Position numbers and translations under genes: made by a program
DNA from: a virus
Length of the DNA: 64,000 nt
IMG/VR virus record: IMGVR_UViG_3300047564_004575
Location: 8,661-72,660 of that record
Direction: 5' to 3' (one strand)
Shown: piece after piece, positions 1 through 64,000 of the stretch
Position numbering within the stretch: the first letter of the stretch is position 1
Layout of the letters: each line of letters begins with the position of its first letter
Notes under the pieces: generated by a model
Told to the model about the DNA's origin: nothing
Databases searched by the model: none
Seen by the model: the letters and a program-made list of their open reading frames with translations, nothing else

Positions 1-1
1 A

Positions 2-49
2 GATAAAGATGGGATGCCAACTGATGCCTTTTTTGAATGGTGCGACTAA
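2..49 (+). CDS. 3' end of a CDS entering from the left edge (DKDGMPTDAFFEWCD*)
   Basis: Open frame ending TAA at 47-49; its last codons are duplicated from 984. Confidence 0.4.
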   Translation, partial: DKDGMPTDAFFEWCD

Positions 50-115
50 AGGCTAAATTAAATAAAACATCTTAAACCCTGTCATTTATTTGATGGGGTT
101 TTATGATAGGGATAG
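34..115 (+). repeat. Direct repeat copy 1 (~82 bp; copy 2 at 984-1066)
   Basis: TGAATGGTGCGAYTAAA..GGCTAAATTAAATAAAACATCTTAAACCC...GGGTTTTATGATAGGGATAG occurs twice, flanking ORF 172-972. Confidence 0.9.
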
Positions 116-117
116 AA

Positions 118-171
118 GTGCCCCCAGCGCAAACTGGAGGACTTTAACACTAAGCCTATTAAGGAGGCAAA
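118..171 (+). promoter_or_regulatory. Conserved structured 5' leader of antirepressor-like genes
   Basis: CCCCCAG-loop-CTGGAGG hairpin, then GCCT..AGGAGGC hairpin over the RBS; homologous to leaders at 8811-8868 and 23599-23654. Confidence 0.7.
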
Positions 172-972
172 ATGTCTAAAGCTATTGTAAGTTGCGATAT
201 CCGTTCATTGATTGACCAATGGATGCAAGCTGAGCAGGACGGGGAACAGTTCCCAGTGCCATTGCATGATTACTGGATGATTTCCGGTCATAACAAAAAA
301 CAAGATGCCATTTTATTGCTGGAATCCATACTAGATAAGGGTTCTGATTATTTACGGTCAACCGTAAAAAATGGAAAACGAGGTCGTCCCACTTATACTT
401 ACTTTGTTACCTGCGATGCCTTGAAGCATTGGGCGTTAGCAAGTCAAACGGAGGAAGGTCGCTTAATCCGTCAATACTTTATTGAGTCGGAAAAGAAATG
501 GAAGCTAGTTGAAAAGGTCGATCCAGTCTTTGCCCAGCAAATTGAGATAATGAAGTTACAAGCTGAAATATCACGAAATAATCGCATTATCAGCGACAAT
601 CAGCGATACCTAACGGACAAGCATGACCTGATTCGAGAATTACATGGTTCTCAGATGTTAGCACTGATCCAAGGTCGTCCTGATGCGGTTGTAGAGAAAA
701 TCGAAAAGGTTACTGAGACTGTTATTTGCCGCGATGGTCGTAACGTGTCCTTTGTCGGTAAATCAACGGCTGAGCTAGGCAAAGAACTAGGATTCAAGAC
801 AGGCAAAGAATTAGAGCGTTGGCTAACCCAACACAAACGCCAAGACCTAATCTGCGAGGGTTTACGTGCTGTGCAAGCTCCCTATATTCCCTCGGAGCAC
901 ATCCAAGAAGTTAAGCGGTTATGGTCACAGACTCGCAAGACTAACGGAACTCAGTTAATGCTAGGCGAATAA
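172..972 (+). CDS. Antirepressor-like protein (AntA/AntB-type N-terminus)
   Basis: FPV..W..G..K; TCDALKH..ASQTEEGRLIRQYFIESEK motif; AGGAGG RBS. Confidence 0.65.
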   Translation: MSKAIVSCDIRSLIDQWMQAEQDGEQFPVPLHDYWMISGHNKKQDAILLLESILDKGSDYLRSTVKNGKRGRPTYTYFVTCDALKHWALASQTEEGRLIRQYFIESEKKWKLVEKVDPVFAQQIEIMKLQAEISRNNRIISDNQRYLTDKHDLIRELHGSQMLALIQGRPDAVVEKIEKVTETVICRDGRNVSFVGKSTAELGKELGFKTGKELERWLTQHKRQDLICEGLRAVQAPYIPSEHIQEVKRLWSQTRKTNGTQLMLGE

Positions 973-983
973 ATCTATCACCC

Positions 984-1066
984 TGAATGGTGCGATTAAA
1001 AGGCTAAATTAAATAAAACATCTTAAACCCCATCAAACGAATGACAGGGTTTTATGATAGGGATAG
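984..1066 (+). repeat. Direct repeat copy 2, central hairpin segment inverted relative to copy 1
   Basis: 1025-1052 is the reverse complement (2 mismatches) of 74-101. Confidence 0.9.
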
Positions 1067-1121
1067 CCGGTCGCGGATCGCAGTCCCACCGGATGTAACT
1101 TTACCCTTGGAGTAAGTCACC

Positions 1122-1895
1122 ATGACTTCTAATTTAATTTCGTTCAAATACAACGGTCAATCTATCCATAAACGCGAGGATGGATACATCAACTTAACCC
1201 AGATGTGCCAAGTCAATGGCAAGCGGTTAGACGTATTCATGAAAGCGATTAAAACCAAAGAATATATCGCGGCTTTGGCTAACTCACACCAAACGGTGGT
1301 AGTTGACCCGGAGCAAGGTATTAATGGGGGAACGTGGGGGCATCCCAGCTTAGCTATCAATCTAGCCCGTTGGATTAGTGCAGAGTTTGCGGTGTGGTGT
1401 GATGCTCACATTTTCAATCTAATGGAGTCAGGGCAAACTAGCCTAGACATTGACCCCATGGAAGAGATGCGGCTCAAGATTGAGTTGACCCGATTAGAGA
1501 ATCAAAAAGTACAGGCTGAATTGTCTTTAATCCAGTTTCGACATACGGTGGTCACTATCTGCCCTGAAGCTGTACAGCAAAAAATCTTAGGCTACTCCAC
1601 AATCAAGGAAATCGAATACCGCGATCGCATCATTAAAGACGATGACATTGTGAACGATGGCGGTACAGTGACCAAAGCTGAATTATGCAAGCGTTACGAC
1701 ATTGTTACCCGCAAAGGTAGCCCCGACTATAAACGGCTTAATTCTGTCATCGAAGATTCTGGGCTATTAGACAAGCCGGAAGCCTGGCAGATGTCAATGT
1801 ATATCCAAGAGAATCAACAGCTTAAACGGGATTATGTAGGGGAGCTAGACCGATACTTTGAACGGATGCCCCGCCCTCGCTACATCGTCGAATAA
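1122..1895 (+). CDS. KilA-N domain DNA-binding/antirepressor protein
   Basis: REDGYINLTQMCQ..GK, GTWGHPSLAINLARWISAEFAVW are KilA-N signatures. Confidence 0.85.
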   Translation: MTSNLISFKYNGQSIHKREDGYINLTQMCQVNGKRLDVFMKAIKTKEYIAALANSHQTVVVDPEQGINGGTWGHPSLAINLARWISAEFAVWCDAHIFNLMESGQTSLDIDPMEEMRLKIELTRLENQKVQAELSLIQFRHTVVTICPEAVQQKILGYSTIKEIEYRDRIIKDDDIVNDGGTVTKAELCKRYDIVTRKGSPDYKRLNSVIEDSGLLDKPEAWQMSMYIQENQQLKRDYVGELDRYFERMPRPRYIVE

Positions 1896-1945
1896 ATCAT
1901 CAAACATCTGTAATCAAATCAATCACCCGTCCTCAGTGGCGGGTT

Positions 1946-2446
1946 TCAAATAACACCACCACAATGGGGACAAACATTATCGTTATCGTCCCCATTTTCT
2001 TCTATATCTTCCCCGTCAATACTTTCCAAGTCATCATCACCATCACCCACGCCTAACAAACTTTCTAATTCTCCATCATCAAAACCTAAATTCAATAAAT
2101 CAAAGCCACCGACATCTAAAGCCTCTAATTCTTGGGCTAAAAGTTCCATATCCCAATCAGTCTCAGCTAGTTTATTGTCAGCGATTCTAGCCGCTTTAAC
2201 CTGTTGAGGTGTTAAATCATCACGGACAATAACAGGCACTGTTTTTAAGCCCATTTGCAAAGCTGCCAGTCGTCTACCATGCCCTTTAATAATGACCATG
2301 TTTTTATCAACCACAATCGGCTGATCAAAGCCCTCGCTAATCTGTTTAACCAATAGGTCAATCTGAGATTGTGGATGGCTTTTGGCGTTACTTTTGTAGG
2401 GTTTGATTTCGTCAATTGGTAGCGTTTTAATTTGGTGATAGTCCAT
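1946..2446 (-). CDS. ParB/Srx-like N-terminal domain protein
   Basis: IKPYKSNAKSH, GFDQPIVVD, GHGRRLAA, RIADNKLAE; C-terminal CPHCG. Confidence 0.85.
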   Translation of the reverse strand: MDYHQIKTLPIDEIKPYKSNAKSHPQSQIDLLVKQISEGFDQPIVVDKNMVIIKGHGRRLAALQMGLKTVPVIVRDDLTPQQVKAARIADNKLAETDWDMELLAQELEALDVGGFDLLNLGFDDGELESLLGVGDGDDDLESIDGEDIEENGDDNDNVCPHCGGVI

Positions 2447-2485
2447 TCCTAAGATATCGATAATGTTGTTATTGCTATCTTAATC

Positions 2486-2686
2486 ATGACTAATTCATTA
2501 CAAAAGTGTCCGGTCTGTGGTGTGTTAATTGAGGACGGTTCTAAGGTTATTTTCAGTTATGGACCATCAGGTACAAGGGCGCGATTATGGGCAAGGGTTT
2601 GTCAGTTTGCAAAGGATAAAGAGAATTGCATTAATCAAGACGACTCTAAAATAGGTGATGTAATTGACAGTGATTATTACAACTGA
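2486..2686 (+). CDS. Small Cys-containing hypothetical protein
   Basis: CPVCG...RVCQ...CIN; TGATG coupling to thyX. Confidence 0.6.
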
Positions 2687-3297
2687 TGCAAGTTAAATTA
2701 ATAAATGCCACCCCTAAAGGTGAGCAATTAATCGCCTATTGTGCCCGTGTTTCTAGCCCTAATCAAGATAATCCTGAATATGAAGGATTACTGCGTTACT
2801 GCGTAAAACATGGGCATTGGTCAGTATTTGAAATGGCAGATATGACCGTAGAGATTATCACCAGTCGGGCGATCGCCGCTCAGATTCTACGCCATAAATC
2901 CTTCTCGTTTCAAGAACTGTCCCAAAGATATTCAGCCGTAACAGAATTTGAAACCATTGAAGCCCGTCGCCAAGACACAAAGAACCGACAAAACTCTATC
3001 GATGATTTAAGTGAACAGGATAAAGCCTGGTTTTTATCTGCACAGTCCAGAGTGATTAATGAAGCTAACAACGTCTATCGGGATGCCCTAGACCGTGGCA
3101 TTGCTAAAGAGTGCGCTCGGATGGTTTTACCACTACTCACCCAGACCCGTCTCTATATGAAGGGGTCTGTACGGTCATGGATTCATTATCTAGCTGTACG
3201 GGACTCCCCCGATACCCAGCTAGAACATCGTCTAGTCGCCCAAGCCGCTAAGCAAATATTCTGTGAACAATTCCCCGTTGTAGGCTTACTAATTTAG
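2686..3297 (+). CDS. thyX: FAD-dependent thymidylate synthase
   Basis: [24 protein letters not shown] (RHRx7S-type motif), [15 protein letters not shown]. Confidence 0.95.
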
Positions 3298-3300
3298 AAA

Positions 3301-3370
3301 TTGCAGTCTCCTGGAGTTTCTAAAGTATATGCAACACTTTTTGAAAGCCTTATGCCGTAAGGGTTTGAGG
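3301..3370 (-). repeat. Dispersed 70-bp repeat, copy A
   Basis: Reverse complement reads CCTCAAACCCTTACGGCATAAGGCTTTCAAAAAGTGTTGCATATACTTTAGAAACTCCAGGAGACTGCAA. Confidence 0.9.
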
Positions 3371-3387
3371 CTTTTTTGGTTTTGGTG

Positions 3388-3445
3388 TTGACAGGTCACG
3401 AAATAGAGTGCTAAGCTGTATATTAGTTAAGCAAACAAGCAAGGT
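3388..3445 (+). promoter_or_regulatory. Conserved sigma70-type (early) promoter and leader
   Basis: TTGACA-N18-TAAGCT with extended TG, then AGTTAAGCAAACAAGCA; near-identical copies at 40444-40500 and 54950-55008. Confidence 0.75.
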
Positions 3446-3454
3446 TTTTACCCC

Positions 3455-3910
3455 ATGTACAGCAATCACATTCAGGTTACGACTGGCTCTAAAAATTTAC
3501 TTCTCGCTGATTTCTGGGTACAGTCTGAACTGCCTATGTCCACTTCCGAACGTGCCCATGTAGTCAATCAGATGGGATGGGACAGCAACACGGTTCATCA
3601 CAAAACGTTAGAGGTTCTGCTGATTGACGGCGATCGCCCTGGGCACATGACTTTAATCGAAGCGACTATTCCCTTGCCTTCTTACAAACTGATTCAGTTG
3701 GATAACGGTGAAAAGTGTTGGCAAGATGAACGCTGGTATAACTGCGGTTTTGTTGATGCCCCATTGACCGAAGCGGAAGCCTATAACAAAGCCGTTGAGT
3801 GGGCTTTATTTGATGGGTTTGATGAATCTAGCGTGATTGGTCAAATCAAAGTCACGGTGCGCTATGTAGAGAAGTTTGCACTTGCTACCCATGCCGATGA
3901 CCCTTTCTAG
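3455..3910 (+). CDS. Hypothetical protein (early gene)
   Basis: 151-aa ORF directly downstream of the conserved promoter. Confidence 0.7.
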   Translation: MYSNHIQVTTGSKNLLLADFWVQSELPMSTSERAHVVNQMGWDSNTVHHKTLEVLLIDGDRPGHMTLIEATIPLPSYKLIQLDNGEKCWQDERWYNCGFVDAPLTEAEAYNKAVEWALFDGFDESSVIGQIKVTVRYVEKFALATHADDPF

Positions 3911-3989
3911 TCAAATGTTTATATCCCCTGCAAATATCAGGGGATTAATTTTATGATAGTGCTGTCAAGACTATCAATTATTTACTTTT

Positions 3990-4196
3990 ATGAAATTTGT
4001 ATCTACTTCCGATGCTCTAAACTTATTACCCTTTGACATCACTCGCCAATACCTTTACCACTTAATTAAGTCAGGAGAATTAAAGAGTGGGCATCATTAC
4101 ATTGACATTAGATCACCGGATAGTAAACGTCCTACTTATCGATTAAGCGTAGAAAGATTGTTAGAGTATTTCTCTATTGACCCCGCTAAAAGATGA
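3990..4196 (+). CDS. Excisionase/RDF-like winged-HTH protein
   Basis: Small basic protein, STSDALNLL..ITRQYLYHLIKSG..HY..RPTYRLSV pattern. Confidence 0.65.
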   Translation: MKFVSTSDALNLLPFDITRQYLYHLIKSGELKSGHHYIDIRSPDSKRPTYRLSVERLLEYFSIDPAKR

Positions 4197-4459
4197 ACAA
4201 ACTTTACTCTGTTCTAGAGCATAAGACCAACGGTGAACGGTCTTTAATTTTATGGGACTGTGAGATTATTCGGGATAATACCGCTTTACATTGTGGACTG
4301 GTTTGGATTGATAAATCGTCTAACTTTGAACGGGTAACGCTAGTGCCTCGAATGGAAGAAAGTCCGATTATTGTGATTGAATATCCCAAATCATTGAGAG
4401 GATTAGCAACAGGTCAGACTATAGCTGATGTAATTTTTAAGATAGAATCGATAACTTAA
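4193..4459 (+). CDS. Hypothetical protein
   Basis: ATGA overlap with upstream ORF. Confidence 0.6.
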   Translation: MNKLYSVLEHKTNGERSLILWDCEIIRDNTALHCGLVWIDKSSNFERVTLVPRMEESPIIVIEYPKSLRGLATGQTIADVIFKIESIT

Positions 4460-4471
4460 TTTGGTAAATTT

Positions 4472-5191
4472 ATGGGCGCTTGTGAACTCAAACCAATCGA
4501 ACAATTGGATAGCACTTTAATCAATTGGTTAAAGACTCGGTTAGCTAATAAAAAGATCCCTTTTGCATTATTTAACTTTGCAGAATCCCCAGATTGGTCT
4601 GATTGTGAAACGGTAACAGTTGCTGGTATTGATATCCCAAAATTGGGAGAATTGACCACCATTGAACGCATTATTCTGGACAACGTAGCCGACAATCAAC
4701 TGGAAGCTCAGACTCGTTTACAATTGACTTTACGGCAATTGGCAAAAGCTTTAGGTGAACGGTGGGAATTAGTTTGCGGGGAATTAGTATTTGATTCCGT
4801 AGAAGAAAAATCAGCGGTCAAAACTTTAAAAACATTGAAGCCGATTCAATTATCTGGTTATATTTTCCCTAGCGATACGGTTGAATACCGATTAGTTGCT
4901 GCGACTACTGCCTATCAAGAATTTCAGTCTGACTACCTCGAGGAAATTAGTCGGGCTTTAAATATTGCCATTGAGATGCAAGATGGTAGCTTTGCTAACT
5001 TGATGAAGATTGCTTTTTTCCTTGCTAGTCGATTAGGTTCCAAATGGTTGAATCCCACTAAATTACAACGGCTAACCGAATCCAAAGCTAAATCACTTTT
5101 GGAGTTTGTTTCTCTGGAAAGTAATGGTGGGGAAGAAATGCCAGAAGTAAAAGCGGCTAAAGGCGAGGAATCTGATACTGAGGGAAACTAA
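4472..5191 (+). CDS. Putative tail assembly chaperone (gpG-like) ending at a -1 slippery site
   Basis: Ends GAG GGA AAC TAA, containing G GGA AAC at 5182-5188. Confidence 0.65.
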   Translation: MGACELKPIEQLDSTLINWLKTRLANKKIPFALFNFAESPDWSDCETVTVAGIDIPKLGELTTIERIILDNVADNQLEAQTRLQLTLRQLAKALGERWELVCGELVFDSVEEKSAVKTLKTLKPIQLSGYIFPSDTVEYRLVAATTAYQEFQSDYLEEISRALNIAIEMQDGSFANLMKIAFFLASRLGSKWLNPTKLQRLTESKAKSLLEFVSLESNGGEEMPEVKAAKGEESDTEGN

Positions 5192-5577
5192 ACCCTTACC
5201 GCCAATACTGTGATGAGTTTTGGGAGATTAATCAACTATTCTCCCATGACCATCGATTTAGTTATCAAAATTACGGACATCAACCTAGATGGTTAATCAG
5301 ACAGGCTCTGAACTCAGTATGCGATCGCCGTAATCTAGACCAACAAAGTACCGTCAGATTAACCTATACCGTTATGGGAATGTTCGGGAAACCATCGATA
5401 GAAATACATGAGTTATTCCCTCACCCGTTGCATTGGCAGATTAAACATAATCCAAACCGTATGCCAATCAGTAAACGGACTGCTCAAATCGTTCTGGCAA
5501 CGATGGGCGATTACCCTGAGTGTCGAGCGATGCTCACCCAAATTATGACTGACATTCACGCTGCAATTATTAGTTAG
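5182..5577 (+). CDS. -1 frameshift extension (gpGT-like), includes ORF 5374-5577
   Basis: -1 frame has no stop from 5182 (GKLNPYRQYCDEFWEINQLFSHDHRFSYQNYG...) to 5577. Confidence 0.7.
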   Translation, partial: GKLNPYRQYCDEFWEINQLFSHDHRFSYQNYGHQPRWLIRQALNSVCDRRNLDQQSTVRLTYTVMGMFGKPSIEIHELFPHPLHWQIKHNPNRMPISKRTAQIVLATMGDYPECRAMLTQIMTDIHAAIIS

Positions 5578-5586
5578 GAGTTAATT

Positions 5587-5766
5587 ATGCAAACTGACAT
5601 TACGGTTAAACTTAAAAAAGTAGGTGGCGTAGTCCGTCATTCAACGGTCACAATCAACGGTGAAGAAGTTGCCTGTCGTTATGTGTCAACAAATGACAAC
5701 GATGGAATTTGTTCTATTGATTTAACACTGTATCCATCATCGTTAAGTGTTGAAACTATTGAGTAA
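5587..5766 (+). CDS. Small hypothetical protein (59 aa, below the ORF track cut-off)
   Basis: TAGGAG RBS at 5575-5580; MQTDITVKLKKVGGVVRHS...ETIE*. Confidence 0.65.
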   Translation: MQTDITVKLKKVGGVVRHSTVTINGEEVACRYVSTNDNDGICSIDLTLYPSSLSVETIE

Positions 5767-5801
5767 ATACCAAACCAAATCAAATTACAGGGCATAAGCT
5801 A

Positions 5802-6008
5802 ATGGCACACGTTTACTTTAAAGAACCATATTCGACTGTAACTGTGGGGAAACTAATAGAACACCTAAAGCAGTTCGACCCATCTAAACAAGTCACAATT
5901 GAGGCGTTTGAATCAGGAGAATATGAGGTAAAAGCCATCTATGACTATTCCCATGCCCCTGATACAAACGGAGATAACAAAAGAATAGTTATATCGTGTG
6001 ATTTTTAA
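5802..6008 (+). CDS. Hypothetical phage protein
   Basis: TVGKLIEHLKQFDPSKQV resembles a common small phage protein motif. Confidence 0.6.
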   Translation: MAHVYFKEPYSTVTVGKLIEHLKQFDPSKQVTIEAFESGEYEVKAIYDYSHAPDTNGDNKRIVISCDF

Positions 6009-6346
6009 TTACTTATCAGCGACTTAACCATGTTAATCGCCTCATCACCCGAATAACAAACCGCTACTTTATACCCAGCTTTCTCTAGCCTGGGTATTAT
6101 TTTTTTCTGTTTATCCGACAGAACTCCCCTTGCTGCCTTCATTTCGACGTACAGCCTAAGCTCAGGGATAAACAAGTCAGGAACGCCGGCTAAAGCCCCT
6201 TCTGCCCTTAATTTATTCCACTGCTTAACCCGTTGTAGTTGACTCCCTGCTAGGTTAGCTCCGTTGGGTATGGAGTGAATTAACAGGTCAGGATGGTTAA
6301 CCCTGACCCATGTAACAAATTTTACTTGCTCCTGATGTTCTGTCAT
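6005..6346 (-). CDS. VRR-NUC (PD-D/ExK) nuclease
   Basis: HSIPNG, GALAGVPDL, YVEMKA..G.LSDKQK, GYKVAVC. Confidence 0.9.
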   Translation of the reverse strand: MTEHQEQVKFVTWVRVNHPDLLIHSIPNGANLAGSQLQRVKQWNKLRAEGALAGVPDLFIPELRLYVEMKAARGVLSDKQKKIIPRLEKAGYKVAVCYSGDEAINMVKSLISN

Positions 6347-6350
6347 TGCA

Positions 6351-6604
6351 TTAAGCCAATTTTAAGCCAATGCTATTTTAAGAATCACCAAAAGCCTTGC
6401 CGCTAGCGGGTTTTATCAATTAACCCATATTCCCAGACAAAACCTGCCTCATTGTAATCCATAAAATACTCAATCCTTTATACAGTAAGGGCTATGGAAG
6501 TTCTATACAAAATATAGGACTTCTCCCATAGCCCTCAAACGCCTATTTTTGGTAATGGTTTGATATGGTTAGAATTGATTTTTAAGCCAATTTTAAGCCA
6601 ATGC
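6351..6604. other. Candidate attP with integrase arm-type repeats
   Basis: Identical 23-mers TTAAGCCAATTTTAAGCCAATGC at 6351-6373 and 6582-6604; inverted repeat at ~6489-6534; adjacent to the integrase. Confidence 0.6.
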
Positions 6605-7704
6605 CTAGTGACGTTGATGGTAAGCTAAATCATGCTAACAGCCTATTAAAAGCGGGTAAGGTAGGCGTTCGGATAGTGGCAAGGGGCGATCGCCTAGCAT
6701 TGGTAGCAACGTTACCACCTAAGCCAGAATCGACTAAACCGTATCCCCATCAACAGCGTATCGCGTTAGGCTACCGACTTAATTACGCTGGTATTGATAA
6801 AGCCGTGAGGGATGCGAGAGTTTTATCGGCAAAATTAATCGAGGGTAATTTTAATTGGTCAGATTATATTGAAGGCAAAAAGACCATTGAGACGTTTGAT
6901 GATGCCATTGATAAATTCAAAGATGACTATATAACTAAGCGGTTATCATTGGGGCATGATGCGTTGAAAATCAATCAAACTTTAAGCGGTAACTTTCTAA
7001 AGTACCTGGACAGACTTGATAAAGATAAGCCATTCAATGTTGACAAATTAGCTTCTGAGCTGACTAAAATGCCCCATAATGCCACACGTAGAGCGATGGC
7101 GTTAGCATACTCAAACTTGGCTGATTGCGTTGGTGTAGAACATGATTTAAGGTCATTGAAGGGAGGTTATAGTTACAAGTCAGTTAACCCAAAAGACATC
7201 CCAGATGATGACACTATCGCCAAGGTTTACCAAGCAATAAACAGTAGAAAACTCAAGACTGTTTATGGCTTGATGGCAGTCTATGGGTTAAGAAACTATG
7301 AAGTATTCAGATTAGATTTGTCCGACTTTCCCGTTATATTTGTCAACAAAGGCAAGACTAAAGAAGAGAGATTGGTCTATCCTTTGTACCCTGAATGGGT
7401 TGATTGGTTGACCGATATGGTAATGCCTAATGTTAATTTAGAGCGTCCCAACGTCAGCTTAGGTAATGACGTAGCCCATTTATTTTATCGAGGCAATATT
7501 GCATTTAGTCCTTATTGTTTACGCCATGCTTGGGCTAGACGGTCTATGGAGTTTGGATGGGATTTAACGTTGGCAGCAAAGCAAATGGGACATACCGTAA
7601 AAGTTCATAGCGACGTTTACCATGCTTGGCTTAGTCAAGATGTTTACGACAAAGCCTACCAACAAATCCTAGATAATCCTAATCGACCTAAGCCACCTTT
7701 ATGA
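6601..7704 (+). CDS. int: Tyrosine integrase, cyanobacterial XisA/XisC-like
   Basis: N-terminal RLALVATLPPKP...HQQRIALG; catalytic GLRNYE, KGKT, LRHAWARR, MGH, Y. Confidence 0.92.
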   Translation: MPSDVDGKLNHANSLLKAGKVGVRIVARGDRLALVATLPPKPESTKPYPHQQRIALGYRLNYAGIDKAVRDARVLSAKLIEGNFNWSDYIEGKKTIETFDDAIDKFKDDYITKRLSLGHDALKINQTLSGNFLKYLDRLDKDKPFNVDKLASELTKMPHNATRRAMALAYSNLADCVGVEHDLRSLKGGYSYKSVNPKDIPDDDTIAKVYQAINSRKLKTVYGLMAVYGLRNYEVFRLDLSDFPVIFVNKGKTKEERLVYPLYPEWVDWLTDMVMPNVNLERPNVSLGNDVAHLFYRGNIAFSPYCLRHAWARRSMEFGWDLTLAAKQMGHTVKVHSDVYHAWLSQDVYDKAYQQILDNPNRPKPPL

Positions 7705-7712
7705 TAGGAATA

Positions 7713-7852
7713 TCAGCGTTAGTTTAATTGGTCAAAATGTAGCTATGGTATGCTACTAATCAGTTAAATAGTTTTTGTAAGCTAGCTACAAATAGATTTA
7801 ATTGGTTAATCTCAACCCGGGATGGAGTATAGGTTCGAATCCTATACGCTGA
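7713..7852 (+). ncRNA. Enlarged tRNA-like RNA (non-canonical)
   Basis: Acceptor TCAGCGT/ACGCTGA, D arm GTTT-AATTGGTCA-AAAT, T arm ATAGG-TTCGAAT-CCTAT; about 90-nt multi-hairpin insert replaces a normal anticodon arm. Confidence 0.65.
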
Positions 7853-7930
7853 TAAAGGGATGCAAACGCCTTGCCTAAAAAGCTAAACGGATAGACTACG
7901 GTTGAAATAACCGGGCTGGATTGGTAACCA

Positions 7931-7970
7931 GTAATAAACCCCACAGATATTACCCTGTGGGGTTTATTAC
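7931..7970. terminator. Bidirectional intrinsic terminator
   Basis: Perfect 16-bp stem GTAATAAACCCCACAG/CTGTGGGGTTTATTAC between convergent units. Confidence 0.8.
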
Positions 7971-7994
7971 TTTTCGGTGCAATAGATTGGTCAA

Positions 7995-8810
7995 TTATTC
8001 ACCTAATAAGCGTTGCCGGTCTTTCCCGTAGACAATGTTAATTGCTTCATCTAATTTATCGGGGGCGATATATTCTGAGACAGTAGCGCGACGTACTGGA
8101 ATCAATAAATCATCTCGCCCTTCCTTGCGTAATGTATCAGAGAATTGCTTGAGAGATTTTAACTTTTGCCCCGTACGCTCAAATACTGCCCGTTTTAATT
8201 GGTCAGCACTCAGAAACTTAGTAGACTTGCCAGTGTCAACCTCAATAACTTCAGTGACTACGGTTTCTTTTTCAACGATGATATCCTGACAACCTCGCAG
8301 GGCTAAGACAACGCGATCGCCGTGTAATTGAAGCATCGTATTGTCTAATTGCTTGCCTAAGTTCTTTTCCCGTTCTAGCTCTAAGCGTAGACGTAACAGT
8401 TCATTTTCTTGGCTTAGGGCAGGAATGACCGTCTCAGCTTCACGTGTCTTAACAGCAAAGTAATGTTTAGCCATCTTGACCGCATCATTGCCACGACTAT
8501 CGCAGCAAAGTGCAATGTGATAACAGGCTAGTCGGGATAAATCGTAATCCAACATATCAACCCCGCCACCTTGAGGGCGTTTAACCATCTTACCCGACGG
8601 GGTAATGTGGCTAGATACGCAATCCACAATGGTTTCAAGGTTTTCTTGGGCAATCTCGATTACACATTTAAACTTCTGCCATTTGGCATAATTCAGGACG
8701 AATTGCAAGTCACGGGCAGACCAAAACTCGTTACCCTGTGCATCCAACTGGCGGATGACATCGAAGGGACTGGCTTGGTATTGCGTTTCTACCGTTGCTA
8801 AATTAGTCAT
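7995..8810 (-). CDS. BRO/DinD-like antirepressor protein
   Basis: SPFDVIRQ..GNEFWSARDLQ..L.Y.KWQKF, DY.LSRLACY.IA, AKHYFAVKTREAE. Confidence 0.75.
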   Translation of the reverse strand: MTNLATVETQYQASPFDVIRQLDAQGNEFWSARDLQFVLNYAKWQKFKCVIEIAQENLETIVDCVSSHITPSGKMVKRPQGGGVDMLDYDLSRLACYHIALCCDSRGNDAVKMAKHYFAVKTREAETVIPALSQENELLRLRLELEREKNLGKQLDNTMLQLHGDRVVLALRGCQDIIVEKETVVTEVIEVDTGKSTKFLSADQLKRAVFERTGQKLKSLKQFSDTLRKEGRDDLLIPVRRATVSEYIAPDKLDEAINIVYGKDRQRLLGE

Positions 8811-8868
8811 AAGACTTTGCCTCCTGTTAAGGCGATAGTCAAAATCCTCCAGTTCACCGCTGGGGGTA
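8811..8868 (-). promoter_or_regulatory. Conserved structured 5' leader (copy 2)
   Basis: CCCCCAGCGGTGAACTGGAGG, then GCCTTAACAGGAGGC; TAAGATAG upstream. Confidence 0.7.
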
Positions 8869-8999
8869 TTTTATTTACACCACTATCTTAATAAACGTTT
8901 GAGTTGTTGACATACATCCTTGGCTGTGTGCTTTTCACCCTCGTCATTCCCCATCTCAACACAGTATTTTTACCTTTAACCCTGCCCACCCCAGACAAA

Positions 9000-9069
9000 C
9001 CTCAAACCCTTACCCCATAAGGCTGACAAGAAGTGTTGCATATATCTAAAGAACTCCAGGGGACTGCAA
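9000..9069 (+). repeat. Dispersed 70-bp repeat, copy B
   Basis: CCTCAAACCCTTACCCCATAAGG...AAGTGTTGCATATATCTAAAGAACTCCAGGGGACTGCAA. Confidence 0.9.
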
Positions 9070-9154
9070 AAACGGGATTTTATGGGATTGTTGCATTTTG
9101 TCCGTATGCCTGATAATATAGTGAGATAACCAATCAGCCCAGAGGAGGGCTATT

Positions 9155-9943
9155 ATGGGACTCATTCCAAAAGAAGCTATTGAAGCTGTAAATGACAACA
9201 ATGGTTCTAGTTTATTTATTGACCTTAAGCCAGGTGATCAAAAGTTTCGAGTTTTAAGTCTACGGTTTTATTTCGAGACTCGTACTCCAAGCCATTCTCC
9301 TATTCGATCCAAAACCAAGTTAACCAAGATTCCTTTTAATGGGCGTTTTGAATGTCACACCAAAAGCGGTAAAGTTTGGCAAGAAAAAATTAAGCAGGTA
9401 TGGGCGATGCTTGTTTGGTCTTATGCCGATCAAGACATTAAGGTTTTAAGTCTCGACAAATCAACTGTACAAAAGCAATTAGCTGCGCTAGATGCTGATG
9501 AAGATTGGGGTGACCTGTCCACCTTTGATGTGAAAATCGTCCGTAAAGGCGAAGGGACTGAAACTGAATACACGGTAATGCCATCGAATCAGAAGCCTCT
9601 ACCAAAAGACATTCAATCTCAAATTGATTCAGCCGCTGTCAATCTAGATGCAATGCTGTATTGTGTTTATCCCAACGATCCTGACTGGAAGGATAAAGCA
9701 CTGACAAAACTAATGGATAACCTGCATTTGGCATCCCAAGAGGCATCTAACCGTGGGATTCAATTTGAAGTTCCGACATCTACTGAAATCGAGATTTTGC
9801 AATCTGCATGGGAAAAAGCATTAACTTTAATGCCCTTGCACAAGCCATCGTTACCAAAAGTCACTGAGACGGTTTTACCTGAAATGCCAGAAAACTTAAC
9901 CGATGAACAAGCTGAACTAGAGCTAGCTGCGATTCCCTTCTAA
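9155..9943 (+). CDS. Putative single-stranded DNA-binding/annealing protein
   Basis: FDVKIVRKGEGTETEYTVMP motif, acidic tail ending IPF, position before the helicase. Confidence 0.55.
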   Translation: MGLIPKEAIEAVNDNNGSSLFIDLKPGDQKFRVLSLRFYFETRTPSHSPIRSKTKLTKIPFNGRFECHTKSGKVWQEKIKQVWAMLVWSYADQDIKVLSLDKSTVQKQLAALDADEDWGDLSTFDVKIVRKGEGTETEYTVMPSNQKPLPKDIQSQIDSAAVNLDAMLYCVYPNDPDWKDKALTKLMDNLHLASQEASNRGIQFEVPTSTEIEILQSAWEKALTLMPLHKPSLPKVTETVLPEMPENLTDEQAELELAAIPF

Positions 9944-10028
9944 CGTCAAACATCCGTAAATTTTATAAACGCTTGCAATCATCCCCGAAAGGCTAGTAGC
10001 GGTGATTGCAAGCTACCAAAGGAGCATT

Positions 10029-11570
10029 ATGCTTAAACTCAGAGATTACCAATTAGACGTAAAGCGTCAAGTTTACCAACACATACGCGAGGGTCAAAAT
10101 AAAATACTATTATGCGCTGGTACAGGTAGTGGCAAAACGGAGTGCGCCACTAGCATTGTTGAGGACATCCTTAGCCGCGATCGTTGTGTTGCGTTTCTAG
10201 TTCACCGTGACAATTTAGTCCGTCAAACGGTGGCAAGGTTTGAGAAGTATGGCATTAAAGCCAGTGCCGTTGCTGGTGGTATGGATTGTGACGAGTCTAA
10301 CCCCTGCCAAGTTGTCAGTATGCAAACTTTAGAGCGTCGTAAATCAGCGATGGCATTAGTTGACGATGTTGCTATTTATGATGAGGCGCACCTAACTGCA
10401 TGGCGTAAAAGTGGACAGTCAATGATTCGAGGAAATCATCATAAAATCACCATTGGGCTAACTGCTACGCCGTGGCGACTGAGTAAGCGAGAAGAAATGG
10501 GGGATTTATTTAACTCCCTAGTTTTAGCTCCTATGCCATCGCAATTAATGGAAGCCGGTTATTTAGTCCGTCCTCGCTGTTTTGGGCTTAGCGGAGCCGA
10601 TTTAAACGGGGTCAAGACCGTTGCGGGCGATTTTGCCTTAGATGATTTGTCAGTCCTTTGTAATGACGATGGCGTAGTCAATAAAGCCGTCAGTGAATGG
10701 CAACGATTAGCTAAGGGATTAACCACGATTGTTTTCTGTGTTGATGTTGCTCACGCTAAACACATGGCAGAAGCGTTTCAAAATGCAGGTGTAGCGGCTA
10801 ATTATGTTTCGGGTGATATGTGCCCCGTCAAAATTCGTGAGCCGTTATACGCTGATTTAAAGAGCGGTAAACTAACGGTGTTATGTAGTTGCAACGCATT
10901 GTCCGAAGGCTTCGATGTACCTAATATCGAGTGTGTAATCTTAGCCCGTCCGACTAAATCTAAGGCTATTTTTGTTCAACAGTTAGGGCGCGGTTTACGA
11001 ATCTCTGAAGGTAAAACAGAGTGCTTAGTTTTAGACCAAGCCGGTAACATTGAACGTCATGGTTTTATCGAAGATTTAACTCCATCTGACTTTGCTTTAA
11101 TCCAAGCCAAGCATGGCGAGAAAGGTGATCCACCAGTTAAAGAATGCCCTGAGTGTGGACACCTTCACCGTACTTTTGATATGACTTGCCCCGAATGTGG
11201 CTATGAATATCCTTTGAAGGAAAAAGTCAAGCAAGAAAGTAACTTAGTTGAGTTACGCAAGATTGAATGTGATTTACCTTTGTCCGGTCAACTATATCGG
11301 GAATGGAAAAAAGAAGCATTCAAAAAGAATATTGCTCCAGGTTATGCTATGGCTAAATTCAAAGAATTACATCCCGACCAATGGCCCAATCATCAATGGA
11401 ATTTTGGGGCAATTTTTGACGGCGATCGCAGTGAAAAAGTAATGGTCAAGTATTTAGAATACCTGGAGAATATCGCTATCAAAAAAGATAAAGATGATAA
11501 CTGGATAGCTAAAGAGTTTAAGTCTGAATTTGGCTGTTATCCCTCGCAACAATTATTAGAGGTAATGTAA
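10029..11570 (+). CDS. SF2 DEAH helicase (RadD/YejH-like) with Zn finger
   Basis: LRDYQ, GTGSGKT, DEAH, TATP, EGFDVP, QQLGRGLR, CPEC x2; start placed at ATG 10029 after AGGAG. Confidence 0.9.
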   Translation: MLKLRDYQLDVKRQVYQHIREGQNKILLCAGTGSGKTECATSIVEDILSRDRCVAFLVHRDNLVRQTVARFEKYGIKASAVAGGMDCDESNPCQVVSMQTLERRKSAMALVDDVAIYDEAHLTAWRKSGQSMIRGNHHKITIGLTATPWRLSKREEMGDLFNSLVLAPMPSQLMEAGYLVRPRCFGLSGADLNGVKTVAGDFALDDLSVLCNDDGVVNKAVSEWQRLAKGLTTIVFCVDVAHAKHMAEAFQNAGVAANYVSGDMCPVKIREPLYADLKSGKLTVLCSCNALSEGFDVPNIECVILARPTKSKAIFVQQLGRGLRISEGKTECLVLDQAGNIERHGFIEDLTPSDFALIQAKHGEKGDPPVKECPECGHLHRTFDMTCPECGYEYPLKEKVKQESNLVELRKIECDLPLSGQLYREWKKEAFKKNIAPGYAMAKFKELHPDQWPNHQWNFGAIFDGDRSEKVMVKYLEYLENIAIKKDKDDNWIAKEFKSEFGCYPSQQLLEVM

Positions 11571-12529
11571 TGAAATTTGCTAGTCTTTTTACAGGCATGG
11601 GCGCGGCTGATATGGGTGCAATGCAAGCCGGATTAACACCTATTTGGGGCGTTGAGATTGACCGACAAATTGCTATGGTCGCCATTGATTTTATCCCAGA
11701 AATCTCTAATCTTGATGTTGTAGATGTAAATTATGCGAAATTAGAACGACCAGATTGGCTTCATGCTTCCCCGCCATGTATCAACGCATCACGGGCTAAG
11801 AATGGCAAGGAAACCCAAGAAGATATTGAACTAGCTAATGCTATCTGTCGGGCGATTGAAACGCTTAAGCCTGATTATTTTAGCTTGGAAAATGTGATTG
11901 GTTATGCCAGTTTTAAGTCGCTTGCCAACATTAAACGTTACTTAAAAAACAATGGTTATTATGTTGAGTATGCTTTACTTGACTGCTCTGATTGTGGCGT
12001 ACCACAATCACGTAAACGATTATTTTTAGTCGCATCAAAGCATTGGAGGAAAATACAGGGCTTATATGATCTTGAATGCAAAGAACAAAAACCTGTCGGT
12101 TGGTATGATGCGATCGCCGATTTGATTCCTACGCTAAAAAAAACAACATTGACCGACTGGCAAGTAAAAGCAATTCACTCTAAATTTAAGGGGAATGATA
12201 CGCCTATTGGATACTGGTTGCCAGATATTGTCGTTCAAAGGTCAGGGGCGAGAAAAAAAGACGGGATACCGAATAACACAATTCGCCTATCTAATGAACC
12301 CATGTTCACGGTCAAGGCGATGTCAGGAAAGGTAAGGGTTAGTCCTAAACAAGCCACAATTGTTATTGACGGTCAATCCTACGAAGCTGATACCCGATGT
12401 CTAGCCCGTTGGCAGTCTATTCCTGACTGGTATCAATTCAGTGGCGATCTGAAACTAGACACCAAGATGATCGGCAATGCAGTACCCCCGCTAATGATGC
12501 AAAAAATCATTGAGGCAGTACTGCAATGA
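11570..12529 (+). CDS. DNA cytosine-5 methyltransferase
   Basis: FTGMG, SPPC, ENV, QSRKR, GNAVPP motifs. Confidence 0.92.
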   Translation: MKFASLFTGMGAADMGAMQAGLTPIWGVEIDRQIAMVAIDFIPEISNLDVVDVNYAKLERPDWLHASPPCINASRAKNGKETQEDIELANAICRAIETLKPDYFSLENVIGYASFKSLANIKRYLKNNGYYVEYALLDCSDCGVPQSRKRLFLVASKHWRKIQGLYDLECKEQKPVGWYDAIADLIPTLKKTTLTDWQVKAIHSKFKGNDTPIGYWLPDIVVQRSGARKKDGIPNNTIRLSNEPMFTVKAMSGKVRVSPKQATIVIDGQSYEADTRCLARWQSIPDWYQFSGDLKLDTKMIGNAVPPLMMQKIIEAVLQ

Positions 12530-12618
12530 AAAAAGACCCCGTAGGGTCTAAAAATAGTTAAGCAAACAAAACAGATCACCCACTATCTTTGCAATGGTGG
12601 GTTTTTTATTTTAACCTA

Positions 12619-13278
12619 CTATGCCAGCCATCCTGATTGCATCTGAATCAAGTCCATTTCTCTCCCGTAGTAGATAGAGCATTTACAAGCCTGGGCGCAT
12701 TTACAAGACTGTCCAGGCACTGGTAAAACTCCTATCGGTCTAACGCCCATCCTGGCATATCTGAGACAATCTTCGCAGTGTTTAGCCTGCGCATCTAGTT
12801 TCCGTAACGCATGGGTGTTGTAATCGGTGTTGACAGCGTAGGAACGTCTACCCATTTCATAGCTCACCCGACTAGATTGTACAAACCTAGAAAGGCGATA
12901 ATCCAGCATTTTGCGAGATAGTTTACCGTCTCTTAAGTCTTGCACTAAATTACGCAAGGCGGGATATTGATTTTGTCTTAGCTCATTAGCAATATCTAGA
13001 TAATGAATAGCATAGGTTTTATCTTTCCCCCCTCTCCCAAAACGCATTAATGCAACATGACTATCCTTTACGTTTTTAGCTGTTTTTTCTTCCCAATCCC
13101 TAGCGGTGATTGTGCCATTAACTAACTGATTAGTGTCCTCAACTACCCGTTTTAAATAGGCAGCTTGATAGGCTTTGATGTAATTATTAACTTTAGATTC
13201 AGGCACTAATCTACCAGACGGATAGAGGTAACGTCTTTGCTTTTCGCTATAGATTAAATCTGGTAGATTGTACGCCAT
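12619..13278 (-). CDS. Putative minor head protein (Mu gpF/SPP1 gp7-like)
   Basis: C-terminal HCEDC...LPVPG..CKC...CKC pattern. Confidence 0.5.
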   Translation of the reverse strand: MAYNLPDLIYSEKQRRYLYPSGRLVPESKVNNYIKAYQAAYLKRVVEDTNQLVNGTITARDWEEKTAKNVKDSHVALMRFGRGGKDKTYAIHYLDIANELRQNQYPALRNLVQDLRDGKLSRKMLDYRLSRFVQSSRVSYEMGRRSYAVNTDYNTHALRKLDAQAKHCEDCLRYARMGVRPIGVLPVPGQSCKCAQACKCSIYYGREMDLIQMQSGWLA

Positions 13279-13532
13279 TACTTTTTAAAGCTTTTTAGGT
13301 TGACTTTTAATTCTTTACCCATAAAATATCTTAGAATATTGCTTTTTATCATTAGCATTTTAGTCAATGCCATGATGTGAAGCCTTAACTCGTCGGCTGA
13401 CGATTGACTTAACTTATCGGCAATAATCCGCAATTCTAGGGATTGCTCTAAGGTTAATTCCTGCACTTCTTTAGGTATCATGGGCTTATCCAAATTTTGA
13501 CCTTGTAATTGATAGTAACCAGCGACATCCAT
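13278..13532 (-). CDS. nblA: Phycobilisome degradation adaptor NblA
   Basis: ELTLEQSLELR....LSQSSADELR..IM.L.KMLMIKSN matches the NblA LSLEQ.F..R two-helix pattern. Confidence 0.75.
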   Translation of the reverse strand: MDVAGYYQLQGQNLDKPMIPKEVQELTLEQSLELRIIADKLSQSSADELRLHIMALTKMLMIKSNILRYFMGKELKVNLKSFKK

Positions 13533-13732
13533 TATTTATCACCCTCGATTACAATTTCAAACCTGCCATCAAAAAACTCTTTTGCTGGACGTACCCAAAC
13601 CATCTCACTATCTAAGCATCGATGAATAACCATCGTTTGTGTAGTGCTTTCCAGTAATGCCATTCCCAAAAATTCATAGCGATTACCTGTGTTTAAATGT
13701 TCGTAAATCTGCCCTTTTAATTTGTGCATCAA
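13532..13732 (-). CDS. DUF1653-like protein
   Basis: YEH..GNRY...A..EST..MV.......WVRPAKEF.DGRF. Confidence 0.8.
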   Translation of the reverse strand: MMHKLKGQIYEHLNTGNRYEFLGMALLESTTQTMVIHRCLDSEMVWVRPAKEFFDGRFEIVIEGDK

Positions 13733-14181
13733 TCTTGCTCCATTAAACTAGCGGCTTTTTCGGTAAACGTCCAGTAGGCGGGTGCATATTCTATCTTGCA
13801 CAAATAGCCAAAATTATTTAGTAAGGACAATGTATTTTTGTCTTGCGTTGATGCTGGGTAAATGTAAACAATCGCACCACAACTACTGACAGATAAGTGA
13901 TTTCTTACCATTAAAAGCAAGGCTTTAATAGTGGCGTTTTGTTCATCAATTAAAGCCCGGCTATAACAAACAGCATCAAGCAATTCTTGATGCAAGTCCA
14001 CTGCACTTTTACGACCATTGCCAGATTGTAAGATAGTGCCATATTTGTTGTATCCAAAATCCTTGCGGTCTTGGATGTCTTGGATCACTAGGTCATGGAT
14101 TGACGGGTTATTATTAACCTTTGGCATAGACTCAGGCACTGAATAATTAGCCCGTCCGTTACTTGATAGTCTGGTCATCAA
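13729..14181 (-). CDS. Hypothetical protein, possible all-alpha NTP pyrophosphohydrolase-like
   Basis: R..FG..KYG..L...DLHQELLDAVCY motif; next to dcd. Confidence 0.5.
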   Translation of the reverse strand: MMTRLSSNGRANYSVPESMPKVNNNPSIHDLVIQDIQDRKDFGYNKYGTILQSGNGRKSAVDLHQELLDAVCYSRALIDEQNATIKALLLMVRNHLSVSSCGAIVYIYPASTQDKNTLSLLNNFGYLCKIEYAPAYWTFTEKAASLMEQD

Positions 14182-14732
14182 CCTTTACTCTCCTGTACGG
14201 TTTTATCGTTATTGTAACGACCTGTTACTGCGTAACTTTTAGACGGCAATCCCAACAATAAACGGAATTCTAATTGACCAAATCTCATACCAGGATATAA
14301 CGGCAATGGCTCTAAATCATCATTGGTAATTTCCATTGTTAACCTTGACCGATTCCAACCCGCGTCAATATAACTGGCTAATTGATGCCCATACCATTCT
14401 CGCCCCCGTGAACTTTTCATATAAAAAGTAACAGCGGTAAACTCTGGAATTTTGAACGTTTCCAAAGACTCAACTAATAGGCGATCGCCAGGAAACATTT
14501 TATAGTCATCGGTCAATTTAATGTCTACATAACCGTGAGTAGTCCTTAGTTTAGCCTTATGACCAATCCGAATATCAAGGCTATGGGGATTGATGCATTC
14601 AGGCGTAATCGGTGACACCATTGGTTCGATAAACTTGTCAATCTTTTTGCCAGTAAGCCGATAGAATAACCGAATATACCAAGGCACAACGCCACAGCAT
14701 AAAGCCTTTATCTGATGATCAACTAAAACCAT
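14178..14732 (-). CDS. dcd: dCTP deaminase
   Basis: INPHSLDIRIG, KSSRGRE, YIDAGW, LTMEI, LYPGMRFGQL, Y...GRY. Confidence 0.9.
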   Translation of the reverse strand: MVLVDHQIKALCCGVVPWYIRLFYRLTGKKIDKFIEPMVSPITPECINPHSLDIRIGHKAKLRTTHGYVDIKLTDDYKMFPGDRLLVESLETFKIPEFTAVTFYMKSSRGREWYGHQLASYIDAGWNRSRLTMEITNDDLEPLPLYPGMRFGQLEFRLLLGLPSKSYAVTGRYNNDKTVQESKG

Positions 14733-14759
14733 AAAGCCCCTAAATTTAATAGGGCTATC

Positions 14760-16340
14760 TTAATTACTCCACCAAGCTAATCCCCTCGGCTTAACAAAGG
14801 CGTAAACCAACGCATCCGCTGTGTCTGGACTACGATTAAGTTCGTTCTTTGATTGCAGTAAAATCTTGCCTGCACTGTTATATTTGATGGTCAATTTAGA
14901 TAACTCAATTATCAAACTAGGGTCATTGGGTAGGCTGATTAATTCGTCTTCAGGGTATTCATTAATACCCTCAGTCATCTCATAAGTTTTGCGGATTCGT
15001 TCCCTTAAAATCCCCCAAGCTTCCGCCCGTCTGTTAGCAAACTTTTGTTTACTGGTTTTATTCTCCCCTTGCCAAACAGTGAAATCATCCGGTGAACTTG
15101 CCCCATTAAACGGCGTAACAATATAGGGCTTATCTGCAATACTTTTCAGAGTCCCCCCAACACCTGCCCCCACACCATCAGCATCAAAGCAGAGATATTC
15201 TACACCTAATTTTCGCAATAAATCATCTACAACAAAGCTAACCTGAGTAGTATCAAGGTTATCCCATTTATAGATTTTGGGGGAGACTAAGCCTTGCTGA
15301 CGGATGGTTAAGACTGATTGATTAGCACCCCCAGCGGCAACGTCTAAACCTGCACAGATAGGCTGTTCACTATCAATTAAGTCAGGAAATCTGAGATGGG
15401 CATTAATGCAAGATTGAACCCATCGTGACGGGATATAAATGCCCTCAACAGATGCCGAATAATCTAGGTCTAATTCCTGAGCAATAATAACAGGATCGCC
15501 AATCTCTTTGCTTTTCTGTTCATACCAAGGATAGATAGCATTTTTCGGAGCATCCCAACCTTGCCCCGTTTCACCATCAGGCGTTGTCCAGTGATTTTTC
15601 CTAGGGTCATCTTTCCAGTGAATGCGAAACTTAGGTATTTTCCCTTCGCTAACATAGCGGTAAAAAGCATTATCTAATCCGTTAGGCGTTGATACTTGAA
15701 TTAAGCAATTAGTGTTAGCAGATAGTGCAGACATTACTTTTTGAGAACGCTCAATAAATGCACTTTCATCCAAGAAATATAGCCCAGATCTCCCGCCACG
15801 GCCCAGACTGTCGCCCGCTTCCCCCGTTATAGTAGCCCCGTTCTGAGGGTTTGCAACTAAGCCAGTTTTTGAGATACTTTCCCACCCTTGGGGTATCAAC
15901 CATTCAGGCAAGTTTTTAATAAACAATCTGATTTTTTCAAAGATACAATCAGGGTCACCAACTCTATCAACCAAGTGAGCTTTTCGGCTTCCTACTGCCC
16001 CTTTAAAGTTAGGAGTAAAAAGCCAATGCTTGACCATAACAGCCGATAAAATCCAAGTTGCCCCAACGTCCCTAGACTTTTCTAGTATTGCCCAATTGCC
16101 ATCATAGTAATTAGTTTCGAAAAACCTTACTAGATCTTCTTGGATTGGGAACAAAAGGAATGGCTTTAATGGGTTTCTAGCATCGCGTGGATCGACAGTG
16201 TAACCGTAGTTATTGATAAACCAAACGGTATTGTTTTTCATTTCTTTTAACTGTTCTTTTCTGGCAGCTAAGACATTTTGCCCATGCCACCTAATTCGTT
16301 TCCTATCTTCCATTCTTTCTTCTGTAGACTTTATAACCAT
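14760..16340 (-). CDS. terL: Terminase large subunit
   Basis: EKSRDVGATW Walker A variant, FLDESAF Walker B, STPNG, GLDVA, SPDTADAL. Confidence 0.92.
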   Translation of the reverse strand: MVIKSTEERMEDRKRIRWHGQNVLAARKEQLKEMKNNTVWFINNYGYTVDPRDARNPLKPFLLFPIQEDLVRFFETNYYDGNWAILEKSRDVGATWILSAVMVKHWLFTPNFKGAVGSRKAHLVDRVGDPDCIFEKIRLFIKNLPEWLIPQGWESISKTGLVANPQNGATITGEAGDSLGRGGRSGLYFLDESAFIERSQKVMSALSANTNCLIQVSTPNGLDNAFYRYVSEGKIPKFRIHWKDDPRKNHWTTPDGETGQGWDAPKNAIYPWYEQKSKEIGDPVIIAQELDLDYSASVEGIYIPSRWVQSCINAHLRFPDLIDSEQPICAGLDVAAGGANQSVLTIRQQGLVSPKIYKWDNLDTTQVSFVVDDLLRKLGVEYLCFDADGVGAGVGGTLKSIADKPYIVTPFNGASSPDDFTVWQGENKTSKQKFANRRAEAWGILRERIRKTYEMTEGINEYPEDELISLPNDPSLIIELSKLTIKYNSAGKILLQSKNELNRSPDTADALVYAFVKPRGLAWWSN

Positions 16341-16684
16341 TGATCTTTTTGCTCCTGAGTCAAGTCTTCATAGCTCATAGCTCCACCTAATGCAATGATT
16401 TTTTCCGCTTCATTTTGTTGCACTATTGTTAACTTTTCGTGGAAGTTGGAAGCCCAGATTGACAAGTTTCTAATTGTATCGGCTACTTGCTTAGCCTCTG
16501 CCACAGTCAACTCAGATGCGGCGTGTTTATCTACCTGTTTATAAAGCTTTCCTACAATCGACGATTGAATCCTGTAATGTTTGCGAGTGATTTCAGCGAG
16601 GTTAAAATCAAGCTCAGTTTGACCCGTTGGCACTAGTTCCAACTGGATATTTTTATTATCATCATTAGTAGGGCGCTTTGGCAT
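16331..16684 (-). CDS. Putative terminase small subunit
   Basis: Helical 117-aa ORF overlapping the terL start. Confidence 0.5.
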   Translation of the reverse strand: MPKRPTNDDNKNIQLELVPTGQTELDFNLAEITRKHYRIQSSIVGKLYKQVDKHAASELTVAEAKQVADTIRNLSIWASNFHEKLTIVQQNEAEKIIALGGAMSYEDLTQEQKDQWL

Positions 16685-16718
16685 TTTAAAATAATACTAT
16701 TAAGATTATATTAATATT

Positions 16719-18221
16719 ATGTCTGATACATTCCATGTTAGCTGGTTAAATGATGCCAATAACACATTACAAAGGGCGATTAGTTCAGTCGGTAATCTAT
16801 CTAGCCGGGTGGGGACTTTTCATGACTCTACTAATCAAATTGCTGTAAATTATCAACCTAGATTAACACTAGAAGAACTCTATGAGTTATTCAGTAACCC
16901 GTTAATCAATACCGCCTGCACTGCTTACCCTGTTGATAGTTTACGCCATTGTCCCCACTGGAATTTTGAAGACGATAGCGATATGGGTAACGAAGTCAAG
17001 GAAGCCATTGGTGAGATTATATTTTACGACATTGCAGGGTTTCAATATAAAGGTTTAGACGGCATCAAAGAGGCATTGATCGTTGCCAATATTGAGGGCA
17101 ATTGTCACATCGTTTTAGATATTGATGATGGGAGAGAGTTAAATGAACCTGTTGATTTGGAGAATGTACAAGGCATTAAAAGCGGGGCTATTTTTGGTAG
17201 GGATAGGATTAGCTATAGTCGCGGTTACTTTGGTAAAGAACCTCATTACACCGCCATGATGGATAATCAAAAGCCTGGTTATGCTTCCTATATTCCAGAG
17301 ATTCACCCCGATAGAGTAATGCGTTTTTGGGGCGTTAAAATGACCGGTGAAATGTTATATCGAAACGATTTTAAAAACCGTTCAATCATTGAAATGGTTA
17401 TGGACAGTTTTAGTGATATGACTTTGACCAGCAAAGCCGCTTCAAACTATCTACAATCAGCATCAGGCTTTTGGTACAAGATGGATGGGCTAGCTGATAT
17501 GGTTCTCCAGGGTAAAGGAGGTGACATTCAGAAACGACTAGAACTATTCAGGATGGGCTTATCTTCTATCGGCATGATGGTCATGGACTCAAACCGTGAG
17601 GACGCAGGCTTTATTAATCGGTCATTTAGTGGCGTTGATGCCCTGGTTAACCTAGTAGTCGATAATTTTGTTAGCTGTACCCGCATCGCCCGGTCACGCT
17701 TGCTAGGCTCAACAAAACAAGGGTCTATGAGTGAGTCGGGTAAAAGCGATCATGAACAGTGGGCAGAAATGGTCAGCAACTATCAAGCTGATGTCATCGC
17801 TCCCTATATTTGTCGGTTGACTGATTTGGTGATGGCTAGCGGTGGCGATCGCCCTGAATACGAGATTACATTTCCCTCTATCCTTGTCCGTTCTGAGCTT
17901 GACAAAGCACAAACCTATAAAACCTATGCCGAAGCGGACGAAAAGTACAACGCCATCGGCTTACCCGGTAACGTTATCCTAGAGTCACGATTCAAAGGCA
18001 ATGATTTTAATACCACAATTACCCTAGATGAGGATGAACTAATGAGTATAGAACAGAGTGAGAATGATAATCAAAATCAAGAACAAAACGAGTCCCCCGC
18101 TATGTTGGAAGACTCAGATAAATTAGTTGGTATCGGTAGCAGTATCGATTTGCCTCTCAGTGATACCGAGTATGAATCGATTTTGAAGCTGTTAGAAATG
18201 GGAGAGGATTTGGAAGAGTGA
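16719..18221 (+). CDS. Portal protein (DUF1073-type)
   Basis: IHPDRVMRF.G, SFSGVDAL, I.RSRLLG, GKSD..QW, YEITFPSI; acidic tail. Confidence 0.85.
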   Translation: MSDTFHVSWLNDANNTLQRAISSVGNLSSRVGTFHDSTNQIAVNYQPRLTLEELYELFSNPLINTACTAYPVDSLRHCPHWNFEDDSDMGNEVKEAIGEIIFYDIAGFQYKGLDGIKEALIVANIEGNCHIVLDIDDGRELNEPVDLENVQGIKSGAIFGRDRISYSRGYFGKEPHYTAMMDNQKPGYASYIPEIHPDRVMRFWGVKMTGEMLYRNDFKNRSIIEMVMDSFSDMTLTSKAASNYLQSASGFWYKMDGLADMVLQGKGGDIQKRLELFRMGLSSIGMMVMDSNREDAGFINRSFSGVDALVNLVVDNFVSCTRIARSRLLGSTKQGSMSESGKSDHEQWAEMVSNYQADVIAPYICRLTDLVMASGGDRPEYEITFPSILVRSELDKAQTYKTYAEADEKYNAIGLPGNVILESRFKGNDFNTTITLDEDELMSIEQSENDNQNQEQNESPAMLEDSDKLVGIGSSIDLPLSDTEYESILKLLEMGEDLEE

Positions 18222-18598
18222 AACGCATTAAACACCATCAACAGTTAAGGGAACGGATTGTAAAGGGCATGGACTCTGTCAGTGATGCCTATCAATCCGC
18301 CATGCTACAAACTATCTCCGAACCCTATCAATGGCCCGATGGGTTTGGCGTTACTCACCGTCGCAATGGGGAAGTAGTCGTCGGCTCTAACCGTAATATC
18401 GTGGACTTGGGTAATCTTAAAAACTCCCAAACTATGTTTCGCCAGGGATTAAAAACTACCTATGAATGGTCTGGCATGGGTGAAACACCGCCAGTTATTG
18501 TCCACGAGGGAGCTACACTAGCTAACGGAACTCAAATACCACCCCGACGCTGGACTGAGGTGGCAGTTGATAAAGTAGATTGGCAGGGATTGTTTTAG
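18218..18598 (+). CDS. Putative neck/tail completion protein (HK97 gp10-like)
   Basis: RNIVDLGNLKNSQ, VHEG, PPRRW. Confidence 0.6.
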   Translation: MKRIKHHQQLRERIVKGMDSVSDAYQSAMLQTISEPYQWPDGFGVTHRRNGEVVVGSNRNIVDLGNLKNSQTMFRQGLKTTYEWSGMGETPPVIVHEGATLANGTQIPPRRWTEVAVDKVDWQGLF

Positions 18599-19056
18599 CC
18601 TTGAATTTTAACGATCGCCGATTTACCAAAGTTTGGTTTGATAATTTCTCGTTTTTCTCCAGCAAGTTGTTTCCGAACCGTAGAGACTGCAGCGACTTCC
18701 GCCCCTACTATATTCAGTTCTGAAATAAATCGCTTTTGACCATCTTGTGACAAATTAGAACAGTCAATAGATGTCTGTAATCGTCGTAATTGCTTACGTT
18801 TTTTACGGTTAGCCGCTAGGTTTTGTTTCCGAACGTAAAATACAGCTTCCTCATCGGTCAAGATAGAAATACCGCCACTATTGGTCTTACAAACTACTTC
18901 TAATCTTGATTCGATTTGACTAACCAATTGCATCACAGCAAACGAATATTCCTGAGAGTCTACTTTATGCCCTGTAATCTTTTCGAGGTAGTCAGGGTTT
19001 ATATAATCACCTTTTTGTAAGGCATCAAAATCAAAGGGAAACTTTTCAACGTTCAT
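18595..19056 (-). CDS. Hypothetical protein, candidate accessory factor of the RAMP/pentamer-array locus
   Basis: Co-oriented immediately after the array; TGGAG RBS; basic helical C-terminal half. Confidence 0.7.
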   Translation of the reverse strand: MNVEKFPFDFDALQKGDYINPDYLEKITGHKVDSQEYSFAVMQLVSQIESRLEVVCKTNSGGISILTDEEAVFYVRKQNLAANRKKRKQLRRLQTSIDCSNLSQDGQKRFISELNIVGAEVAAVSTVRKQLAGEKREIIKPNFGKSAIVKIQG

Positions 19057-19185
19057 TACGAAACTCCAAAATAAATAAAAAGGGAGAGGGGCAATTAAGC
19101 CCCCATTAGACTAGACTTGGCGCGACCCAACGTGACTCGACGCGACAGGACTTGACTCGACGGAACTGAACTTGACATGGGTTTT

Positions 19186-19228
19186 GCCGTCTTCAAGAAT
19201 TGCACTTGATTAAACCACTAGGGACAGC
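19186..19228 (-). ncRNA. Mini tRNA-like element 1 (acceptor stem plus T arm, no anticodon arm)
   Basis: GCTGTCC-CTAGTGGTTTAA-TCAAG TGCAATT CTTGA-AGACGGC. Confidence 0.75.
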
Positions 19229-19335
19229 ATGACTAGGGAGTTACCCCTAGTAATTAGACTAGACTTGACAAAACTTGACTTGACATGACATGACCGAACT
19301 CGACATGACCCAACTTGACCAAACATGATTGTTTT

Positions 19336-19377
19336 GCCCTCCGATGGAATTGCACCACCGTTAACACTAGAGAAAGC
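19336..19377 (-). ncRNA. Mini tRNA-like element 2
   Basis: GCTTTCT-CTAGTGTTAAC-GGTGG TGCAATT CCATC-GGAGGGC. Confidence 0.75.
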
Positions 19378-19553
19378 ATGGGAGGGGCATAAGCCCCAAG
19401 ACCTAACTAAGCTTGACTAAGCGTGACCAGTCTAAACATGGCGAACCCCGTCGAGACTCGTGACGCTATCTTAATTAGGAGAAAAACATAGACTAGACCC
19501 GACTAAACGTGGCTTGACTTGGCTGGACTGAACAAAAACGCGACTAGAAAGTT

Positions 19554-19627
19554 TGGAAGCGATACTGGGAATCGAACCCAGGATAGAGATTTTGCAGATC
19601 CCTGCCTTACCACTTGGCTATATCGCT
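19554..19627 (-). tRNA. trnC: tRNA-Cys(GCA) embedded in the array
   Basis: AGCGATA/TATCGCT acceptor, D loop with GG, anticodon loop CT-GCA-AA, CTGGG-TTCGATT-CCCAG, U discriminator, encoded CCA. Confidence 0.95.
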
Positions 19628-19768
19628 TTGGAGACTAGGGAATTACCCCTAGTAATTAGACTAGACATGACCAGACGCGACTTGACGAGACGCAACCAAA
19701 CAAAACGCAACCGAACATAACCGAACGCGACAAGACGCGACTAAACCTAACACAACTCGATTGTTTTT

Positions 19769-19811
19769 GCCCCTTGCCAGAATTGCACTGGCTTAAACCA
19801 CTAGGAGAGGC
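19769..19811 (-). ncRNA. Mini tRNA-like element 3
   Basis: GCCTCTC-CTAGTGGTTTAA-GCCAG TGCAATT CTGGC-AAGGGGC. Confidence 0.75.
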
Positions 19812-19916
19812 GTGACTAGGGGAATTAACCCCTAGTAATTAGACTTGACGCGACGCGACCTGGCAAAACATAACCCGACACGGCGGAACCAAACAAAACT
19901 CAGCAAGAAAATCTGT

Positions 19917-20537
19917 TTAGAGTTCGACTTTAAAGCGACCAAACTCAGGACGGCGATCGCATAGTCCGATGATTTTGCCGCTTAGATGCAAGATATCAGC
20001 AATGTCAGCTTGGTTTACAACATCTGGCATATAGTCAACAACGATTTCCGCTTCCCATGACCGGAAAATAGGACGGGTACGCATAATAGCATTCTTCATC
20101 ACACGCTCAGCCCGAACGTCAACATAGTTGGCATCCGCCCATAACTCGTTAGTTCCTTTGTTAGTCCCAATGTCAAGACGGGCATCTTCACTAATCACAA
20201 TCCCAGCTTTAAACGTCGTCCCAAGCTTCTTCTTTTTAGCACCTGACAAAAGCATCCCTTTAATAACCGTAGCAGGTAAGCATGGCTTGCTATTGTCGGT
20301 AAAAGCAATGTCTGCCCCGTCAACGTCTAGATTGTGTTGACCTTCCAGATAAAGACCGGCATACCATTCTAATTTGCTGATAACGTCGAGGTCATCTTCA
20401 ACCTTTTTGCGCTTGCCGGTGTATTGCTTAATCAGTTGCGTGATGCCATTGCGAGGATTGACCAGAATATTGGCATTGTGCATTAACAGGGGAGTGTGTC
20501 CTATTAACTTTGCTTGCAGTGTTTTAAAACCGTCCAT
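19917..20537 (-). CDS. Stand-alone Cas7/RAMP-like RNA-binding protein (Vipr-like)
   Basis: L.G.TPLLMH first strand, PCLPATVIKGML (compare RAMP IPGSSLKG), RTRPIF..W, C-terminal G-loop GKIIGLCDRRPEFGRFKV. Confidence 0.75.
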   Translation of the reverse strand: MDGFKTLQAKLIGHTPLLMHNANILVNPRNGITQLIKQYTGKRKKVEDDLDVISKLEWYAGLYLEGQHNLDVDGADIAFTDNSKPCLPATVIKGMLLSGAKKKKLGTTFKAGIVISEDARLDIGTNKGTNELWADANYVDVRAERVMKNAIMRTRPIFRSWEAEIVVDYMPDVVNQADIADILHLSGKIIGLCDRRPEFGRFKVEL

Positions 20538-20566
20538 ACTTGCCTCGATGAATTTCTATATAAATC

Positions 20567-20595
20567 ATATTACCTGGCACACTGTTATTTGTCAA
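20567..20595 (-). promoter_or_regulatory. Sigma70-type promoter of the RAMP gene and array
   Basis: TTGACA-N17-TAATAT; GAGG RBS near 20543-20546. Confidence 0.75.
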
Positions 20596-20681
20596 CCAAA
20601 AAAGAATATGTAATGGACTTAATTTGTTTTGCCATCAAATATATGTGACCAAGTGGCGATCGCCACCCACCCCCATATAAA

Positions 20682-20751
20682 CCCAAAACCCATACACCGT
20701 AAGGCTTTCAAAAAGTGTTGCATATACTTTAGAAACTCCAGGGGACTGCAA
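20682..20751 (+). repeat. Dispersed 70-bp repeat, copy C
   Basis: AAACCCATACACCGTAAGGCTTTCAAAAAGTGTTGCATATACTTTAGAAACTCCAGGGGACTGCAA. Confidence 0.9.
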
Positions 20752-20816
20752 AAACTCCCCAACGGCAATAAAAAACCCGCCTAGATGACGGGATGATTGA
20801 TTAGACTTCAGATGTT

Positions 20817-21557
20817 TTATTGCTGCCCCATAATCGCGTTTAGGGCTATCTTGGCTTGGCTACCAGCTTTCTTACAGACATTGACTGCTTGCCATGCGTT
20901 GCCGGTCTGTGTGTTGTTTAGTTTCATCTTTTCGGCTAGCTGTAGGAATGTCAGTTCATCCCGTTGGTGTTCTGTCATATAGTCACGGCTACCAGTCCGA
21001 ACGCCAGCCAATTGATTATTGTGTTTGTTAACCGTGGCATGATGGACACCTTCGGCTCCTCGCAATTTCAATTCATCGTGTAAGCCGTGATATTCCTTTA
21101 GGTATTTGCCGTGTTGATTTAAATGCTCTGAGACTGAATTGACTTGATCTTGGGTTGTGGTGCGACTAATGGCAATCTTAGCCAGTTCCTCAGGGGCGAT
21201 CGCTAGCATTCCGCCTAATTCATTCCCCAGCGTTGCCAGTAGCTTTAATCGTTCCTTAGCTTTAGCCTTTGTTTCTGGCTTAGTCCGTTTACCGTCAATC
21301 AGAGCGTCAAGGATGGCTACCACTTCAGTCGAAGTAAACAAGGTAACACCTTGTAACCCTCCAGCAGTAAGGGCTTCAGCCTCTTTACCTGCGTTTAACG
21401 CCTCACCTTTTTGCTTGATTGTTTTGGCAGAAGCACCAGTCCATCGAGACAATGCGTTAATGCTGGAATAAAGAATTTTATCTTGATGGTCAAAATACAA
21501 ATCGAATCCATCATAGGATTCTTTAATCTGCTTATCCGAAACCTTTACGATAGACAT
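20817..21557 (-). CDS. Putative DNA-binding/antirepressor-like protein
   Basis: SSINALSRWTGAS HTH-like segment, TAGGLQGVTL motif; structured leader with AAGGAG. Confidence 0.55.
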   Translation of the reverse strand: MSIVKVSDKQIKESYDGFDLYFDHQDKILYSSINALSRWTGASAKTIKQKGEALNAGKEAEALTAGGLQGVTLFTSTEVVAILDALIDGKRTKPETKAKAKERLKLLATLGNELGGMLAIAPEELAKIAISRTTTQDQVNSVSEHLNQHGKYLKEYHGLHDELKLRGAEGVHHATVNKHNNQLAGVRTGSRDYMTEHQRDELTFLQLAEKMKLNNTQTGNAWQAVNVCKKAGSQAKIALNAIMGQQ

Positions 21558-21732
21558 TAGTGAACGCTCCTTTTTAGCGGTTACTCATTGCTCCGGCTGC
21601 TCTTACAGCGCGGGGCACTTTTATTTACATCACTATCCTAAAACACAAATTGCTAAACATTCCAAAGCCCATCAAATATATGTAACCAAGTGGCGATCGC
21701 CGCCCCCTTTTAGCCTGACATAGCCAACAAAC

Positions 21733-21842
21733 TGAACTATTCCCGAAACCCTTACTGTATATAGCTTTAAGCCACTGTTGCACATATCTAAGGATACCCA
21801 GGGTACTACAACATTCGGATAATACCCAATAAAAAAGCCCCC
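21733..21842 (+). repeat. Dispersed repeat copy D (extended ~110-bp near-identity with copy F)
   Basis: TGAACTATTCCCGAAACCCTTACTGTATATAGCTTTAAGCCACTGTTGCAYATATCTAAGGATAYCCAGGGTACTACAACATTCGG. Confidence 0.9.
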
Positions 21843-21923
21843 ACTAGGGAGGGCTGTAACTATCATCTAGGCTTGTGTCAGTTAATGTAACGGTGTACGA
21901 GGTCTATATTAATTAAGCACAAT

Positions 21924-22280
21924 CTAAAGGCGGACAACTTTGACTGATACCCGACCTTGGGACTTTTTGGCGATGCGACTAAAGGCGGCTGACGATAGGT
22001 CAATTGAGCAATTACCACAACGGTCTGTGATGCGGACAATAACTGACTTGCCGGTTTTACGATTAGTCACTTTGACCCGTTGACCCAATCGGTAGTTATT
22101 ACTGGCAGCAGTCATAGCATTAGGGTTATATCGCGCCCCATTAGCCATTTTGCGACCCGCTAGACTGTGATGGTAGTAAGTAGCGGTTTGTGCCTCTACA
22201 GTGGCGGGAATGACCGTTAAAACGAGAGATAGGATGACTGTGGATAGTTTCATGGTGTTTCTAATTTGCTTAACTAGCAA
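21924..22280 (-). CDS. RlpA-like double-psi beta-barrel protein (lytic transglycosylase family), secreted
   Basis: Signal peptide, ATYY, GRKMANG..Y....TAA, VRITDR, IDLS.AAF; true start probably MKLST. Confidence 0.85.
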   Translation of the reverse strand: MLVKQIRNTMKLSTVILSLVLTVIPATVEAQTATYYHHSLAGRKMANGARYNPNAMTAASNNYRLGQRVKVTNRKTGKSVIVRITDRCGNCSIDLSSAAFSRIAKKSQGRVSVKVVRL

Positions 22281-22346
22281 ATATCTTACATCACATCAAA
22301 TGTATAGCAAGGGACGATTGTTAAACTGTCACAGTGGGATGGCTTT

Positions 22347-22667
22347 TTATTGACCGCATCCAGTTTGTTTAAACGCTTTCCAAGAAAAAAATTCAAAGAT
22401 TTCGCGGTAAGGATTATTTTCATTCGCGTTTAATATCCCTGATACCAAAAACCCTTCATCTTCGGTTAATCGGGCATTAACGTATAGTGCCACTTTTTCG
22501 TTATCGTCAGCGTACAGTTTAAAAGCCTCGCATAAGTATATACCAGTATCGTTGCCTAGCTGGGCGTAAGCACCACGGATTCTATTTTCAGTCTCTGAAT
22601 ATTGCTGGGCGATCGCCGAAGTAGCAGATAGAGACAATGCAATTGACAAACTCAAAGCTTTTAGCAT
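22347..22667 (-). CDS. Secreted hypothetical protein
   Basis: N-terminal signal peptide (AIA-QQ). Confidence 0.65.
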   Translation of the reverse strand: MLKALSLSIALSLSATSAIAQQYSETENRIRGAYAQLGNDTGIYLCEAFKLYADDNEKVALYVNARLTEDEGFLVSGILNANENNPYREIFEFFSWKAFKQTGCGQ

Positions 22668-22764
22668 AATGACACCTTGATATTTCTTCTATTCTAGTGT
22701 GCCCAACTTGCCCAAGAAAAAACCCATCTTTAGCGGATGGGTTAGTGAGTTATGGGGTAATGGG

Positions 22765-23598
22765 TTATTCGACTAGATAACGAGGGCGATAGTGTGATCG
22801 TCGGTAATAGTCGTCTAATTGACCGATATATTCCCGTTTAAGCTGTTCATTCTCTTGGATATAGGCTGACATCTGCCACGCATCAGGATTGTCCTTTAAG
22901 CCAGAATCATCGATGTAATGGTTTAGTGTCTTGTAATCCGGTTTCCCGTGACGCATCAAGCCCAGTCGCTTACACAATTCAGATTTGGTAACGGTACTGC
23001 CATTATTGACAATGTCGTCATCCTTGATAATCCGATCCCGGTACTCAACCTTCGTTACTTCCGAATAGCCTAAGACTTTTTGCTGTACGACATCATCGCA
23101 TAGGGTGACTACGGTGTGACGGAACTGGACTAAGGACAAATCAGCTTGCTTGGCTTGGGCGATCGCCGTTTCTTTTTGAGCTTCCAGCCGCAATCCTTCA
23201 TTTTTCAAGTGTTGAAGTTCAATCTCTTGAGCCATTAATGGGTTAGTTGTTTGGAGTAACTTCCATTTCTTCTCTGTCTCAATGAAGTATTGACGAACCT
23301 GATGCCCTTCCTCAGTTTCAGACATCATGCAAAGATGCTTCATTGAGTCACAGGTGAGATGGAATACTTCAGACTTTGCCCCGCCACCTTGAGGACGTTT
23401 CACCATCTCCACATCTCGGTGGAAATCGATACCCTCAGTGAGTTTTATCAATTTACGCTTAGCTGAATCCTTGCGAGAATACCCAGCAATCTTCCAAGCA
23501 ATATCAAAATCGACTGGGAACTGTTCACCATTGCGTTCTGCTTCCATCCACTGATCAATCAGGGTTTTGGCATCGTAACTTAAAATCATATTAGACAT
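22765..23598 (-). CDS. Antirepressor-like protein (AntA-type N-terminus; C-terminus shared with the KilA-N ORF)
   Basis: FPVDFDIAWKIAGYSRKDSAKR, TCDSMKHLCMM..TEEG..VRQYF. Confidence 0.7.
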   Translation of the reverse strand: MSNMILSYDAKTLIDQWMEAERNGEQFPVDFDIAWKIAGYSRKDSAKRKLIKLTEGIDFHRDVEMVKRPQGGGAKSEVFHLTCDSMKHLCMMSETEEGHQVRQYFIETEKKWKLLQTTNPLMAQEIELQHLKNEGLRLEAQKETAIAQAKQADLSLVQFRHTVVTLCDDVVQQKVLGYSEVTKVEYRDRIIKDDDIVNNGSTVTKSELCKRLGLMRHGKPDYKTLNHYIDDSGLKDNPDAWQMSAYIQENEQLKREYIGQLDDYYRRSHYRPRYLVE

Positions 23599-23654
23599 TT
23601 ATGCCTCCTCATTAGGCTAAGTGTTAAAGTCCTCCAGTTAACGCTGGAGGCACT
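23599..23654 (-). promoter_or_regulatory. Conserved structured 5' leader (copy 3)
   Basis: GTGCCTCCAGCGTTAACTGGAGGACTTTAACACTTAGCCTAATGAGGAGGC; TAAGATAG upstream. Confidence 0.7.
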
Positions 23655-23742
23655 TTCTCTCTCTATCTTAAAACATTCGCAAAAACATCAAACATTTGAT
23701 AGTGGTAGGCACATCAAAACGCCACTGACCAGCGATCGCCAA

Positions 23743-24018
23743 TCAATCAAACTCAACGCCAAAGTCAACTCCTAAAACTTGCTCCATTTTTCTTAACGTC
23801 TCTAACGGTATCGACTGCCTTCCAGACTCAATCCGATACCAATTAGCAGTGGTCATCCCTGCCAAGCCACAAATCTGCGTGATGGTTCGATCATCGTTTA
23901 GCCTGGCTTGCTTGATTTTGTCGTTTAATGCCGGGACTTGCACCCGTACCGTCTTAACTACTTCCATTGTCACTGGCATGATGGAACACCTCAATCTTAC
24001 TAAACATATCACCTCCAT
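23743..24018 (-). CDS. XRE/Cro-family HTH regulator
   Basis: IKQARL...TITQICGLAGMTTANWYRIESG..SIPLETLRK; true start likely downstream of the annotated one. Confidence 0.85.
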   Translation of the reverse strand: MEVICLVRLRCSIMPVTMEVVKTVRVQVPALNDKIKQARLNDDRTITQICGLAGMTTANWYRIESGRQSIPLETLRKMEQVLGVDFGVEFD

Positions 24019-24059
24019 TATAACCCACTGCGTTTAAAAGAAAACTTATAAAGTTGCGC

Positions 24060-24090
24060 TTGACAATCTGAGATTATGGGTGTTTAATAA
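24060..24090 (+). promoter_or_regulatory. Rightward promoter divergent from the XRE gene
   Basis: TTGACA at 24060, followed by TG-TTTAAT -10-like box. Confidence 0.55.
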
Positions 24091-24219
24091 AAGTATGGAA
24101 ACGGACAGCACGCCGCAAGCCAATAGTTAACCAAAGTGCAGATACGACAAAGCGACCGCCCACCCTGAGAAAGTTAGCGATCGCCCTGTTTAACCCCTTC
24201 GTTTAAAAGGATTACTCCT

Positions 24220-24468
24220 ATGTTATCTCAAATTGATTTTTATCAACCCACCGAAATGACCGTAGAAGAAGCTTATGAGCTTTTAGCGGACTACGAACAT
24301 GAACAACGGGTAAATGGTGAGTGGGAAGCCATCACCGCTGTATATGGCGACATTGCCAACAAATCACCTGAATGGTGGGAAGGATTTTTATCTGCCTTAG
24401 CCCGTCGTAACGGGGTAAATGTTGCGGTATTTCAACAGCATGGGCCAGTTAACTTTGACGAATTCTAA
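24220..24468 (+). CDS. Hypothetical protein
   Basis: AAGGA RBS; 82 aa. Confidence 0.65.
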   Translation: MLSQIDFYQPTEMTVEEAYELLADYEHEQRVNGEWEAITAVYGDIANKSPEWWEGFLSALARRNGVNVAVFQQHGPVNFDEF

Positions 24469-24510
24469 ACTTGCAAACCATTACCGGGGGCGTAATGCCC
24501 CTTAATTATC

Positions 24511-25224
24511 ATGTTGACTATCGATGAACAGAAACAAGTTAAAGACTGGCTACAGGACGAATTAGACGGCGTAGCTTTCCCCGTAGACTTTGACATTGCA
24601 TGGGTTATGGCGGGTTATGCTCGCAAAGACCACGCAAAGCGTCGGTTAACCAATCAGTCATCCTACCTAGTAAAAGATGAAGATTACAAAATCGATCACG
24701 GTGATGTACTTCTCCCCCAATCGGGGGAATCGACGATTTTAGGTCGTTCTAGCGACCGTATAGTAATGACCTGTGACGCTTTTAAACATTTCTGTTTGAT
24801 GGCACAAACTAGCAAAGGTCGTGAGATTCGTCAGTATTTTATCAATGTTGAGAAAAACTGGAATCATGACCTAATGCAAGATGAAATCGATGCACTCTAT
24901 GAGTGTCTTGATGACCTAGAAAGTGAAACAAAGCAGTGTGAATCCCCCAAAAAGTTCCGAGTCAACCATCAGAACGTCTCAAATACATCGGTCTATACCC
25001 TTGTTTGTGTCGTAGGTGATGGTCAGTTTGTCGAATTAATGAGCTACACTTTGCCCCCAGAGATTTACAACGAGCCCGAGTTTGAAAGGTACTCTCTACT
25101 CAAGGGCGCGGCAATGGCTAACTTTTATGCCTTTGTTCACCTGTTGAATGAGATGTCAAAAGACTTTACTCCCTGTCTTGATGGCGTAATCTACCGTTAT
25201 GCAAGCTTAGGACGGTCAAAGTAA
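24511..25224 (+). CDS. Antirepressor-like protein (AntA-type N-terminus)
   Basis: FPVDFDIAWVMAGYARKDHAKR, TCDAFKHFCLMAQTSKGREIRQYF. Confidence 0.7.
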   Translation: MLTIDEQKQVKDWLQDELDGVAFPVDFDIAWVMAGYARKDHAKRRLTNQSSYLVKDEDYKIDHGDVLLPQSGESTILGRSSDRIVMTCDAFKHFCLMAQTSKGREIRQYFINVEKNWNHDLMQDEIDALYECLDDLESETKQCESPKKFRVNHQNVSNTSVYTLVCVVGDGQFVELMSYTLPPEIYNEPEFERYSLLKGAAMANFYAFVHLLNEMSKDFTPCLDGVIYRYASLGRSK

Positions 25225-25237
25225 ATCATTAAGTTAC

Positions 25238-25266
25238 CAAGGGGAGAATTGAACTCCCCTTTTTTA
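25238..25266 (+). terminator. Intrinsic terminator
   Basis: AAGGGGAG-AATTGAA-CTCCCCTT followed by a T run. Confidence 0.7.
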
Positions 25267-25392
25267 ATTCAACTCTTATCAAATGTTTGATAGACGGGCA
25301 AGCAAATTAAAATAGAATGGTAATGAGAATCCCTTCGCGGCTAACCACAGCCCAAGGGAAGTAAACCGTTCACTTTAACCAATAGGTTCACC

Positions 25393-26103
25393 ATGTCAGA
25401 TATTGTAAATCAGTCCGCAATTGAAGTAGTCACCAAAGGCGATCGCCTAGTAGTCGATTCTCGACTAATTGCATTAGACCTTGACATTCAACACAAGAAT
25501 TTTGCCGAAACTATCCGAAAACATAAAACTGTTACAGAGCAACGCTTTGGGACGCTAACGTTTGAAACGGCATCGTCAAAAATGCCTGATGGTCGTATCA
25601 ATCCGAACCCCGAAAAGTTCTATTGGCTAACAGAAGCTCAAGCTTCATTCCTAATGACCCTTAGCCGAAATACTGATCGGGTTATCGAGTGCAAAGCGAA
25701 CTTAGTTCAGGCTTTTATGGAGGCTCAATCTAAGCTTGTTAGCCAGTCAGTCCCACGGTCTTATGCTCAGGCATTGCTAGAAGCCGGTCGGTTAGCATTA
25801 GAACTAGAAAAAGCAGAAGCAGAAAAATTACTGCTAGAAGAACAAAATGAACAACTATCCGAAGCGGTAGATGAACTGTTTGATTATTCCAGCATTATCC
25901 GTATCGCCAAGTTTAACAACGTCTGTGAGACTCGCTTTAAGTGGCAAACTCTAAAGGGCATGAGTCGCAAAATGGGATGCGAGGTCAAACGTGTTCCTTG
26001 TCCACGATTTGAATGGAAAAATCTGTATAGTCATGATGTTTGGCGGATTTGTTATCCGGATATGCAACTACCCGAAACCACTACATTAGTTATTAAACAT
26101 TAA
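25393..26103 (+). CDS. Rha-family phage regulatory protein
   Basis: VVDSRLIA..L..QHKN, YWLTEAQASFLMTLSRNT, PRSYAQALLEA. Confidence 0.85.
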   Translation: MSDIVNQSAIEVVTKGDRLVVDSRLIALDLDIQHKNFAETIRKHKTVTEQRFGTLTFETASSKMPDGRINPNPEKFYWLTEAQASFLMTLSRNTDRVIECKANLVQAFMEAQSKLVSQSVPRSYAQALLEAGRLALELEKAEAEKLLLEEQNEQLSEAVDELFDYSSIIRIAKFNNVCETRFKWQTLKGMSRKMGCEVKRVPCPRFEWKNLYSHDVWRICYPDMQLPETTTLVIKH

Positions 26104-26140
26104 TCTCAAATATTAGTAATCCACCAAGCACCTTACTAAG

Positions 26141-26371
26141 GTGCTTTTTAAACCCACCATGACATTCACTGAATTACAAAAGGAATCTAGGAAACGTAAT
26201 TTTACCGATGTACATTTTATCTTTACCAATCAAATCGGCACGATATTACATGGAGAGTGGATTGATTCATCTAGTTTCACGGTCTACGAATATCCCGGTA
26301 CAATCAGTGTCAATCAATGGAAGAAACTAGGAGGGAATAAGCTCGTTTACCTGATAATCCCACGGTATTAG
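26141..26371 (+). CDS. Hypothetical protein
   Basis: Short ORF co-oriented with the Rha gene. Confidence 0.5.
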   Translation: MLFKPTMTFTELQKESRKRNFTDVHFIFTNQIGTILHGEWIDSSSFTVYEYPGTISVNQWKKLGGNKLVYLIIPRY

Positions 26372-26380
26372 AGCTTTAAA

Positions 26381-29300
26381 TTAACGCATCTTACGTCGAT
26401 AGGTTCTTGCACCCTCGTCCTGTATTTGGGATTGGGATTTGCGGAAACTATCGGCGTTTGGTGTATTAATCACATAGGTCTGATTAAACTTATTGACCGT
26501 ATTAGTGCGTGAATTATTGACCGATTGAGAAGTGTTAGCGCCGCCAGCATTGACTAGGTTTTCCCAATTGCCTTGATAGTTGCGAGATTGAGTAAATAGG
26601 CGATCGCTACCGTTAGCAAAGTTGGGGATTTTATCCCAATTACCAGACCGTTTCAGAGCTTGGAATTTTTGAGCATCACCATTGAGAGTCGATAGAATAG
26701 CCTCACCGTCGTTCACTACTGCCAACATAGGCTTGCGACCTGTCATAGCTGATTCTTTAGCCATCACTTGGTCTAGACCATTAGCAAACTGAGGGATAAA
26801 AGAAGCACCTAGATTAACAAGGGAACCAAAGAAACCGGGTGAAGATTCAGAACCTTGTAATTGCGGAATAGCTTGCTGACCATAACCGAATAGATTAGAT
26901 GCTTGCTCGGCTAAAAAGTTAGTGAATGGCATCATAACCAATCGGTCAAATAATGTTGACGCAACAACGTCTAAAGTTTTAGTGAGAGCCTCAGTAAAGT
27001 TATTGGTTTGGAATACAGCTTCTTTCAAGTTTGCTCCTAGTTCCTTAACAAAAGGCACAGCCTCACTAAAGGATTGTTTTAAGTTGATATCAGCAATTTC
27101 TTGAGCCATTGCAACATATTGTGCCCGTTGATCACCTTCCAAACTTAATTCGTCAGCTTGAATATTTGCCCGTTTACTAGCAGTTGCCGCCATCAAACGA
27201 GCTTGGAGAATAGCGCCATCGTTTACCAACGTTCCGCCTAGATTATATTTAGCCGTGGACAGTTCCGCCATCTTGCCTACATATCCATCAACCAAAGCTA
27301 ATTGCTCTTGTAAATAAGCGCGGTTTTGGGCATTAGATTGGGCAATTCCTTTAGTCGTTTCTAGTTGTTTTTTTGATGCCTCTAGTAGTTCAATTTGTTG
27401 GTCATATTGAGCGTAAGTTGTCTCTAGTCTGTCCAACTCAGCTTGTTTTTGTTCTTCACTGTAACCGGCAGCTTTAGCAATAACTTCTAAGTTGGCGATC
27501 GCCATTTCTTTGCCGTCAGTTAATCGAGTCATATCCCGAATGGAATCAGAGATAGAACGTATTTGATTTTCATATTGGGAGGCAACATCTTGACCGGCTT
27601 GATTAACTTTTTGGGTAATCGTCAACCATCCTTTAGATGACTCCGTTAACTGTTTAACGCTTAGGTTAGCATCATGAACACTGCGATTAGTGGACTCCAA
27701 ACCGTCTTTTGTTGCGTTGACAAATTGCTGATAAGAGTCAATTAATTGAGCGACATTTAATCGAGCTTGGGCATCAACTCCCGCCTGTTTTAGTGCATTT
27801 AACTTGTCGCCTAGTTTGTCAATATGTGCGACTTGAGCCAACAAAGGATTAATGTCTTGGGGCTGATAAGCCTCCATCATATAGCCACCGACAGACGTAT
27901 TTTGAGCAGATTCGTAAGAGCCAATCGGGTCAAAACCTTGGGGCAATGGTGGCGATTCTTGATAGGTAAATTGAGTAGGATAATTAACGTATTCAGGTTG
28001 TTGATAAAACTGCTCAGGAATTACATTACCAGCATTATTGATAGGCGCATTAGACCCCATCGTAATAGTCGCCTGAGCTTTAATCATAGGCGGGGTTTGT
28101 TTCTGGAAATTATTATTTAACAGTTTCCGGTAACTTGCTTCCGATTGCCATTTCCAGTCATCACCAGCCCAGTAAACTTCTTTGCCATTACGGATTGCTT
28201 GCGATCCTAATGGGCGTTGACTGGCTTGTTGTTCTGATTGAATTTGAGTGCGTGCATTGGCAACCTGACGCTGTTGTTTAGCTTTTTGGAAATTAGCAAT
28301 ATCAACCATTCTTTCGTCAGGCGTTCTACCTACATATCGTTCAAATTGTCGCTGTAACTGAGCATCTATTGAGCGGTATTCAGCCAATTGTTTAATCAAT
28401 ACCTGTAAGTCTTTTTTGCTAATAGTAGACCCCAAAGCATCGACATACATATTCATAAAGTTGCGAGCCAAGTTTAACCGTTGGGCCATTGGCGTTGTGG
28501 TATTAGCAGGATTGACTAACTCTTCTTTTTTAATAACCCTTGGCTTAGGCGCTGGTTTAGGGCTAGGTGATGGTTGGGCATTAGCCGGGGGGATTAGGCT
28601 GGGATTAGGGAAAGCATAGGGATTATCTTTTTTGATTTGTTGAACGGCACTTTTACCTGTCTCGCGTTTAGGTGTCACGAACGGTACTCGCAACGCATCA
28701 TAACCAAAGTTTGCTACACCGTTTAAAAAGTTCTGAATAGGCTTAACAATAATCTCTTTTAACTGAGCATTCGATTCAAATTTAATCTCACCAGGATTAA
28801 CGCCAAAGTTAAGGGATTGCATTTGATTGGTAGGCTGTTGTAACTGTCGTTGCATATTCAAAACCGAGTTAGCATACCCAGTCCCTTTACCTGTTCCAAG
28901 ATTACCAAGCCCTGCATTGTAAGCAGCTAATGCTTTACGCCAATCCCCTGTTTTCTCATAAAGTAACCGCACATACTTCATGGCAATCTCGATGTTTTTC
29001 TGTACATCAAAACGGTCATTAGGATTATATCCAACATCTTTTGCTGCACCCCAACCTACCTGCATAGTGCCAACAAACGGGCCATATTTATCTTGGCTAG
29101 GAGACTTCATAATCTGCCCATCACTACGAGTATGACGATAGGTTCCTACGATAGGATTACCATTTTTGTCACGGGTTCCCGTTTCTTGGCTAGCCATCGC
29201 CAAGGCGATTTCAGCCGGTACATTAAATCGATTAGCGATGTTAACAATCACCGGCGTTAACGGATTATTGGCGACTCGCTGATTGTTCCAAATAGAAGAT

Positions 29301-32300
29301 TGTACCCGTGTCTGTACTGGTAGTGTGGTCTGTTGTTGTATCGGCTTAGGCTGTGAAATCTCACTAGGACTACCAGCAAAACCACCATACTGATTAGCAA
29401 AGTCTTTTAACCCTTGAATGTCTCCACGACTATAGGTACGGGTTGATTGAGTGGGTTGACTAACCCGATTATTCTTATCGCTCGGTACGGGGTCAATAGG
29501 ACGATTTAAAGGAGTTGCGATCGCCCGACCATTCATAGCCTGTTGTGGTGGCGCTACCCGTTGAGCAAGGGGTAAAATCATCGCAGGATTGTAGCTAGGA
29601 ACGCCCTGTAATTGACGGGTTAAATCTTGACCTTTAGCACTAGATTTATCGGCACGATTCATTGCAATAGTCATGTCTTGAATTGACCGAATAAATCCCC
29701 TTGCCGCTTGTTTCATATTACGATCAAGGTCAAAGAATGACCGATTCAATGTAATGACTTGACGGTTAAAATCACGGGTGGCATCTCGCTGTTTTTCTTC
29801 AAATTCCCTGATTTGACGTAACCGTCCGATGCGTTCTTTTTCCAAATTCAAAACATCAATTTTGATTTGTCGCTCATTAGTGTTGTTACTAAATACCGAT
29901 TCGGTATAACGAAGCATAATGTCATTCAGTTGCCGCGCAATACTGCCAGAATTACCAGGGGTGATAGATAGGTTATTAATCCGTAATTGAGTCAGTTCTA
30001 GCTGGTCTTGAGCATCATTAATTGCCTTACCAACGGATTCGACTTGAACATTAAAATCAAATGCCATGTCTTGGTAAGATTCGGCTAAAGCTCGATTACT
30101 ACGCCGCAAACTAACACTGGCATCTGCTAACTGGAAACCTAAATCTTGTAGTGAACGTTGGTCTTGGATTTGTTGTGATTCAATTTGTAGCTTCAAATCC
30201 GCTACTTGACGGGCTGTATTGCGATAGTAATCTTCAAAACCAAAGTCCTGGGTTAAATCATATTTTGCCTTAGCAATAGAGCTGCCTGCATTAGCTAGTT
30301 CGACTGACTGTTCCCTTACTCGACCACGTAATTCTTCAATCTTAGATCGTTTCTCGGAGCTATCGCCAACATTAGAAATAGATAAAGCCTCTGCTAAAGC
30401 CTGCTCATTTTCCCGTAAGGTTTTAGCTAAAATAGCGTAGTCTTTTTTAGCCCCCTCAAGTGTTGTTTCTTGCACTTTCCGGTTAACAATCAAGCTACCT
30501 CCGCCCTGATTGTAGATATCTTCAGTGGACTTACTCAAGGCAATGGCGTTAACCGCCTTGACTCGATTCAAGGCTGATTCAACGTCTTGGATTTTATTGA
30601 CAACCCGATCCCAAACATCCTCTAATGGTTTAGCAATCTGGGTTATTCCTTGACCGGCAAAATAATTCTTAATTTCTTCCGATAGTTGTTTTAACGGTTC
30701 TAGACGCTGTTCCGCTGCACGTTTAGCCGAGTCTTGCCATCCAGAGTTATTGATTGCATCAGTCTGGGATTTAACAAAAGATTCTAAATCTTTAGAAAAA
30801 GAATCAAGTTCAATAAATGGCTTAGCCAGTTCTTTGCGGGTTTTAAGTAAATCATTTAATTCTTGGTCTAGCTTGCGAACTTCTGCCCGTGATTGTGCGG
30901 TATTCTCTAGCCCTAACGTCATGCGAAGGTCTTGCTTCGCTTTCATTTTTGCATCAATATCCTTGACTTCATTTAAAGCATTTAAAGCATTAGAACTTAG
31001 TGGTTTAGTTAAGTCGTTAACATCAAAGGTCGTATTACCTTTTGACAGTTGATTGATTGCGTTTTTATATTCTTGGTCAAACCCAATAACAGAATCAAGA
31101 AATTGATCTTTTGCTAGCGTTGGAATCTCATTAGCATTCTTAATGTAATAGTCTGACACGCCTAGTCGCTTAGCTTCTGCAATCCGTTTTTCTGACATCG
31201 ACGTATCAGGAATTAAAGCATTAACAAAAGCAGATACCGGCGATTCTGTGACAAACGGGATTCGAGGGAGTTTCGGTAGCTTGTTAATTGCGTTAGATAG
31301 GGATAACACAACATCTCGCATCTTGCCCATTGCGCCAGTAGATGAGTTAATTTTATTAATCAAGTCATCAGACTTAAATGATTTCTCAGAACGTCCCATG
31401 AATATAGCTTCAAGATTAAGCTCTAGTCCCTTAGACGGTAATTTGATAGAGCTAATCGTTTTACCCGTTTTTGCACCCTGTTCCTCTAATGTTTTTAATG
31501 CTACTTTCATCGCATCTACTGAACCGATAAATGCTTTTCGCGCTTTGTTAGATTCGGATTCGACAGTGTTAGAAAAGTCGCTGCGAGCAAAAGCCATCAT
31601 GGCGACTGCTAAGCCTGCTTCAGCAGCTAACATAGCACCACCCATCAGAATCTTTTTAGCCGCCATCTGCTTCATGCGACGATTTAGTAATTCGTCACGT
31701 TGGGACTCATAACGGACTAGAGAATCATTCTCAGGGGATGACCCCAGATCTTTTTGATATAACCGCTTAAGTTCCCTTAATTCTTGTTGTTTTGCCTTGA
31801 TAGCGTCTTGACGAGTGATAATGTTGCCACTATTGTTTTGTTCTTGATCACGAAATCCTTCGATTATATTGTTCCGGTCTTGTTTATATTGATTTAACCT
31901 TTGATTGCGTTTTTGTTCTGTCGCTAATTTGCGTTGGACATTATATTGTTCTTTTATTTGTCGCAATTCAACTTCATTCATCGCAATAGCATCTTTGCGA
32001 CTAATCTTATTGTTTTCCATCGATTCATTAATTAGTGCCTCTCTTCGTTCTTTATAGTCTTTTAAATCATTCGAAACGGTATCAATTCTTAGTTGTTTAA
32101 ACTCATTACTATACTGCTTAAAAACATCGGCTGGTTTAACACCACCTACTGCGATTAACGTACCCCCCATTAAATCACCCATAGTACGCTTCATTGTTCG
32201 CATATTGACAACGGCATCGCTTATCGCTTTGCCCCATCCTATTACTGCCAATGACAAGTTTTTAAAAGTAGGAACCAAGAAAAGGTTAGCTAGTACCCTT

Positions 32301-35300
32301 ACTTGCTCAAACATAAAGACGAGGGATAGCATCTCAATCACCCCGCCTGGTATCGCTTTTTTGATACTTTCAATCCCTTTTACAACCGGCTCAAAAATAT
32401 TCTTAGACTCCTTAAATGGATCGAACATTGCTCCCATGTCGGCATCGCGCATATAGCGGTCAGCTACTGTAAAACCAGCGACAAACATATTGCCGACACC
32501 ACGACTCATGTTTTCCATGACATTGTTTTGGGTTCCAAAAAGATCGTCTACAATGTCTGCTACGGTGCCAATGATGAACGGGGTTAATGTTCCTAGTGAA
32601 TTTTTGAAGGCTGACAATAACAGATTACTTCCCCCTTTAGCCATATTGGCGATCGCAGGGGTTTTCATGATGAAAGATAAACCAATACCAATTGATGCCC
32701 ATACTGCAATCAACCCGGATACTGCCAAGGCGTTTAAGATTTTAAAGTTGTCCGCCATGAAGTTCAGGATGTTACCCCACGTATTTTTTACGAAGGTAAA
32801 TAATCCGCCATACGTATCAGCAAAGTTTTTATTGATTTTGAAGTTAATGTTTTCTAACCGACTACTTGCCGCGGCGTAATTATCACCCATCGATAAAGCG
32901 ACAGACCCGAAGTCATCTTTTAATACTTTGGTGACACCTGTTACCCATTTCTCAGTACCGATAGCACCACGGCTAACCATGTCATCTAATCCCGCCGTAG
33001 TGGTATCTAATGCCTTAGCAAAAACACTCATTGCAGGGGGAAATCGCTCACCTAATTGTTGACGCAATTCCTCCATGCTAATCCTGCCCTTTGCCAACAT
33101 TTGAGTGTAAGCCATAAAGATTAGGTCAGCATCTTGGGTACTTAACCCCAACGCTCGGATTGAAGCAGAAATACCCTCAAACAAATCCATCATCTCCTGT
33201 CCTGTGAGGTTGGTATTTTGAGCGGCGATCGCCATCTGAGAAAAGTTTTGTACAGCCGGTTCGACGGGTATAGAATACTTGTTAGCAATATCAGTGATTT
33301 TTTGTTGTTTTTCTTCCCCTAACTCTGAAGTTCCCTCAAGTGTTATAAATCGTTGCTTGATAGGCTCCTGTTGTAATAATGCTTGGTCTATTCGCTGTAC
33401 AACCGGAGCAACTAAGCTACCGACTGCCAATGTTGCCATAGCAGGGGGGACTAAAGGCATAAATAGAGGAGCTGCGGCGATCGCGGGCATTAATTGAGGT
33501 GTAAATGTAGATGCCCCAGCCATTGCAAAGGTGACAATTTGACTCATTAAGTTACCGTCTAGTCCGGTTTTTTCACCTAAAGAAGTCCGAATTTTGCGCA
33601 TAAAATTGTCATAATACTCGACAGTCCCTTCTCCCAAATTCTTCTCAGCGGTATCGCGTATTTTGTCAATTAACTTTGATTCATCAGCTCGTTTATAGAT
33701 AGATTCCCCACCTTGTTTTGCAGCAAAAAACAGAGAAGACAATCCAACGGATTTTAGTAATCCTTTAATGCCACCTACCACCGGATTATCACCTAGTTGA
33801 TTGTCGGCAATGTTATCTAATAAACGACTTGCAATAGAAGCTCGTCGATCCGTCCCAATCGTCTCTTTAATTGCGTTTTGTACTTCTTGGGTTACATTAC
33901 CAGTGCCTATCTGATTACCTTGCTGATTAACGCCAAATCCTTGGGTAGCTCGTTTTTCCTGTTCATCATTATTCCTGCTACCAAAGAATCTTTTAACACG
34001 ACTACTAAGTTTAGAGATAATGCCTTCATTGATGCTGACAACATCTTCAAATACCTGGTCGGCAACAGTTGTCATCACCTTATCTTTTTTGGCTTTTACG
34101 CTATCTCTGAATTGACGTTCTTTTAAAGCGATCGCATCTATAGACTTCTGATAACGTTCAAACTCCCGTAAACGCTGTTCCTTGACTTTAATTAGTTCAT
34201 CTTGGGCACTACGATTTTGTGCAATAGCAATTTGCTCTTTCCTTGCAATATCACGCTGTTCTTTGGCTTCTTTTTGATTAACATTAGCCAGCAACCCATT
34301 GTAGCGAGTTTCAATAGCGGGGGATAAATCCTGGTATTGATTTAATTCAGTTTGACGATTTTGTTTAGCCGCATTACGACGACGATTAAACTGTTCACGG
34401 ATGCGTTTTTGTGATTCCTGACTACGACCATCTAATGATCGCAACATGGCAACTTGTAATCCATTGTCAAGTTCATCATATTTTTTATTGATTTCATCAC
34501 GGGCGATTTTATTGTTAGCATCAATCTCCCTCGATTCTGCTAACTCTTTATTCATTCGTTGGGTGATTTTAGCTCTTACAGCATTATATTTGGAGCTTAC
34601 GTCATTACGTTGTGACCCGATATCACTAAGGCTAGATTCTAGCTGATCAGCCAACAATTGATTACTTTTATCAAAATCTTGCTGAACTTTATTGACAGCA
34701 TCTTTTAATCCAACGCCATACCGTTCAAAAAACTTTTTATCAACTTTTGACTTAGCAGTTCTCAAAAACGCAATGTAATTATTGACATCGTTAGAGACTA
34801 AATCTAATCCGCCAATGGTCGTAATTTTATCCATCTTAGATAAAATCTGACCGCCATCATTTAGGCTTGTTTTTGGTATTTTGTTGCCATTGCCAGTAGG
34901 GACAGGAATATTATTTAATGTTGTAGGATTGTAGATCTTTGCAAATTGGTCTTCGGCAAATCCAATTCGCCCCGCTTCGTTTTTACCTAGAGCAAAAAGC
35001 TTAACTGAATTAGCAGTAATGGAGTCAATTTTTTGATTAACAAATTTAGCAGTCTTATCCCAATTCTTACGAATCCAGTCAGTGGGGCCAGGTGAACCTT
35101 CAGACATATTTTTTTGTAACGGATAGGCTTGTTTTTTAGCCGTTTCCGTCATCTCCCACATATCATCTTGTACAGCTTTCTTGGTTTTCTCCCAATTTTC
35201 TTCTATTTTTTTATTCTCATTTTTTGATGCCTTTATTTTAGTAATATCAGGCATTTCAACAGCGTCAGCATCAAGGGTTACGCCTTTAAATGCCGACTCA

Positions 35301-37591
35301 TCCATTTTGTATTTTTTGACATCAAAACCAAATCCTTTACCTTGCTCTTCTAGTCGCTTAACTTGAGCTTTAAAAGCACTAGATAAAGAAGCAATATCAC
35401 CCTTCATTCTGTCCAACGGGTCAATAGTTCCCCGCATTTTAGCTAAGAATTCAAACGTTACTTTTTGAGCTGCTTTATATTGTGATTCCCAGTCACTTTG
35501 AACAGTGGACTGAATGATAGGATCTAACTGTTTAAATTCAGCCGGCTTGAGTTGTTTTAAGCCTGGCAATGCTACCGATTGAGGCATAAAATCGCCTTGA
35601 TTAGCCCGTTCAATTCCCGCAGCCTTTGGTAAATACTCTCCAATTAACTTACGTTGATTTGCAGGCAAGGTCGGCAAGTAAGCATCAAGATTCTGAGCTT
35701 TTTCAATCAACTTAGATACTTTACTAGATGCAACCTTACCTACACTCTCAATCTGTCTATAAAGTTTAGGCTGTTCTGTAGATGGGGCGATCGCCTCAGT
35801 GATTTTGTTTTGAGCTTTCTTAGCCCCCGCCTCACCCAATACCCGTAAACTTTGACCACCCAAGACAGCCGCACCGATTTCAGCCCCTCCACCCGTAACA
35901 AAACCGACTGCGGTTTGAATAGCAGACTGGAGATTACCAATGATGGCATTGGCTAATGGATTGCCCATAGCACTAGGTAGAACGCCGGTAATTTCTCGAA
36001 CCAATCCGCTAATCGTTTGAACAAACCCCGCCTCTAACGGATTAACCCCACTGGCGATCGCATCCTTCACTAGATGGGTAATCAACTGTGCGATTTGATG
36101 TCCCCCTGGTAACTGAGAGATACCGGCAAAAGCCGCAGTCGGGATAGCAATTTTAGCAGTGGTTTGAATAGCACCTTTCGCTTTGTTGGGCATCCCCATC
36201 GGGTCTAGAGAAAACACACCTTGCTCGATTGCTTTCGCACCCTTGTACCCAGCTTGACCAATTCCTATTGCTCCCCTTACCCCTGCCTTGGCTGATTCGA
36301 CTAATGTGGAGATAGCTTCTCCCTTTAAATCCCCAGCCGCCAACTTTCCCTTCTCCGCCATCAAACTAACGGATTGTTTCGGCTTAGTCAGGTAATCCAT
36401 GACCGTTGGATTATCCGTAGTCCGTACAATGACATCACTATCAACTTTTGCCCCTTTTTGATATTCAATTAATCGGTCACGATACCCCTTCATTACAGGG
36501 TCATCACCGACATCACCGATTGTTTTTAGTTGGCTAGAAATATCGTTCTTGATTTGTCGAACTTGTTTATAGTCATTACTATTTACCGCTAAATCTAAAC
36601 GACTAGACAGTTCACCGATTAACTTTTCAGCATCACGATACTGTTTTAACTTGGCTGATACTTGTCCAGAAACAGCATTTAAAGTAGCAGACAATTTGGC
36701 GATCGCATCAATCTGTAAATTGACTTGCTGCCCCATCGCAATTACTTCTGCATTGGATGGGATACCTTTAGCCCCAATCGTTTTATTTGATTCTCTTAAA
36801 TTTTCCTTGATTGTTTTTGACTGTTGTTTTAAATCATCAATAACAGCCTTTTCTTTGTCTAAACCTTTTGACTTCGATACTGACTTGGAAACACTACCAA
36901 GTAAGTCATCAACATCATCCATCTGGGATTGATACTGTTTAATCCTTTCAGCTTCTTTTTTCTTAGCTTGTACATTCGGGAAAGCGTAACTGATCGTAGA
37001 GTCAGCCGCTTTTTTACCCATATCTTTTAAGTCAACATTTAAGTCTTGACTTAAAATAGACATAAAGCCTTCAGACAATTCTTTCGATATAGTCTGACCA
37101 AACCCTTCAAAAAAGCCCCTACCAATACCGGCTAATGGCGCAGTAGCAATATCTCCAAATTTATTAACTACTTTCTTTATTTCCCCGGTAAGCTTTTGTT
37201 CAACCTCATTAAATAAAGTCCCTGAACCGTAACCCTTGTCTTGACCCTGCCCCCCAGTACTACGATTAGACTGAGCACTATGATTATTTTTTTCACGCTC
37301 TTCTCTTAGCTCTTTTAATGATTCCTTGACTTCATCTACTTCAGATGTATCTACGCCAATAACAATAGGATTCTTTTTATAAAACTCTACGGTTTCCGAT
37401 AAGTGATCCTGCTTAACATCCAAAAGCTTGTTTAAATCATGCAAAGCTTTGGCGTTTACTTTAGGATTAATTGCGCCTGCCCGTTCAATCCGAGACAATT
37501 TAGCCATTGCTTTATTGACGGCACTATCAATATCACGGCTCAATTGAGAGTCATCAGCAACTAATTCTAAAACCAAAGTCTCAAGATTCAT
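26381..37591 (-). CDS. Tape measure protein with internal soluble lytic transglycosylase domain
   Basis: QMLAKGRISMEELRQQLGERFP tape-measure motif; coiled coils; SLT motifs MASQET, GTMQV, ALAAYNAG (~28850-29250). Confidence 0.9.
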   Translation of the reverse strand: MNLETLVLELVADDSQLSRDIDSAVNKAMAKLSRIERAGAINPKVNAKALHDLNKLLDVKQDHLSETVEFYKKNPIVIGVDTSEVDEVKESLKELREEREKNNHSAQSNRSTGGQGQDKGYGSGTLFNEVEQKLTGEIKKVVNKFGDIATAPLAGIGRGFFEGFGQTISKELSEGFMSILSQDLNVDLKDMGKKAADSTISYAFPNVQAKKKEAERIKQYQSQMDDVDDLLGSVSKSVSKSKGLDKEKAVIDDLKQQSKTIKENLRESNKTIGAKGIPSNAEVIAMGQQVNLQIDAIAKLSATLNAVSGQVSAKLKQYRDAEKLIGELSSRLDLAVNSNDYKQVRQIKNDISSQLKTIGDVGDDPVMKGYRDRLIEYQKGAKVDSDVIVRTTDNPTVMDYLTKPKQSVSLMAEKGKLAAGDLKGEAISTLVESAKAGVRGAIGIGQAGYKGAKAIEQGVFSLDPMGMPNKAKGAIQTTAKIAIPTAAFAGISQLPGGHQIAQLITHLVKDAIASGVNPLEAGFVQTISGLVREITGVLPSAMGNPLANAIIGNLQSAIQTAVGFVTGGGAEIGAAVLGGQSLRVLGEAGAKKAQNKITEAIAPSTEQPKLYRQIESVGKVASSKVSKLIEKAQNLDAYLPTLPANQRKLIGEYLPKAAGIERANQGDFMPQSVALPGLKQLKPAEFKQLDPIIQSTVQSDWESQYKAAQKVTFEFLAKMRGTIDPLDRMKGDIASLSSAFKAQVKRLEEQGKGFGFDVKKYKMDESAFKGVTLDADAVEMPDITKIKASKNENKKIEENWEKTKKAVQDDMWEMTETAKKQAYPLQKNMSEGSPGPTDWIRKNWDKTAKFVNQKIDSITANSVKLFALGKNEAGRIGFAEDQFAKIYNPTTLNNIPVPTGNGNKIPKTSLNDGGQILSKMDKITTIGGLDLVSNDVNNYIAFLRTAKSKVDKKFFERYGVGLKDAVNKVQQDFDKSNQLLADQLESSLSDIGSQRNDVSSKYNAVRAKITQRMNKELAESREIDANNKIARDEINKKYDELDNGLQVAMLRSLDGRSQESQKRIREQFNRRRNAAKQNRQTELNQYQDLSPAIETRYNGLLANVNQKEAKEQRDIARKEQIAIAQNRSAQDELIKVKEQRLREFERYQKSIDAIALKERQFRDSVKAKKDKVMTTVADQVFEDVVSINEGIISKLSSRVKRFFGSRNNDEQEKRATQGFGVNQQGNQIGTGNVTQEVQNAIKETIGTDRRASIASRLLDNIADNQLGDNPVVGGIKGLLKSVGLSSLFFAAKQGGESIYKRADESKLIDKIRDTAEKNLGEGTVEYYDNFMRKIRTSLGEKTGLDGNLMSQIVTFAMAGASTFTPQLMPAIAAAPLFMPLVPPAMATLAVGSLVAPVVQRIDQALLQQEPIKQRFITLEGTSELGEEKQQKITDIANKYSIPVEPAVQNFSQMAIAAQNTNLTGQEMMDLFEGISASIRALGLSTQDADLIFMAYTQMLAKGRISMEELRQQLGERFPPAMSVFAKALDTTTAGLDDMVSRGAIGTEKWVTGVTKVLKDDFGSVALSMGDNYAAASSRLENINFKINKNFADTYGGLFTFVKNTWGNILNFMADNFKILNALAVSGLIAVWASIGIGLSFIMKTPAIANMAKGGSNLLLSAFKNSLGTLTPFIIGTVADIVDDLFGTQNNVMENMSRGVGNMFVAGFTVADRYMRDADMGAMFDPFKESKNIFEPVVKGIESIKKAIPGGVIEMLSLVFMFEQVRVLANLFLVPTFKNLSLAVIGWGKAISDAVVNMRTMKRTMGDLMGGTLIAVGGVKPADVFKQYSNEFKQLRIDTVSNDLKDYKERREALINESMENNKISRKDAIAMNEVELRQIKEQYNVQRKLATEQKRNQRLNQYKQDRNNIIEGFRDQEQNNSGNIITRQDAIKAKQQELRELKRLYQKDLGSSPENDSLVRYESQRDELLNRRMKQMAAKKILMGGAMLAAEAGLAVAMMAFARSDFSNTVESESNKARKAFIGSVDAMKVALKTLEEQGAKTGKTISSIKLPSKGLELNLEAIFMGRSEKSFKSDDLINKINSSTGAMGKMRDVVLSLSNAINKLPKLPRIPFVTESPVSAFVNALIPDTSMSEKRIAEAKRLGVSDYYIKNANEIPTLAKDQFLDSVIGFDQEYKNAINQLSKGNTTFDVNDLTKPLSSNALNALNEVKDIDAKMKAKQDLRMTLGLENTAQSRAEVRKLDQELNDLLKTRKELAKPFIELDSFSKDLESFVKSQTDAINNSGWQDSAKRAAEQRLEPLKQLSEEIKNYFAGQGITQIAKPLEDVWDRVVNKIQDVESALNRVKAVNAIALSKSTEDIYNQGGGSLIVNRKVQETTLEGAKKDYAILAKTLRENEQALAEALSISNVGDSSEKRSKIEELRGRVREQSVELANAGSSIAKAKYDLTQDFGFEDYYRNTARQVADLKLQIESQQIQDQRSLQDLGFQLADASVSLRRSNRALAESYQDMAFDFNVQVESVGKAINDAQDQLELTQLRINNLSITPGNSGSIARQLNDIMLRYTESVFSNNTNERQIKIDVLNLEKERIGRLRQIREFEEKQRDATRDFNRQVITLNRSFFDLDRNMKQAARGFIRSIQDMTIAMNRADKSSAKGQDLTRQLQGVPSYNPAMILPLAQRVAPPQQAMNGRAIATPLNRPIDPVPSDKNNRVSQPTQSTRTYSRGDIQGLKDFANQYGGFAGSPSEISQPKPIQQQTTLPVQTRVQSSIWNNQRVANNPLTPVIVNIANRFNVPAEIALAMASQETGTRDKNGNPIVGTYRHTRSDGQIMKSPSQDKYGPFVGTMQVGWGAAKDVGYNPNDRFDVQKNIEIAMKYVRLLYEKTGDWRKALAAYNAGLGNLGTGKGTGYANSVLNMQRQLQQPTNQMQSLNFGVNPGEIKFESNAQLKEIIVKPIQNFLNGVANFGYDALRVPFVTPKRETGKSAVQQIKKDNPYAFPNPSLIPPANAQPSPSPKPAPKPRVIKKEELVNPANTTTPMAQRLNLARNFMNMYVDALGSTISKKDLQVLIKQLAEYRSIDAQLQRQFERYVGRTPDERMVDIANFQKAKQQRQVANARTQIQSEQQASQRPLGSQAIRNGKEVYWAGDDWKWQSEASYRKLLNNNFQKQTPPMIKAQATITMGSNAPINNAGNVIPEQFYQQPEYVNYPTQFTYQESPPLPQGFDPIGSYESAQNTSVGGYMMEAYQPQDINPLLAQVAHIDKLGDKLNALKQAGVDAQARLNVAQLIDSYQQFVNATKDGLESTNRSVHDANLSVKQLTESSKGWLTITQKVNQAGQDVASQYENQIRSISDSIRDMTRLTDGKEMAIANLEVIAKAAGYSEEQKQAELDRLETTYAQYDQQIELLEASKKQLETTKGIAQSNAQNRAYLQEQLALVDGYVGKMAELSTAKYNLGGTLVNDGAILQARLMAATASKRANIQADELSLEGDQRAQYVAMAQEIADINLKQSFSEAVPFVKELGANLKEAVFQTNNFTEALTKTLDVVASTLFDRLVMMPFTNFLAEQASNLFGYGQQAIPQLQGSESSPGFFGSLVNLGASFIPQFANGLDQVMAKESAMTGRKPMLAVVNDGEAILSTLNGDAQKFQALKRSGNWDKIPNFANGSDRLFTQSRNYQGNWENLVNAGGANTSQSVNNSRTNTVNKFNQTYVINTPNADSFRKSQSQIQDEGARTYRRKMR

Positions 37592-37602
37592 ATCTCACCT
37601 AA

Positions 37603-37893
37603 TTAGCCTTCATTATTTATATTAAGACATTGATCCAAGTGCATCTGCTTATCCAAAAACATCACTGTTAATCCTTCCATTTCTATTTCTAATGGGCAGT
37701 CCCTTTCATAACAATCCACTGCTTGATCGACTAAATCACCAAAGTCATCTAATAAACATTTAACATACTTTGGATTGGTCTTTTCATCGCTCACGTTATT
37801 GCCGGAGTTATAACTTAAACCAATAGACCCCCCCAGTAAAAATCCTAAAATAAAGATAGTAGTGCCAACAAATAAACCCAACAAAAACGCCAT
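37603..37893 (-). CDS. Membrane-anchored hypothetical protein
   Basis: N-terminal hydrophobic helix. Confidence 0.6.
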   Translation of the reverse strand: MAFLLGLFVGTTIFILGFLLGGSIGLSYNSGNNVSDEKTNPKYVKCLLDDFGDLVDQAVDCYERDCPLEIEMEGLTVMFLDKQMHLDQCLNINNEG

Positions 37894-37922
37894 TTTAACC
37901 TCTAATTGTTAATAATATTCTA

Positions 37923-38291
37923 ATGATCGGACTCCCTAACGCTACTATCACAATCCCAGTTGTCCCCACTGAACCGATTGGTTTTGACCCATACACTAGT
38001 GAACCTTTATTCGGTACGTTAACAAACAAAACTGTCGCAGTATCTTTGGAAGAAAAAAACGCCCCTAGGGAATTAAATTTACCTGGGGTCGACACGGCGA
38101 TCGCCTATCTAGAGGGACGCATTTCCGGCACCGCCCCCAGTGAGTTAACAGCTAATAATTTTTACGACATCAACATTACGTTACAAAATCAAATATTAGT
38201 CGCTAGATTTTATGTAGTAGCAACGCCATCAAGCCGCTTGGGACTTGATTCTGTATTTGGAAAGGCGATCAGCGGCTGGTTGGTCAAATAG
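37923..38291 (+). CDS. Putative head-closure/virion structural protein
   Basis: Beta-rich 122 aa, GFDPYTSEP N-terminal motif typical of head-tail joining proteins. Confidence 0.45.
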   Translation: MIGLPNATITIPVVPTEPIGFDPYTSEPLFGTLTNKTVAVSLEEKNAPRELNLPGVDTAIAYLEGRISGTAPSELTANNFYDINITLQNQILVARFYVVATPSSRLGLDSVFGKAISGWLVK

Positions 38292-38314
38292 ACACTTGCT
38301 AATTTATAACATGT

Positions 38315-39058
38315 ATGCCTATGATAGGTTATCATCTATCGCCTAGTGTTATGAAAAAAATAGATTTTAGCCCAAGGGATAACCGGATTATCGCCCTAGC
38401 CAAAAAAATTACTGAAATCTACAGTGTATCCGAGCTCGAAAAGTTAGCCCCCATTAGTCCTCAAACGATTATCCGATGGGCAGAGAGTGAACATCGCCCT
38501 AGTAAATCAGCGTCAAGTTCTCTCCCTATAATCATCGCCGTCAGTGACCAAGATTTTAATGATTATCTTGAAGGGAATATATCCCTAGAAGAATTGTGGG
38601 ACAGGAAAGGAAGTGCTAAACGGATTCAGACTAAAACAGAAATTACCTTACAGACTGTTTTGAATGATGCCAAGATGTTGAGCACTATGGAGTTATTAAA
38701 ATTAATCTCCAATTTGTTTTTGATTATTTCCCCTGGGGAATTAATTTATCCTACACAACCACCAATAAAATGTGTAGAGTTATCTGCCCAGGCTAAGTTA
38801 CGGCTCAAAACACTATTAAACGTGTCCAACGCCTATAAAAATCAAACCATTCAATCCATAATTGAATCGGGAGCAGACAAAGCCTTAATCGAAGATATGG
38901 TCAAGGATTTTGAAAATGACTTCATTGAACCTGTTTATCAGACCTTATTGCCATTCCTTTGCTACGTAGAAAAATGGGTTGAGAATAATCCAATCCCAAA
39001 CCCATCTAAGACTTTTACTTCTGTCACCGAATTAACCAATATCTTAAACGCTAGCTAA
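38315..39058 (+). CDS. HTH-containing regulator-like protein
   Basis: SVSELEKLAPISPQTIIRWAESEHRPS. Confidence 0.55.
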   Translation: MPMIGYHLSPSVMKKIDFSPRDNRIIALAKKITEIYSVSELEKLAPISPQTIIRWAESEHRPSKSASSSLPIIIAVSDQDFNDYLEGNISLEELWDRKGSAKRIQTKTEITLQTVLNDAKMLSTMELLKLISNLFLIISPGELIYPTQPPIKCVELSAQAKLRLKTLLNVSNAYKNQTIQSIIESGADKALIEDMVKDFENDFIEPVYQTLLPFLCYVEKWVENNPIPNPSKTFTSVTELTNILNAS

Positions 39059-39784
39059 TATTTTTTGTTTAGCTTTTTTGCGTATCTCATACAACTCCTC
39101 CCAACTAACTCCTAATTCAATCATAGCCATTAGGTCGTCTTCGCTTAATGCTTTATATTCAACGTCCGTTAACACTTTGGAACATTTAGCCGATAGGAGT
39201 TCTCCCTCGGCTTCATTGTCAAACATATCGAAAACGTCTACAGAATCTCCTTCCACACTATGCACAGCAGTTACAAACCTGTAACTATATTTACGAATAT
39301 TTGACGGGGGTTTAATCGTCTTATCCCCTTGTATCTCTTCCTGTATCAAAGCTTTAATCCATCGGTAGGCATAGGAACTAAATTTGATTTCTTTGCCATC
39401 TACCACGGGTTCATACAGATAAAGCGCATAAATTAAACCGATATGACCTGCCTGGACTAAATCGTCTGGGCAGGAATGTTTATTGTACCGATGCTTCCGG
39501 TGAGCTTCACTGATAACCATTGCAGTGTTATGGTCAATCAACTTACCCATAGCCCGTTCTGCCCTGCGTATTTCCTTAGTAGTGGGGATGGTGTCACGGA
39601 TAGCCTTAAGGTTTAATTTCTTCCATCCACCACGAAAACCATTTAAACCATTTTTTAGCTGAGAAGCCAGTGCCAACTTGAGGGGCATAAAGTCTTGCCA
39701 GAGTTGCAACTGTTCCGACTTGGTGAGACTCCGTAGATTGATTTTCTTAGCCATAATCCCCGTCGCCCGTAATGTTTTAAACAT
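39044..39784 (-). CDS. Phage RNA polymerase sigma70-family factor
   Basis: Region 2: LIDHN..MV...A...DDLVQAGHIGL..A...Y...KFSSYAYRWIK; reduced region 4. Confidence 0.85.
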   Translation of the reverse strand: MFKTLRATGIMAKKINLRSLTKSEQLQLWQDFMPLKLALASQLKNGLNGFRGGWKKLNLKAIRDTIPTTKEIRRAERAMGKLIDHNTAMVISEAHRKHRYNKHSCPDDLVQAGHIGLIYALYLYEPVVDGKEIKFSSYAYRWIKALIQEEIQGDKTIKPPSNIRKYSYRFVTAVHSVEGDSVDVFDMFDNEAEGELLSAKCSKVLTDVEYKALSEDDLMAMIELGVSWEELYEIRKKAKQKILASV

Positions 39785-39915
39785 AACACAGTTTGATAGA
39801 TGACCCCTATATTATGCCTGCAATCAGACATTATTTCAATCATTTTAATTAATGGTAATCATTTGTTTACAAAAAAAGACCCAGTAGGGTCTTGAGTTGG
39901 TTTGTGGATACTTGA

Positions 39916-40068
39916 TTAAGGCTTTGACTTTTCAATTTGACGATGAACTGCCGCGATCGCTTTGCGGATTATTTCAGGCTGGGAACCGTCCGATTTTGCT
40001 GTAGCTTTGATATTGCAATCACAGTCAAGCCAAAGTTTAAATCGCCGCCATTGTTGAGGACTAGTCAT
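39916..40068 (-). CDS. 50-aa sigma-region-4/LuxR-like HTH peptide (not in ORF track)
   Basis: MTSPQQWRRFKLWLDCDCNIKATAKSDGSQPEIIRKAIAAVHRQIEKSKP*; TAATG coupling to the upstream ORF. Confidence 0.55.
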   Translation of the reverse strand: MTSPQQWRRFKLWLDCDCNIKATAKSDGSQPEIIRKAIAAVHRQIEKSKP

Positions 40069-40469
40069 TAGCGACTCCCTTCAATGATGTCCCAATCGTC
40101 AGCCATTACCCATTCCCCCGTGCTAGTTTGCATCATGCCAGCGTGAGGATTGCGTGCGGCTTTTAATTTTTCACAGTAAGCGATCATTTTGTCAGATTCT
40201 ACAGATACTTTTTTCAGTATTGTTTCACCCCATTTGTTTGTTTCTGATTCAACAATCTCGCCACCGGCATCCAAGGCTATTTGGCAATGTTGATAATCAA
40301 AAAAGTTTCCGAGCATTTCAGACACAATGTAAAGATTTTTGTTAGCTTCGCTCAGTTCGCTGTAATAAAATTTGTTGCCGTCAACAATAACGTCTGCGCC
40401 GTAGCCCTTACCTGCAATGAATGTTAACTGAGTCATTTTAATTACCTCGTTTGTTTGCTTCAATAACAT
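40068..40469 (-). CDS. Hypothetical protein (early gene)
   Basis: Follows the conserved promoter and GAGG RBS; start likely MTQLTF. Confidence 0.7.
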   Translation of the reverse strand: MLLKQTNEVIKMTQLTFIAGKGYGADVIVDGNKFYYSELSEANKNLYIVSEMLGNFFDYQHCQIALDAGGEIVESETNKWGETILKKVSVESDKMIAYCEKLKAARNPHAGMMQTSTGEWVMADDWDIIEGSR

Positions 40470-40500
40470 AGTTATAGCACGCTATTGTGTGACAGGTCAA
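40444..40500 (-). promoter_or_regulatory. Conserved early promoter and leader, copy 2
   Basis: TTGACC-TGTCACACAATAGCGTGC-TATAAC...TGAAGCAAACAAACGAGG. Confidence 0.75.
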
Positions 40501-40518
40501 GCCCATCCGCAAAATTAA

Positions 40519-40590
40519 CCTCAAACCTATACACCGTAAGGATTCTAAAAAGTGTTGCATATACCTTAGAAACTTCAGGTATATGCAACA
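40519..40590 (+). repeat. Dispersed repeat copy E (perfect 14-bp inverted repeat core)
   Basis: TGTTGCATATACCT-TAGAAACTTC-AGGTATATGCAACA. Confidence 0.9.
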
Positions 40591-40635
40591 GTCGGTAAAA
40601 GCCCACAAAAAAGCCCTCAATAGGAGGGCATGGGA

Positions 40636-40773
40636 TTAGAACTTCTTGGGTCTTTTGGGGACTTCCCTGATTCGCTTGTCTCTCTCTAAAGTCTCTTTGC
40701 GTTCCTTGTTGGCTGTATTGCGGTGGGCTTGCATAATGCGTTTATAGTCTGGGTCGTTCGGAGTGATAGGCAT
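40636..40773 (-). CDS. 45-aa basic hypothetical peptide (not in ORF track)
   Basis: MPITPNDPDYKRIMQAHR...KRPKKF*, directly after dnaN and before a terminator. Confidence 0.5.
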   Translation of the reverse strand: MPITPNDPDYKRIMQAHRNTANKERKETLERDKRIREVPKRPKKF

Positions 40774-40778
40774 AGTGG

Positions 40779-41867
40779 TCAACGAATAATTTGTACAGGC
40801 ATAGCAAGGAATAAAGCGTTACTGTCAGGACAGGTAATGATAACCGGCTGATTAGGTTGATTAATGTTGATTTTGAGTTGAGATGCGCTCAGGGCATTAA
40901 TGCCAGCGTTAAGGTATTTTAAATTCAGTCCAATCTCAACCGGCTCCCCCGTTAGCTCACTAGGTAAACTCTCTACGCCTTGACCAATATCGAGAGTGTC
41001 ACTGGCAACGGTTAGGCGATTAGCGTTAAAAGATAGCTTGACTAGATTGTTTTTTTGGTCACTGAAAGTGGCAACGCGAGATACAGCTTCTTTCAATTTG
41101 CCACTGTCCACGATGGCGACACGCTCAAACTGAACCGGAATTAATTGATCAACAGCAGGATAAGCTCCGTCTAAAATCCGACCGATAACGGTCAAATCGC
41201 CAGACCAAAACTTGACCTGACCATCGCCAATCAGCAGACTGATATCGCCTAAAAGATGTTTAGAGACGGTTGTGAGGACGTAGGCGGGAATTGTGACGTT
41301 TAGTTCATCTACACATCCATCAGACCAGTAACGACTTAATACGTGCCCATTGGTGGCGTTGAAATATAACCGTTCATTTTTGGTCTGTAAGTTAATGCCA
41401 GTCAATACTTGTTTGGTATCGTCGTCACTGGCAGAACTACTGACGGTATTGATTGCCGTCCGTAGGGTATCCCCTGACAGATTAATTACTTCCCCTGTCA
41501 CTTCCGGCAAATCAGGATAATCATCAGCGCTCAAGGTATTAATCTTGTATTGACCCGTTTCGCTTTTAATTAGGAGCATTGACTCTTCTATTTCTAGAGT
41601 CAAATCCCCCGTCAACTTAGCGGCGATCGCCGTTAGCAGGGCATAGGGGATGCAGATAGAGCTATTGTCGTCTACGTTGTCAATATCGATGCGGTGAGTG
41701 ATTGCCATCGACAGGTTGAATCCCGTCAACACAGCGTCATTATCTAGGGTAGTAAGTTTTACAGTGCCAAGAATAGGCTGGGTCGGCTTGCCACTGATAG
41801 CGCGCCCAACAATGGAGAGAGCATTACTGATGGTTTTGGCGTTAACAAAAAATTTCATAGTGTCCAT
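40779..41867 (-). CDS. dnaN: DNA polymerase III beta sliding clamp
   Basis: PILG, DYPDLP, VLTGI, ATNGHVLS, GAYP..DQLIP, IGLNLKYL, LAMPVQI; 362 aa. Confidence 0.93.
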   Translation of the reverse strand: MDTMKFFVNAKTISNALSIVGRAISGKPTQPILGTVKLTTLDNDAVLTGFNLSMAITHRIDIDNVDDNSSICIPYALLTAIAAKLTGDLTLEIEESMLLIKSETGQYKINTLSADDYPDLPEVTGEVINLSGDTLRTAINTVSSSASDDDTKQVLTGINLQTKNERLYFNATNGHVLSRYWSDGCVDELNVTIPAYVLTTVSKHLLGDISLLIGDGQVKFWSGDLTVIGRILDGAYPAVDQLIPVQFERVAIVDSGKLKEAVSRVATFSDQKNNLVKLSFNANRLTVASDTLDIGQGVESLPSELTGEPVEIGLNLKYLNAGINALSASQLKININQPNQPVIITCPDSNALFLAMPVQIIR

Positions 41868-41919
41868 AATGTTTGATTGCGTCTATCATAATAGTCAGCA
41901 AACAAATAAATAGGCAATC

Positions 41920-42582
41920 ATGAAAGAGCGACCAATCTTATTTAGTAGCGAGATGGTTCGAGCCATCCTTGACGGGCGAAAAACCCAAACGCGACGGGTG
42001 GTTAATCCACAACCTGATATGGTAACCCGCAAAGGTGAGCCAGTTGCATTTAAGTCAATTGAACGGATCAATCCAGAAACAAGGGAGTTTGAAATACTAA
42101 CCCATGTTCCAGGTGAACCAAACAAAAAGTATTGCCGACAAATTAAATGCCCTTTTGGTCAAGTCGGCGATCGCCTCTGGGTACGAGAAACGTGGGCAGA
42201 TACCACATACTTTGACCCTAACGATGGGGGCTTTGTCTATAAGGCTACAGACCCAAATTGGGCAGATATGGAGGGATGGAAATGGAAACCATCAATCCAT
42301 ATGCCCCGTGAGGCATCCCGCTTAACCCTAGAGATCACTGGGGTACGGGTTGAACGGTTAAATAATATTTCTGAGGGAGATGCGATTGCCGAGGGGATTG
42401 AATCTATAGGGCGTGGTTGTTGGAAAGATTATCGACACCAAAACAACGCTCCGTGGTGTACATCCGTTTACTCTTTTAAGTCGCTATGGGACAGCATCAA
42501 TAGCAAAAAACATCCTTGGGCGAACAATGACTGGGTTTGGGTAATTGAATTTAAAAAGTCAACAGTTGCGCATAATAGTTAA
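41920..42582 (+). CDS. Conserved phage protein (ASCH/PUA-like)
   Basis: MKERPILF...MVRAILDGRKTQTRR, GDRLWVRETW, WKPSIHMPR.ASR, WVWVIEF. Confidence 0.8.
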   Translation: MKERPILFSSEMVRAILDGRKTQTRRVVNPQPDMVTRKGEPVAFKSIERINPETREFEILTHVPGEPNKKYCRQIKCPFGQVGDRLWVRETWADTTYFDPNDGGFVYKATDPNWADMEGWKWKPSIHMPREASRLTLEITGVRVERLNNISEGDAIAEGIESIGRGCWKDYRHQNNAPWCTSVYSFKSLWDSINSKKHPWANNDWVWVIEFKKSTVAHNS

Positions 42583-42699
42583 CCGTGTTAACATTTAAGC
42601 AATCCATACGAGTCCCACTCCCCGCTCGTGGCTAAAAAAAGGGGAGTTTTTTTTGTGCATTTTTGGGGTCTAGCTTATAATGTTAAATAGCCCTTTCAA

Positions 42700-42894
42700 A
42701 TGATGGATGATATGAAAACTTGCAAATTAGCACAAAATTGCCGTTTTTGTGGCAATGACAGAGGTTTAATCGTAGAAAGCAACAATATGCACCCAGCAAG
42801 AGTTAACTGTTCCGAATGCGGCAATTTTCACAAGTGGCTAAACAAAGCCCAAGTAGCCCAGGCGATTGAACTTGGTTTGTTTACAAACAAATGA
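42700..42894 (+). CDS. Small Zn-ribbon protein
   Basis: CRFCG...H.A...CSECG..KWL. Confidence 0.7.
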   Translation: MMDDMKTCKLAQNCRFCGNDRGLIVESNNMHPARVNCSECGNFHKWLNKAQVAQAIELGLFTNK

Positions 42895-42934
42895 TGCTCG
42901 TTATAATATTTGATAGCCAGATAGGAGATTATCG

Positions 42935-45900
42935 ATGGATTCACAGTTAACGCAACGGTCAGTAAGTCGCCAAGCTCAGATATTGGGCTACAAGGATGGA
43001 GACGTTATCAACGTCAGGGCGATCGCCGGTAAAGGTTTTGATGTAAAGGCAGATGGGTTATATCCCTTTGATGGGTATTTGACGGTAGGGACTTGGGAGT
43101 TTACCCGACTTAAGCCACAGTCTAAGGGTGGCGGGGTTAGCTTCGTTTCCAAGAATGGGATTGACTGTCTACTGAGAGAGAACTTGAAGGGTTATGGCAT
43201 TTACCTAATCCCTAACAAAGGGGGACGTAAGGATGACCAAATAACCGAGGTTACATCGCTGTTTTATGAATGTGATGACATTGACAAGCTAGAGCAGTTT
43301 GACCGTACAAAGCGGTTGGCGTTGAACCCTTCGATGATTGTCGAGACTCGAAATAGTTTGCACGTTTATTACACTTTGGCTGATGGCGATCGCCAAGTTG
43401 AAGGATGGCGGAAAAATCAACAGCGATTGATTCAGTTGATGGAGTCTGACCGCTCAGTCCATAACGAATCACGGCTAATGCGGCTAGCTGGATTCTTTCA
43501 CCAGAAAAAGGGTGAAATGCCTTTGCTGGTTGACATTGTGCAGGATAACAGCAATCGTTATACACTGGCTGATTTTGACCGTTTATTGCCTTCGTGGGAT
43601 GAAAAGCAATGGTCTGACAGTAAAGGTCATGACATTGATTGGCAAGAACAGGTAGAGGCGTTTAAAGCCAAGAAACGGGTGTTAGTACCTAATGATGAAG
43701 CTTTCCCTTTGGAGATTTGTTTACCCCATAAAGACCGTGAGTTGATCAAGTCTGGGGCGGCAGTAGGAGAGGGAAATACATTGGGATTCAAACTGGCTTG
43801 CAATCTGATTGCAACAGAAGACTTTTTGAGAAGTGCAGGATATCAATTCATAGGGGATGCGGAAACTTTATTCCGTGAATTTGCTTATAATTCAGAGTCC
43901 TACAAAACAGAGCAAGGGATACAAAGACCGTGGAATAGTGCGCTTAAAAGACGTCCTACTCCTACGTTAACGCCTCAAATGATTGAGAATTGTATAAACG
44001 CATGGCGGGTAAAAACAGGTAAGCATGACTGGTTTGAATCTAGCGTAGATAAGGTTGTCAAATCAGCTAAGGGGGTTAAAGATAATGGTCACGAAGCATT
44101 CTTAAACCTAACAACTAAAATCTTTGGTGGTAAAACAGGCTTAGCCCGTCACGCTAAACGGATAGCCGCTGGTTTAATAAAGTCCACGGTTAATCACTTT
44201 TATGAGCCAGGATTTGGGGCAAAGATGTATGAAGAATTAGCCCGTCAAGGTCACAAATGGATATTAGATATAAGTGGTACGGGATGCGGTAAAACCTTTA
44301 CAGTGTCATTGCTTAATAAAGCCGCGATGTTCTTACAACCCGATGAAGGTGATGAAGTATTGACCCGTTTATTCTATATGCCACCGTCCTATCGGAACCC
44401 TACTAATGCCAAGATTGAAGAGGAATGGCATGAGACAGCGGCAAGAAACAATGGATTGTATTTAAACTATTCAAAACAAACTGAGTTAGGTAATCCCTAT
44501 CGGGAAAGTTTGAAGGATTTGGGTGAAGTTGATGACCACGAAAGAACCCAGTCGAACTGCCATAAAGCAGAGATATTCCACAAGCATTATGCGGCGGGGC
44601 GATCTACTGAGGGACTTTGTAAAACCTGTGATGTACGGGAAAAATGTGCAGTTAAAAAAGGTGATGGATTTGGGTATATTTCTGAGGTCAAAAAGTGGGT
44701 TACTCAAGATAAAATCCGAACTTCTTACCAATGGTTAGACAAAGAAAAAGTTTCGATTTGTTCTACCGGCTTACTTTTTGACGAGGCGGGGCAAGTGGGA
44801 TGGTCACATCAGATTACAGTGGAGCTTGGCTACATTGACAAGTTAATGAACAAAATACGCCGGGTAGATTCCAAACTACACCGTCGATTAATCGATTTGC
44901 AGTATGCGATCGCCGACTTAGTGGACTCTGAAGAATACCCCCGCCATGGCTATAACAAACATCAAGTCATGAAGGCTCTCAATGTCGATAAATCGTTAGA
45001 GTCTGATTTGGAGAAGATTTTAGAGATTGAGTTAGACGGGCGGGATAATGAGAGTGAAGATGTTGACCCAATCTTTCTCTATGACCTATTGCGGGTAGCT
45101 TTAGGGTTAATCCCAGGGTCGTTAAGCTTAAGTAAAAACACCTTGACAATTCAGATTAAAAACGACCGTTTAATCCAAGCTTGTCATGCGGCTAAATTTG
45201 TTATCTGCCAGGATGCCACATGGTCAGCTTCCATGATGGCGATGGCTTTAGGGATTAAAGAAAGTGACATTGTTGTCATTGCACAGCGTCAGGAAATCCC
45301 TACCAATTTAGTGATTGAACACTGGAAAGGGGCGGGTTTATTGGGGAATACTCGCAGTGAATCGATGCAAAAATTAACTCGTGCTATCCGTGAACAGTTG
45401 ATGATGATGTATCCCGAAATAGGGTTTATCGACTGGAAACAACACGGGATGTCTAGTGACCTAATCCACTTTGGGGATAGCCGGGGTAGTAATGCCTACA
45501 AAGAAAAAAGCGTCGTTGCCAGTATCGGTCTGTGTCGCCCTAACATGACAGCAGTTTTGCTTGAGTATGAGGTTATGTCAGGTCGCACCATTGAAAACTT
45601 TGAAGACGAGGGATTCAGAGAATACTATGGTCATGCGATCGCAGCTAACTTGATTCAGGAAATAGGACGGTTACGGGCTAATCGCCGCCCCGGGGAAGAG
45701 CTTAAATTTATTCTTATTGGTGATGGCGACATTCAATTTCTAGAGGATTTGGGTTTTGACCTAGTGGAGTGCGACGCCGCTACCAAATTAGAAGGGGTAG
45801 AATTAGGGGCAGTAGGGGCTAAAGCTCGTTATCTAAACTTTGGGATGCGTATTTGTCGCCTAATCCCTAAAGGGGAATGGCGAAAAATGTCGCTACGCAA

Positions 45901-46267
45901 AGCCGCTGAGTTTTTAGACCGTGCAGGGTCATCCGTTAGCCGTTGGGTGAGGCGCTGGTTTGGTGTTGAGGGGGATGGCAATGGTATTGCCTTCCAACGG
46001 TTTAAAGAATTGGTCTACGCCGCCATCTATGGCGGGAAGACTGACGGATTTAGTGAGGCGGAAGAAACCAACATCGCCTGCCTAGGGGAAATGCTGAAAA
46101 AAGCTAAGTTCTGTGGACAGGAACTTGGGAACGAACTAAATCTTTTAATTGAATCATGCACATGGCGTGTCTTTTTGGAATCCGTACGAAGACTAGGTGA
46201 TGATTACGGCATCAAACTACTTGCCCGTATATTTGACGTGGCTATTAATGCTCAAGGTCATTTCTAA
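42935..46267 (+). CDS. Primase-helicase-like replication protein (RepB-type primase plus P-loop domain)
   Basis: FYECDD, SLHVYY, SRLMRLAGF primase motifs; SGTGCGKT, LLFDEA, QEIGRLRA. Confidence 0.75.
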   Translation: MDSQLTQRSVSRQAQILGYKDGDVINVRAIAGKGFDVKADGLYPFDGYLTVGTWEFTRLKPQSKGGGVSFVSKNGIDCLLRENLKGYGIYLIPNKGGRKDDQITEVTSLFYECDDIDKLEQFDRTKRLALNPSMIVETRNSLHVYYTLADGDRQVEGWRKNQQRLIQLMESDRSVHNESRLMRLAGFFHQKKGEMPLLVDIVQDNSNRYTLADFDRLLPSWDEKQWSDSKGHDIDWQEQVEAFKAKKRVLVPNDEAFPLEICLPHKDRELIKSGAAVGEGNTLGFKLACNLIATEDFLRSAGYQFIGDAETLFREFAYNSESYKTEQGIQRPWNSALKRRPTPTLTPQMIENCINAWRVKTGKHDWFESSVDKVVKSAKGVKDNGHEAFLNLTTKIFGGKTGLARHAKRIAAGLIKSTVNHFYEPGFGAKMYEELARQGHKWILDISGTGCGKTFTVSLLNKAAMFLQPDEGDEVLTRLFYMPPSYRNPTNAKIEEEWHETAARNNGLYLNYSKQTELGNPYRESLKDLGEVDDHERTQSNCHKAEIFHKHYAAGRSTEGLCKTCDVREKCAVKKGDGFGYISEVKKWVTQDKIRTSYQWLDKEKVSICSTGLLFDEAGQVGWSHQITVELGYIDKLMNKIRRVDSKLHRRLIDLQYAIADLVDSEEYPRHGYNKHQVMKALNVDKSLESDLEKILEIELDGRDNESEDVDPIFLYDLLRVALGLIPGSLSLSKNTLTIQIKNDRLIQACHAAKFVICQDATWSASMMAMALGIKESDIVVIAQRQEIPTNLVIEHWKGAGLLGNTRSESMQKLTRAIREQLMMMYPEIGFIDWKQHGMSSDLIHFGDSRGSNAYKEKSVVASIGLCRPNMTAVLLEYEVMSGRTIENFEDEGFREYYGHAIAANLIQEIGRLRANRRPGEELKFILIGDGDIQFLEDLGFDLVECDAATKLEGVELGAVGAKARYLNFGMRICRLIPKGEWRKMSLRKAAEFLDRAGSSVSRWVRRWFGVEGDGNGIAFQRFKELVYAAIYGGKTDGFSEAEETNIACLGEMLKKAKFCGQELGNELNLLIESCTWRVFLESVRRLGDDYGIKLLARIFDVAINAQGHF

Positions 46268-46300
46268 TATAGAAACAGTAAACTATTTGAAAAGCACTTT

Positions 46301-46717
46301 ATGGACTATTTTTTGGGCTTTACCTCGTTTTATGAGATGCGCGATGATGGTAACTGGTATGGATACGCCTGTAGCAAAAACGCCAAACTAGCAGAGCAAA
46401 AGTCTAATACCTTGTTATTGTTGTGCAATAAAATTAAGTATAAAATCATTTGTCACCATTGTCAGTCTGATATGGGGGCAAGTTATGTAATTAATCAACG
46501 GGGCATAATTACTTTTTCCAACTTAGCCTGTGAGAACTTTTTAGATGTAATCAACGCCGCAACTATTGATTATGAAACTTCCAGTGCTTTGTTTTTTGAC
46601 GGGGAGTTTGACGACAAAAAAGCACAGTATCGCATTAATGTAAAATGGTTTGGAGAGTATGCTTTATGCAAAATTATTGGCGTTTACGTGGAACCGAACT
46701 TGCTGGTCATAAGCTAA
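46301..46717 (+). CDS. Hypothetical protein
   Basis: 138-aa ORF. Confidence 0.55.
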   Translation: MDYFLGFTSFYEMRDDGNWYGYACSKNAKLAEQKSNTLLLLCNKIKYKIICHHCQSDMGASYVINQRGIITFSNLACENFLDVINAATIDYETSSALFFDGEFDDKKAQYRINVKWFGEYALCKIIGVYVEPNLLVIS

Positions 46718-47135
46718 ACTTTTTGCAAACCTGTTCATAGATTAAATCGCCATGTTCAGGGTTTTGCTCAAAACAATAATCTAATATTTTAGAATGCCAA
46801 CGGATATAAGTCTTCACTTCATCGGTATCCACACTGCCCACAATTGATTTAGCTGTAACCGTTGGTTTTGATTGAGAGGCGGGGAATTTTTCGACTTTAA
46901 CAAATTCCCCATCCTCATTCATAAGAGAAGTGATGTTATAGAAGTTTCCATTCTTAGTCACCATCACCATTTGCCCCCCGTTCAAGGGTGACAAAAGAGG
47001 GTCATTTTCGCTACCATAAACGACAATCTCACTGTTATCTTCTAACACCAAAGTCATTCTAAGCCCTGGTAGATTGTCTTTTTTGCGGGTATAAACTTGT
47101 GCAGGTTCTTTGACGGTAGCGAGTTTTTCTGACAT
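46707..47135 (-). CDS. Hypothetical protein (OB-fold-like)
   Basis: Beta-rich N-terminal half. Confidence 0.6.
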   Translation of the reverse strand: MSEKLATVKEPAQVYTRKKDNLPGLRMTLVLEDNSEIVVYGSENDPLLSPLNGGQMVMVTKNGNFYNITSLMNEDGEFVKVEKFPASQSKPTVTAKSIVGSVDTDEVKTYIRWHSKILDYCFEQNPEHGDLIYEQVCKKFSL

Positions 47136-47173
47136 GACTAAATTAAGATAACAATAAAGCTATATTAAAATCT

Positions 47174-48574
47174 ATGTCTGAACTTAAAATATATCAAAAT
47201 CGTCCTTATCCCACCGAACCGATGCTTAATGTATCGGTAGAATGGGTGACACAAATTACGGAGAATCGAAGTGGAAAAGAGAATAGAATCCCTAAAATAA
47301 CCGAGCCACAATATACCATTGAAGGGTCTGATTTTGCTTTAAGAGATGATGATTATGATGTATTTGTTGACGCATTTATTAACGCTGAGGGTAAAAATAA
47401 TGCTTTTCCTTTTAAGTGTCCTTTAGACTATTATTGTGCCAAGGATATAGAAAGCTATGATGATGGCAGTTTTCAGCGAGGTATTCTTTTTCAGATTGAT
47501 AGCCTAAACTATCAAATTGTTAAACAGTATTCAGTCGGTGGCGTTAATACCTATAAAACCATTACATTGCCTGTTGATGGCACAATTCATGTTTACCAAG
47601 ATGACGTTGAAGTATTCCCCACAGTCAATCTTTCTACTGGTGTAGTCGCCTTTGCGAGTATCCCTACAGGTAGCCTAAAAGTGGAATGTGAGTTTAGATT
47701 GCCAATGCGATTTGATGTGGATGATAACCAGTTAAACCAAATTAAAAGAGCCGTCAATTCTATTTATTCTGCCAACGATACCAGCATCTATTTAGCCGTT
47801 AACTTTCGATTAGTTGAAGATATGAATTACATTCGTATCTCCCCTATTTTTTCTCCTTTTAATTCAAAAGACTGGAAAGGGAACGTTAATTATATTTTTG
47901 ATGGTAATCCCTTAAGTGATGTTGCCTATTCGGAGAGATCACTAACCCGTATTCAATCGTCAGATAATAAGCGGGAATTGCGAGATGGCTTAGGGGTTAT
48001 TCGTAGCAAAATGGCGATCGCCAATAATAATATGAACTGGAATGCTACTCAAAAGTATTTTAATTTATTTATGGCTTGCAAAGGTCGTTTGTTGCCGTTT
48101 ACGTTTGAAGATAAATTAGTTCGGTTAGATAGTGATATTTTTAACGTTTCAATGGTTGGTTATAGTAATGTAAAATTACTTCCCTCTACCACACTCACAT
48201 GGACTCTTACTCTACGATACAAAGACAACGCATCTGACCCATTCACAAATTTACTTTTAACCTTTAATGCTTTATCGGTTGAATCTATTTTGTTAGGAGA
48301 ACTGAATAACTTATCTAACGGTATAGGTACTTCTGGCTTTCCCTCAATAAATTACGTCGCACAAACCACAGGGGGAGAAACACTTTATGTTCAAGTTTCA
48401 ATTATAGATGCTAATAATAATATTCGGTATTTAAGTAGTAGCAATTTGATCGAACCCACCGATATAGAGTCAGGCAGCAATCCTAAAAGTGGATGGGTGA
48501 CTGTAGGAAATCCATCTGGCGGGGGTGGTGGTAACTTGCGACTGTTTGAGTTTGTAAGTCTGGTTCAGAATTAA
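47174..48574 (+). CDS. DUF2460-like distal tail protein
   Basis: T.I....SGKENR, G..NAFPFK.P.D, YQIVKQY, ITLPV.GT, EFRLPMRFD. Confidence 0.75.
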   Translation: MSELKIYQNRPYPTEPMLNVSVEWVTQITENRSGKENRIPKITEPQYTIEGSDFALRDDDYDVFVDAFINAEGKNNAFPFKCPLDYYCAKDIESYDDGSFQRGILFQIDSLNYQIVKQYSVGGVNTYKTITLPVDGTIHVYQDDVEVFPTVNLSTGVVAFASIPTGSLKVECEFRLPMRFDVDDNQLNQIKRAVNSIYSANDTSIYLAVNFRLVEDMNYIRISPIFSPFNSKDWKGNVNYIFDGNPLSDVAYSERSLTRIQSSDNKRELRDGLGVIRSKMAIANNNMNWNATQKYFNLFMACKGRLLPFTFEDKLVRLDSDIFNVSMVGYSNVKLLPSTTLTWTLTLRYKDNASDPFTNLLLTFNALSVESILLGELNNLSNGIGTSGFPSINYVAQTTGGETLYVQVSIIDANNNIRYLSSSNLIEPTDIESGSNPKSGWVTVGNPSGGGGGNLRLFEFVSLVQN

Positions 48575-49527
48575 GCAACTGAAGAATAACACCGCATCAA
48601 TAATACTTTTCCTGCAAAGTTTCCTACTGGCAAATACCAAGGACTGCCATTGTCAGGGAATACAGATCCTTGAATTTTAACTGGCTTAAGATAAGTGTAA
48701 GTGCCAACACCTAACAACATATTGGGTACACGTCCTATAACTGGAAAACCTAAAGTAGAGTTATTGTCATAAACCCACATATCAGTTGCCCATTGACTGC
48801 CTGGGGTTTGTCCATCCGAGCATGATATAGTATAAGCTGCCCTACCTGTTTGCAATATTGCTTTTGCTGCCGAGGCTATGTAATGTTGGGACGACAATGT
48901 CAGACTTGCATTGCCTACATAACTCGTTGACAACAAAAATGATCTTGTTATCGGCTCGCTATTGTAATAACTAAAGTTTGTATTGACGTTCAACAGTATT
49001 CCCGCGTAATTAAAATGCCACCAAATATTGCTTGTCCCTTTTTCTGCTTGAAAAAATATAATACCTAACGAGTTGTTAGTGCTAACACACGAAAATTCAC
49101 ACTCATATCTAGTGGCTGTAAAATTATTTACAGGATTATTAACGGTATTTGTAACAATCGCATTTGTTGAGCTGTCTGAATTTGTTCCTATGTACCCGCC
49201 ATTGTTGTAAAGTCTACTGCCAGTTCCGGTGTTACCGGGATTGGCAGCATTAAGCCCAAAATATCTAAAGATATAACGATCGTCAATTGTATCGCCTGTA
49301 TTTGCCCCAAAAGTGAAGGCAAAATTATCAGAGGAATTCCATAAGCTACCGGGAGGATTTCTATACCTAAGTCCAGAGTCAATAAGGTACTGGTTAAATT
49401 CGGAAGACATCGTAGATCTAGTTACACTAGATTTTAGGAAATTGGTAGTTGGGTAATTGATGTCATGATTAGCCCAGATACAATCGCCAAGGTACTTGTT
49501 TCCTGCTTCATCTGTAATTGTTGGCAT
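48571..49527 (-). CDS. Putative tail fibre/receptor-binding associated protein
   Basis: N/T/S/G-rich beta protein downstream of the central tail gene. Confidence 0.5.
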   Translation of the reverse strand: MPTITDEAGNKYLGDCIWANHDINYPTTNFLKSSVTRSTMSSEFNQYLIDSGLRYRNPPGSLWNSSDNFAFTFGANTGDTIDDRYIFRYFGLNAANPGNTGTGSRLYNNGGYIGTNSDSSTNAIVTNTVNNPVNNFTATRYECEFSCVSTNNSLGIIFFQAEKGTSNIWWHFNYAGILLNVNTNFSYYNSEPITRSFLLSTSYVGNASLTLSSQHYIASAAKAILQTGRAAYTISCSDGQTPGSQWATDMWVYDNNSTLGFPVIGRVPNMLLGVGTYTYLKPVKIQGSVFPDNGSPWYLPVGNFAGKVLLMRCYSSVA

Positions 49528-49531
49528 ATAA

Positions 49532-49762
49532 TTAAGGTGGTGTTAAAAAACTGTAATCGGGAGTAGTTTGGGGACAGTAATTAGTAACAGTAAAAGATGG
49601 TGTGATTGTGAAAGTAATAGACTGATTTGGAGTAGCTTGAGGGCAGTAATTAGTAGCAGTAAAAGATGGTGTGATTGTGTAGTTAATTGTATAGTCTGGT
49701 ATTGTTTGCGGACAATAGAATAGACCGGGGGGAATATCGTCATTAATAAAAAATAAAAACAT
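49532..49762 (-). CDS. Small protein with 23-aa tandem repeats
   Basis: YCPQ...TITPSFT.TN repeated; 69-bp DNA period. Confidence 0.55.
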   Translation of the reverse strand: MFLFFINDDIPPGLFYCPQTIPDYTINYTITPSFTATNYCPQATPNQSITFTITPSFTVTNYCPQTTPDYSFLTPP

Positions 49763-52700
49763 TAGGTTAACGGCAAAGTCGCCCCCAGTGTAAATTGTAA
49801 TTTGTTGGGAGTAGACACCGCGCTAATAACCAACGTCACATCTTGCCCCACCGATGCAACACTAGCCCCTGATGCCGTTGGATTTTGAGGGGTTGAATTA
49901 ACATTTAGGTTTGTTAATCCTGTCACGTTTACGCCGTTAATTTGGATGGATAGAGTGCAAGTGCCTGACGTTGTTTTTAACCCCCTTAATTCGTTGATTG
50001 TGGTGGTAGTTGTTGCGGTGAAAAGATAAATTGTGCTAACCGTTGGAGTTGTTGAATTGTAAGATCCAAAAGTTTTAACGGTGGTGGGCTGTGTTGGTAT
50101 GGTGGGGAATGTTTGTAAACTCCCATCCCCCCGCAAATACTGGCTAGTTGTGCCTGTGGGGTTATTAAATTTACTATTTAATGCCGTTTGCAAATCAGTT
50201 TGATCAGCCAACGTCCCCCCAATATCTCCCCAGTCAACCGCTGAAGTGATAATCACAAAATCAGTTAACGATTGCCCTGTGCCGGTGGGGTTGGTAACGG
50301 TGACTTTTCCTGTTGTAGTTCCACTACCAATCGCCCCATTGATAACCCCATCAGAAACGACAGTAAAACTATCGACAGAAATGCCGTTAATTGCTGCGGT
50401 GGTAGCTGACGTAAAACCTGAACCATAAATCGTAATTTCACGACCTATTCCCCCTTGTGTTGGGCTAAACCCCAACACAGTAGGAACGGGATTGCTAAGT
50501 ATAGGAGATAAAACATCAGTAAAAACATAGCCCCGCCCATACTCCGTTGATAATTGGTATAAGTCGATATTAAGAGTTGACTGAGTAACACCAAAATCTA
50601 TTACCTGTTCACTAGCTAAGTACTTAACTGTCGCCTCACTACTAGACAATGTTCTAACAATATCAACGCCATCATAAATATCAATATCAAATGATTGGGG
50701 TGTTAACGATCCCGCCCCGGTATTATTAGCAGTCCAGTTAATGGTTATATTGCCCGCGCTATCTTTGGTTGACGTTACATTGCTAACGGTATAGGGCTTA
50801 AAGTAAATGCCCTCTACAACATGAGAAACTACTGTAGTCACCGACGCTAAATCAAGATTAGATGGCACTACTTTTAAATCAATAGTCTGTCCTACCGTAT
50901 CGGCATTGATGGGCAATAACAATAATTCTCCAATCCCACCGTTAGCTAAATAAACTGATTCGCCATCGCTATGACTAACGGGAATTGTACCATTAACGCC
51001 CCTTTGTAAATAACTTAATTCGTAAGTATTGCCACTGACTAAATTGACATCTCTGGCGACTATTTGTTCCGAACCAATCAACAGGATAATTTCTTTATTG
51101 TCAAACTCATTCTGGGTTAATTGGTCTAGTGTCCCCTTGCTCAATACCACAGTGGCAGTATTAGTTATATCTAGTCCCGTAGCTAACGGTAAAGTACCCG
51201 ATAAACTACCCTGAGTAGTGGGATTGATAACGGACACTACAGGCTCATAATTCCCGCCATTAATACGAGCATAAATTACATTCTGTCCGAACCTATCGCC
51301 ATCGCCACTAATAGCCGCATAAATGCAAGAAACATCGCCTACACTAATCCGATTAGTCTCTACAACTTCAATGGTGACATTGCCATAATTAGGCTGTTCT
51401 GATTCGGGGTTATAGGTGTTGACGGTATAGTCAGGCTCTGCCAAGTAAATAATAGTTAAATCATCGCCTGTAGTGATGCTAGAACCACCGATAATCGTTA
51501 TCTGTCCTGTTGATAGGTTAACGGTATAATCAACGCCTTGCACGTAGGTTGTAGCCCCGTCTGCACTTGTTACCGTGGGGGGGTTGATGATGTTAGGGGT
51601 TAACTGAATAACCCCGCCATTGTAGGCAACATTGGTCTGGCTGCTTACCCCTAATTGAGCAGTAAATACTTGTCCGTTAAACTCATAAACCTCAACCTCA
51701 GCGACTAGATTGCTGCCTACAACAATCGACGCGATTTGAAAGGGTATCGCACTTGTTCCCTCACTAAGAGGAAAACTATATCTAAAAGCTTCTGTTAATG
51801 TGACCGCATCTTCTGGCAATAAATTAATCGTGAATCGTCTAGCCTGTGCCCATGCAAATTCTAAATATTTCCACACCCACCATTTAGCTTCATCTGGCAT
51901 TAAAAACAATGCTGAGCTAATACTCTTAGGATTGTAATGTTTTGCTAACGGATAAATTTTAGTCTCGTTATCACTGTTGAAATCATCACTCAGGTTAGTA
52001 AATGACAATGTAACTGACGATGGTAGTTCAGACTCATCAGGCATGATTTCAGAGTAAGGATCGCCCGGTTCACTCCCATATTCAACAGCTCCTAAATCGC
52101 CCCAACTGCCAGCGGTGACAGTTTGCACTTCACCTGGCCCATTGAAAACAATTGCCCCGTCATCGTCTAAATAAGTCAGCAAGAAATGACGTTGAACTAA
52201 CTCATTGATAAAGTCTGCTGCTGTTCCCCCATCCTGTTTAAAGATGGCATTTATCCGAGGGTACTGGTCTACGATATTGTCACATTTAATATCAACCCCA
52301 CGGACTAATCCAACAGTTTCAGCGACTTCATAAATGACCTGATCAATCCGGTTACAGATGCCACTTTCCCGCTTAACAATAACGTCAATATTTGATGGTA
52401 ATTCCCCGCCAAATTCGTCTAAGGGAAGGTCGGTTACAACGGCATAAACGAGATGTCTAAAGTTGCGATCGCCGTTTTGATTGCCTTCGTAATTTTGAAT
52501 AGTCGGGTCTATATTTTGGTTACTTGCTCCGGTATAGATTTTGATGTAATTCTCTAATTTGTAATCATTATCAGCGATGGTTCCATCTAACTGACCATCA
52601 CGATTAAACCAAATCTTATCGTTAAACTTAATCTGTCTAACATCTATTTCCGCCGCCCCATCACAGATAGCAAAGGCAAAAGTCCCAAAATATTTATAGG

Positions 52701-53016
52701 TTGTTGTTTGATTGGTGGTTGTTGAACTTTTAGCCCCAATCCCAAATATCCCGCCTGTTCTAGTCGTTTGTGTATCTACACTAATCGTTACCTCTTCTCT
52801 ACGTTGGGGAGCCCAAAAGATGGGACAACCTTGTATTTGTACCCTGCCATAAACTTTAGAGAGAGTCCACCCCGCCCCCGTTTTACGTGTCGATACGTTT
52901 TCAAGTTTACCGACTACCTGTTCATTAAAAGTATTCTTTGTTGGGGTTAACGCCCCCGACAAAGCCGATGTGCCAATACTTACCGCCGCCCCAATTGCCG
53001 CTGTTGCCATAAACAA
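49762..53016 (-). CDS. Central tail/host-specificity protein (GTA gp15-like) with IPT/TIG domain
   Basis: VYGRV, FAFAICDG, FRHLVYAV..DLPLDEFG..LP, LQRGVNGT; FSPTQGGIG..ITIYGSGF. Confidence 0.8.
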   Translation of the reverse strand: MFMATAAIGAAVSIGTSALSGALTPTKNTFNEQVVGKLENVSTRKTGAGWTLSKVYGRVQIQGCPIFWAPQRREEVTISVDTQTTRTGGIFGIGAKSSTTTNQTTTYKYFGTFAFAICDGAAEIDVRQIKFNDKIWFNRDGQLDGTIADNDYKLENYIKIYTGASNQNIDPTIQNYEGNQNGDRNFRHLVYAVVTDLPLDEFGGELPSNIDVIVKRESGICNRIDQVIYEVAETVGLVRGVDIKCDNIVDQYPRINAIFKQDGGTAADFINELVQRHFLLTYLDDDGAIVFNGPGEVQTVTAGSWGDLGAVEYGSEPGDPYSEIMPDESELPSSVTLSFTNLSDDFNSDNETKIYPLAKHYNPKSISSALFLMPDEAKWWVWKYLEFAWAQARRFTINLLPEDAVTLTEAFRYSFPLSEGTSAIPFQIASIVVGSNLVAEVEVYEFNGQVFTAQLGVSSQTNVAYNGGVIQLTPNIINPPTVTSADGATTYVQGVDYTVNLSTGQITIIGGSSITTGDDLTIIYLAEPDYTVNTYNPESEQPNYGNVTIEVVETNRISVGDVSCIYAAISGDGDRFGQNVIYARINGGNYEPVVSVINPTTQGSLSGTLPLATGLDITNTATVVLSKGTLDQLTQNEFDNKEIILLIGSEQIVARDVNLVSGNTYELSYLQRGVNGTIPVSHSDGESVYLANGGIGELLLLPINADTVGQTIDLKVVPSNLDLASVTTVVSHVVEGIYFKPYTVSNVTSTKDSAGNITINWTANNTGAGSLTPQSFDIDIYDGVDIVRTLSSSEATVKYLASEQVIDFGVTQSTLNIDLYQLSTEYGRGYVFTDVLSPILSNPVPTVLGFSPTQGGIGREITIYGSGFTSATTAAINGISVDSFTVVSDGVINGAIGSGTTTGKVTVTNPTGTGQSLTDFVIITSAVDWGDIGGTLADQTDLQTALNSKFNNPTGTTSQYLRGDGSLQTFPTIPTQPTTVKTFGSYNSTTPTVSTIYLFTATTTTTINELRGLKTTSGTCTLSIQINGVNVTGLTNLNVNSTPQNPTASGASVASVGQDVTLVISAVSTPNKLQFTLGATLPLT

Positions 53017-53042
53017 AAACCCTCTTAAAATATATTTTAAAT

Positions 53043-53693
53043 TTGGTGATATTTATGATTGATTTTCAACTAAAAGACTGCATTGAAGGAATGTCTGAAT
53101 ATCCAGAAAATTACTTTAATTTAGCGATAGTTGATCCGCCATACGGACTAGATAAAAAGCTAAAAGGGGGCAATACTGGATTTAGCGGGACTAGCTTAAA
53201 TAATCTAGTAGAAAAGAAATGGGATGTCTTGCCAGATAAAAAATTCTTCGATGAACTTTTCAGGGTAAGCAAAAATCAAATTATATGGGGAGCCAATTAT
53301 TTTATTGAATATCTTAGGAATACTCAGTGTGTTATTTATTGGGATAAAATGAATGGAACTAATTCATTGTCTGATTTTGAATTAGCATGGACTTCTTTTA
53401 ATAGAGGCTCTAAAAGATTTTGTATGCACCATTTCTCTAAGGGATATGATAAAAAAATTCATCCCACTCAAAAGCCAGTCAATCTTTATAAATGGCTATT
53501 GTCTAATTTTGCAAAAAAAGGCGATTTAATATTAGATACTCACGTTGGAAGTGCTAGTAGTTTAATAGCCTGTAAAGACATGGGATTTGATTGTGTTGGT
53601 TTTGAAATAGACGAAGAATATTTTAGTATCGCAAATCAAAGACTAAAAGATTTTGAATCACAATTAAACTTATTTGATTTAATGGACAAGTAA
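53043..53693 (+). CDS. DNA amino-methyltransferase (N6A/N4C, beta class)
   Basis: DPPY, HPTQKPV, ILDTHVGSASS, GFEID; start likely MIDFQ. Confidence 0.92.
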   Translation: MVIFMIDFQLKDCIEGMSEYPENYFNLAIVDPPYGLDKKLKGGNTGFSGTSLNNLVEKKWDVLPDKKFFDELFRVSKNQIIWGANYFIEYLRNTQCVIYWDKMNGTNSLSDFELAWTSFNRGSKRFCMHHFSKGYDKKIHPTQKPVNLYKWLLSNFAKKGDLILDTHVGSASSLIACKDMGFDCVGFEIDEEYFSIANQRLKDFESQLNLFDLMDK

Positions 53694-53727
53694 TTCCCGC
53701 CAATTGCAGACGGGATGATTGTTTTGA

Positions 53728-54033
53728 TTAATCTTGGTAAGCACCCAGGATAAGCTGATCTACTGCTGATTTAATAGCCGATGATTCGTCTTCTATTGCT
53801 TGCCAAATGCCTTTTTTCTTTAGCTTGTCAATATGCTTTTTAATTTTAGAAAAAAGTAGTTGACTGGTTTTGCGGCTGTCGGCATACAAAGGAATTTGTA
53901 TGGTTAAGATTACGCTACCTAAGTCAATTTTGAAATCGTAATCGTCTATTGACGTGGACAATGAAAAGTCAAAAACTGTATTCATGGTTGATTGTGTTAC
54001 CCGCCCAATATAGAGCGGGTGATAGGTTTGCAA
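53728..54033 (-). CDS. Hypothetical protein
   Basis: Last ORF of the early operon. Confidence 0.5.
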   Translation of the reverse strand: MQTYHPLYIGRVTQSTMNTVFDFSLSTSIDDYDFKIDLGSVILTIQIPLYADSRKTSQLLFSKIKKHIDKLKKKGIWQAIEDESSAIKSAVDQLILGAYQD

Positions 54034-54046
54034 ATGTTTGATTTAA

Positions 54047-54370
54047 CTAGCTAATACTTTTAAAATCAAATAAGTAATTGCCGTTAGGGTCTGTCAGCTT
54101 AGTAAATTCAACACCGCAATAAGCCTCTAGAACTTTGACAGGATTAAATGACGCATAGAACCAGTTACCAGCACCATCTTTGTGCATTTCAGAGCCTTTC
54201 AGTAAGATTCCTTTTTCAACCATTGAGGCAATTGTTTTATCGGAAATCTTAAAGTCAATGTCACCGTCTTGATCCATCTCTAATTCATCGCCAGTGTTCC
54301 ATTCAGACTTCCATTCTTGAATGATCCAATCAATCACGTTTTGTTCTGCCTTTGTCAGTTTAAGTTTCAT
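54047..54370 (-). CDS. Hypothetical protein
   Basis: GAGG RBS; 107 aa. Confidence 0.65.
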   Translation of the reverse strand: MKLKLTKAEQNVIDWIIQEWKSEWNTGDELEMDQDGDIDFKISDKTIASMVEKGILLKGSEMHKDGAGNWFYASFNPVKVLEAYCGVEFTKLTDPNGNYLFDFKSIS

Positions 54371-54405
54371 AATTCCCTCAATAGTGATAATGATTTACAA
54401 GCAAC

Positions 54406-54942
54406 CTATGCGATGTAATAACTGTAGCTATCATAAACGCCATCACCACTCCAAAGTAAAGCCTGAATCATTTGGGATTTATTCATTGTTCCTTTTCTAT
54501 AACCTGTTTTGTAGAACGGTAGGTTACTTTCTTTAAATACCAGTTTCCGCCATTTGTTGTTTTGCATAAGTCCATCGATATTTCCTCTTACAAATTGCCA
54601 TTTTTTACAAACTTGCCAATATTTTTCATCGCTTTCCCATTTTGCATTTTCTATTTCTCGATTCATCATCTCCAATATTTCTGTCTTATTTAAAGGTACT
54701 TGGGAAACTTGCTGTTTGACCAGCGAAATATTTTCATATTTACAAAGTTGTGCTAAGCGTGAACGCTTCATCCGAGACAAGTTGAACTCAAGAATAGTGT
54801 ATTGAGTTTGGTAGATAGCAGTAACCAAGTCACCGTGGAATATAACATCGACGACGATATATCCCTTGGCGACGTTGTGAGCTTCTTTATTCCATTGCTC
54901 TTTAGTGACGGTAACTGCTTTAAAGTTGGCGTGAAATTTCAT
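54406..54942 (-). CDS. Hypothetical protein (early gene)
   Basis: Follows the conserved promoter and GAGG RBS. Confidence 0.7.
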   Translation of the reverse strand: MKFHANFKAVTVTKEQWNKEAHNVAKGYIVVDVIFHGDLVTAIYQTQYTILEFNLSRMKRSRLAQLCKYENISLVKQQVSQVPLNKTEILEMMNREIENAKWESDEKYWQVCKKWQFVRGNIDGLMQNNKWRKLVFKESNLPFYKTGYRKGTMNKSQMIQALLWSGDGVYDSYSYYIA

Positions 54943-54949
54943 GACTGTT

Positions 54950-55008
54950 ACCTCTGCTTGTTTGCTTAACTGATATACAGTTTAGCACGCTATTTAGTGA
55001 CCTGTCAA
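54950..55008 (-). promoter_or_regulatory. Conserved early promoter and leader, copy 3
   Basis: TTGACA-GGTCACTAAATAGCGTGC-TAAACT..AGTTAAGCAAACAAGCAGAGG. Confidence 0.75.
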
Positions 55009-55015
55009 CATAAAA

Positions 55016-55126
55016 AGTGAACTATTCCCGAAACCCTTACTGTATATAGCTTTAAGCCACTGTTGCATATATCTAAGGATATCCAGGGTACTACAACATT
55101 CGGGAAATGCTCAATAAAAAAGCCCC
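55016..55126 (+). repeat. Dispersed repeat copy F
   Basis: Near-identical to 21733-21842. Confidence 0.9.
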
Positions 55127-55176
55127 CGTAGGGGCGTAGCGTGAATAGCAAGACAAAACAATGGCGTAAGAATATC

Positions 55177-55953
55177 TTAAGCAGGGATGGGTAGACCAGC
55201 GAGTTTACAGCTAGCGGCGATCGCCAATTTGACACTGGCAGATTCTGCACTGTAGATAGTGGTTTTGAGATAGGGGGCTTGAAATTCGAGCGTTACAGAC
55301 GGACGACGGATTTCATTGATAGGATTAGCATCGGCAGTTACGTCAATTAATGCAACACCAAAACTATACTCATACTCGCCACCACCACCAGGGACGGCGA
55401 TCGCTGCGTTAACCGTACCGTTGTAACCTGCTTTATTTTGAGCCGCCGGTAAGGCGTGGTAATAATAGCCGCGGTCTTCAGGAGCAACGATAAGGGGAAT
55501 GGCGGGAGCAAACTTACGGGATACCCGTTCCATCGCGCCCTGCTCACCATAAGCGTGGGTTTTAGCGTCTACTTTACCGACTTCCTCATTATTGGGAACG
55601 TCAGTAGTGGGTAGGGTAATCAATCCGTAGGTGGTAGCCGTAGCAGCATCAGCAACAGCATCAGCGGCGGGTTGGATAGCTAAACTGGTAGCGGTGGTAG
55701 CAATCAATTTAGATTCAGCGGCAACAATAAAGTCAGAATCAAAATAAAGATAAGTCCCTTTTTCAATCCAACATGCGACATTGGCAGTCAAAGAAGCAGT
55801 TACCGCATTAGCCGTTACAGCAGCTTCAGTGGTAATTGTATATTCAGTGGGAGTAGCCGCGGTTAAAGCGTGAATTTTAACCAAAGTGCCAACGGTAGAG
55901 ACGCCTAATCGCGTATCGCCACCTTGGGCAGTTAAAGAATAATCAACAGGCAT
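55177..55953 (-). CDS. Putative major tail tube protein
   Basis: A/T-rich 258 aa after neck/terminator genes; AGGAG RBS; terminator downstream. Confidence 0.6.
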   Translation of the reverse strand: MPVDYSLTAQGGDTRLGVSTVGTLVKIHALTAATPTEYTITTEAAVTANAVTASLTANVACWIEKGTYLYFDSDFIVAAESKLIATTATSLAIQPAADAVADAATATTYGLITLPTTDVPNNEEVGKVDAKTHAYGEQGAMERVSRKFAPAIPLIVAPEDRGYYYHALPAAQNKAGYNGTVNAAIAVPGGGGEYEYSFGVALIDVTADANPINEIRRPSVTLEFQAPYLKTTIYSAESASVKLAIAASCKLAGLPIPA

Positions 55954-55984
55954 AATTTTCTCCTATAGCTATAGTTATAAGCCT

Positions 55985-56431
55985 TTACGAATAATTATAA
56001 GAATCTAACTTTCTTCTTAATTCATGTATTTTAAAATTTAAATTCCACTGGGGGAAATTGCCGATATTAGGACTAGCTTGGATGAACAAATAATTCAATG
56101 CCATGAACTCTCCCGACCTTTCTAACAACATCACAGCGTTATGTCCATTACTGCCTGACCTTTGAATTAATGACAATCTATAAAGCTTTTCACTATAAAT
56201 ATCATTGGTAGACAATGCCATTATATTTTTAGCTTGGGGATAATTTAAAACACATTCTAATCCCTCCACAGATTCCACTTGGGGCGTAATGCCAAAATTA
56301 AAGGCAGTATTACTAAACCCGCCTTTGTAGTTATATTTGCCAACTAACCCATAACTATTCACGCTACCGTTAGAGTTCCGTCTAACGCCTAAGATTGTTT
56401 CAATTAAAGTCTTTAAATCGATGGGATTCAT
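55985..56431 (-). CDS. Putative tail terminator
   Basis: Size and position before the tail tube gene. Confidence 0.45.
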   Translation of the reverse strand: MNPIDLKTLIETILGVRRNSNGSVNSYGLVGKYNYKGGFSNTAFNFGITPQVESVEGLECVLNYPQAKNIMALSTNDIYSEKLYRLSLIQRSGSNGHNAVMLLERSGEFMALNYLFIQASPNIGNFPQWNLNFKIHELRRKLDSYNYS

Positions 56432-56432
56432 G

Positions 56433-57359
56433 TTATTGTCTCAACTTTTCTTTGGTAGGGAAAAAGTGCGCGCCGTCACTAATACCGCCAAAATTAGCTT
56501 CATTATTATAACGGTACTTACACATAATCATAGACCCATCACAACCGGGGATTAATTGAAGTGTATCCCCTACATTTACGGCATAAGGGGGAGTGTTTAA
56601 AAGTTGAACACCAACCGCACCACCGCCGGGATTGTAAACGAAATTAATGGGTAATCTATATCCTGCATTATTGCCAGTCAAATACTGAACATAACCGCTA
56701 CCATTGCCCCAATTGTAAACACTAACGTTATCACCAAAGCCTGGAAAGTTAGTGGCATCAATGGTAAATCTAATGGCATTTTCAACACCTATTACCTCAC
56801 CATCAGTAGTCGCATCGGCAATATCAAAACCACAGCGAGGGTCTTCTAATCGTTTAGCCCATCGGCAAGTCCTAGATAGTGATTGAAACACAGACTGTTG
56901 CAAAATATCAGCGTTCGTCCTGACTGTAATCTCCCAAGTCTGATCGGTCTTTTTGACCTGTCCCCACTTCCCCACAGTCAATGTTTTAATCGCCGCGCCT
57001 GTAATAAAATCAACGATAAATACTTTTACTTTGGCTCCGCTATACTTTCCCGCCCGTAAATCTAAATCACTCAATCTTTCATTATCAATCAAACCCTTGA
57101 TGTCTAGATTATTAGACTCGATCGCCGCTGATTTTTTGACGCTAGACGGACTAACTGAGGCTTGGGGATAACAAACTACGCCGCTAGTAATTTGACGGTC
57201 TAAAGCGGTAAATCCTACCGTTTCTAGGTCAGTTTCAACCGTCACGCATTGAGTCCATGTTTTAACTTCATCACTGGCATTATTAAGCACTTGAATCATG
57301 CTTAAACCACTAACTTCAAACACAGGACGGCTAACAATGGTCATACCATAAACCCGCAA
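56433..57359 (-). CDS. DUF2163-like baseplate hub protein
   Basis: GFTALDR, DLRAGKY.GA.V, CRW..L.D.RCG, PGCD....C..RYNN.ANFGG. Confidence 0.85.
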   Translation of the reverse strand: MRVYGMTIVSRPVFEVSGLSMIQVLNNASDEVKTWTQCVTVETDLETVGFTALDRQITSGVVCYPQASVSPSSVKKSAAIESNNLDIKGLIDNERLSDLDLRAGKYSGAKVKVFIVDFITGAAIKTLTVGKWGQVKKTDQTWEITVRTNADILQQSVFQSLSRTCRWAKRLEDPRCGFDIADATTDGEVIGVENAIRFTIDATNFPGFGDNVSVYNWGNGSGYVQYLTGNNAGYRLPINFVYNPGGGAVGVQLLNTPPYAVNVGDTLQLIPGCDGSMIMCKYRYNNEANFGGISDGAHFFPTKEKLRQ

Positions 57360-57697
57360 CTATAGTTAACAGTTAATAGGCGTTTTAGTCTCACGCCATA
57401 AATATTAGACTGAAAATCTTCAGGGGAAATAGAGCTAACGCCATATTCAATTACATCATTCAATGATTCAATCTTTTTAACATTGCCTGACATAAATTGA
57501 TTTAAAGGCTTAGCACGCTCAATTTCATAGGCTATTCGTAAAGCTAGACATTGCTCACTGGTAATAGCGTCAGTAATGCCGCTGTAATTGCAAGTTTCAA
57601 TGCCAATCTGTTCAATTAATAACTCTAGGGCTTCCTCAGTGATTCTGCCCGTAAACTCTGGGAACTTTTCTAAAAAACTATCAACGGTTAGTGACAT
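57341..57697 (-). CDS. Head-tail adaptor (DUF4054-like)
   Basis: F...FPEF N-terminus; SN.YG..L.RL C-terminus. Confidence 0.7.
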   Translation of the reverse strand: MSLTVDSFLEKFPEFTGRITEEALELLIEQIGIETCNYSGITDAITSEQCLALRIAYEIERAKPLNQFMSGNVKKIESLNDVIEYGVSSISPEDFQSNIYGVRLKRLLTVNYSCGFMV

Positions 57698-57755
57698 GGC
57701 TTTATTTTAATCAACAAATGCTATATTAAAACCCCCAATTAAGGGGGTCAAAACA

Positions 57756-58007
57756 CTACTGGGGTAGGTCTAGCATAATCGGACTGACTGGCTTTTTTCT
57801 AGTAGTCCGTTTCACTGTTTCAGGATTTTCATCGCTATCAATAAAAACCCCTAACTCAATAAGCTTACTGTAATCAGGATGGGCTTTAATGGCAGATTCT
57901 TGAGCTTCGCTTAACTCATTAAGCCCTGCTTTTAAAGTAACTTTACCCATCCGAAATACATTCGACTTACCTAGTGGATTGTAGGCAGGTTTGTAGACTA
58001 ATTGCAT
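57756..58007 (-). CDS. Small virion-associated hypothetical protein
   Basis: Follows the capsid gene; GGAGG RBS; VTLKAGLNEL motif. Confidence 0.65.
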   Translation of the reverse strand: MQLVYKPAYNPLGKSNVFRMGKVTLKAGLNELSEAQESAIKAHPDYSKLIELGVFIDSDENPETVKRTTRKKPVSPIMLDLPQ

Positions 58008-58017
58008 AATCTACCTC

Positions 58018-58983
58018 CTAGATGCCGACGGATAATTTGGGTACGAAGCGATACTCAAATTGATCGGGATAATCCATACGGACTTGACCAATGTCTTTTA
58101 GAAAGACTTGGGTATAAGTGCCCATGGAATAATCCAAGGGAATTTGGCGGGGATTGTTATAGGAACGGCTAGCTACCATATCATTAATGGGAGCAACCAT
58201 TACTAAATCTTTGTTAGTGCCAGCGGATTGAAGTCCGTACGCCACTAACACTTCAGACTTACACTCTTCTAATGCAATGAAACCCCGTAGAGTACCACCA
58301 CCAGCCGGGCCAAGGTTAGCCAGAATAGAACTGGTTACAGTAACAGAAGTATTGGGCAGAAACTGAGTAGCCCAATAGTTGATCAGGCGACGGGGGGCGA
58401 CAATAACCGCTACTTGAGCGACGTTATTAGTCCGGTCTGGTAGTCCCGTGTAACAATCATTCAAAAAGGCGACAGAGTCTAAAGCGTCAGTACCCGAATT
58501 AGTGGGGTCATAGCTAGAGTTTTCACTGGGAACATCGGGATTGTTAAAAAACCCAGTGATGCCCAACGCCGCGTTACCAGCAAGGATGAACTTTTGCTCC
58601 GCCTCTGCAAATACGCGGGGGACAAAGCTAGAACGACGGGTGACGATATCACGGGGCGTAGAACGATTAGAACTGGCATAACCAGCCTGTTCTAGCTCTA
58701 CATGATTCCATTGAACACCAGTCGCAAAGGTAACAACACGATAGCCTTGTTCATCTTCAGTGAAGTTAATCAAGGGGATATCTTTGGAGTCTTTGGAGTA
58801 AATCAAAGCCTCACCAGCTTGCTCCATTAACTCTTTAGATTCGTACTGAACACCAACGGGTAAATCAGCAGCGGCGGGTACTAACGCCCCGTCAGCAATG
58901 GGTAACTCAGGCATCGGACGCATTAAAACGCCAGGTAGTTTGCGCTCTAATTCCCGATTTAAAATATTGCGAAAATCAGTCAT
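58018..58983 (-). CDS. Major capsid protein (DUF2184-like)
   Basis: DIPLI, W...ELEQA, G...LGITGFFNNPDV; 321 aa after the decoration gene. Confidence 0.85.
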   Translation of the reverse strand: MTDFRNILNRELERKLPGVLMRPMPELPIADGALVPAAADLPVGVQYESKELMEQAGEALIYSKDSKDIPLINFTEDEQGYRVVTFATGVQWNHVELEQAGYASSNRSTPRDIVTRRSSFVPRVFAEAEQKFILAGNAALGITGFFNNPDVPSENSSYDPTNSGTDALDSVAFLNDCYTGLPDRTNNVAQVAVIVAPRRLINYWATQFLPNTSVTVTSSILANLGPAGGGTLRGFIALEECKSEVLVAYGLQSAGTNKDLVMVAPINDMVASRSYNNPRQIPLDYSMGTYTQVFLKDIGQVRMDYPDQFEYRFVPKLSVGI

Positions 58984-58994
58984 TTTTAGCCCTC

Positions 58995-59510
58995 CTATAG
59001 GTCAATTTCAACACGAACTAACTGACCGGCTACTGCGTCAGATAACAGCTTTAATCCGGCAATCAAATCAGCTTTACTGGTATCTGCATTAGCTCGAATT
59101 CGTCCTAATGCCTCGTTAGCGCCGGGAGTACTATTGGCAGTATGGCGGAAATAAATAGCGGATCCTTTGGTGATGTTGGTTTCTGGCAACATCCAAATAA
59201 TGGCTTTTTTAGCTAAGGTCAAGGGGTAGTCAGGGGGCGTACCAGGATTACCTGAAAACTGACTGTTAGCCTCATAATGTGCCAAGGCAATAGAAACACC
59301 CGCAACAGTTTGGCTAGCAGTGGATGGTAAACCCTGACCGCCAGACTTATTAACAACTACGCGACCAAAAGGAATCGACGTAGTGTCAGCATTGATGAAC
59401 CCTTCTAAAGTTCCCCGCAAATCAAAGTTAGTGGTAGACCCAGCGGGTGCGCCCTCATAACCTTTGGGAGAAAAATAGGAATAATTTGTGAGCGAAATAT
59501 CAGAAGTCAT
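58995..59510 (-). CDS. Capsid decoration/cement protein
   Basis: IPFGRVV, AGVS, IWM, IYFR motifs; between protease and capsid genes. Confidence 0.75.
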   Translation of the reverse strand: MTSDISLTNYSYFSPKGYEGAPAGSTTNFDLRGTLEGFINADTTSIPFGRVVVNKSGGQGLPSTASQTVAGVSIALAHYEANSQFSGNPGTPPDYPLTLAKKAIIWMLPETNITKGSAIYFRHTANSTPGANEALGRIRANADTSKADLIAGLKLLSDAVAGQLVRVEIDL

Positions 59511-59512
59511 TG

Positions 59513-60703
59513 TTAGTTACCCCCAAAAATAGAGTAGGCATTTTTGGCAATTCGTTCATTGTGGGACGCAAAAGCTTTAGCTAAAGCATCGCCACTTGCT
59601 TCGGCATCTTGGGTATTAACCAAAATATCCTGGGCAGGGGAAGTTTTAGCGGAGTTAGACTGTTGCAAACCAGCGTAAAACGCATCAACATAGTCATCGG
59701 ATTTATCCGACAGGTCTAAGCCCTTTTGAGCTTTAATCGCAGCCCGTTTCAAGTCAGCAACGGACAACCCAAATACAGCGTCACCGCTATCATTAAGCAT
59801 TGGCTTAACTTCAGCATAAGTCTGCAACCAAGCTTTACGACTATCAGCATCGAGTGACGTATTAGCCGCATCGGACAACTGAAGTTTCTTGGCTTCTAGT
59901 TCACCGTTAGCCGCGTCTAACTGTTTGGTTAAATCAGCGTTTAAAACCTTGAGCGATTCAATTTCAGACTCAAGGGAGCCAATAGAATCAGTTAATTTAA
60001 CGACTTTACCATTTAGGTCTTTAGAGTCTTTCGTTAACGTTTCAAACGTCTTAAAGATATCTTTGGCGTTATCGCCCGATAGCTCTACGCTAGAACCGTC
60101 AAACAGACTAATCGAAAATTTCTTTTCCATAATCAAAGTTTGAATAATACCTACATTATCTATATTAATACTATCATTTTGACTATCAAAAGTAGCATTA
60201 TCTCCCGCTCTAGCTTTTTCAACTAACGCAACGTGATTACCGCTTAAAGCCTTGACGACCATGTCGTAAGATTCGCCATCATATTCCCCCTTAAAATCAT
60301 CAAGCTCTACTTGTTTTGCCCCCACACTTAACTGATTAAAACCATCAAAGAAAGCTTTAATTGCTTTTTTATGGGTCAATAAAATCTTGCCCTTAGCCCA
60401 ACCGGTAGCATCATCAAACCAAGTATCGGTTAATGTCCCACTAAATTCTTTATCTGAATTGTGAATATCAATCCCCCCTTTGGGGTGATTCACTGTTACG
60501 GGTTTATTTTTTAACTTTTCCGCCGTGAGCTTAACAATCTCTGGCGATCGATAGAGCTTATAGACTTTACCTGGGTCTTTCCCTAGCTCTTTCCCGCTGT
60601 ACGCCATCACACCCACACGGGCGATATTGCCAGTCAATTCTAAAAACCCCTCATCAGTCACCCTAGCTGAGCTAGGAAGCGTTGCAAAATCGTCAATAAT
60701 CAT
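59513..60703 (-). CDS. Prohead protease/scaffold (DUF2213-like)
   Basis: TDEGFL...IARVGV..Y, KPVTVNHP, NHVALVEKARAG; coiled-coil scaffold C-terminus. Confidence 0.88.
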   Translation of the reverse strand: MIIDDFATLPSSARVTDEGFLELTGNIARVGVMAYSGKELGKDPGKVYKLYRSPEIVKLTAEKLKNKPVTVNHPKGGIDIHNSDKEFSGTLTDTWFDDATGWAKGKILLTHKKAIKAFFDGFNQLSVGAKQVELDDFKGEYDGESYDMVVKALSGNHVALVEKARAGDNATFDSQNDSINIDNVGIIQTLIMEKKFSISLFDGSSVELSGDNAKDIFKTFETLTKDSKDLNGKVVKLTDSIGSLESEIESLKVLNADLTKQLDAANGELEAKKLQLSDAANTSLDADSRKAWLQTYAEVKPMLNDSGDAVFGLSVADLKRAAIKAQKGLDLSDKSDDYVDAFYAGLQQSNSAKTSPAQDILVNTQDAEASGDALAKAFASHNERIAKNAYSIFGGN

Positions 60704-60752
60704 AATCCCTCCAAGGTCTATACCAACATCTTAGAGACGGCGATCTGAGTTT

Positions 60753-60822
60753 TTGCATATTCCTGGAGTTTCTAAAGTATATGCAACACTTTTTAGAGTC
60801 CTTGCGGGGTAAGGGTTTTAGG
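60753..60822 (-). repeat. Dispersed 70-bp repeat, copy G
   Basis: Reverse complement reads CCTAAAACCCTTACCCCGCAAGGACTCTAAAAAGTGTTGCATATACTTTAGAAACTCCAGGAATATGCAA. Confidence 0.9.
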
Positions 60823-60849
60823 TTATTTTAGTGATGTGGGCTTTGCTGC

Positions 60850-61404
60850 CTAATCTTTGTCTTGATCGTGATAACTAGGATGATTTGATGGCGGTCTATT
60901 GTTATTGCTTCTGTAGTGAATAGGTATTCCCTGATTTTGTAATTGTTTAGCAATGCCAATCATTTCTCCAGTTAGGTAGTCAACTTGTTTACCCAGTCGA
61001 TTAACCGTAGCGTTTCGAGCGTCTAGCCCCTCCCCCAGTTTTTTTAGATCAGAGCGAATCTCCACAGCAAATAATTCAAAGCCATGACAGATATCGCTAG
61101 CACTTTGGGCTATATCAGTTTTAAATGCTAGTCTAATATCTTCCTTAAATTCCTTTCGGTGTACTTCTTCCTTTTCTTTTTCCAAATCAATACGTTTTTC
61201 TAAGTCGTCTAAATCTTTAACGCTTTTTTCTACATTTGAAGATAAACCTCTCACCCACCAAACAATAGAGAAAAACAAAACTAGCCCCCCAACGACAGAC
61301 CCCATTAATAAATCTAAGGGGACATTAATCTGTTCAGCCGAAACCTGGACAGGAATTTCTTCAGATTCGGCAGCAATAACAGTCTGATTGAAAGGATTAA
61401 GCAT
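60850..61404 (-). CDS. Single-TM coiled-coil protein (possible lysis accessory)
   Basis: TM segment LLMGSVVGGLVLFFSIVWWV, then coiled coil; divergent from the endolysin. Confidence 0.55.
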   Translation of the reverse strand: MLNPFNQTVIAAESEEIPVQVSAEQINVPLDLLMGSVVGGLVLFFSIVWWVRGLSSNVEKSVKDLDDLEKRIDLEKEKEEVHRKEFKEDIRLAFKTDIAQSASDICHGFELFAVEIRSDLKKLGEGLDARNATVNRLGKQVDYLTGEMIGIAKQLQNQGIPIHYRSNNNRPPSNHPSYHDQDKD

Positions 61405-61464
61405 TGTTTTGAAAGGGTATATATTAACATCTTAAAATAACCCTGTAGGTTACTAAGAGTTTTT

Positions 61465-62946
61465 ATGGATAAGGGAATTGAACTAATCAAAAAATGGGAA
61501 GGCTTACGGCTTAATGCTTATTTATGCCCAGCCAAGGTTTGGACAATTGGTTATGGTTCGACTCGCATCAATGGTCGCCCAGTCAAGAAAGGGGACAAAT
61601 TAGCCAATGAAAAAGAAGCTGATAACCTATTACGTCAATCAATCAAAGTTGAGTTTTTGCCAGCATTAGAAAAAATCCCCGTTTGGCGTAAATTAAATCG
61701 TAATCAGCAAGGGGCATTATTAAGCTTTGCCTATAACCTTGGTGCTAACTTTTATGGGTCTAATGGTTTCGAGACAATCACTAAAGCCTTAAACAACGAT
61801 TTAAACGCAGTACCAGAGGCAATGATGCTTTATGTTATGGGCGGCGGTAAGCGTTTAGATGGGCTGGTTAATCGCCGTAAAGAGGAAGGTTTGTTGTGGA
61901 TGGAACCCGTACAAGCTATAACGCCTACCGAGCCTAATCCGATTGATTTAATTAAGTATCCTGCTACGGTTTTAATTGGTGAGAAGTTTGACATCATTGG
62001 CAAGTTCTACGGTGAACCTGACGTTAAAATAATGGTGTTAGCTGATGGTAAGTTTCCATTGCCAGAATGTCAGGTTAAGGATGGCGTAATTGATTATGAA
62101 TGTGTATTGAATACCGATGGCGATCGCCGCATTACATTCAACTATCAAAATCACTCTCAATCTATTGACATCAAAGTTACGTCTATTGATAAGACTCAAA
62201 CGGTGAAAAGTGACCTTATTTTGATGGGTAGTGTTGGTAATGGAGGCAAGAATAACCCTGAAGATGTCAAAAAAGCTCAGTTTGTCCTAAAAGAATTGGG
62301 TTATTCCGTTGGTGAGGTTGATGGTAAGGTTGGGGCTAAAACCATTCAGGCTATCAAACTATTTCAATCAATCATTAATGGACAGTCTACAGTTTCTAGT
62401 GATGGTCGCATTGATGCAAACGGCAAAACTCACAAATGGCTAAATGCTAAAAATGCCCCCCGTTGGCAGATTATGCCAAACACCAATAAAGCCATTGGGT
62501 TTCGTAATCGGGAATTAGAGGAAACTCAAGACCATCATGATTACGGCACTGATTGGATGGCGGGAATGTTATTGTGGATTGCCAAAAAATATCAGGCTGA
62601 TTATCTATCTAAAAACCCCAAGGCATCCTTATTTACAATTAATGACGTTAGCTTGCCTACAGGGGGAAATACCCCAGACCATTCAGGGCATGAAACGGGT
62701 TTAGCTTGTGATATTTACTTGCCCCGGACTGATGGTAATAGCGGCGGGATTGATTATCTTTCAGCGTCCTATGATCGCAATGCATCAAGGGCGATGTTAA
62801 AGGCGATTAATTCCTGTCCTACTATCAATAAAAGCCGAATCTTTTTCAATGATCCTATATTAGTTAGTGAAGGTTTATGTCGCTCTGTAAGAGGGCATCA
62901 CCATCACTTTCACATTGAAGTTAAAGTTCCACCTATTCAATATTAA
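61465..62946 (+). CDS. Multidomain endolysin: GH24 lysozyme, peptidoglycan-binding domain, MepA-like Zn endopeptidase
   Basis: IKKWEGLRL.AY.C...WTIGYG, GLVNRRKEE; QFVLKELGY...VDG.VG.KT..AIK.FQ; HSGHETGLACD, HHHHFHI. Confidence 0.85.
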   Translation: MDKGIELIKKWEGLRLNAYLCPAKVWTIGYGSTRINGRPVKKGDKLANEKEADNLLRQSIKVEFLPALEKIPVWRKLNRNQQGALLSFAYNLGANFYGSNGFETITKALNNDLNAVPEAMMLYVMGGGKRLDGLVNRRKEEGLLWMEPVQAITPTEPNPIDLIKYPATVLIGEKFDIIGKFYGEPDVKIMVLADGKFPLPECQVKDGVIDYECVLNTDGDRRITFNYQNHSQSIDIKVTSIDKTQTVKSDLILMGSVGNGGKNNPEDVKKAQFVLKELGYSVGEVDGKVGAKTIQAIKLFQSIINGQSTVSSDGRIDANGKTHKWLNAKNAPRWQIMPNTNKAIGFRNRELEETQDHHDYGTDWMAGMLLWIAKKYQADYLSKNPKASLFTINDVSLPTGGNTPDHSGHETGLACDIYLPRTDGNSGGIDYLSASYDRNASRAMLKAINSCPTINKSRIFFNDPILVSEGLCRSVRGHHHHFHIEVKVPPIQY

Positions 62947-62948
62947 TT

Positions 62949-63977
62949 ATGCAACCTACTCCAATTTTTAACCCATCAGGCAATGACGATACTAGCAGTC
63001 GTACAATTTGGTTTGGTGAAACGACAAACCTGATGCAATTAAACGATGTTAGGTATCAATGGGCAGTATCTCTTTATGAACAAATGAGAGGTAACTTTTG
63101 GATTCCCCAACGATTAGACCTAACAGCCGATGTTACCGATTACAACAATTTAACCGACCAAGAGCGGCGAGCATTTGATGGGATTTTGTCCTATTTGACC
63201 TTTTTGGATAGCACCCAAACTTGCAATATTCCTCATCTAAAATTGCCGATTACTGCCCCTGAAATTAGCCTTTGTATGGCAGAGCAAATCAGTCAGGAGG
63301 GTATGCACAATCAAAGCTATCAGTACATGATTGAAACAATCATTCCTGGCGATCGCCGTTCTTTGGTCTACGATTTTTGGCGGGAAGATAAGGTTTTGTT
63401 AGGACGTTGTGAATATATCGCAAGTCTTTATCAAGCGTATGTAGACAATCCAACGGATGAAAATTACTTTATTGCTTTGATTGCTGATTACGTTCTAGAA
63501 GGGCTTTATTTTTATACGGGATTTAATTTTTACTACACACTAGCAAGTCGTCAATTAATGGCGGGAAGTGCTGATATTTTCCGAATGATTAACCGTGATG
63601 AACTTAGCCACGTTCGACTTTATCAAAAGATTTTACCTGAAGCTATAGAAACGTTTAAGCCATCCATCGATCAAATTTATGACATTTTTGGTGAAGCAGC
63701 TAACCAGGAAATTAACTGGACAAATCACATCATTGGCAATGAAATACTAGGCATTACAGACAAGTCTACAGAGCAATATGTTAAGTTTCTAACTAACAAA
63801 AGACTAAAAGCAATTGGATTGCAAGAAATATTTCCTGGCTTCAATAAGTCGCCTTATGGTCACTTAGAAAACTTTGCAGATACCGAAGGAGAAGCTAACA
63901 CCAAAGCCAATTTTTTTGAGGCAACTGTTACTAGTTATATGATGAGTTCAACAGTTAACGGATGGGATGACTTTTAA
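62949..63977 (+). CDS. nrdB: Ribonucleotide reductase class I beta subunit
   Basis: NFWIPQ, LTFLDS, EGMHNQSY, LEGLYFYTGF, INRDELSH, NFFE..VTSY. Confidence 0.93.
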   Translation: MQPTPIFNPSGNDDTSSRTIWFGETTNLMQLNDVRYQWAVSLYEQMRGNFWIPQRLDLTADVTDYNNLTDQERRAFDGILSYLTFLDSTQTCNIPHLKLPITAPEISLCMAEQISQEGMHNQSYQYMIETIIPGDRRSLVYDFWREDKVLLGRCEYIASLYQAYVDNPTDENYFIALIADYVLEGLYFYTGFNFYYTLASRQLMAGSADIFRMINRDELSHVRLYQKILPEAIETFKPSIDQIYDIFGEAANQEINWTNHIIGNEILGITDKSTEQYVKFLTNKRLKAIGLQEIFPGFNKSPYGHLENFADTEGEANTKANFFEATVTSYMMSSTVNGWDDF

Positions 63978-64000
63978 GATACTAATAGGGTCGTGGTTGG

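Follow-up and report, generated by a model that had tools for sequence, protein, structure and literature searches.

VIPR (Viral Interference Programmable Repeat), a phage-borne, CRISPR-like system of RNA-guided DNA silencing, was first described in 2026 (bioRxiv 10.64898/2026.04.26.720920 and 10.64898/2026.04.26.720927). According to these preprints, Vipr is a minimal RAMP protein with an RRM core, a G-loop and a thumb that binds one 5-nt repeat per protomer, with the constant triplet buried, and the vrRNAs consist of 9-16 GGY/NN repeats followed by a conserved tail. A VIPR array has at least 4 units in tandem and lies in intergenic DNA beside vipr, on the vipr strand; its vrRNAs are RNAs of roughly 100 nt that bind Vipr. 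The NN positions pair with DNA by a '1-nt skip' rule, whereby every third target base is skipped, and the complex silences the transcription of rival phages and satellites (10.64898/2026.04.26.720920; 10.64898/2026.04.26.720927). The Vipr protein of SUSP1 was solved in complex with a pentamer-repeat RNA, and its W178 stacks on G2 (10.64898/2026.04.26.720927). 'Solo' vrRNAs carried by satellites and rival phages have also been shown in published work to hijack a phage's Vipr. The kind of system is thus already in print, and triplets other than GGY are mentioned there as well: the founding paper leaves room for 'a related consensus', its methods giving NNNGG, YNNNG and NNNNG (10.64898/2026.04.26.720920), and a computational report based on a genomic language model names non-canonical VIPR-like arrays of the types GAC/NN, CAC/NN, WGT/NN and TGH/NN (10.64898/2026.10.21.760802).

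The window studied here, that is, the whole stretch of 64,000 nt that was analysed, comes from an IMG/VR virus record of 72.7 kb and carries the genes for the terminase large subunit and the portal protein. In the window, an 860-nt gap (19057-19916) between two minus-strand ORFs (19917-20537 and 18595-19056) is made up of phased pentamers that read G-Y-Y-N-N on the minus strand. This region is very probably the vrRNA array of a VIPR system in a freshwater cyanophage, expected by homology to work like that of SUSP1. It is assigned to VIPR because a Vipr homologue lies upstream, a vipr-associated gene (vap) lies downstream and the repeats have the corresponding anatomy. The evidence consists of this repeat anatomy, the homology of both Vipr and vap, their co-orientation with the array, and the covariation between one protein residue and one repeat base across the family. 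On the minus strand the order is vipr (19917-20537), array (19057-19916) and vap (18595-19056), with the following features:

19917-20537, minus strand: vipr (P0001, 206 aa), a Vipr homologue directly upstream of the array
19840-19904, minus strand: putative vrRNA tract A, 12 units (10 GTY, 2 GCC) plus a possible GCTGA unit; starts 12 nt past the vipr stop
19815-19836 (hand-counted), minus strand: hairpin 1 after tract A, ACTAGGGG-TTAATT-CCCCTAGT, a candidate 3′ tail or handle
19757-19814, minus strand: inter-tract module, copy 1, with CCTAGTGGTTTAA, a stem-loop with the conserved loop TGCAATT, and GGCAAAA
19657-19756, minus strand: putative vrRNA tract B, 20/20 GTY units, the last two constant GTCTA, then hairpin 1
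about 19634-19653, minus strand: hairpin 1 after tract B
19554-19627, minus strand: tRNA-Cys (GCA), found by ARAGORN and matching Rfam RF00005 (65 bits, E 3.5e-13)
19489-19544, minus strand: tract C, 2 units, a 1-nt slip and 9 units (two GCC); GTCTA-GTCTA end, without hairpin
19384-19427, minus strand: tract D with a GGGGC-TTAT-GCCCC hairpin; 6 units at 19398-19427, two of them GCT
19325-19383, minus strand: inter-tract module, copy 2, from pattern search and structure prediction
19255-19324, minus strand: putative vrRNA tract E, 14/14 GTY units, the last two constant GTCTA, then hairpin 1
about 19230-19251, minus strand: hairpin 1 after tract E
19177-19229, minus strand: inter-tract module, copy 3, from pattern search and structure prediction
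19107-19176, minus strand: putative vrRNA tract F, 14 units (13 GTY, 1 GCC), the last two constant GTCTA
19070-19104, minus strand: terminator-like hairpin GGGGGC-TTAATT-GCCCC(T) followed by a T-rich run; resembles an intrinsic terminator and closes the array
18595-19056, minus strand: vap-like accessory gene (P0002, 153 aa), directly downstream of the array

The HIP1 motif is linked to cyanobacteria. It (GCGATCGC) occurs 49 times, versus 0.49 copies expected, and the record is present in freshwater metagenome runs, which are DNA runs. Together, the HIP1 excess and the freshwater runs suggest that the virus is probably a freshwater cyanophage whose host is a cyanobacterium, unlike SUSP1, which is an Escherichia phage. 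The neighbouring genes are phage structural genes and genes of unknown function.

With exact registers, 77 phased G-Y-Y-N-N units are found on the minus strand between 19107 and 19904. Position 1 of the pentamer is G in 77/77 units, position 2 is T in 70 and C in 7, and position 3 is always a pyrimidine (C in 49, T in 28; 77/77). The two remaining positions carry next to no information over these 77 units (0.09 bits at position 4 and 0.08 bits at position 5). The constant triplet is therefore G-T-Y in 70/77 units and G-C-Y in 7/77, and never the canonical GGY. With such a triplet the locus stays inside the range described for the VIPR family, but departs from the code of the characterised systems. 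Strict GT[CT] runs on the minus strand are 19657-19756 (20/20 units), 19255-19324 (14/14), 19122-19176 (11/11) and 19840-19899 (10/12, the other two being GCC). No such runs were found on the plus strand, elsewhere in the 64-kb window or in the remaining 8.7 kb of the virus record, and a run scoring at least 5 appeared in 0/100 mononucleotide shuffles. In the strong tracts A, B, E and F (12, 20, 14 and 14 units, respectively), all 16 dinucleotides are present at NN among the 53 non-terminal units. A previous sequence-only reading of this DNA had proposed pentamers with three constant and two variable positions, and the 77 units with about 0.09 bits at NN confirm it. The same reading counted six strictly phased tracts; this holds for the four strong ones, in which phase is indeed kept over 11-20 units while NN varies freely, and fails for the two weak ones, C being slipped by 1 nt and D having only 6 units. 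Tract C is probably a decayed or otherwise atypical vrRNA, and tract D is weak and possibly a remnant.

Constant GUCUA units close 5/6 tracts, GTCTA-GTCTA in B, C, E and F and a single GTCTA in A, exactly as the sequence-only reading had noticed, and a hairpin stands directly 3′ of 5/6 tracts. As also claimed there, the hairpins are of two types: ACTAGGGG-loop-(C)CCCTAGT after A, B and E, and GGGGC-loop-GCCCC after D and F; none follows tract C. The hairpin, common to 5/6 tracts, is taken as the candidate tail. A longer module of about 55-60 nt is present in three copies, each between hairpin 1 and the next tract, and contains CCUAGUGGUUUAA, the loop UGCAAUU and GGCAAAA. The RNAalifold consensus of the three copies, all from one genome, has 21 pairs, and compensatory changes occur in 7 of these. 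This module could be a part of the 3′ tail, a processing element or site, or a 5′ leader or promoter. In the nearest GUY-type relatives, whose Vipr proteins are 32-36% identical, the arrays are compact and the linkers measure only about 9 nt. The tRNA-Cys lies inside the array on the same strand, starting a few bases past the hairpin of tract B. No tRNA was found near the array in any of the other vipr loci examined (0/123), and no Rfam matches beyond the tRNA were obtained in the region. The hairpin that closes the array is the single terminator-like site in 18900-20700, a number not above that in shuffles (mean 1.8).

The product of the upstream gene, P0001, matches the PDB chain 36pp_D, 'SUSP1 Vipr protein', over its full length (phmmer E 5.3e-16; residues 5-206 to 2-189), as well as phrog_4652 (E 5.7e-39). 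Its AF2 model, built from a 60-sequence alignment, has a pLDDT of 94.2, and the top Foldseek matches of the model are Csm3/Cas7 proteins (E 1e-5, prob 1.0; 63 chains at E <= 1e-3). P0001 is thus predicted to have the Csm3/Cas7 RAMP fold. The G-loop (G-L-C-D-R-R-P-x-F-G) and the thumb (R-T-R-P-I-F-R-S-W) align with those of SUSP1 Vipr. The SUSP1 contact residues H17, R138, D177 and R179 have identical counterparts in H20, R155, D194 and R196, and W178 is replaced by R195. P0001 is expected to be a minimal RAMP protein that binds one 5-nt repeat per protomer. Pattern searches for close relatives found none that could be confirmed: 10 matches to P0001 were obtained in viral contigs, none of which held up, and the handle pattern of the array had 0 matches in genome contigs and 0 in viral contigs. 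With the pattern ending in GTCTAGTCTA, 15 + 5 loci were retrieved, all of them (GTCTA)n microsatellites, though one looks VIPR-like.

The downstream gene product, P0002, has no name in Pfam, NCBIfam or PDB, and its neighbours in the Atlas are viral hypothetical proteins. In a jackhmmer search over the ORFs of the fetched loci, 26 of the 29 rows from outside the window are located in vipr loci, among the matches listed. These 26 homologues are all on the vipr strand within about 400 nt, 23 downstream and 3 upstream among the matches listed, and the family occurs in both GGY and GTY loci. P0002 is therefore considered to be the vap of this system. No BLASTP similarity was detected between P0002 and the gene next to vipr in phage wV8.

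The closest described system is the type II VIPR of SUSP1 and the Felixounavirus phages. Both sides share a homologous Vipr, in which the residues of the G1, thumb and Y3 contacts are kept, 5-nt units in tandem whose triplet is constant and whose NN is hypervariable, more than one vrRNA (putative here) encoded on the vipr strand, and a two-gene core of vipr and vap in a phage. Tract length is comparable as well, at 11-20 units here versus 9-16 in the published systems. In the SUSP1-family phage wV8, the last unit or units are likewise constant and a structured element follows the tract. There are also differences. The triplet is G-U-Y with Arg here, versus G-G-Y with W178 in SUSP1. Here vipr and vap enclose the array; in wV8, vipr abuts the next gene and the arrays flank the pair. 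The hairpin and the module are unlike the SUSP1 tail, and only the present array has an embedded tRNA. The non-canonical arrays named in the genomic language model report share with this locus the period of 5, a constant triplet other than GGY and an adjoining Vipr-like fold; their GAC is the reverse complement of the GTC found here, but read on the vipr strand the present repeat is GUY/NN.

The class 1 CRISPR backbone (Cas7/Csm3) is a more distant parallel. It shares the RAMP fold, one protomer per short RNA segment and a thumb that periodically interrupts the pairing between guide and target. However, VIPR buries 3 bases in every 5 nt, against 1 flipped base in every 6 nt in class 1 CRISPR, and the present system lacks a repeat-spacer array and is virus-encoded. 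No CRISPR direct repeats (about 25-40 nt) with spacers were found, TRF and the sequence itself showing only the period of 5 and its multiples, and no other cas genes were found among the neighbours scanned. TRAP, the trp RNA-binding attenuation protein of Bacillus, is an oligomer that also reads a constant triplet, (G/U)AG-NN, repeated with spacers of 2-3 nt. Its fold is unrelated to that of Vipr, it forms a ring and not a filament, and its spacers carry no guide information. A TRAP-like ring was dropped as a candidate after P0001 had matched SUSP1 Vipr and the association between repeats and Vipr had been seen across loci.

This association comes from a blind search of IMG/VR for uninterrupted runs of ten GTYNN units, which returned at least 120 loci. 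Among the loci listed, 52 have NN-diverse tracts, often several per locus, and 68 are microsatellite-like. A Vipr homologue is present in 38/52 of the former versus 0/68 of the latter, among the matches listed; the 14 NN-diverse loci without Vipr are mostly short loci or have their tracts near the locus end. With a comparison set of 120 GGYNN loci, Vipr homologues were found in 124 loci overall. None of these mixes triplet types: 39 are GTY-pattern loci and 85 are GGY loci. The GGY arrays are on the vipr strand in 85/85 loci. The 39 GTY-pattern arrays are on the vipr strand in 21 cases (the window included), on the opposite strand in 17 and on both in 1. If co-orientation is the rule, the co-directional GTY-pattern loci make GUY/NN RNAs and the opposite ones make GAC/NN RNAs. 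Since the GTC strand is opposite to vipr in 17 of the 39 loci, some other phages probably do make GAC/NN RNAs.

The same loci may provide a clue to what sets the second constant base. In the subclade of the window, the residue at the W178 site is R or S in 4/4 GUY loci and Y or F in 7/7 GGY loci. For a family-wide test, a quick IQ-TREE was made for 117 Vipr proteins from an alignment that includes the trait's own column, after 7/124 rows had been dropped (aligned domain <150 aa or <8 units). At least 19 changes of repeat type are counted on this tree. An aromatic residue occupies the site in 64/80 GGY loci versus 6/21 GUY loci (Fisher p 1.7e-5), in a sample that is not unbiased because the loci were picked by exact 10-unit patterns. 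Among 10 phylogenetically independent pairs, the aromatic residue is replaced by a non-aromatic one with GUY in about 6.5, the reverse is seen in 0 and no difference in 3.4 (sign test, median p 0.016). These data make the W178 site a candidate for the feature of the protein that sets the second constant base; it does not do so alone, as 6/21 GUY loci keep an aromatic residue there.

By homology to SUSP1, the following mechanism can be proposed. The array would be transcribed from the minus strand and then cut into separate vrRNAs, each with a (G-U-Y-N-N)n tract that closes on constant GUCUA, in one unit or two, and is followed by a short hairpin as its tail. Along the tract, protomers of Vipr would polymerise, one per pentamer, leaving G-U-Y buried and NN exposed, with U instead of G as the second constant base, in step with the change from the SUSP1 G-loop Trp to Arg195. 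The NN string may then pair with double-stranded DNA in the gapped register NN-x-NN-x..., and a competing mobile element, for instance a satellite, a prophage or a second phage, would thereby be silenced at the level of transcription. By cutting at the tRNA-Cys, RNase P and RNase Z may set vrRNA B apart from tract C, and tracts C and D would be decayed guides. The guide function of the tracts is thus attributed by homology to the published system. The sequence-only reading had arrived at separate guides with their information in the NN positions and a 3′ handle, which agrees with the published VIPR mechanism and which the homology supports; it had also allowed for 1-3 skipped bases, and this fits the single skipped base of the published rule. 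Raw sequence was thus enough to arrive at a kind of system that experiments described only in 2026, which validates the reasoning of that reading.

A different VIPR array can be imagined, in which the functional RNA is the plus-strand (N-N-R-A-C)n, of the 'GAC/NN' type, and the hairpins serve as 5′ handles. This motif is named as a non-canonical VIPR repeat in the genomic language model report (10.64898/2026.10.21.760802), the GTC strand is opposite to vipr in the 17/39 GTY-pattern loci mentioned above, and there are two promoter-like sites on the plus strand inside tracts. However, the promoter-like matches are by-products of the TTGACA formed by the repeats, their number (4) being within that of shuffles (2.9 +/- 1.8). 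In this locus the GUY strand is the vipr strand, as for 85/85 canonical arrays, and the minus strand also carries the tRNA-Cys, vap and the terminator-like hairpin. Moreover, the degenerate position is a Y at triplet position 3, as in GGY, and only in the minus reading do the constant units and the hairpin follow the tract, as in wV8. We regard the plus-strand reading as improbable.

Still less probable is that the tracts act as DNA, that is, as phased protein-binding sites resembling an iteron, a centromere or a packaging site, rather than as transcribed guides. The portal and terminase genes are about 0.5-3 kb from the array, a 5-bp phase is half a helical turn, and the runs containing the region are DNA metagenomes only. 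On the other hand, the neighbour is a RAMP protein homologous to one that was solved with a pentamer-repeat RNA, and the NN positions carry no information, unlike iterons. In the stem of the module, changes compensate each other while the loop is conserved, a pattern typical of structured RNA. In addition, the pair of repeats and protein is found away from packaging genes elsewhere, for example beside the DNA polymerase/dihydrofolate reductase region of wV8. Packaging or iteron DNA sites were dropped after the match of P0001 to Vipr and the association test.

Finally, ordinary sequence, meaning a slippage microsatellite or short ORFs with pentapeptide-like repeats (the latter dropped after the same match and test), has a negligible chance of being the answer: TRF does report short arrays of period 5, 10, 15 and 20 and a 41-aa ORF (19254-19379, minus strand) overlaps tract E, but the 16/16 dinucleotides at NN are the opposite of homogenised units, as the sequence-only reading had argued, a Vipr gene is present in none of the 68 microsatellite loci of the same pattern among the matches listed, a 5-nt phase cannot be a codon phase, and start codons and frames differ between tracts, tract B having no ATG.

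If the minus-strand tracts are VIPR guides, their NN strings may point to targets, and the sequence-only reading had proposed a gapped search with them. Such searches gave no enrichment over shuffles in the phage itself and no convincing target in IMG/VR, metagenomes or cyanobacterial genomes. In its own phage, guides A, B, C, E and F with 0-3 skipped bases yielded nothing above 100 shuffles. Exact 1-nt-skip patterns had 0 matches each in IMG/VR viral contigs for B (11 units), F (12) and E (12). A 9-unit seed of guide B had 37 matches in JGI metagenome contigs; the best of them extends to 10/18 (28/30 over 15 contiguous units), but the contig concerned (L266) is visibly GC-rich, and the match was therefore judged to be due to chance. 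In 401 cyanobacterial genomes, 12 units of guide B with at most 3 mismatches gave 1 match, with 3 mismatches, against 0 for the reversed-pattern control, and its extension (3/12) is at chance level. An all-against-all comparison of 329 of 376 guides with 2.5 Mb of fetched loci found no skip-1 enrichment over shuffles; since this includes the canonical GGY guides, the comparison is considered to be without power.

Relative to the published work, the locus is modestly novel in three respects: a co-directional GUY code, the covariation at the W178 site and an array punctuated by a tRNA in a cyanophage. No GUY, GTY or GUC triplet was found in the main texts of the VIPR papers, whose supplementary figures or data may list variants, and main-text passages of these papers and of the genomic language model report contained no mention of cyanophages or a tRNA; the supplements may also list cyanophage members or the VIPR type of this clade. 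The locus therefore adds a cyanophage example and a co-directional G-U-Y triplet to the biology of VIPR. The W178 site lends itself to exchanges of the residue together with the triplet, from which mutually orthogonal pairs of Vipr and vrRNA might be obtained for programmable silencing in multiplex. The in-array tRNA is a possible processing device, comparable to the published hammerhead-interspersed arrays. More tentatively, and with the odds against it, the triplet might be an evolvable 'address' for orthogonal Vipr-vrRNA pairs, with GGY, GUY and GAC interconverting repeatedly and the change from G to U accompanying the loss of the aromatic residue. The cyanophage system would then have been re-addressed and be resistant to hijacking, with a tRNA processed by the host as punctuation of its array. 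If this is true, the triplet switch would be an escape from hijacking by solo vrRNAs.

The array itself is present beyond the original record: contigs of a second study contain it with identical sequence, and two further runs hold fragments only.

At least 17 vipr loci of IMG/VR (L015, L025, L026, L049, L039 and L107, among others) carry GTC-pattern tracts on the strand opposite vipr, and these tracts therefore read as GAC/NN in the vipr sense. In the Vipr proteins of these loci the LLMHN motif is mostly missing, and the thumb mostly has K-C-F-P replacing R-x-R-P. These loci seem to form another non-canonical class of VIPR, separate from the first.

Among the matches listed, the closest relatives of the GUY type (GTY-pattern tracts on the vipr strand) have arrays that are compact runs of (GUUNN)n separated by linkers of only ~9 nt (GYAUUAUAA-like), and no long tails were found in the arrays of L106, L067 and L091:

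L106, 13280-13700, minus strand: compact (GUUNN)n array
L067, 1806-1871 and 3200-3320, minus strand: compact (GUUNN)n arrays
L091, minus strand: compact (GUUNN)n array

The Vipr protein of the phage, P0001, has an insertion of ~15 aa at about residues 66-85 (window 20283-20340), which is missing from all 10 of the 10 subclade relatives. Its position matches that of the sole low-confidence stretch in the predicted model (block pLDDT 67).

A 172-kb IMG/VR viral contig (L298), retrieved with the GTCTAGTCTA pattern, has two neighbouring NN-diverse GTY tracts at 300-470; this is a candidate VIPR-like locus. For the loose end at window position 19530 (run X4), a freshwater contig of the same sample runs on into pentamers of the GGCTC-GGCTG-GGCTG type. 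These could be a canonical GGY-type array belonging to another element of the community, or else a simple repeat.

Under the 1-nt skip rule (NN-x-NN-x pairing with DNA), guide B, the NN string of the tract at 19657-19756, can be aligned with positions 1812-1864 of the metagenome contig L266. The alignment spans 15 contiguous units and agrees in 28 of the 30 informative positions, and 18 of these positions were set by the search seed. The match was judged to be probably due to chance because of base composition, L266 being a GC-rich contig.

The HIP1 octamer GCGATCGC is a mark of cyanobacteria. Its 49 copies in the 72.7-kb record (the window plus the preceding 8.7 kb), versus 0.49 expected from base composition, point to a cyanobacterium as the probable host of the phage. 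Other genes in the phage genome include the following, the first two lying 1.4-3 kb upstream of vipr:

21924-22280, minus strand: DPBB lytic-transglycosylase-like protein
22765-23598, minus strand: AntA/Ant-like anti-repressor
26381-37591, minus strand: single ORF of 3736 aa

Follow-up and report, generated by a model that had tools for sequence, protein, structure and literature searches.

Our analysis concerned one block of genes and small RNA features on the minus strand of a 64-kb stretch of DNA from a freshwater phage, and we refer to this whole stretch as the window. The block is a phage VIPR system on the minus strand, where vipr is accompanied by five to six vrRNAs and by a probable vap gene. 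The intergenic region between the two genes (19057-19916) also holds a tRNA-Cys gene and three tRNA-shaped minihelices, likewise all on this strand. The features are given here in the order in which the minus strand would be read.

20567-20595, minus strand: sigma-70-like promoter site 5' of vipr, TTGACA-17-TAATAT, 10 of 12 matches in a consensus scan (a consensus match only)
19917-20537, minus strand: vipr, coding for a minimal RAMP protein of 206 aa
19840-19904, minus strand: repeat tract of vrRNA A, 13 in-phase GYY/NN pentamers with UUUCUU ahead of the tract, from the period-5 score
19816-19835, minus strand: tail hairpin of vrRNA A, CUAGGGG-UUAAUU-CCCCUAG, read from the sequence
19769-19811, minus strand: mini-tRNA 3 (acceptor stem, linker and T-arm), 72.4 bits with covariance model R1, also from pattern, folds and pairing
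19657-19756, minus strand: repeat tract of vrRNA B, 20 pentamers
19635-19652, minus strand: tail hairpin of vrRNA B, read from the sequence
19554-19627, minus strand: tRNA-Cys(GCA) in a separator slot, from ARAGORN and Rfam RF00005 (65 bits, model positions 1-71)
19489-19533, minus strand: repeat tract of vrRNA C1, 9 in-phase pentamers with two more upstream out of phase
19384-19450, minus strand: C2, a degenerate tract of about 8 G-phased pentamers; its hairpin, GGGGC-UUAU-GCCCC, is at 19384-19397
19336-19377, minus strand: mini-tRNA 2, 69.7 bits with R1, also from pattern, folds and pairing
19255-19324, minus strand: repeat tract of vrRNA D, 14 pentamers
19233-19250, minus strand: tail hairpin of vrRNA D, read from the sequence
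19186-19228, minus strand: mini-tRNA 1, 72.2 bits with R1, also from pattern, folds and pairing
19107-19176, minus strand: repeat tract of vrRNA E, 14 pentamers
19087-19104, minus strand: intrinsic-terminator-like hairpin and T-run at the array end, the sole terminator-like site in 18900-20700
18595-19056, minus strand: probable vap gene, an ORF of 153 aa

By homology, the gene at 19917-20537 is vipr; Vipr proteins are minimal RAMPs with a G-loop and thumb. A profile built from 109 homologues matched PDB 36pp_D, annotated as 'SUSP1 Vipr protein', with an E-value of 4.1e-61, and the single sequence matched PDB 36pp at 5.3e-16; the gene also matches phrog_4652. The AF2 model of the protein has a pLDDT of 96.5 and its best fold matches, in a copy of the PDB that predates 36pp, are Csm3/Cas7. 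Residues H17, R138, D177 and R179 of the SUSP1 protein are conserved here as H20, R155, D194 and R196. Four homologues (P0002, P0003, P0005 and P0006) share 67-88% identity, a single-protein scan of the viral contigs returned no close vipr relatives, and genome contigs contained no relative above 40% identity. The first-pass annotation, which had worked from the letters of the window, had no Cas6 in view, and this was half right: the adjoining gene is itself a RAMP, a relative of Cas5/6/7. A term search of the main texts of the VIPR papers returned no report of nuclease activity for Vipr. The 153-aa ORF at the other end of the array has no Pfam, PHROG, PADLOC or PDB family. It was called as the probable vap gene from a syntenic homologue in the related locus L118, where this protein is 53% and Vipr 78% identical to those of the window, and from its similarity (30% identity, E 3e-9) to the ORF located after vipr and the array in locus L172.

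VIPR is an RNA-guided gene-silencing system described in preprints of 2026, and its guides match their DNA targets by a 1-nt skip rule. The vrRNAs are defined in bioRxiv 10.64898/2026.04.26.720920 as 9-16 tandem pentamers, each a fixed trinucleotide plus a variable NN, placed beside vipr on the same strand. At the end of published vrRNAs stands a structured tail, conserved and about 40 nt long, and for those of SUSP1 both expression and Vipr binding have been demonstrated. In our array the 70 pentamers that are in phase have G at position 1 without exception, U (64) or C (6) and never G at position 2, C (45) or U (25) at position 3, and variable bases at positions 4 and 5. The period-5 signal is found only once in the window, at these tracts. 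Hairpins stand 3' of tracts A, B, C2, D and E, with none at C1, and the GGGCTTATGCCC hairpin of C2 also terminates the last tract of L118. Judged by pattern and position, these are guide RNAs of VIPR whose pentamer is the non-canonical GUY/NN in place of GGY/NN. They had been taken for guides from the outset, and the Vipr homologue next to them, with 70 in-phase pentamers on its own strand, bears this out. Non-canonical motifs including GAC/NN have been reported (bioRxiv 10.64898/2026.10.21.760802), and GAC/NN may be the GUY/NN motif read from the other strand.

Several other searches of the array gave null results or led to candidates that we rejected. Repeat finders returned periodicities of 5, 10, 15 and 20 nt and duplicated cassettes, and no CRISPR direct repeats (about 25-40 nt with unique spacers). 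No hammerhead or other ribozyme was found in 19000-19960 with Rfam at E-values up to 10. The motif AGTCTAATTACTAGGGG has three exact occurrences; we dropped it as a promoter for a phage RNA polymerase, as every occurrence lies within the array and no single-subunit RNA polymerase was seen. When guide targets were sought in 2.05 Mb of sequence outside host and competitor genomes, the best scores did not exceed those of shuffled guides at skip 0-2, and the array itself matched guides at skip 3. A contig from a second sample spans 18814-20388 and is identical throughout, so it provides no natural variants to test.

The putative transcription signals are compatible with a single unit. Besides the promoter-like site ahead of vipr, the region 18900-20700 has a second one on the minus strand, inside vipr (20395-20366, 9 of 12 positions, also a consensus match only), and the consensus scan found no promoter-like sites on that strand inside the array. 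With a promoter-like site ahead of vipr and a lone terminator-like site, the guides would be made as one long RNA; internal promoters could still be present because these promoter and terminator assignments are no more than consensus matches. The single promoter-like and single terminator-like sites would fit a polycistron that needs cutting.

Each tRNA or mini-tRNA stands after a guide tract with its hairpin and before the following tract. Such elements occupy four of the five guide-to-guide junctions, one as the tRNA-Cys and three as minihelices. A tRNA-like element is absent from the junctions vipr|A and C1|C2, and guide E, the last, has no minihelix. The tRNA-Cys has a full cloverleaf, a GCA anticodon, a U73 discriminator and an encoded 3' CCA. 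The minihelices are 42-43 nt long, and each starts with an acceptor-like stem of 6-7 bp beginning with G1. The linker CUAGUG(G)UU(U)AA(C) leads from this stem to a second one of 5 bp (UCAAG/CUUGA, GGUGG/CCAUC and GCCAG/CUGGC in the three copies) that closes the loop UGCAAUU, and an unpaired A and then an A-run lie 3' of the stem. In a tRNA the acceptor has 7 bp, the T-stem 5 bp and the T-loop 7 nt, with a T-arm consensus of G53-C61, U54, C56, R57 and A58. The minihelices retain G53-C61, U54, C/U56, A57 and A58 together with a linker that carries GG, and the discriminator A and G1 are conserved. A fourth copy was found in L118 at 3684-3727 in the same gene context, with the loop UGUAAUU, and all L118 guides but one are without a minihelix. 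The G-C pair that closes the T-stem is present in all four copies. The minihelices have the acceptor and T-arm of a tRNA, save that loop position 55 is G and not U and that two of the four copies have a C-A mismatch as their seventh acceptor pair. They have no D-arm or anticodon arm and are not canonical tRNAs: ARAGORN called the tRNA-Cys as the sole tRNA, and the minihelices matched no Rfam family, tRNA included, at E-values up to 10. We also considered the 7-nt loop as a Cys anticodon loop and rejected this, since the register gives G at 33 and the L118 loop reads UGUAAUU.

The window has three matches to the pattern CTAGTG-N9-14-TGCAATT, where 100 shuffles averaged 0.01. Outside the clade a stricter pattern matched 36 times (2 viral, 9 genome and 25 metagenome matches), never with both stems paired, and we put these down to chance. 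Single-sequence folds of the minihelices are weak (z about -1.0 to -2.1), with minus-strand folds at -10.1, -10.3 and -14.5 kcal/mol versus -6.1, -2.9 and -10.2 kcal/mol for the plus strand. Because of G.U pairs, the stems function only on the minus strand. The alignment of the three window copies with that of L118, which amounts to four sequences from two phages with three of them paralogues, has standard pairs in 46 of 48 pair cells, and 7 of the 12 pairs are changed on both sides. None of 500 shuffles reached the observed paired share or the covariation score, and control alignments that were slid out of register pair at 35-54%. These counts speak for a minihelix structure under selection, with pairing kept by compensatory change and with an invariant loop and linker. 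The first-pass annotation had described three 42-43-nt elements with these stems, linker and T-loop, had read the stem differences as compensatory variation and had placed a complete tRNA-Cys in the equivalent slot between two tracts. Its coordinates and features all hold when read on the minus strand, the pairing counts agree with compensation, and ARAGORN and Rfam agree on the tRNA.

We then have to ask how far such elements extend through VIPR loci. Such pentamer tracts lie on the vipr strand at 75 of the 80 viral Vipr loci and at 47 of the 55 genomic ones, or 122 of the 135 other loci. T-arm motifs that have a 5-bp stem and are no more than 200 nt from vrRNA tracts number 15 on the vipr strand and 2 on the opposite one, and acceptor-like pairing is present in 13 of the 15; for the canonical GTTCRANNC loop the numbers are 20 versus 1. 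A tRNA-like element is present in 10 of 136 VIPR loci, which include the window, L118 and eight further loci whose elements have canonical T-loops and lie on the vipr strand. The elements of L274 (Streptomyces) and L171 (a viral contig) are interspersed between tracts, and one L171 minihelix is placed 5' of a guide, after the vap stop codon and before the first tract. At L236, L157 and L158 and at the Bacteroidales loci L256, L259 and L268 the element closes the array and is directly followed by the next ORF; in Bacteroidales and Pirellula-type loci it is found only 3' of the last tract. Folding of the elements of other loci recovers an acceptor and a T-arm. They were detected only with a structural descriptor: model R1 found no more copies in 134 other Vipr loci, with a best score of 15 bits. 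Three tRNAs at L280 were not counted, as they form a cluster of their own that ORFs separate from vipr. Since 126 of the 136 loci have no element, vrRNA maturation in general does not need one.

Taken together, we think it probable that this is a VIPR guide array made as one RNA in which tRNA-shaped separators are cut by the RNase P and RNase Z of the host, which is the best-supported candidate mechanism for parting the guides. Transcription would start ahead of vipr and end at the one terminator past the last guide to give one long RNA. Within it the fixed G-U-Y would alternate with the two variable bases, which spell the DNA target in VIPR, and a tail hairpin would end each run of 9-20 pentamers. 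RNase P reads the stack of T-stem-loop and acceptor through the elbow, and for RNase Z a 3' CCA acts as an anti-determinant (PMC4919913). The minihelices would keep only the parts that tRNA-end-processing enzymes read, namely an acceptor stem of 6-7 bp that stacks on a T-stem of 5 bp, a loop resembling a T-loop, a D-loop remnant with GG and the discriminator A. A cut by host RNase P on the 5' side of an element would free the guide upstream of it, which would carry its hairpin and an overhang of 3 nt, and a cut by RNase Z on the 3' side would make the 5' end of the following guide. For the tRNA-Cys, which bears CCA, another 3'-end route might take the place of RNase Z. Most probably, the minihelices are derived from tRNA genes whose anticodon arm and D-stem have been lost. 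Trimmed tRNA descent had been suggested before, and the longer tRNA-like form at L157 and L158 and the 52-nt form at the related L236 fit this idea. The claim of a tRNA-spaced polycistron stands in part: elements at four of five junctions and scans that fit one unit speak for it, but the bare vipr|A and C1|C2 mean that tRNA-type processing cannot alone make the guide ends. A wider reading, in which tRNA-shaped minihelices are a general and hitherto undescribed VIPR maturation module, ancient or repeatedly acquired, across cyanophages, Actinomycetota, Planctomycetota and Bacteroidota, is a serious possibility that we hold tentatively.

Other explanations of the elements have to be weighed against host processing. 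The minihelix might stay on the mature guide as a structured 3' tail that serves as an exonuclease cap or a dock for Vipr or Vap. Known tRNA-like 3' ends do act as stabilisers, published vrRNAs finish in their structured tail, and the Bacteroidales and Pirellula-type loci place the element only after the last tract. However, the tracts are already closed by a separate conserved hairpin, guide E and all but one of the L118 guides do without a minihelix, a complete tRNA-Cys with its own CCA occupies the same slot, and the L171 minihelix stands 5' of its guide. This makes a retained tail unlikely in our view. We give still less credence to the idea that the minihelices are functionless, decaying remnants of a phage tRNA cluster invaded by guide cassettes. 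Phage tRNA clusters are common, a real tRNA sits inside the array and tRNA models fail on the minihelices, all of which speaks for decay. Against this, compensatory changes keep both stems paired with loop and linker invariant, the element is retained in L118 although the flanking proteins are only 53-78% identical, and analogous elements with strong strand and proximity bias occur in unrelated VIPR loci.

A tRNA-related role of another kind, such as a decoy for host tRNA-binding factors or defence nucleases, a CCA-addition substrate or a recombination site, would reduce the link with VIPR to co-expression. Viral tRNA mimicry has many uses and the conserved discriminator A and G1 could suit them, yet anticodon nucleases would find no anticodon arm as a target, the elements are always flush with guide boundaries on the guide strand, and the sole integrase lies far from the array at 6601-7704, so we consider such a role improbable. 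Finally, if the pentamer tracts worked as DNA (iterons, primase-site or promoter arrays) there would be nothing to separate. Their strict 5-bp spacing and the use of GTC and GTT as recognition triplets by the T7 and T4 primases are in favor of this, and we had ourselves considered primase sites and iterons until the neighbor turned out to be Vipr. With the same pairing of tract and gene at 122 of 135 other loci, Vipr-bound transcripts in SUSP1, and a conserved 17-mer that occurs nowhere else in the window, a DNA role is hardly credible.

If the guides are parted by the host's tRNA-trimming enzymes, as is probably the case in this phage, the array would give a testable answer to the question of array cutting for part of the VIPR family. 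Among prokaryotes it would be the first natural equivalent of the engineered tRNA-gRNA design, and the 40-43-nt spacers could be put to use as compact parts for multiplexing in VIPR or CRISPR tools. The minihelices would show tRNA genes reduced under selection for end-processing alone, down to acceptor stem, T-arm and GG linker. Should the module prove general, phages would leave guide processing to the essential RNase P and RNase Z of the host, beyond a competitor's switching-off, and the 40-43-nt elements would be the smallest natural bacterial substrates of the two enzymes.

The proposed arrangement has parallels in several known systems. Minihelices of acceptor and T-arm are laboratory substrates of RNase P, RNase Z and the CCA-adding enzyme, and the phage elements share their coaxial stack of 12 bp from acceptor and T-stem with a T-loop; unlike these constructs they are natural and have a GG-bearing linker that possibly forms an elbow. 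In engineered polycistronic tRNA-gRNA arrays and in mitochondrial 'tRNA punctuation', RNase P and RNase Z excise tRNAs and so free the flanking RNAs. The phage array would differ in being a natural bacteriophage case with non-CRISPR guides, and most of its separators are cut down to 42-43 nt. Tying a tRNA-like element to another RNA, to be parted by tRNA-processing enzymes, is known for the cellular MALAT1/mascRNA. The same is true of the TMERs of murine gammaherpesvirus 68, where the partner is a small regulatory RNA (PMC4045068). Both are eukaryotic systems that use pol III transcription or a nuclear RNase P, and their tRNA-like parts keep the cloverleaf and are joined to a pre-miRNA or lncRNA rather than to a DNA-targeting guide.

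Closest to the window are the VIPR arrays themselves. Main texts of the VIPR papers do not contain the term 'tRNA' (their supplements may show loci with tRNAs), and they explain the cutting of arrays into single guides only for the ribozyme-spaced types. These are the vrRNA arrays of types I and V that are interspersed with hammerhead ribozymes (legend of fig. S19, bioRxiv 10.64898/2026.04.26.720920). There, as proposed here, a cutting device sits between neighboring guides of one transcript, but the ribozyme cleaves itself, whereas the passive tRNA-shaped signal would borrow RNase P and RNase Z from the host. The type II arrays of Escherichia phage SUSP1 and a P. fulva prophage (bioRxiv 10.64898/2026.04.26.720920 and 10.64898/2026.04.26.720927) resemble ours in being phage-borne, in having a Vipr RAMP gene and (in our case probably) a small accessory gene with arrays in the flanking intergenic DNA, and in alternating a fixed trinucleotide with variable NN ahead of what is, here, a putative structured 3' tail. 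The trinucleotide is G-G-Y in type II and G-U-Y here, and where W178 of SUSP1 stacks on G2 the aligned residue is Arg195. Additionally, the tail here is a simple hairpin and, unlike those of type II, the guides have a tRNA and tRNA-like minihelices between them.

The gene beside the array identifies the system. With a profile of 109 homologues, the 206-aa protein encoded at 19917-20537 matches PDB entry 36pp, 'SUSP1 Vipr protein', with an E-value of 4.1e-61 (5.3e-16 for the single sequence alone), and its AlphaFold model is confident (pLDDT 96.5) and resembles Csm3/Cas7 RAMP proteins in a PDB copy older than 36pp. The system is VIPR, already known (Viral Interference Programmable Repeat; bioRxiv 10.64898/2026.04.26.720920), which the first-pass annotation had not named. 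As described in that preprint, Vipr protomers polymerise on guide RNAs (vrRNAs) made of 9-16 pentamers, in which a fixed GGY alternates with variable NN, followed by a structured 3' tail; pairing to double-stranded DNA is through the NN dinucleotides, and each repeat skips one target base. The tracts of the window are read as guides because the neighbouring gene is a Vipr homologue, and for the same reason primase sites, iterons and a ring-protein sponge were dropped as readings of the pentamers. The array occupies the intergenic region 19057-19916, flanked by two minus-strand ORFs, in the following order.

Elements of the window array and its flanking genes, in minus-strand order
19917-20537 (-): vipr, the Vipr gene
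(-): vrRNA tract A
19769-19811 (-): minihelix mini3
(-): vrRNA tract B
19554-19627 (-): tRNA-Cys
(-): vrRNA tract C1
(-): degenerate vrRNA tract C2
19336-19377 (-): minihelix mini2
(-): vrRNA tract D
19186-19228 (-): minihelix mini1
(-): vrRNA tract E
(-): terminator-like hairpin
18595-19056 (-): vap, probable accessory 153-aa ORF

Between the structured elements the sequence keeps a strict period of 5, G-T-Y-N-N on the minus strand: five tracts are clean, with 13, 20, 9, 14 and 14 repeats, and a sixth is degenerate. Values of 8-10 out of 10 in a simple phase score are confined, within the entire 64-kb window, to this array. A conserved GTCTA(A/G)... AATTACTAGGGG hairpin closes tracts A, B and D, a GGGGC hairpin closes C2 and a terminator-like hairpin closes E. 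The earlier reading of these stretches as guides is thus borne out by period-5 vrRNA tracts adjoining a Vipr gene. A TTTCTTGCTGAG motif lies 5' of the first window tract (motif at 19897-19910, minus) and of three of the four tracts of L118, a syntenic relative from IMG/VR (motifs at 3463-3476, 3581-3594 and 3863-3885), and tracts that follow a minihelix start with AAAAC(A)A in its place; the motif may mark a region where transcription starts or serve as a 5' handle.

The annotation had placed a tRNA-Cys and three mini-tRNAs with an acceptor-like stem and a T-arm between the guides, and all four were found at exactly the positions claimed, with every part present when read on the minus strand. 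ARAGORN and Rfam agree on tRNA-Cys(GCA), with an encoded 3' CCA, as the sole tRNA of the array, and the minihelices match no Rfam family. The acceptor-stem G.U pairs are possible on the minus strand only, and the minus fold is better than the plus. In each minihelix a 6-7-bp acceptor stem runs directly into a 5-bp stem with a G-C closing pair; by tRNA numbering they retain U54, C/U56, A57, A58, a linker containing AGUGG, G1 and an unpaired A past the stem, with G at loop position 55 and the seventh acceptor pair mismatched in two copies.

The relative L118 has the same gene order, vipr (78% identity), array and 153-aa ORF (53% identity), and its four tracts are accompanied by one minihelix of like design with different stems and a UGUAAUU loop; no tRNA was found in L118. 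Across this copy and the three of the window, stems are paired in 46 of 48 cells and seven of 12 pairs are altered on both sides, which upholds the compensatory variation claimed earlier, in a set of four sequences of which three are paralogues. The paired share or covariation score was reached in none of 500 shuffles, slid controls were 35-54% paired, and single-sequence folds are weak (z-scores of only -1 to -2). This pattern of pairing indicates that the minihelices are under structural selection. The L118 minihelix stands between two successive tracts without a terminator between them, and another of its tract junctions holds a terminator-like hairpin; the C1/C2 junction of the window is like that terminator-plus-restart junction, but without the hairpin.

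By consensus matching on the minus strand, a promoter-like site lies 30 nt before vipr, a second, weaker site falls within the gene and the array holds none; the sole terminator-like hairpin comes after guide E. The minihelices begin 3 nt past a tail hairpin and the tRNA-Cys 7 nt past one; after each minihelix come AAAAC(A)... and the next tract. RNase P grips a tRNA at the elbow and measures its stacked T-stem and acceptor stem, and CCA blocks RNase Z (PMC4919913); the CCA-less, discriminator-A minihelices therefore look like substrates of RNase P plus RNase Z, and the tRNA-Cys, with its CCA, would need another 3' route. Such cuts would free every guide with its own hairpin intact. On anatomy and analogy, punctuation by RNase P/Z, as first proposed, is the best explanation of the tRNA-like spacers and a moderately probable one. 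The array also holds duplicated cassettes at 77% identity (19177-19238 and 19760-19821; 19231-19324 and 19633-19726), comprising a tail hairpin, a minihelix and the beginning of the next guide, and therefore seems to grow by cassette duplication.

A further 134 Vipr loci were examined, 79 on viral contigs (L157-L235) and 55 on genome contigs, and period-5 tracts lie on the same strand as vipr in 122 of the 135 loci returned by the viral and genome scans. ARAGORN found no tRNA inside these other arrays; tRNAs lie 0.6-2 kb off in L166, L176/L180/L183 and L280. The last, from a Prevotella MAG, is partly N-masked, with AGT/NN-type pentamers at 3641-3700 after the Vipr gene and a separate tRNA cluster 0.6-1.6 kb upstream. 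A descriptor of a 5-bp stem closing a T-loop-like GT[TG][CT]RANNC matched at most 200 nt from a tract 15 times on the vipr strand (13 with 6-bp acceptor-like pairing) and twice on the other, versus 19 and 3 far from tracts, real tRNAs being among the 19. Elements are borne by 10 of 136 loci (the window, L118, L157, L158, L171, L236, L256, L259, L268 and L274); since L157/L158/L236 are related, as are three Bacteroidales loci, these are perhaps five to seven lineages. Folding recovers acceptor and T-arm in most of the elements from other loci, and with an E-value cut-off of 0.1 none of these loci matches any Rfam family.

Selected elements at other Vipr loci
L171, about 4132-4183 and 4246-4294: two minihelices, T-loops canonical as in L274
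L236 (Pirellula MAG), 1049-1099: array-end minihelix, then a CsrA-family gene at 1146-1331 (Pfam E 5e-25)
L157, 1455-1544: longer element of about 90 nt that has a central hairpin in addition

Upstream of vipr in L274 (Streptomyces), three tracts are interleaved with two minihelices of 40-42 nt (2721-2760 and 2846-2887; loops UUCGAAU and UUCGACU). In L171, a high-GC viral contig, one minihelix follows the vap stop codon and precedes the first tract, and another separates two tracts; the sequences of both loci point to a like spaced design in VIPR loci unrelated to the window. L236, L256, L259 and L268 have a single element at the array end, directly before the next ORF. The L157/L158 element, of about 90 nt with its central hairpin, and the 52-nt element of the related L236 fit stepwise trimming of a tRNA-like ancestor. 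Judged from sequence, then, the tRNA-like spacers are real, conserved and recurrent across other VIPR lineages.

The guides of the window are G-U-Y/NN, whereas published VIPR guides are G-G-Y/NN: position 2 of the pentamers (19107-19904, minus) is G in 0, U in 64 and C in 6 of 70. In SUSP1 Vipr, R138 holds G2 and W178, whose P. fulva counterpart is Y176, stacks on it (10.64898/2026.04.26.720927). By pairwise alignment, Arg195 of the window protein aligns with W178, and the G1 residues (H20, D194), the arginine R155 and the Y3 arginine R196 are retained. In a rough census with the motif detected in 59 of 136 loci, 29 with too few repeats and 30 scored, of the 27 scorable loci that have an aromatic at the W178 site, 26 carry GGY arrays, and Arg there is found, among loci scored, in the window and L118 only. 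Published non-canonical motifs include NNNGG, YNNNG and NNNNG (10.64898/2026.04.26.720920) and GAC/NN and others (bioRxiv 10.64898/2026.10.21.760802); GAC/NN may be the GUY/NN motif read from the opposite strand, and N-G-U-y-N may be an alternative register.

The virus record is 72,660 bases long and the phage looks like a siphovirus type; window genes include large terminase, portal, a 3,736-aa tape-measure protein, major head protein and protease, and also integrase, sigma factor, clamp and primase/helicase. The host may be a cyanobacterium, judging by HIP1-like GCGATCGC sites, and freshwater metagenomes are the source of the runs containing the DNA. In a second sample, from another study, one contig spans 18814-20388, the whole array included, with zero differences; short contigs from two further runs match the tRNA-Cys and tract pieces only. 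Beside the integrase gene (6601-7704), a 40-bit Rfam tRNA match spans 141 nt at 7713-7853 (+); the anticodon loop carries an insertion of 36 nt, the variable region about 37 nt. ARAGORN calls no tRNA there, and the match may represent an interrupted tRNA or what remains of an attachment site.

Published VIPR array architectures are type II, staggered, hammerhead-interspersed and single guides (10.64898/2026.04.26.720920). The word 'tRNA' is absent from the main text of that preprint, Methods and supplementary figure legends included, from 10.64898/2026.04.26.720927 and from VIPR preprint 759431, as are 'tRNA-like' and 'mini-tRNA' from 10.64898/2026.10.21.760802, and the supplementary data of each could show such loci. 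As far as the readable literature goes, tRNA-like VIPR spacers are undescribed, and they are of interest to the VIPR, tRNA processing and guide multiplexing fields. Their nearest mechanistic relatives include mitochondrial tRNA punctuation, MALAT1/mascRNA and engineered tRNA-gRNA arrays. To these belong also the hammerhead-spaced VIPR arrays and the TMERs of MHV68 (PMC4045068).
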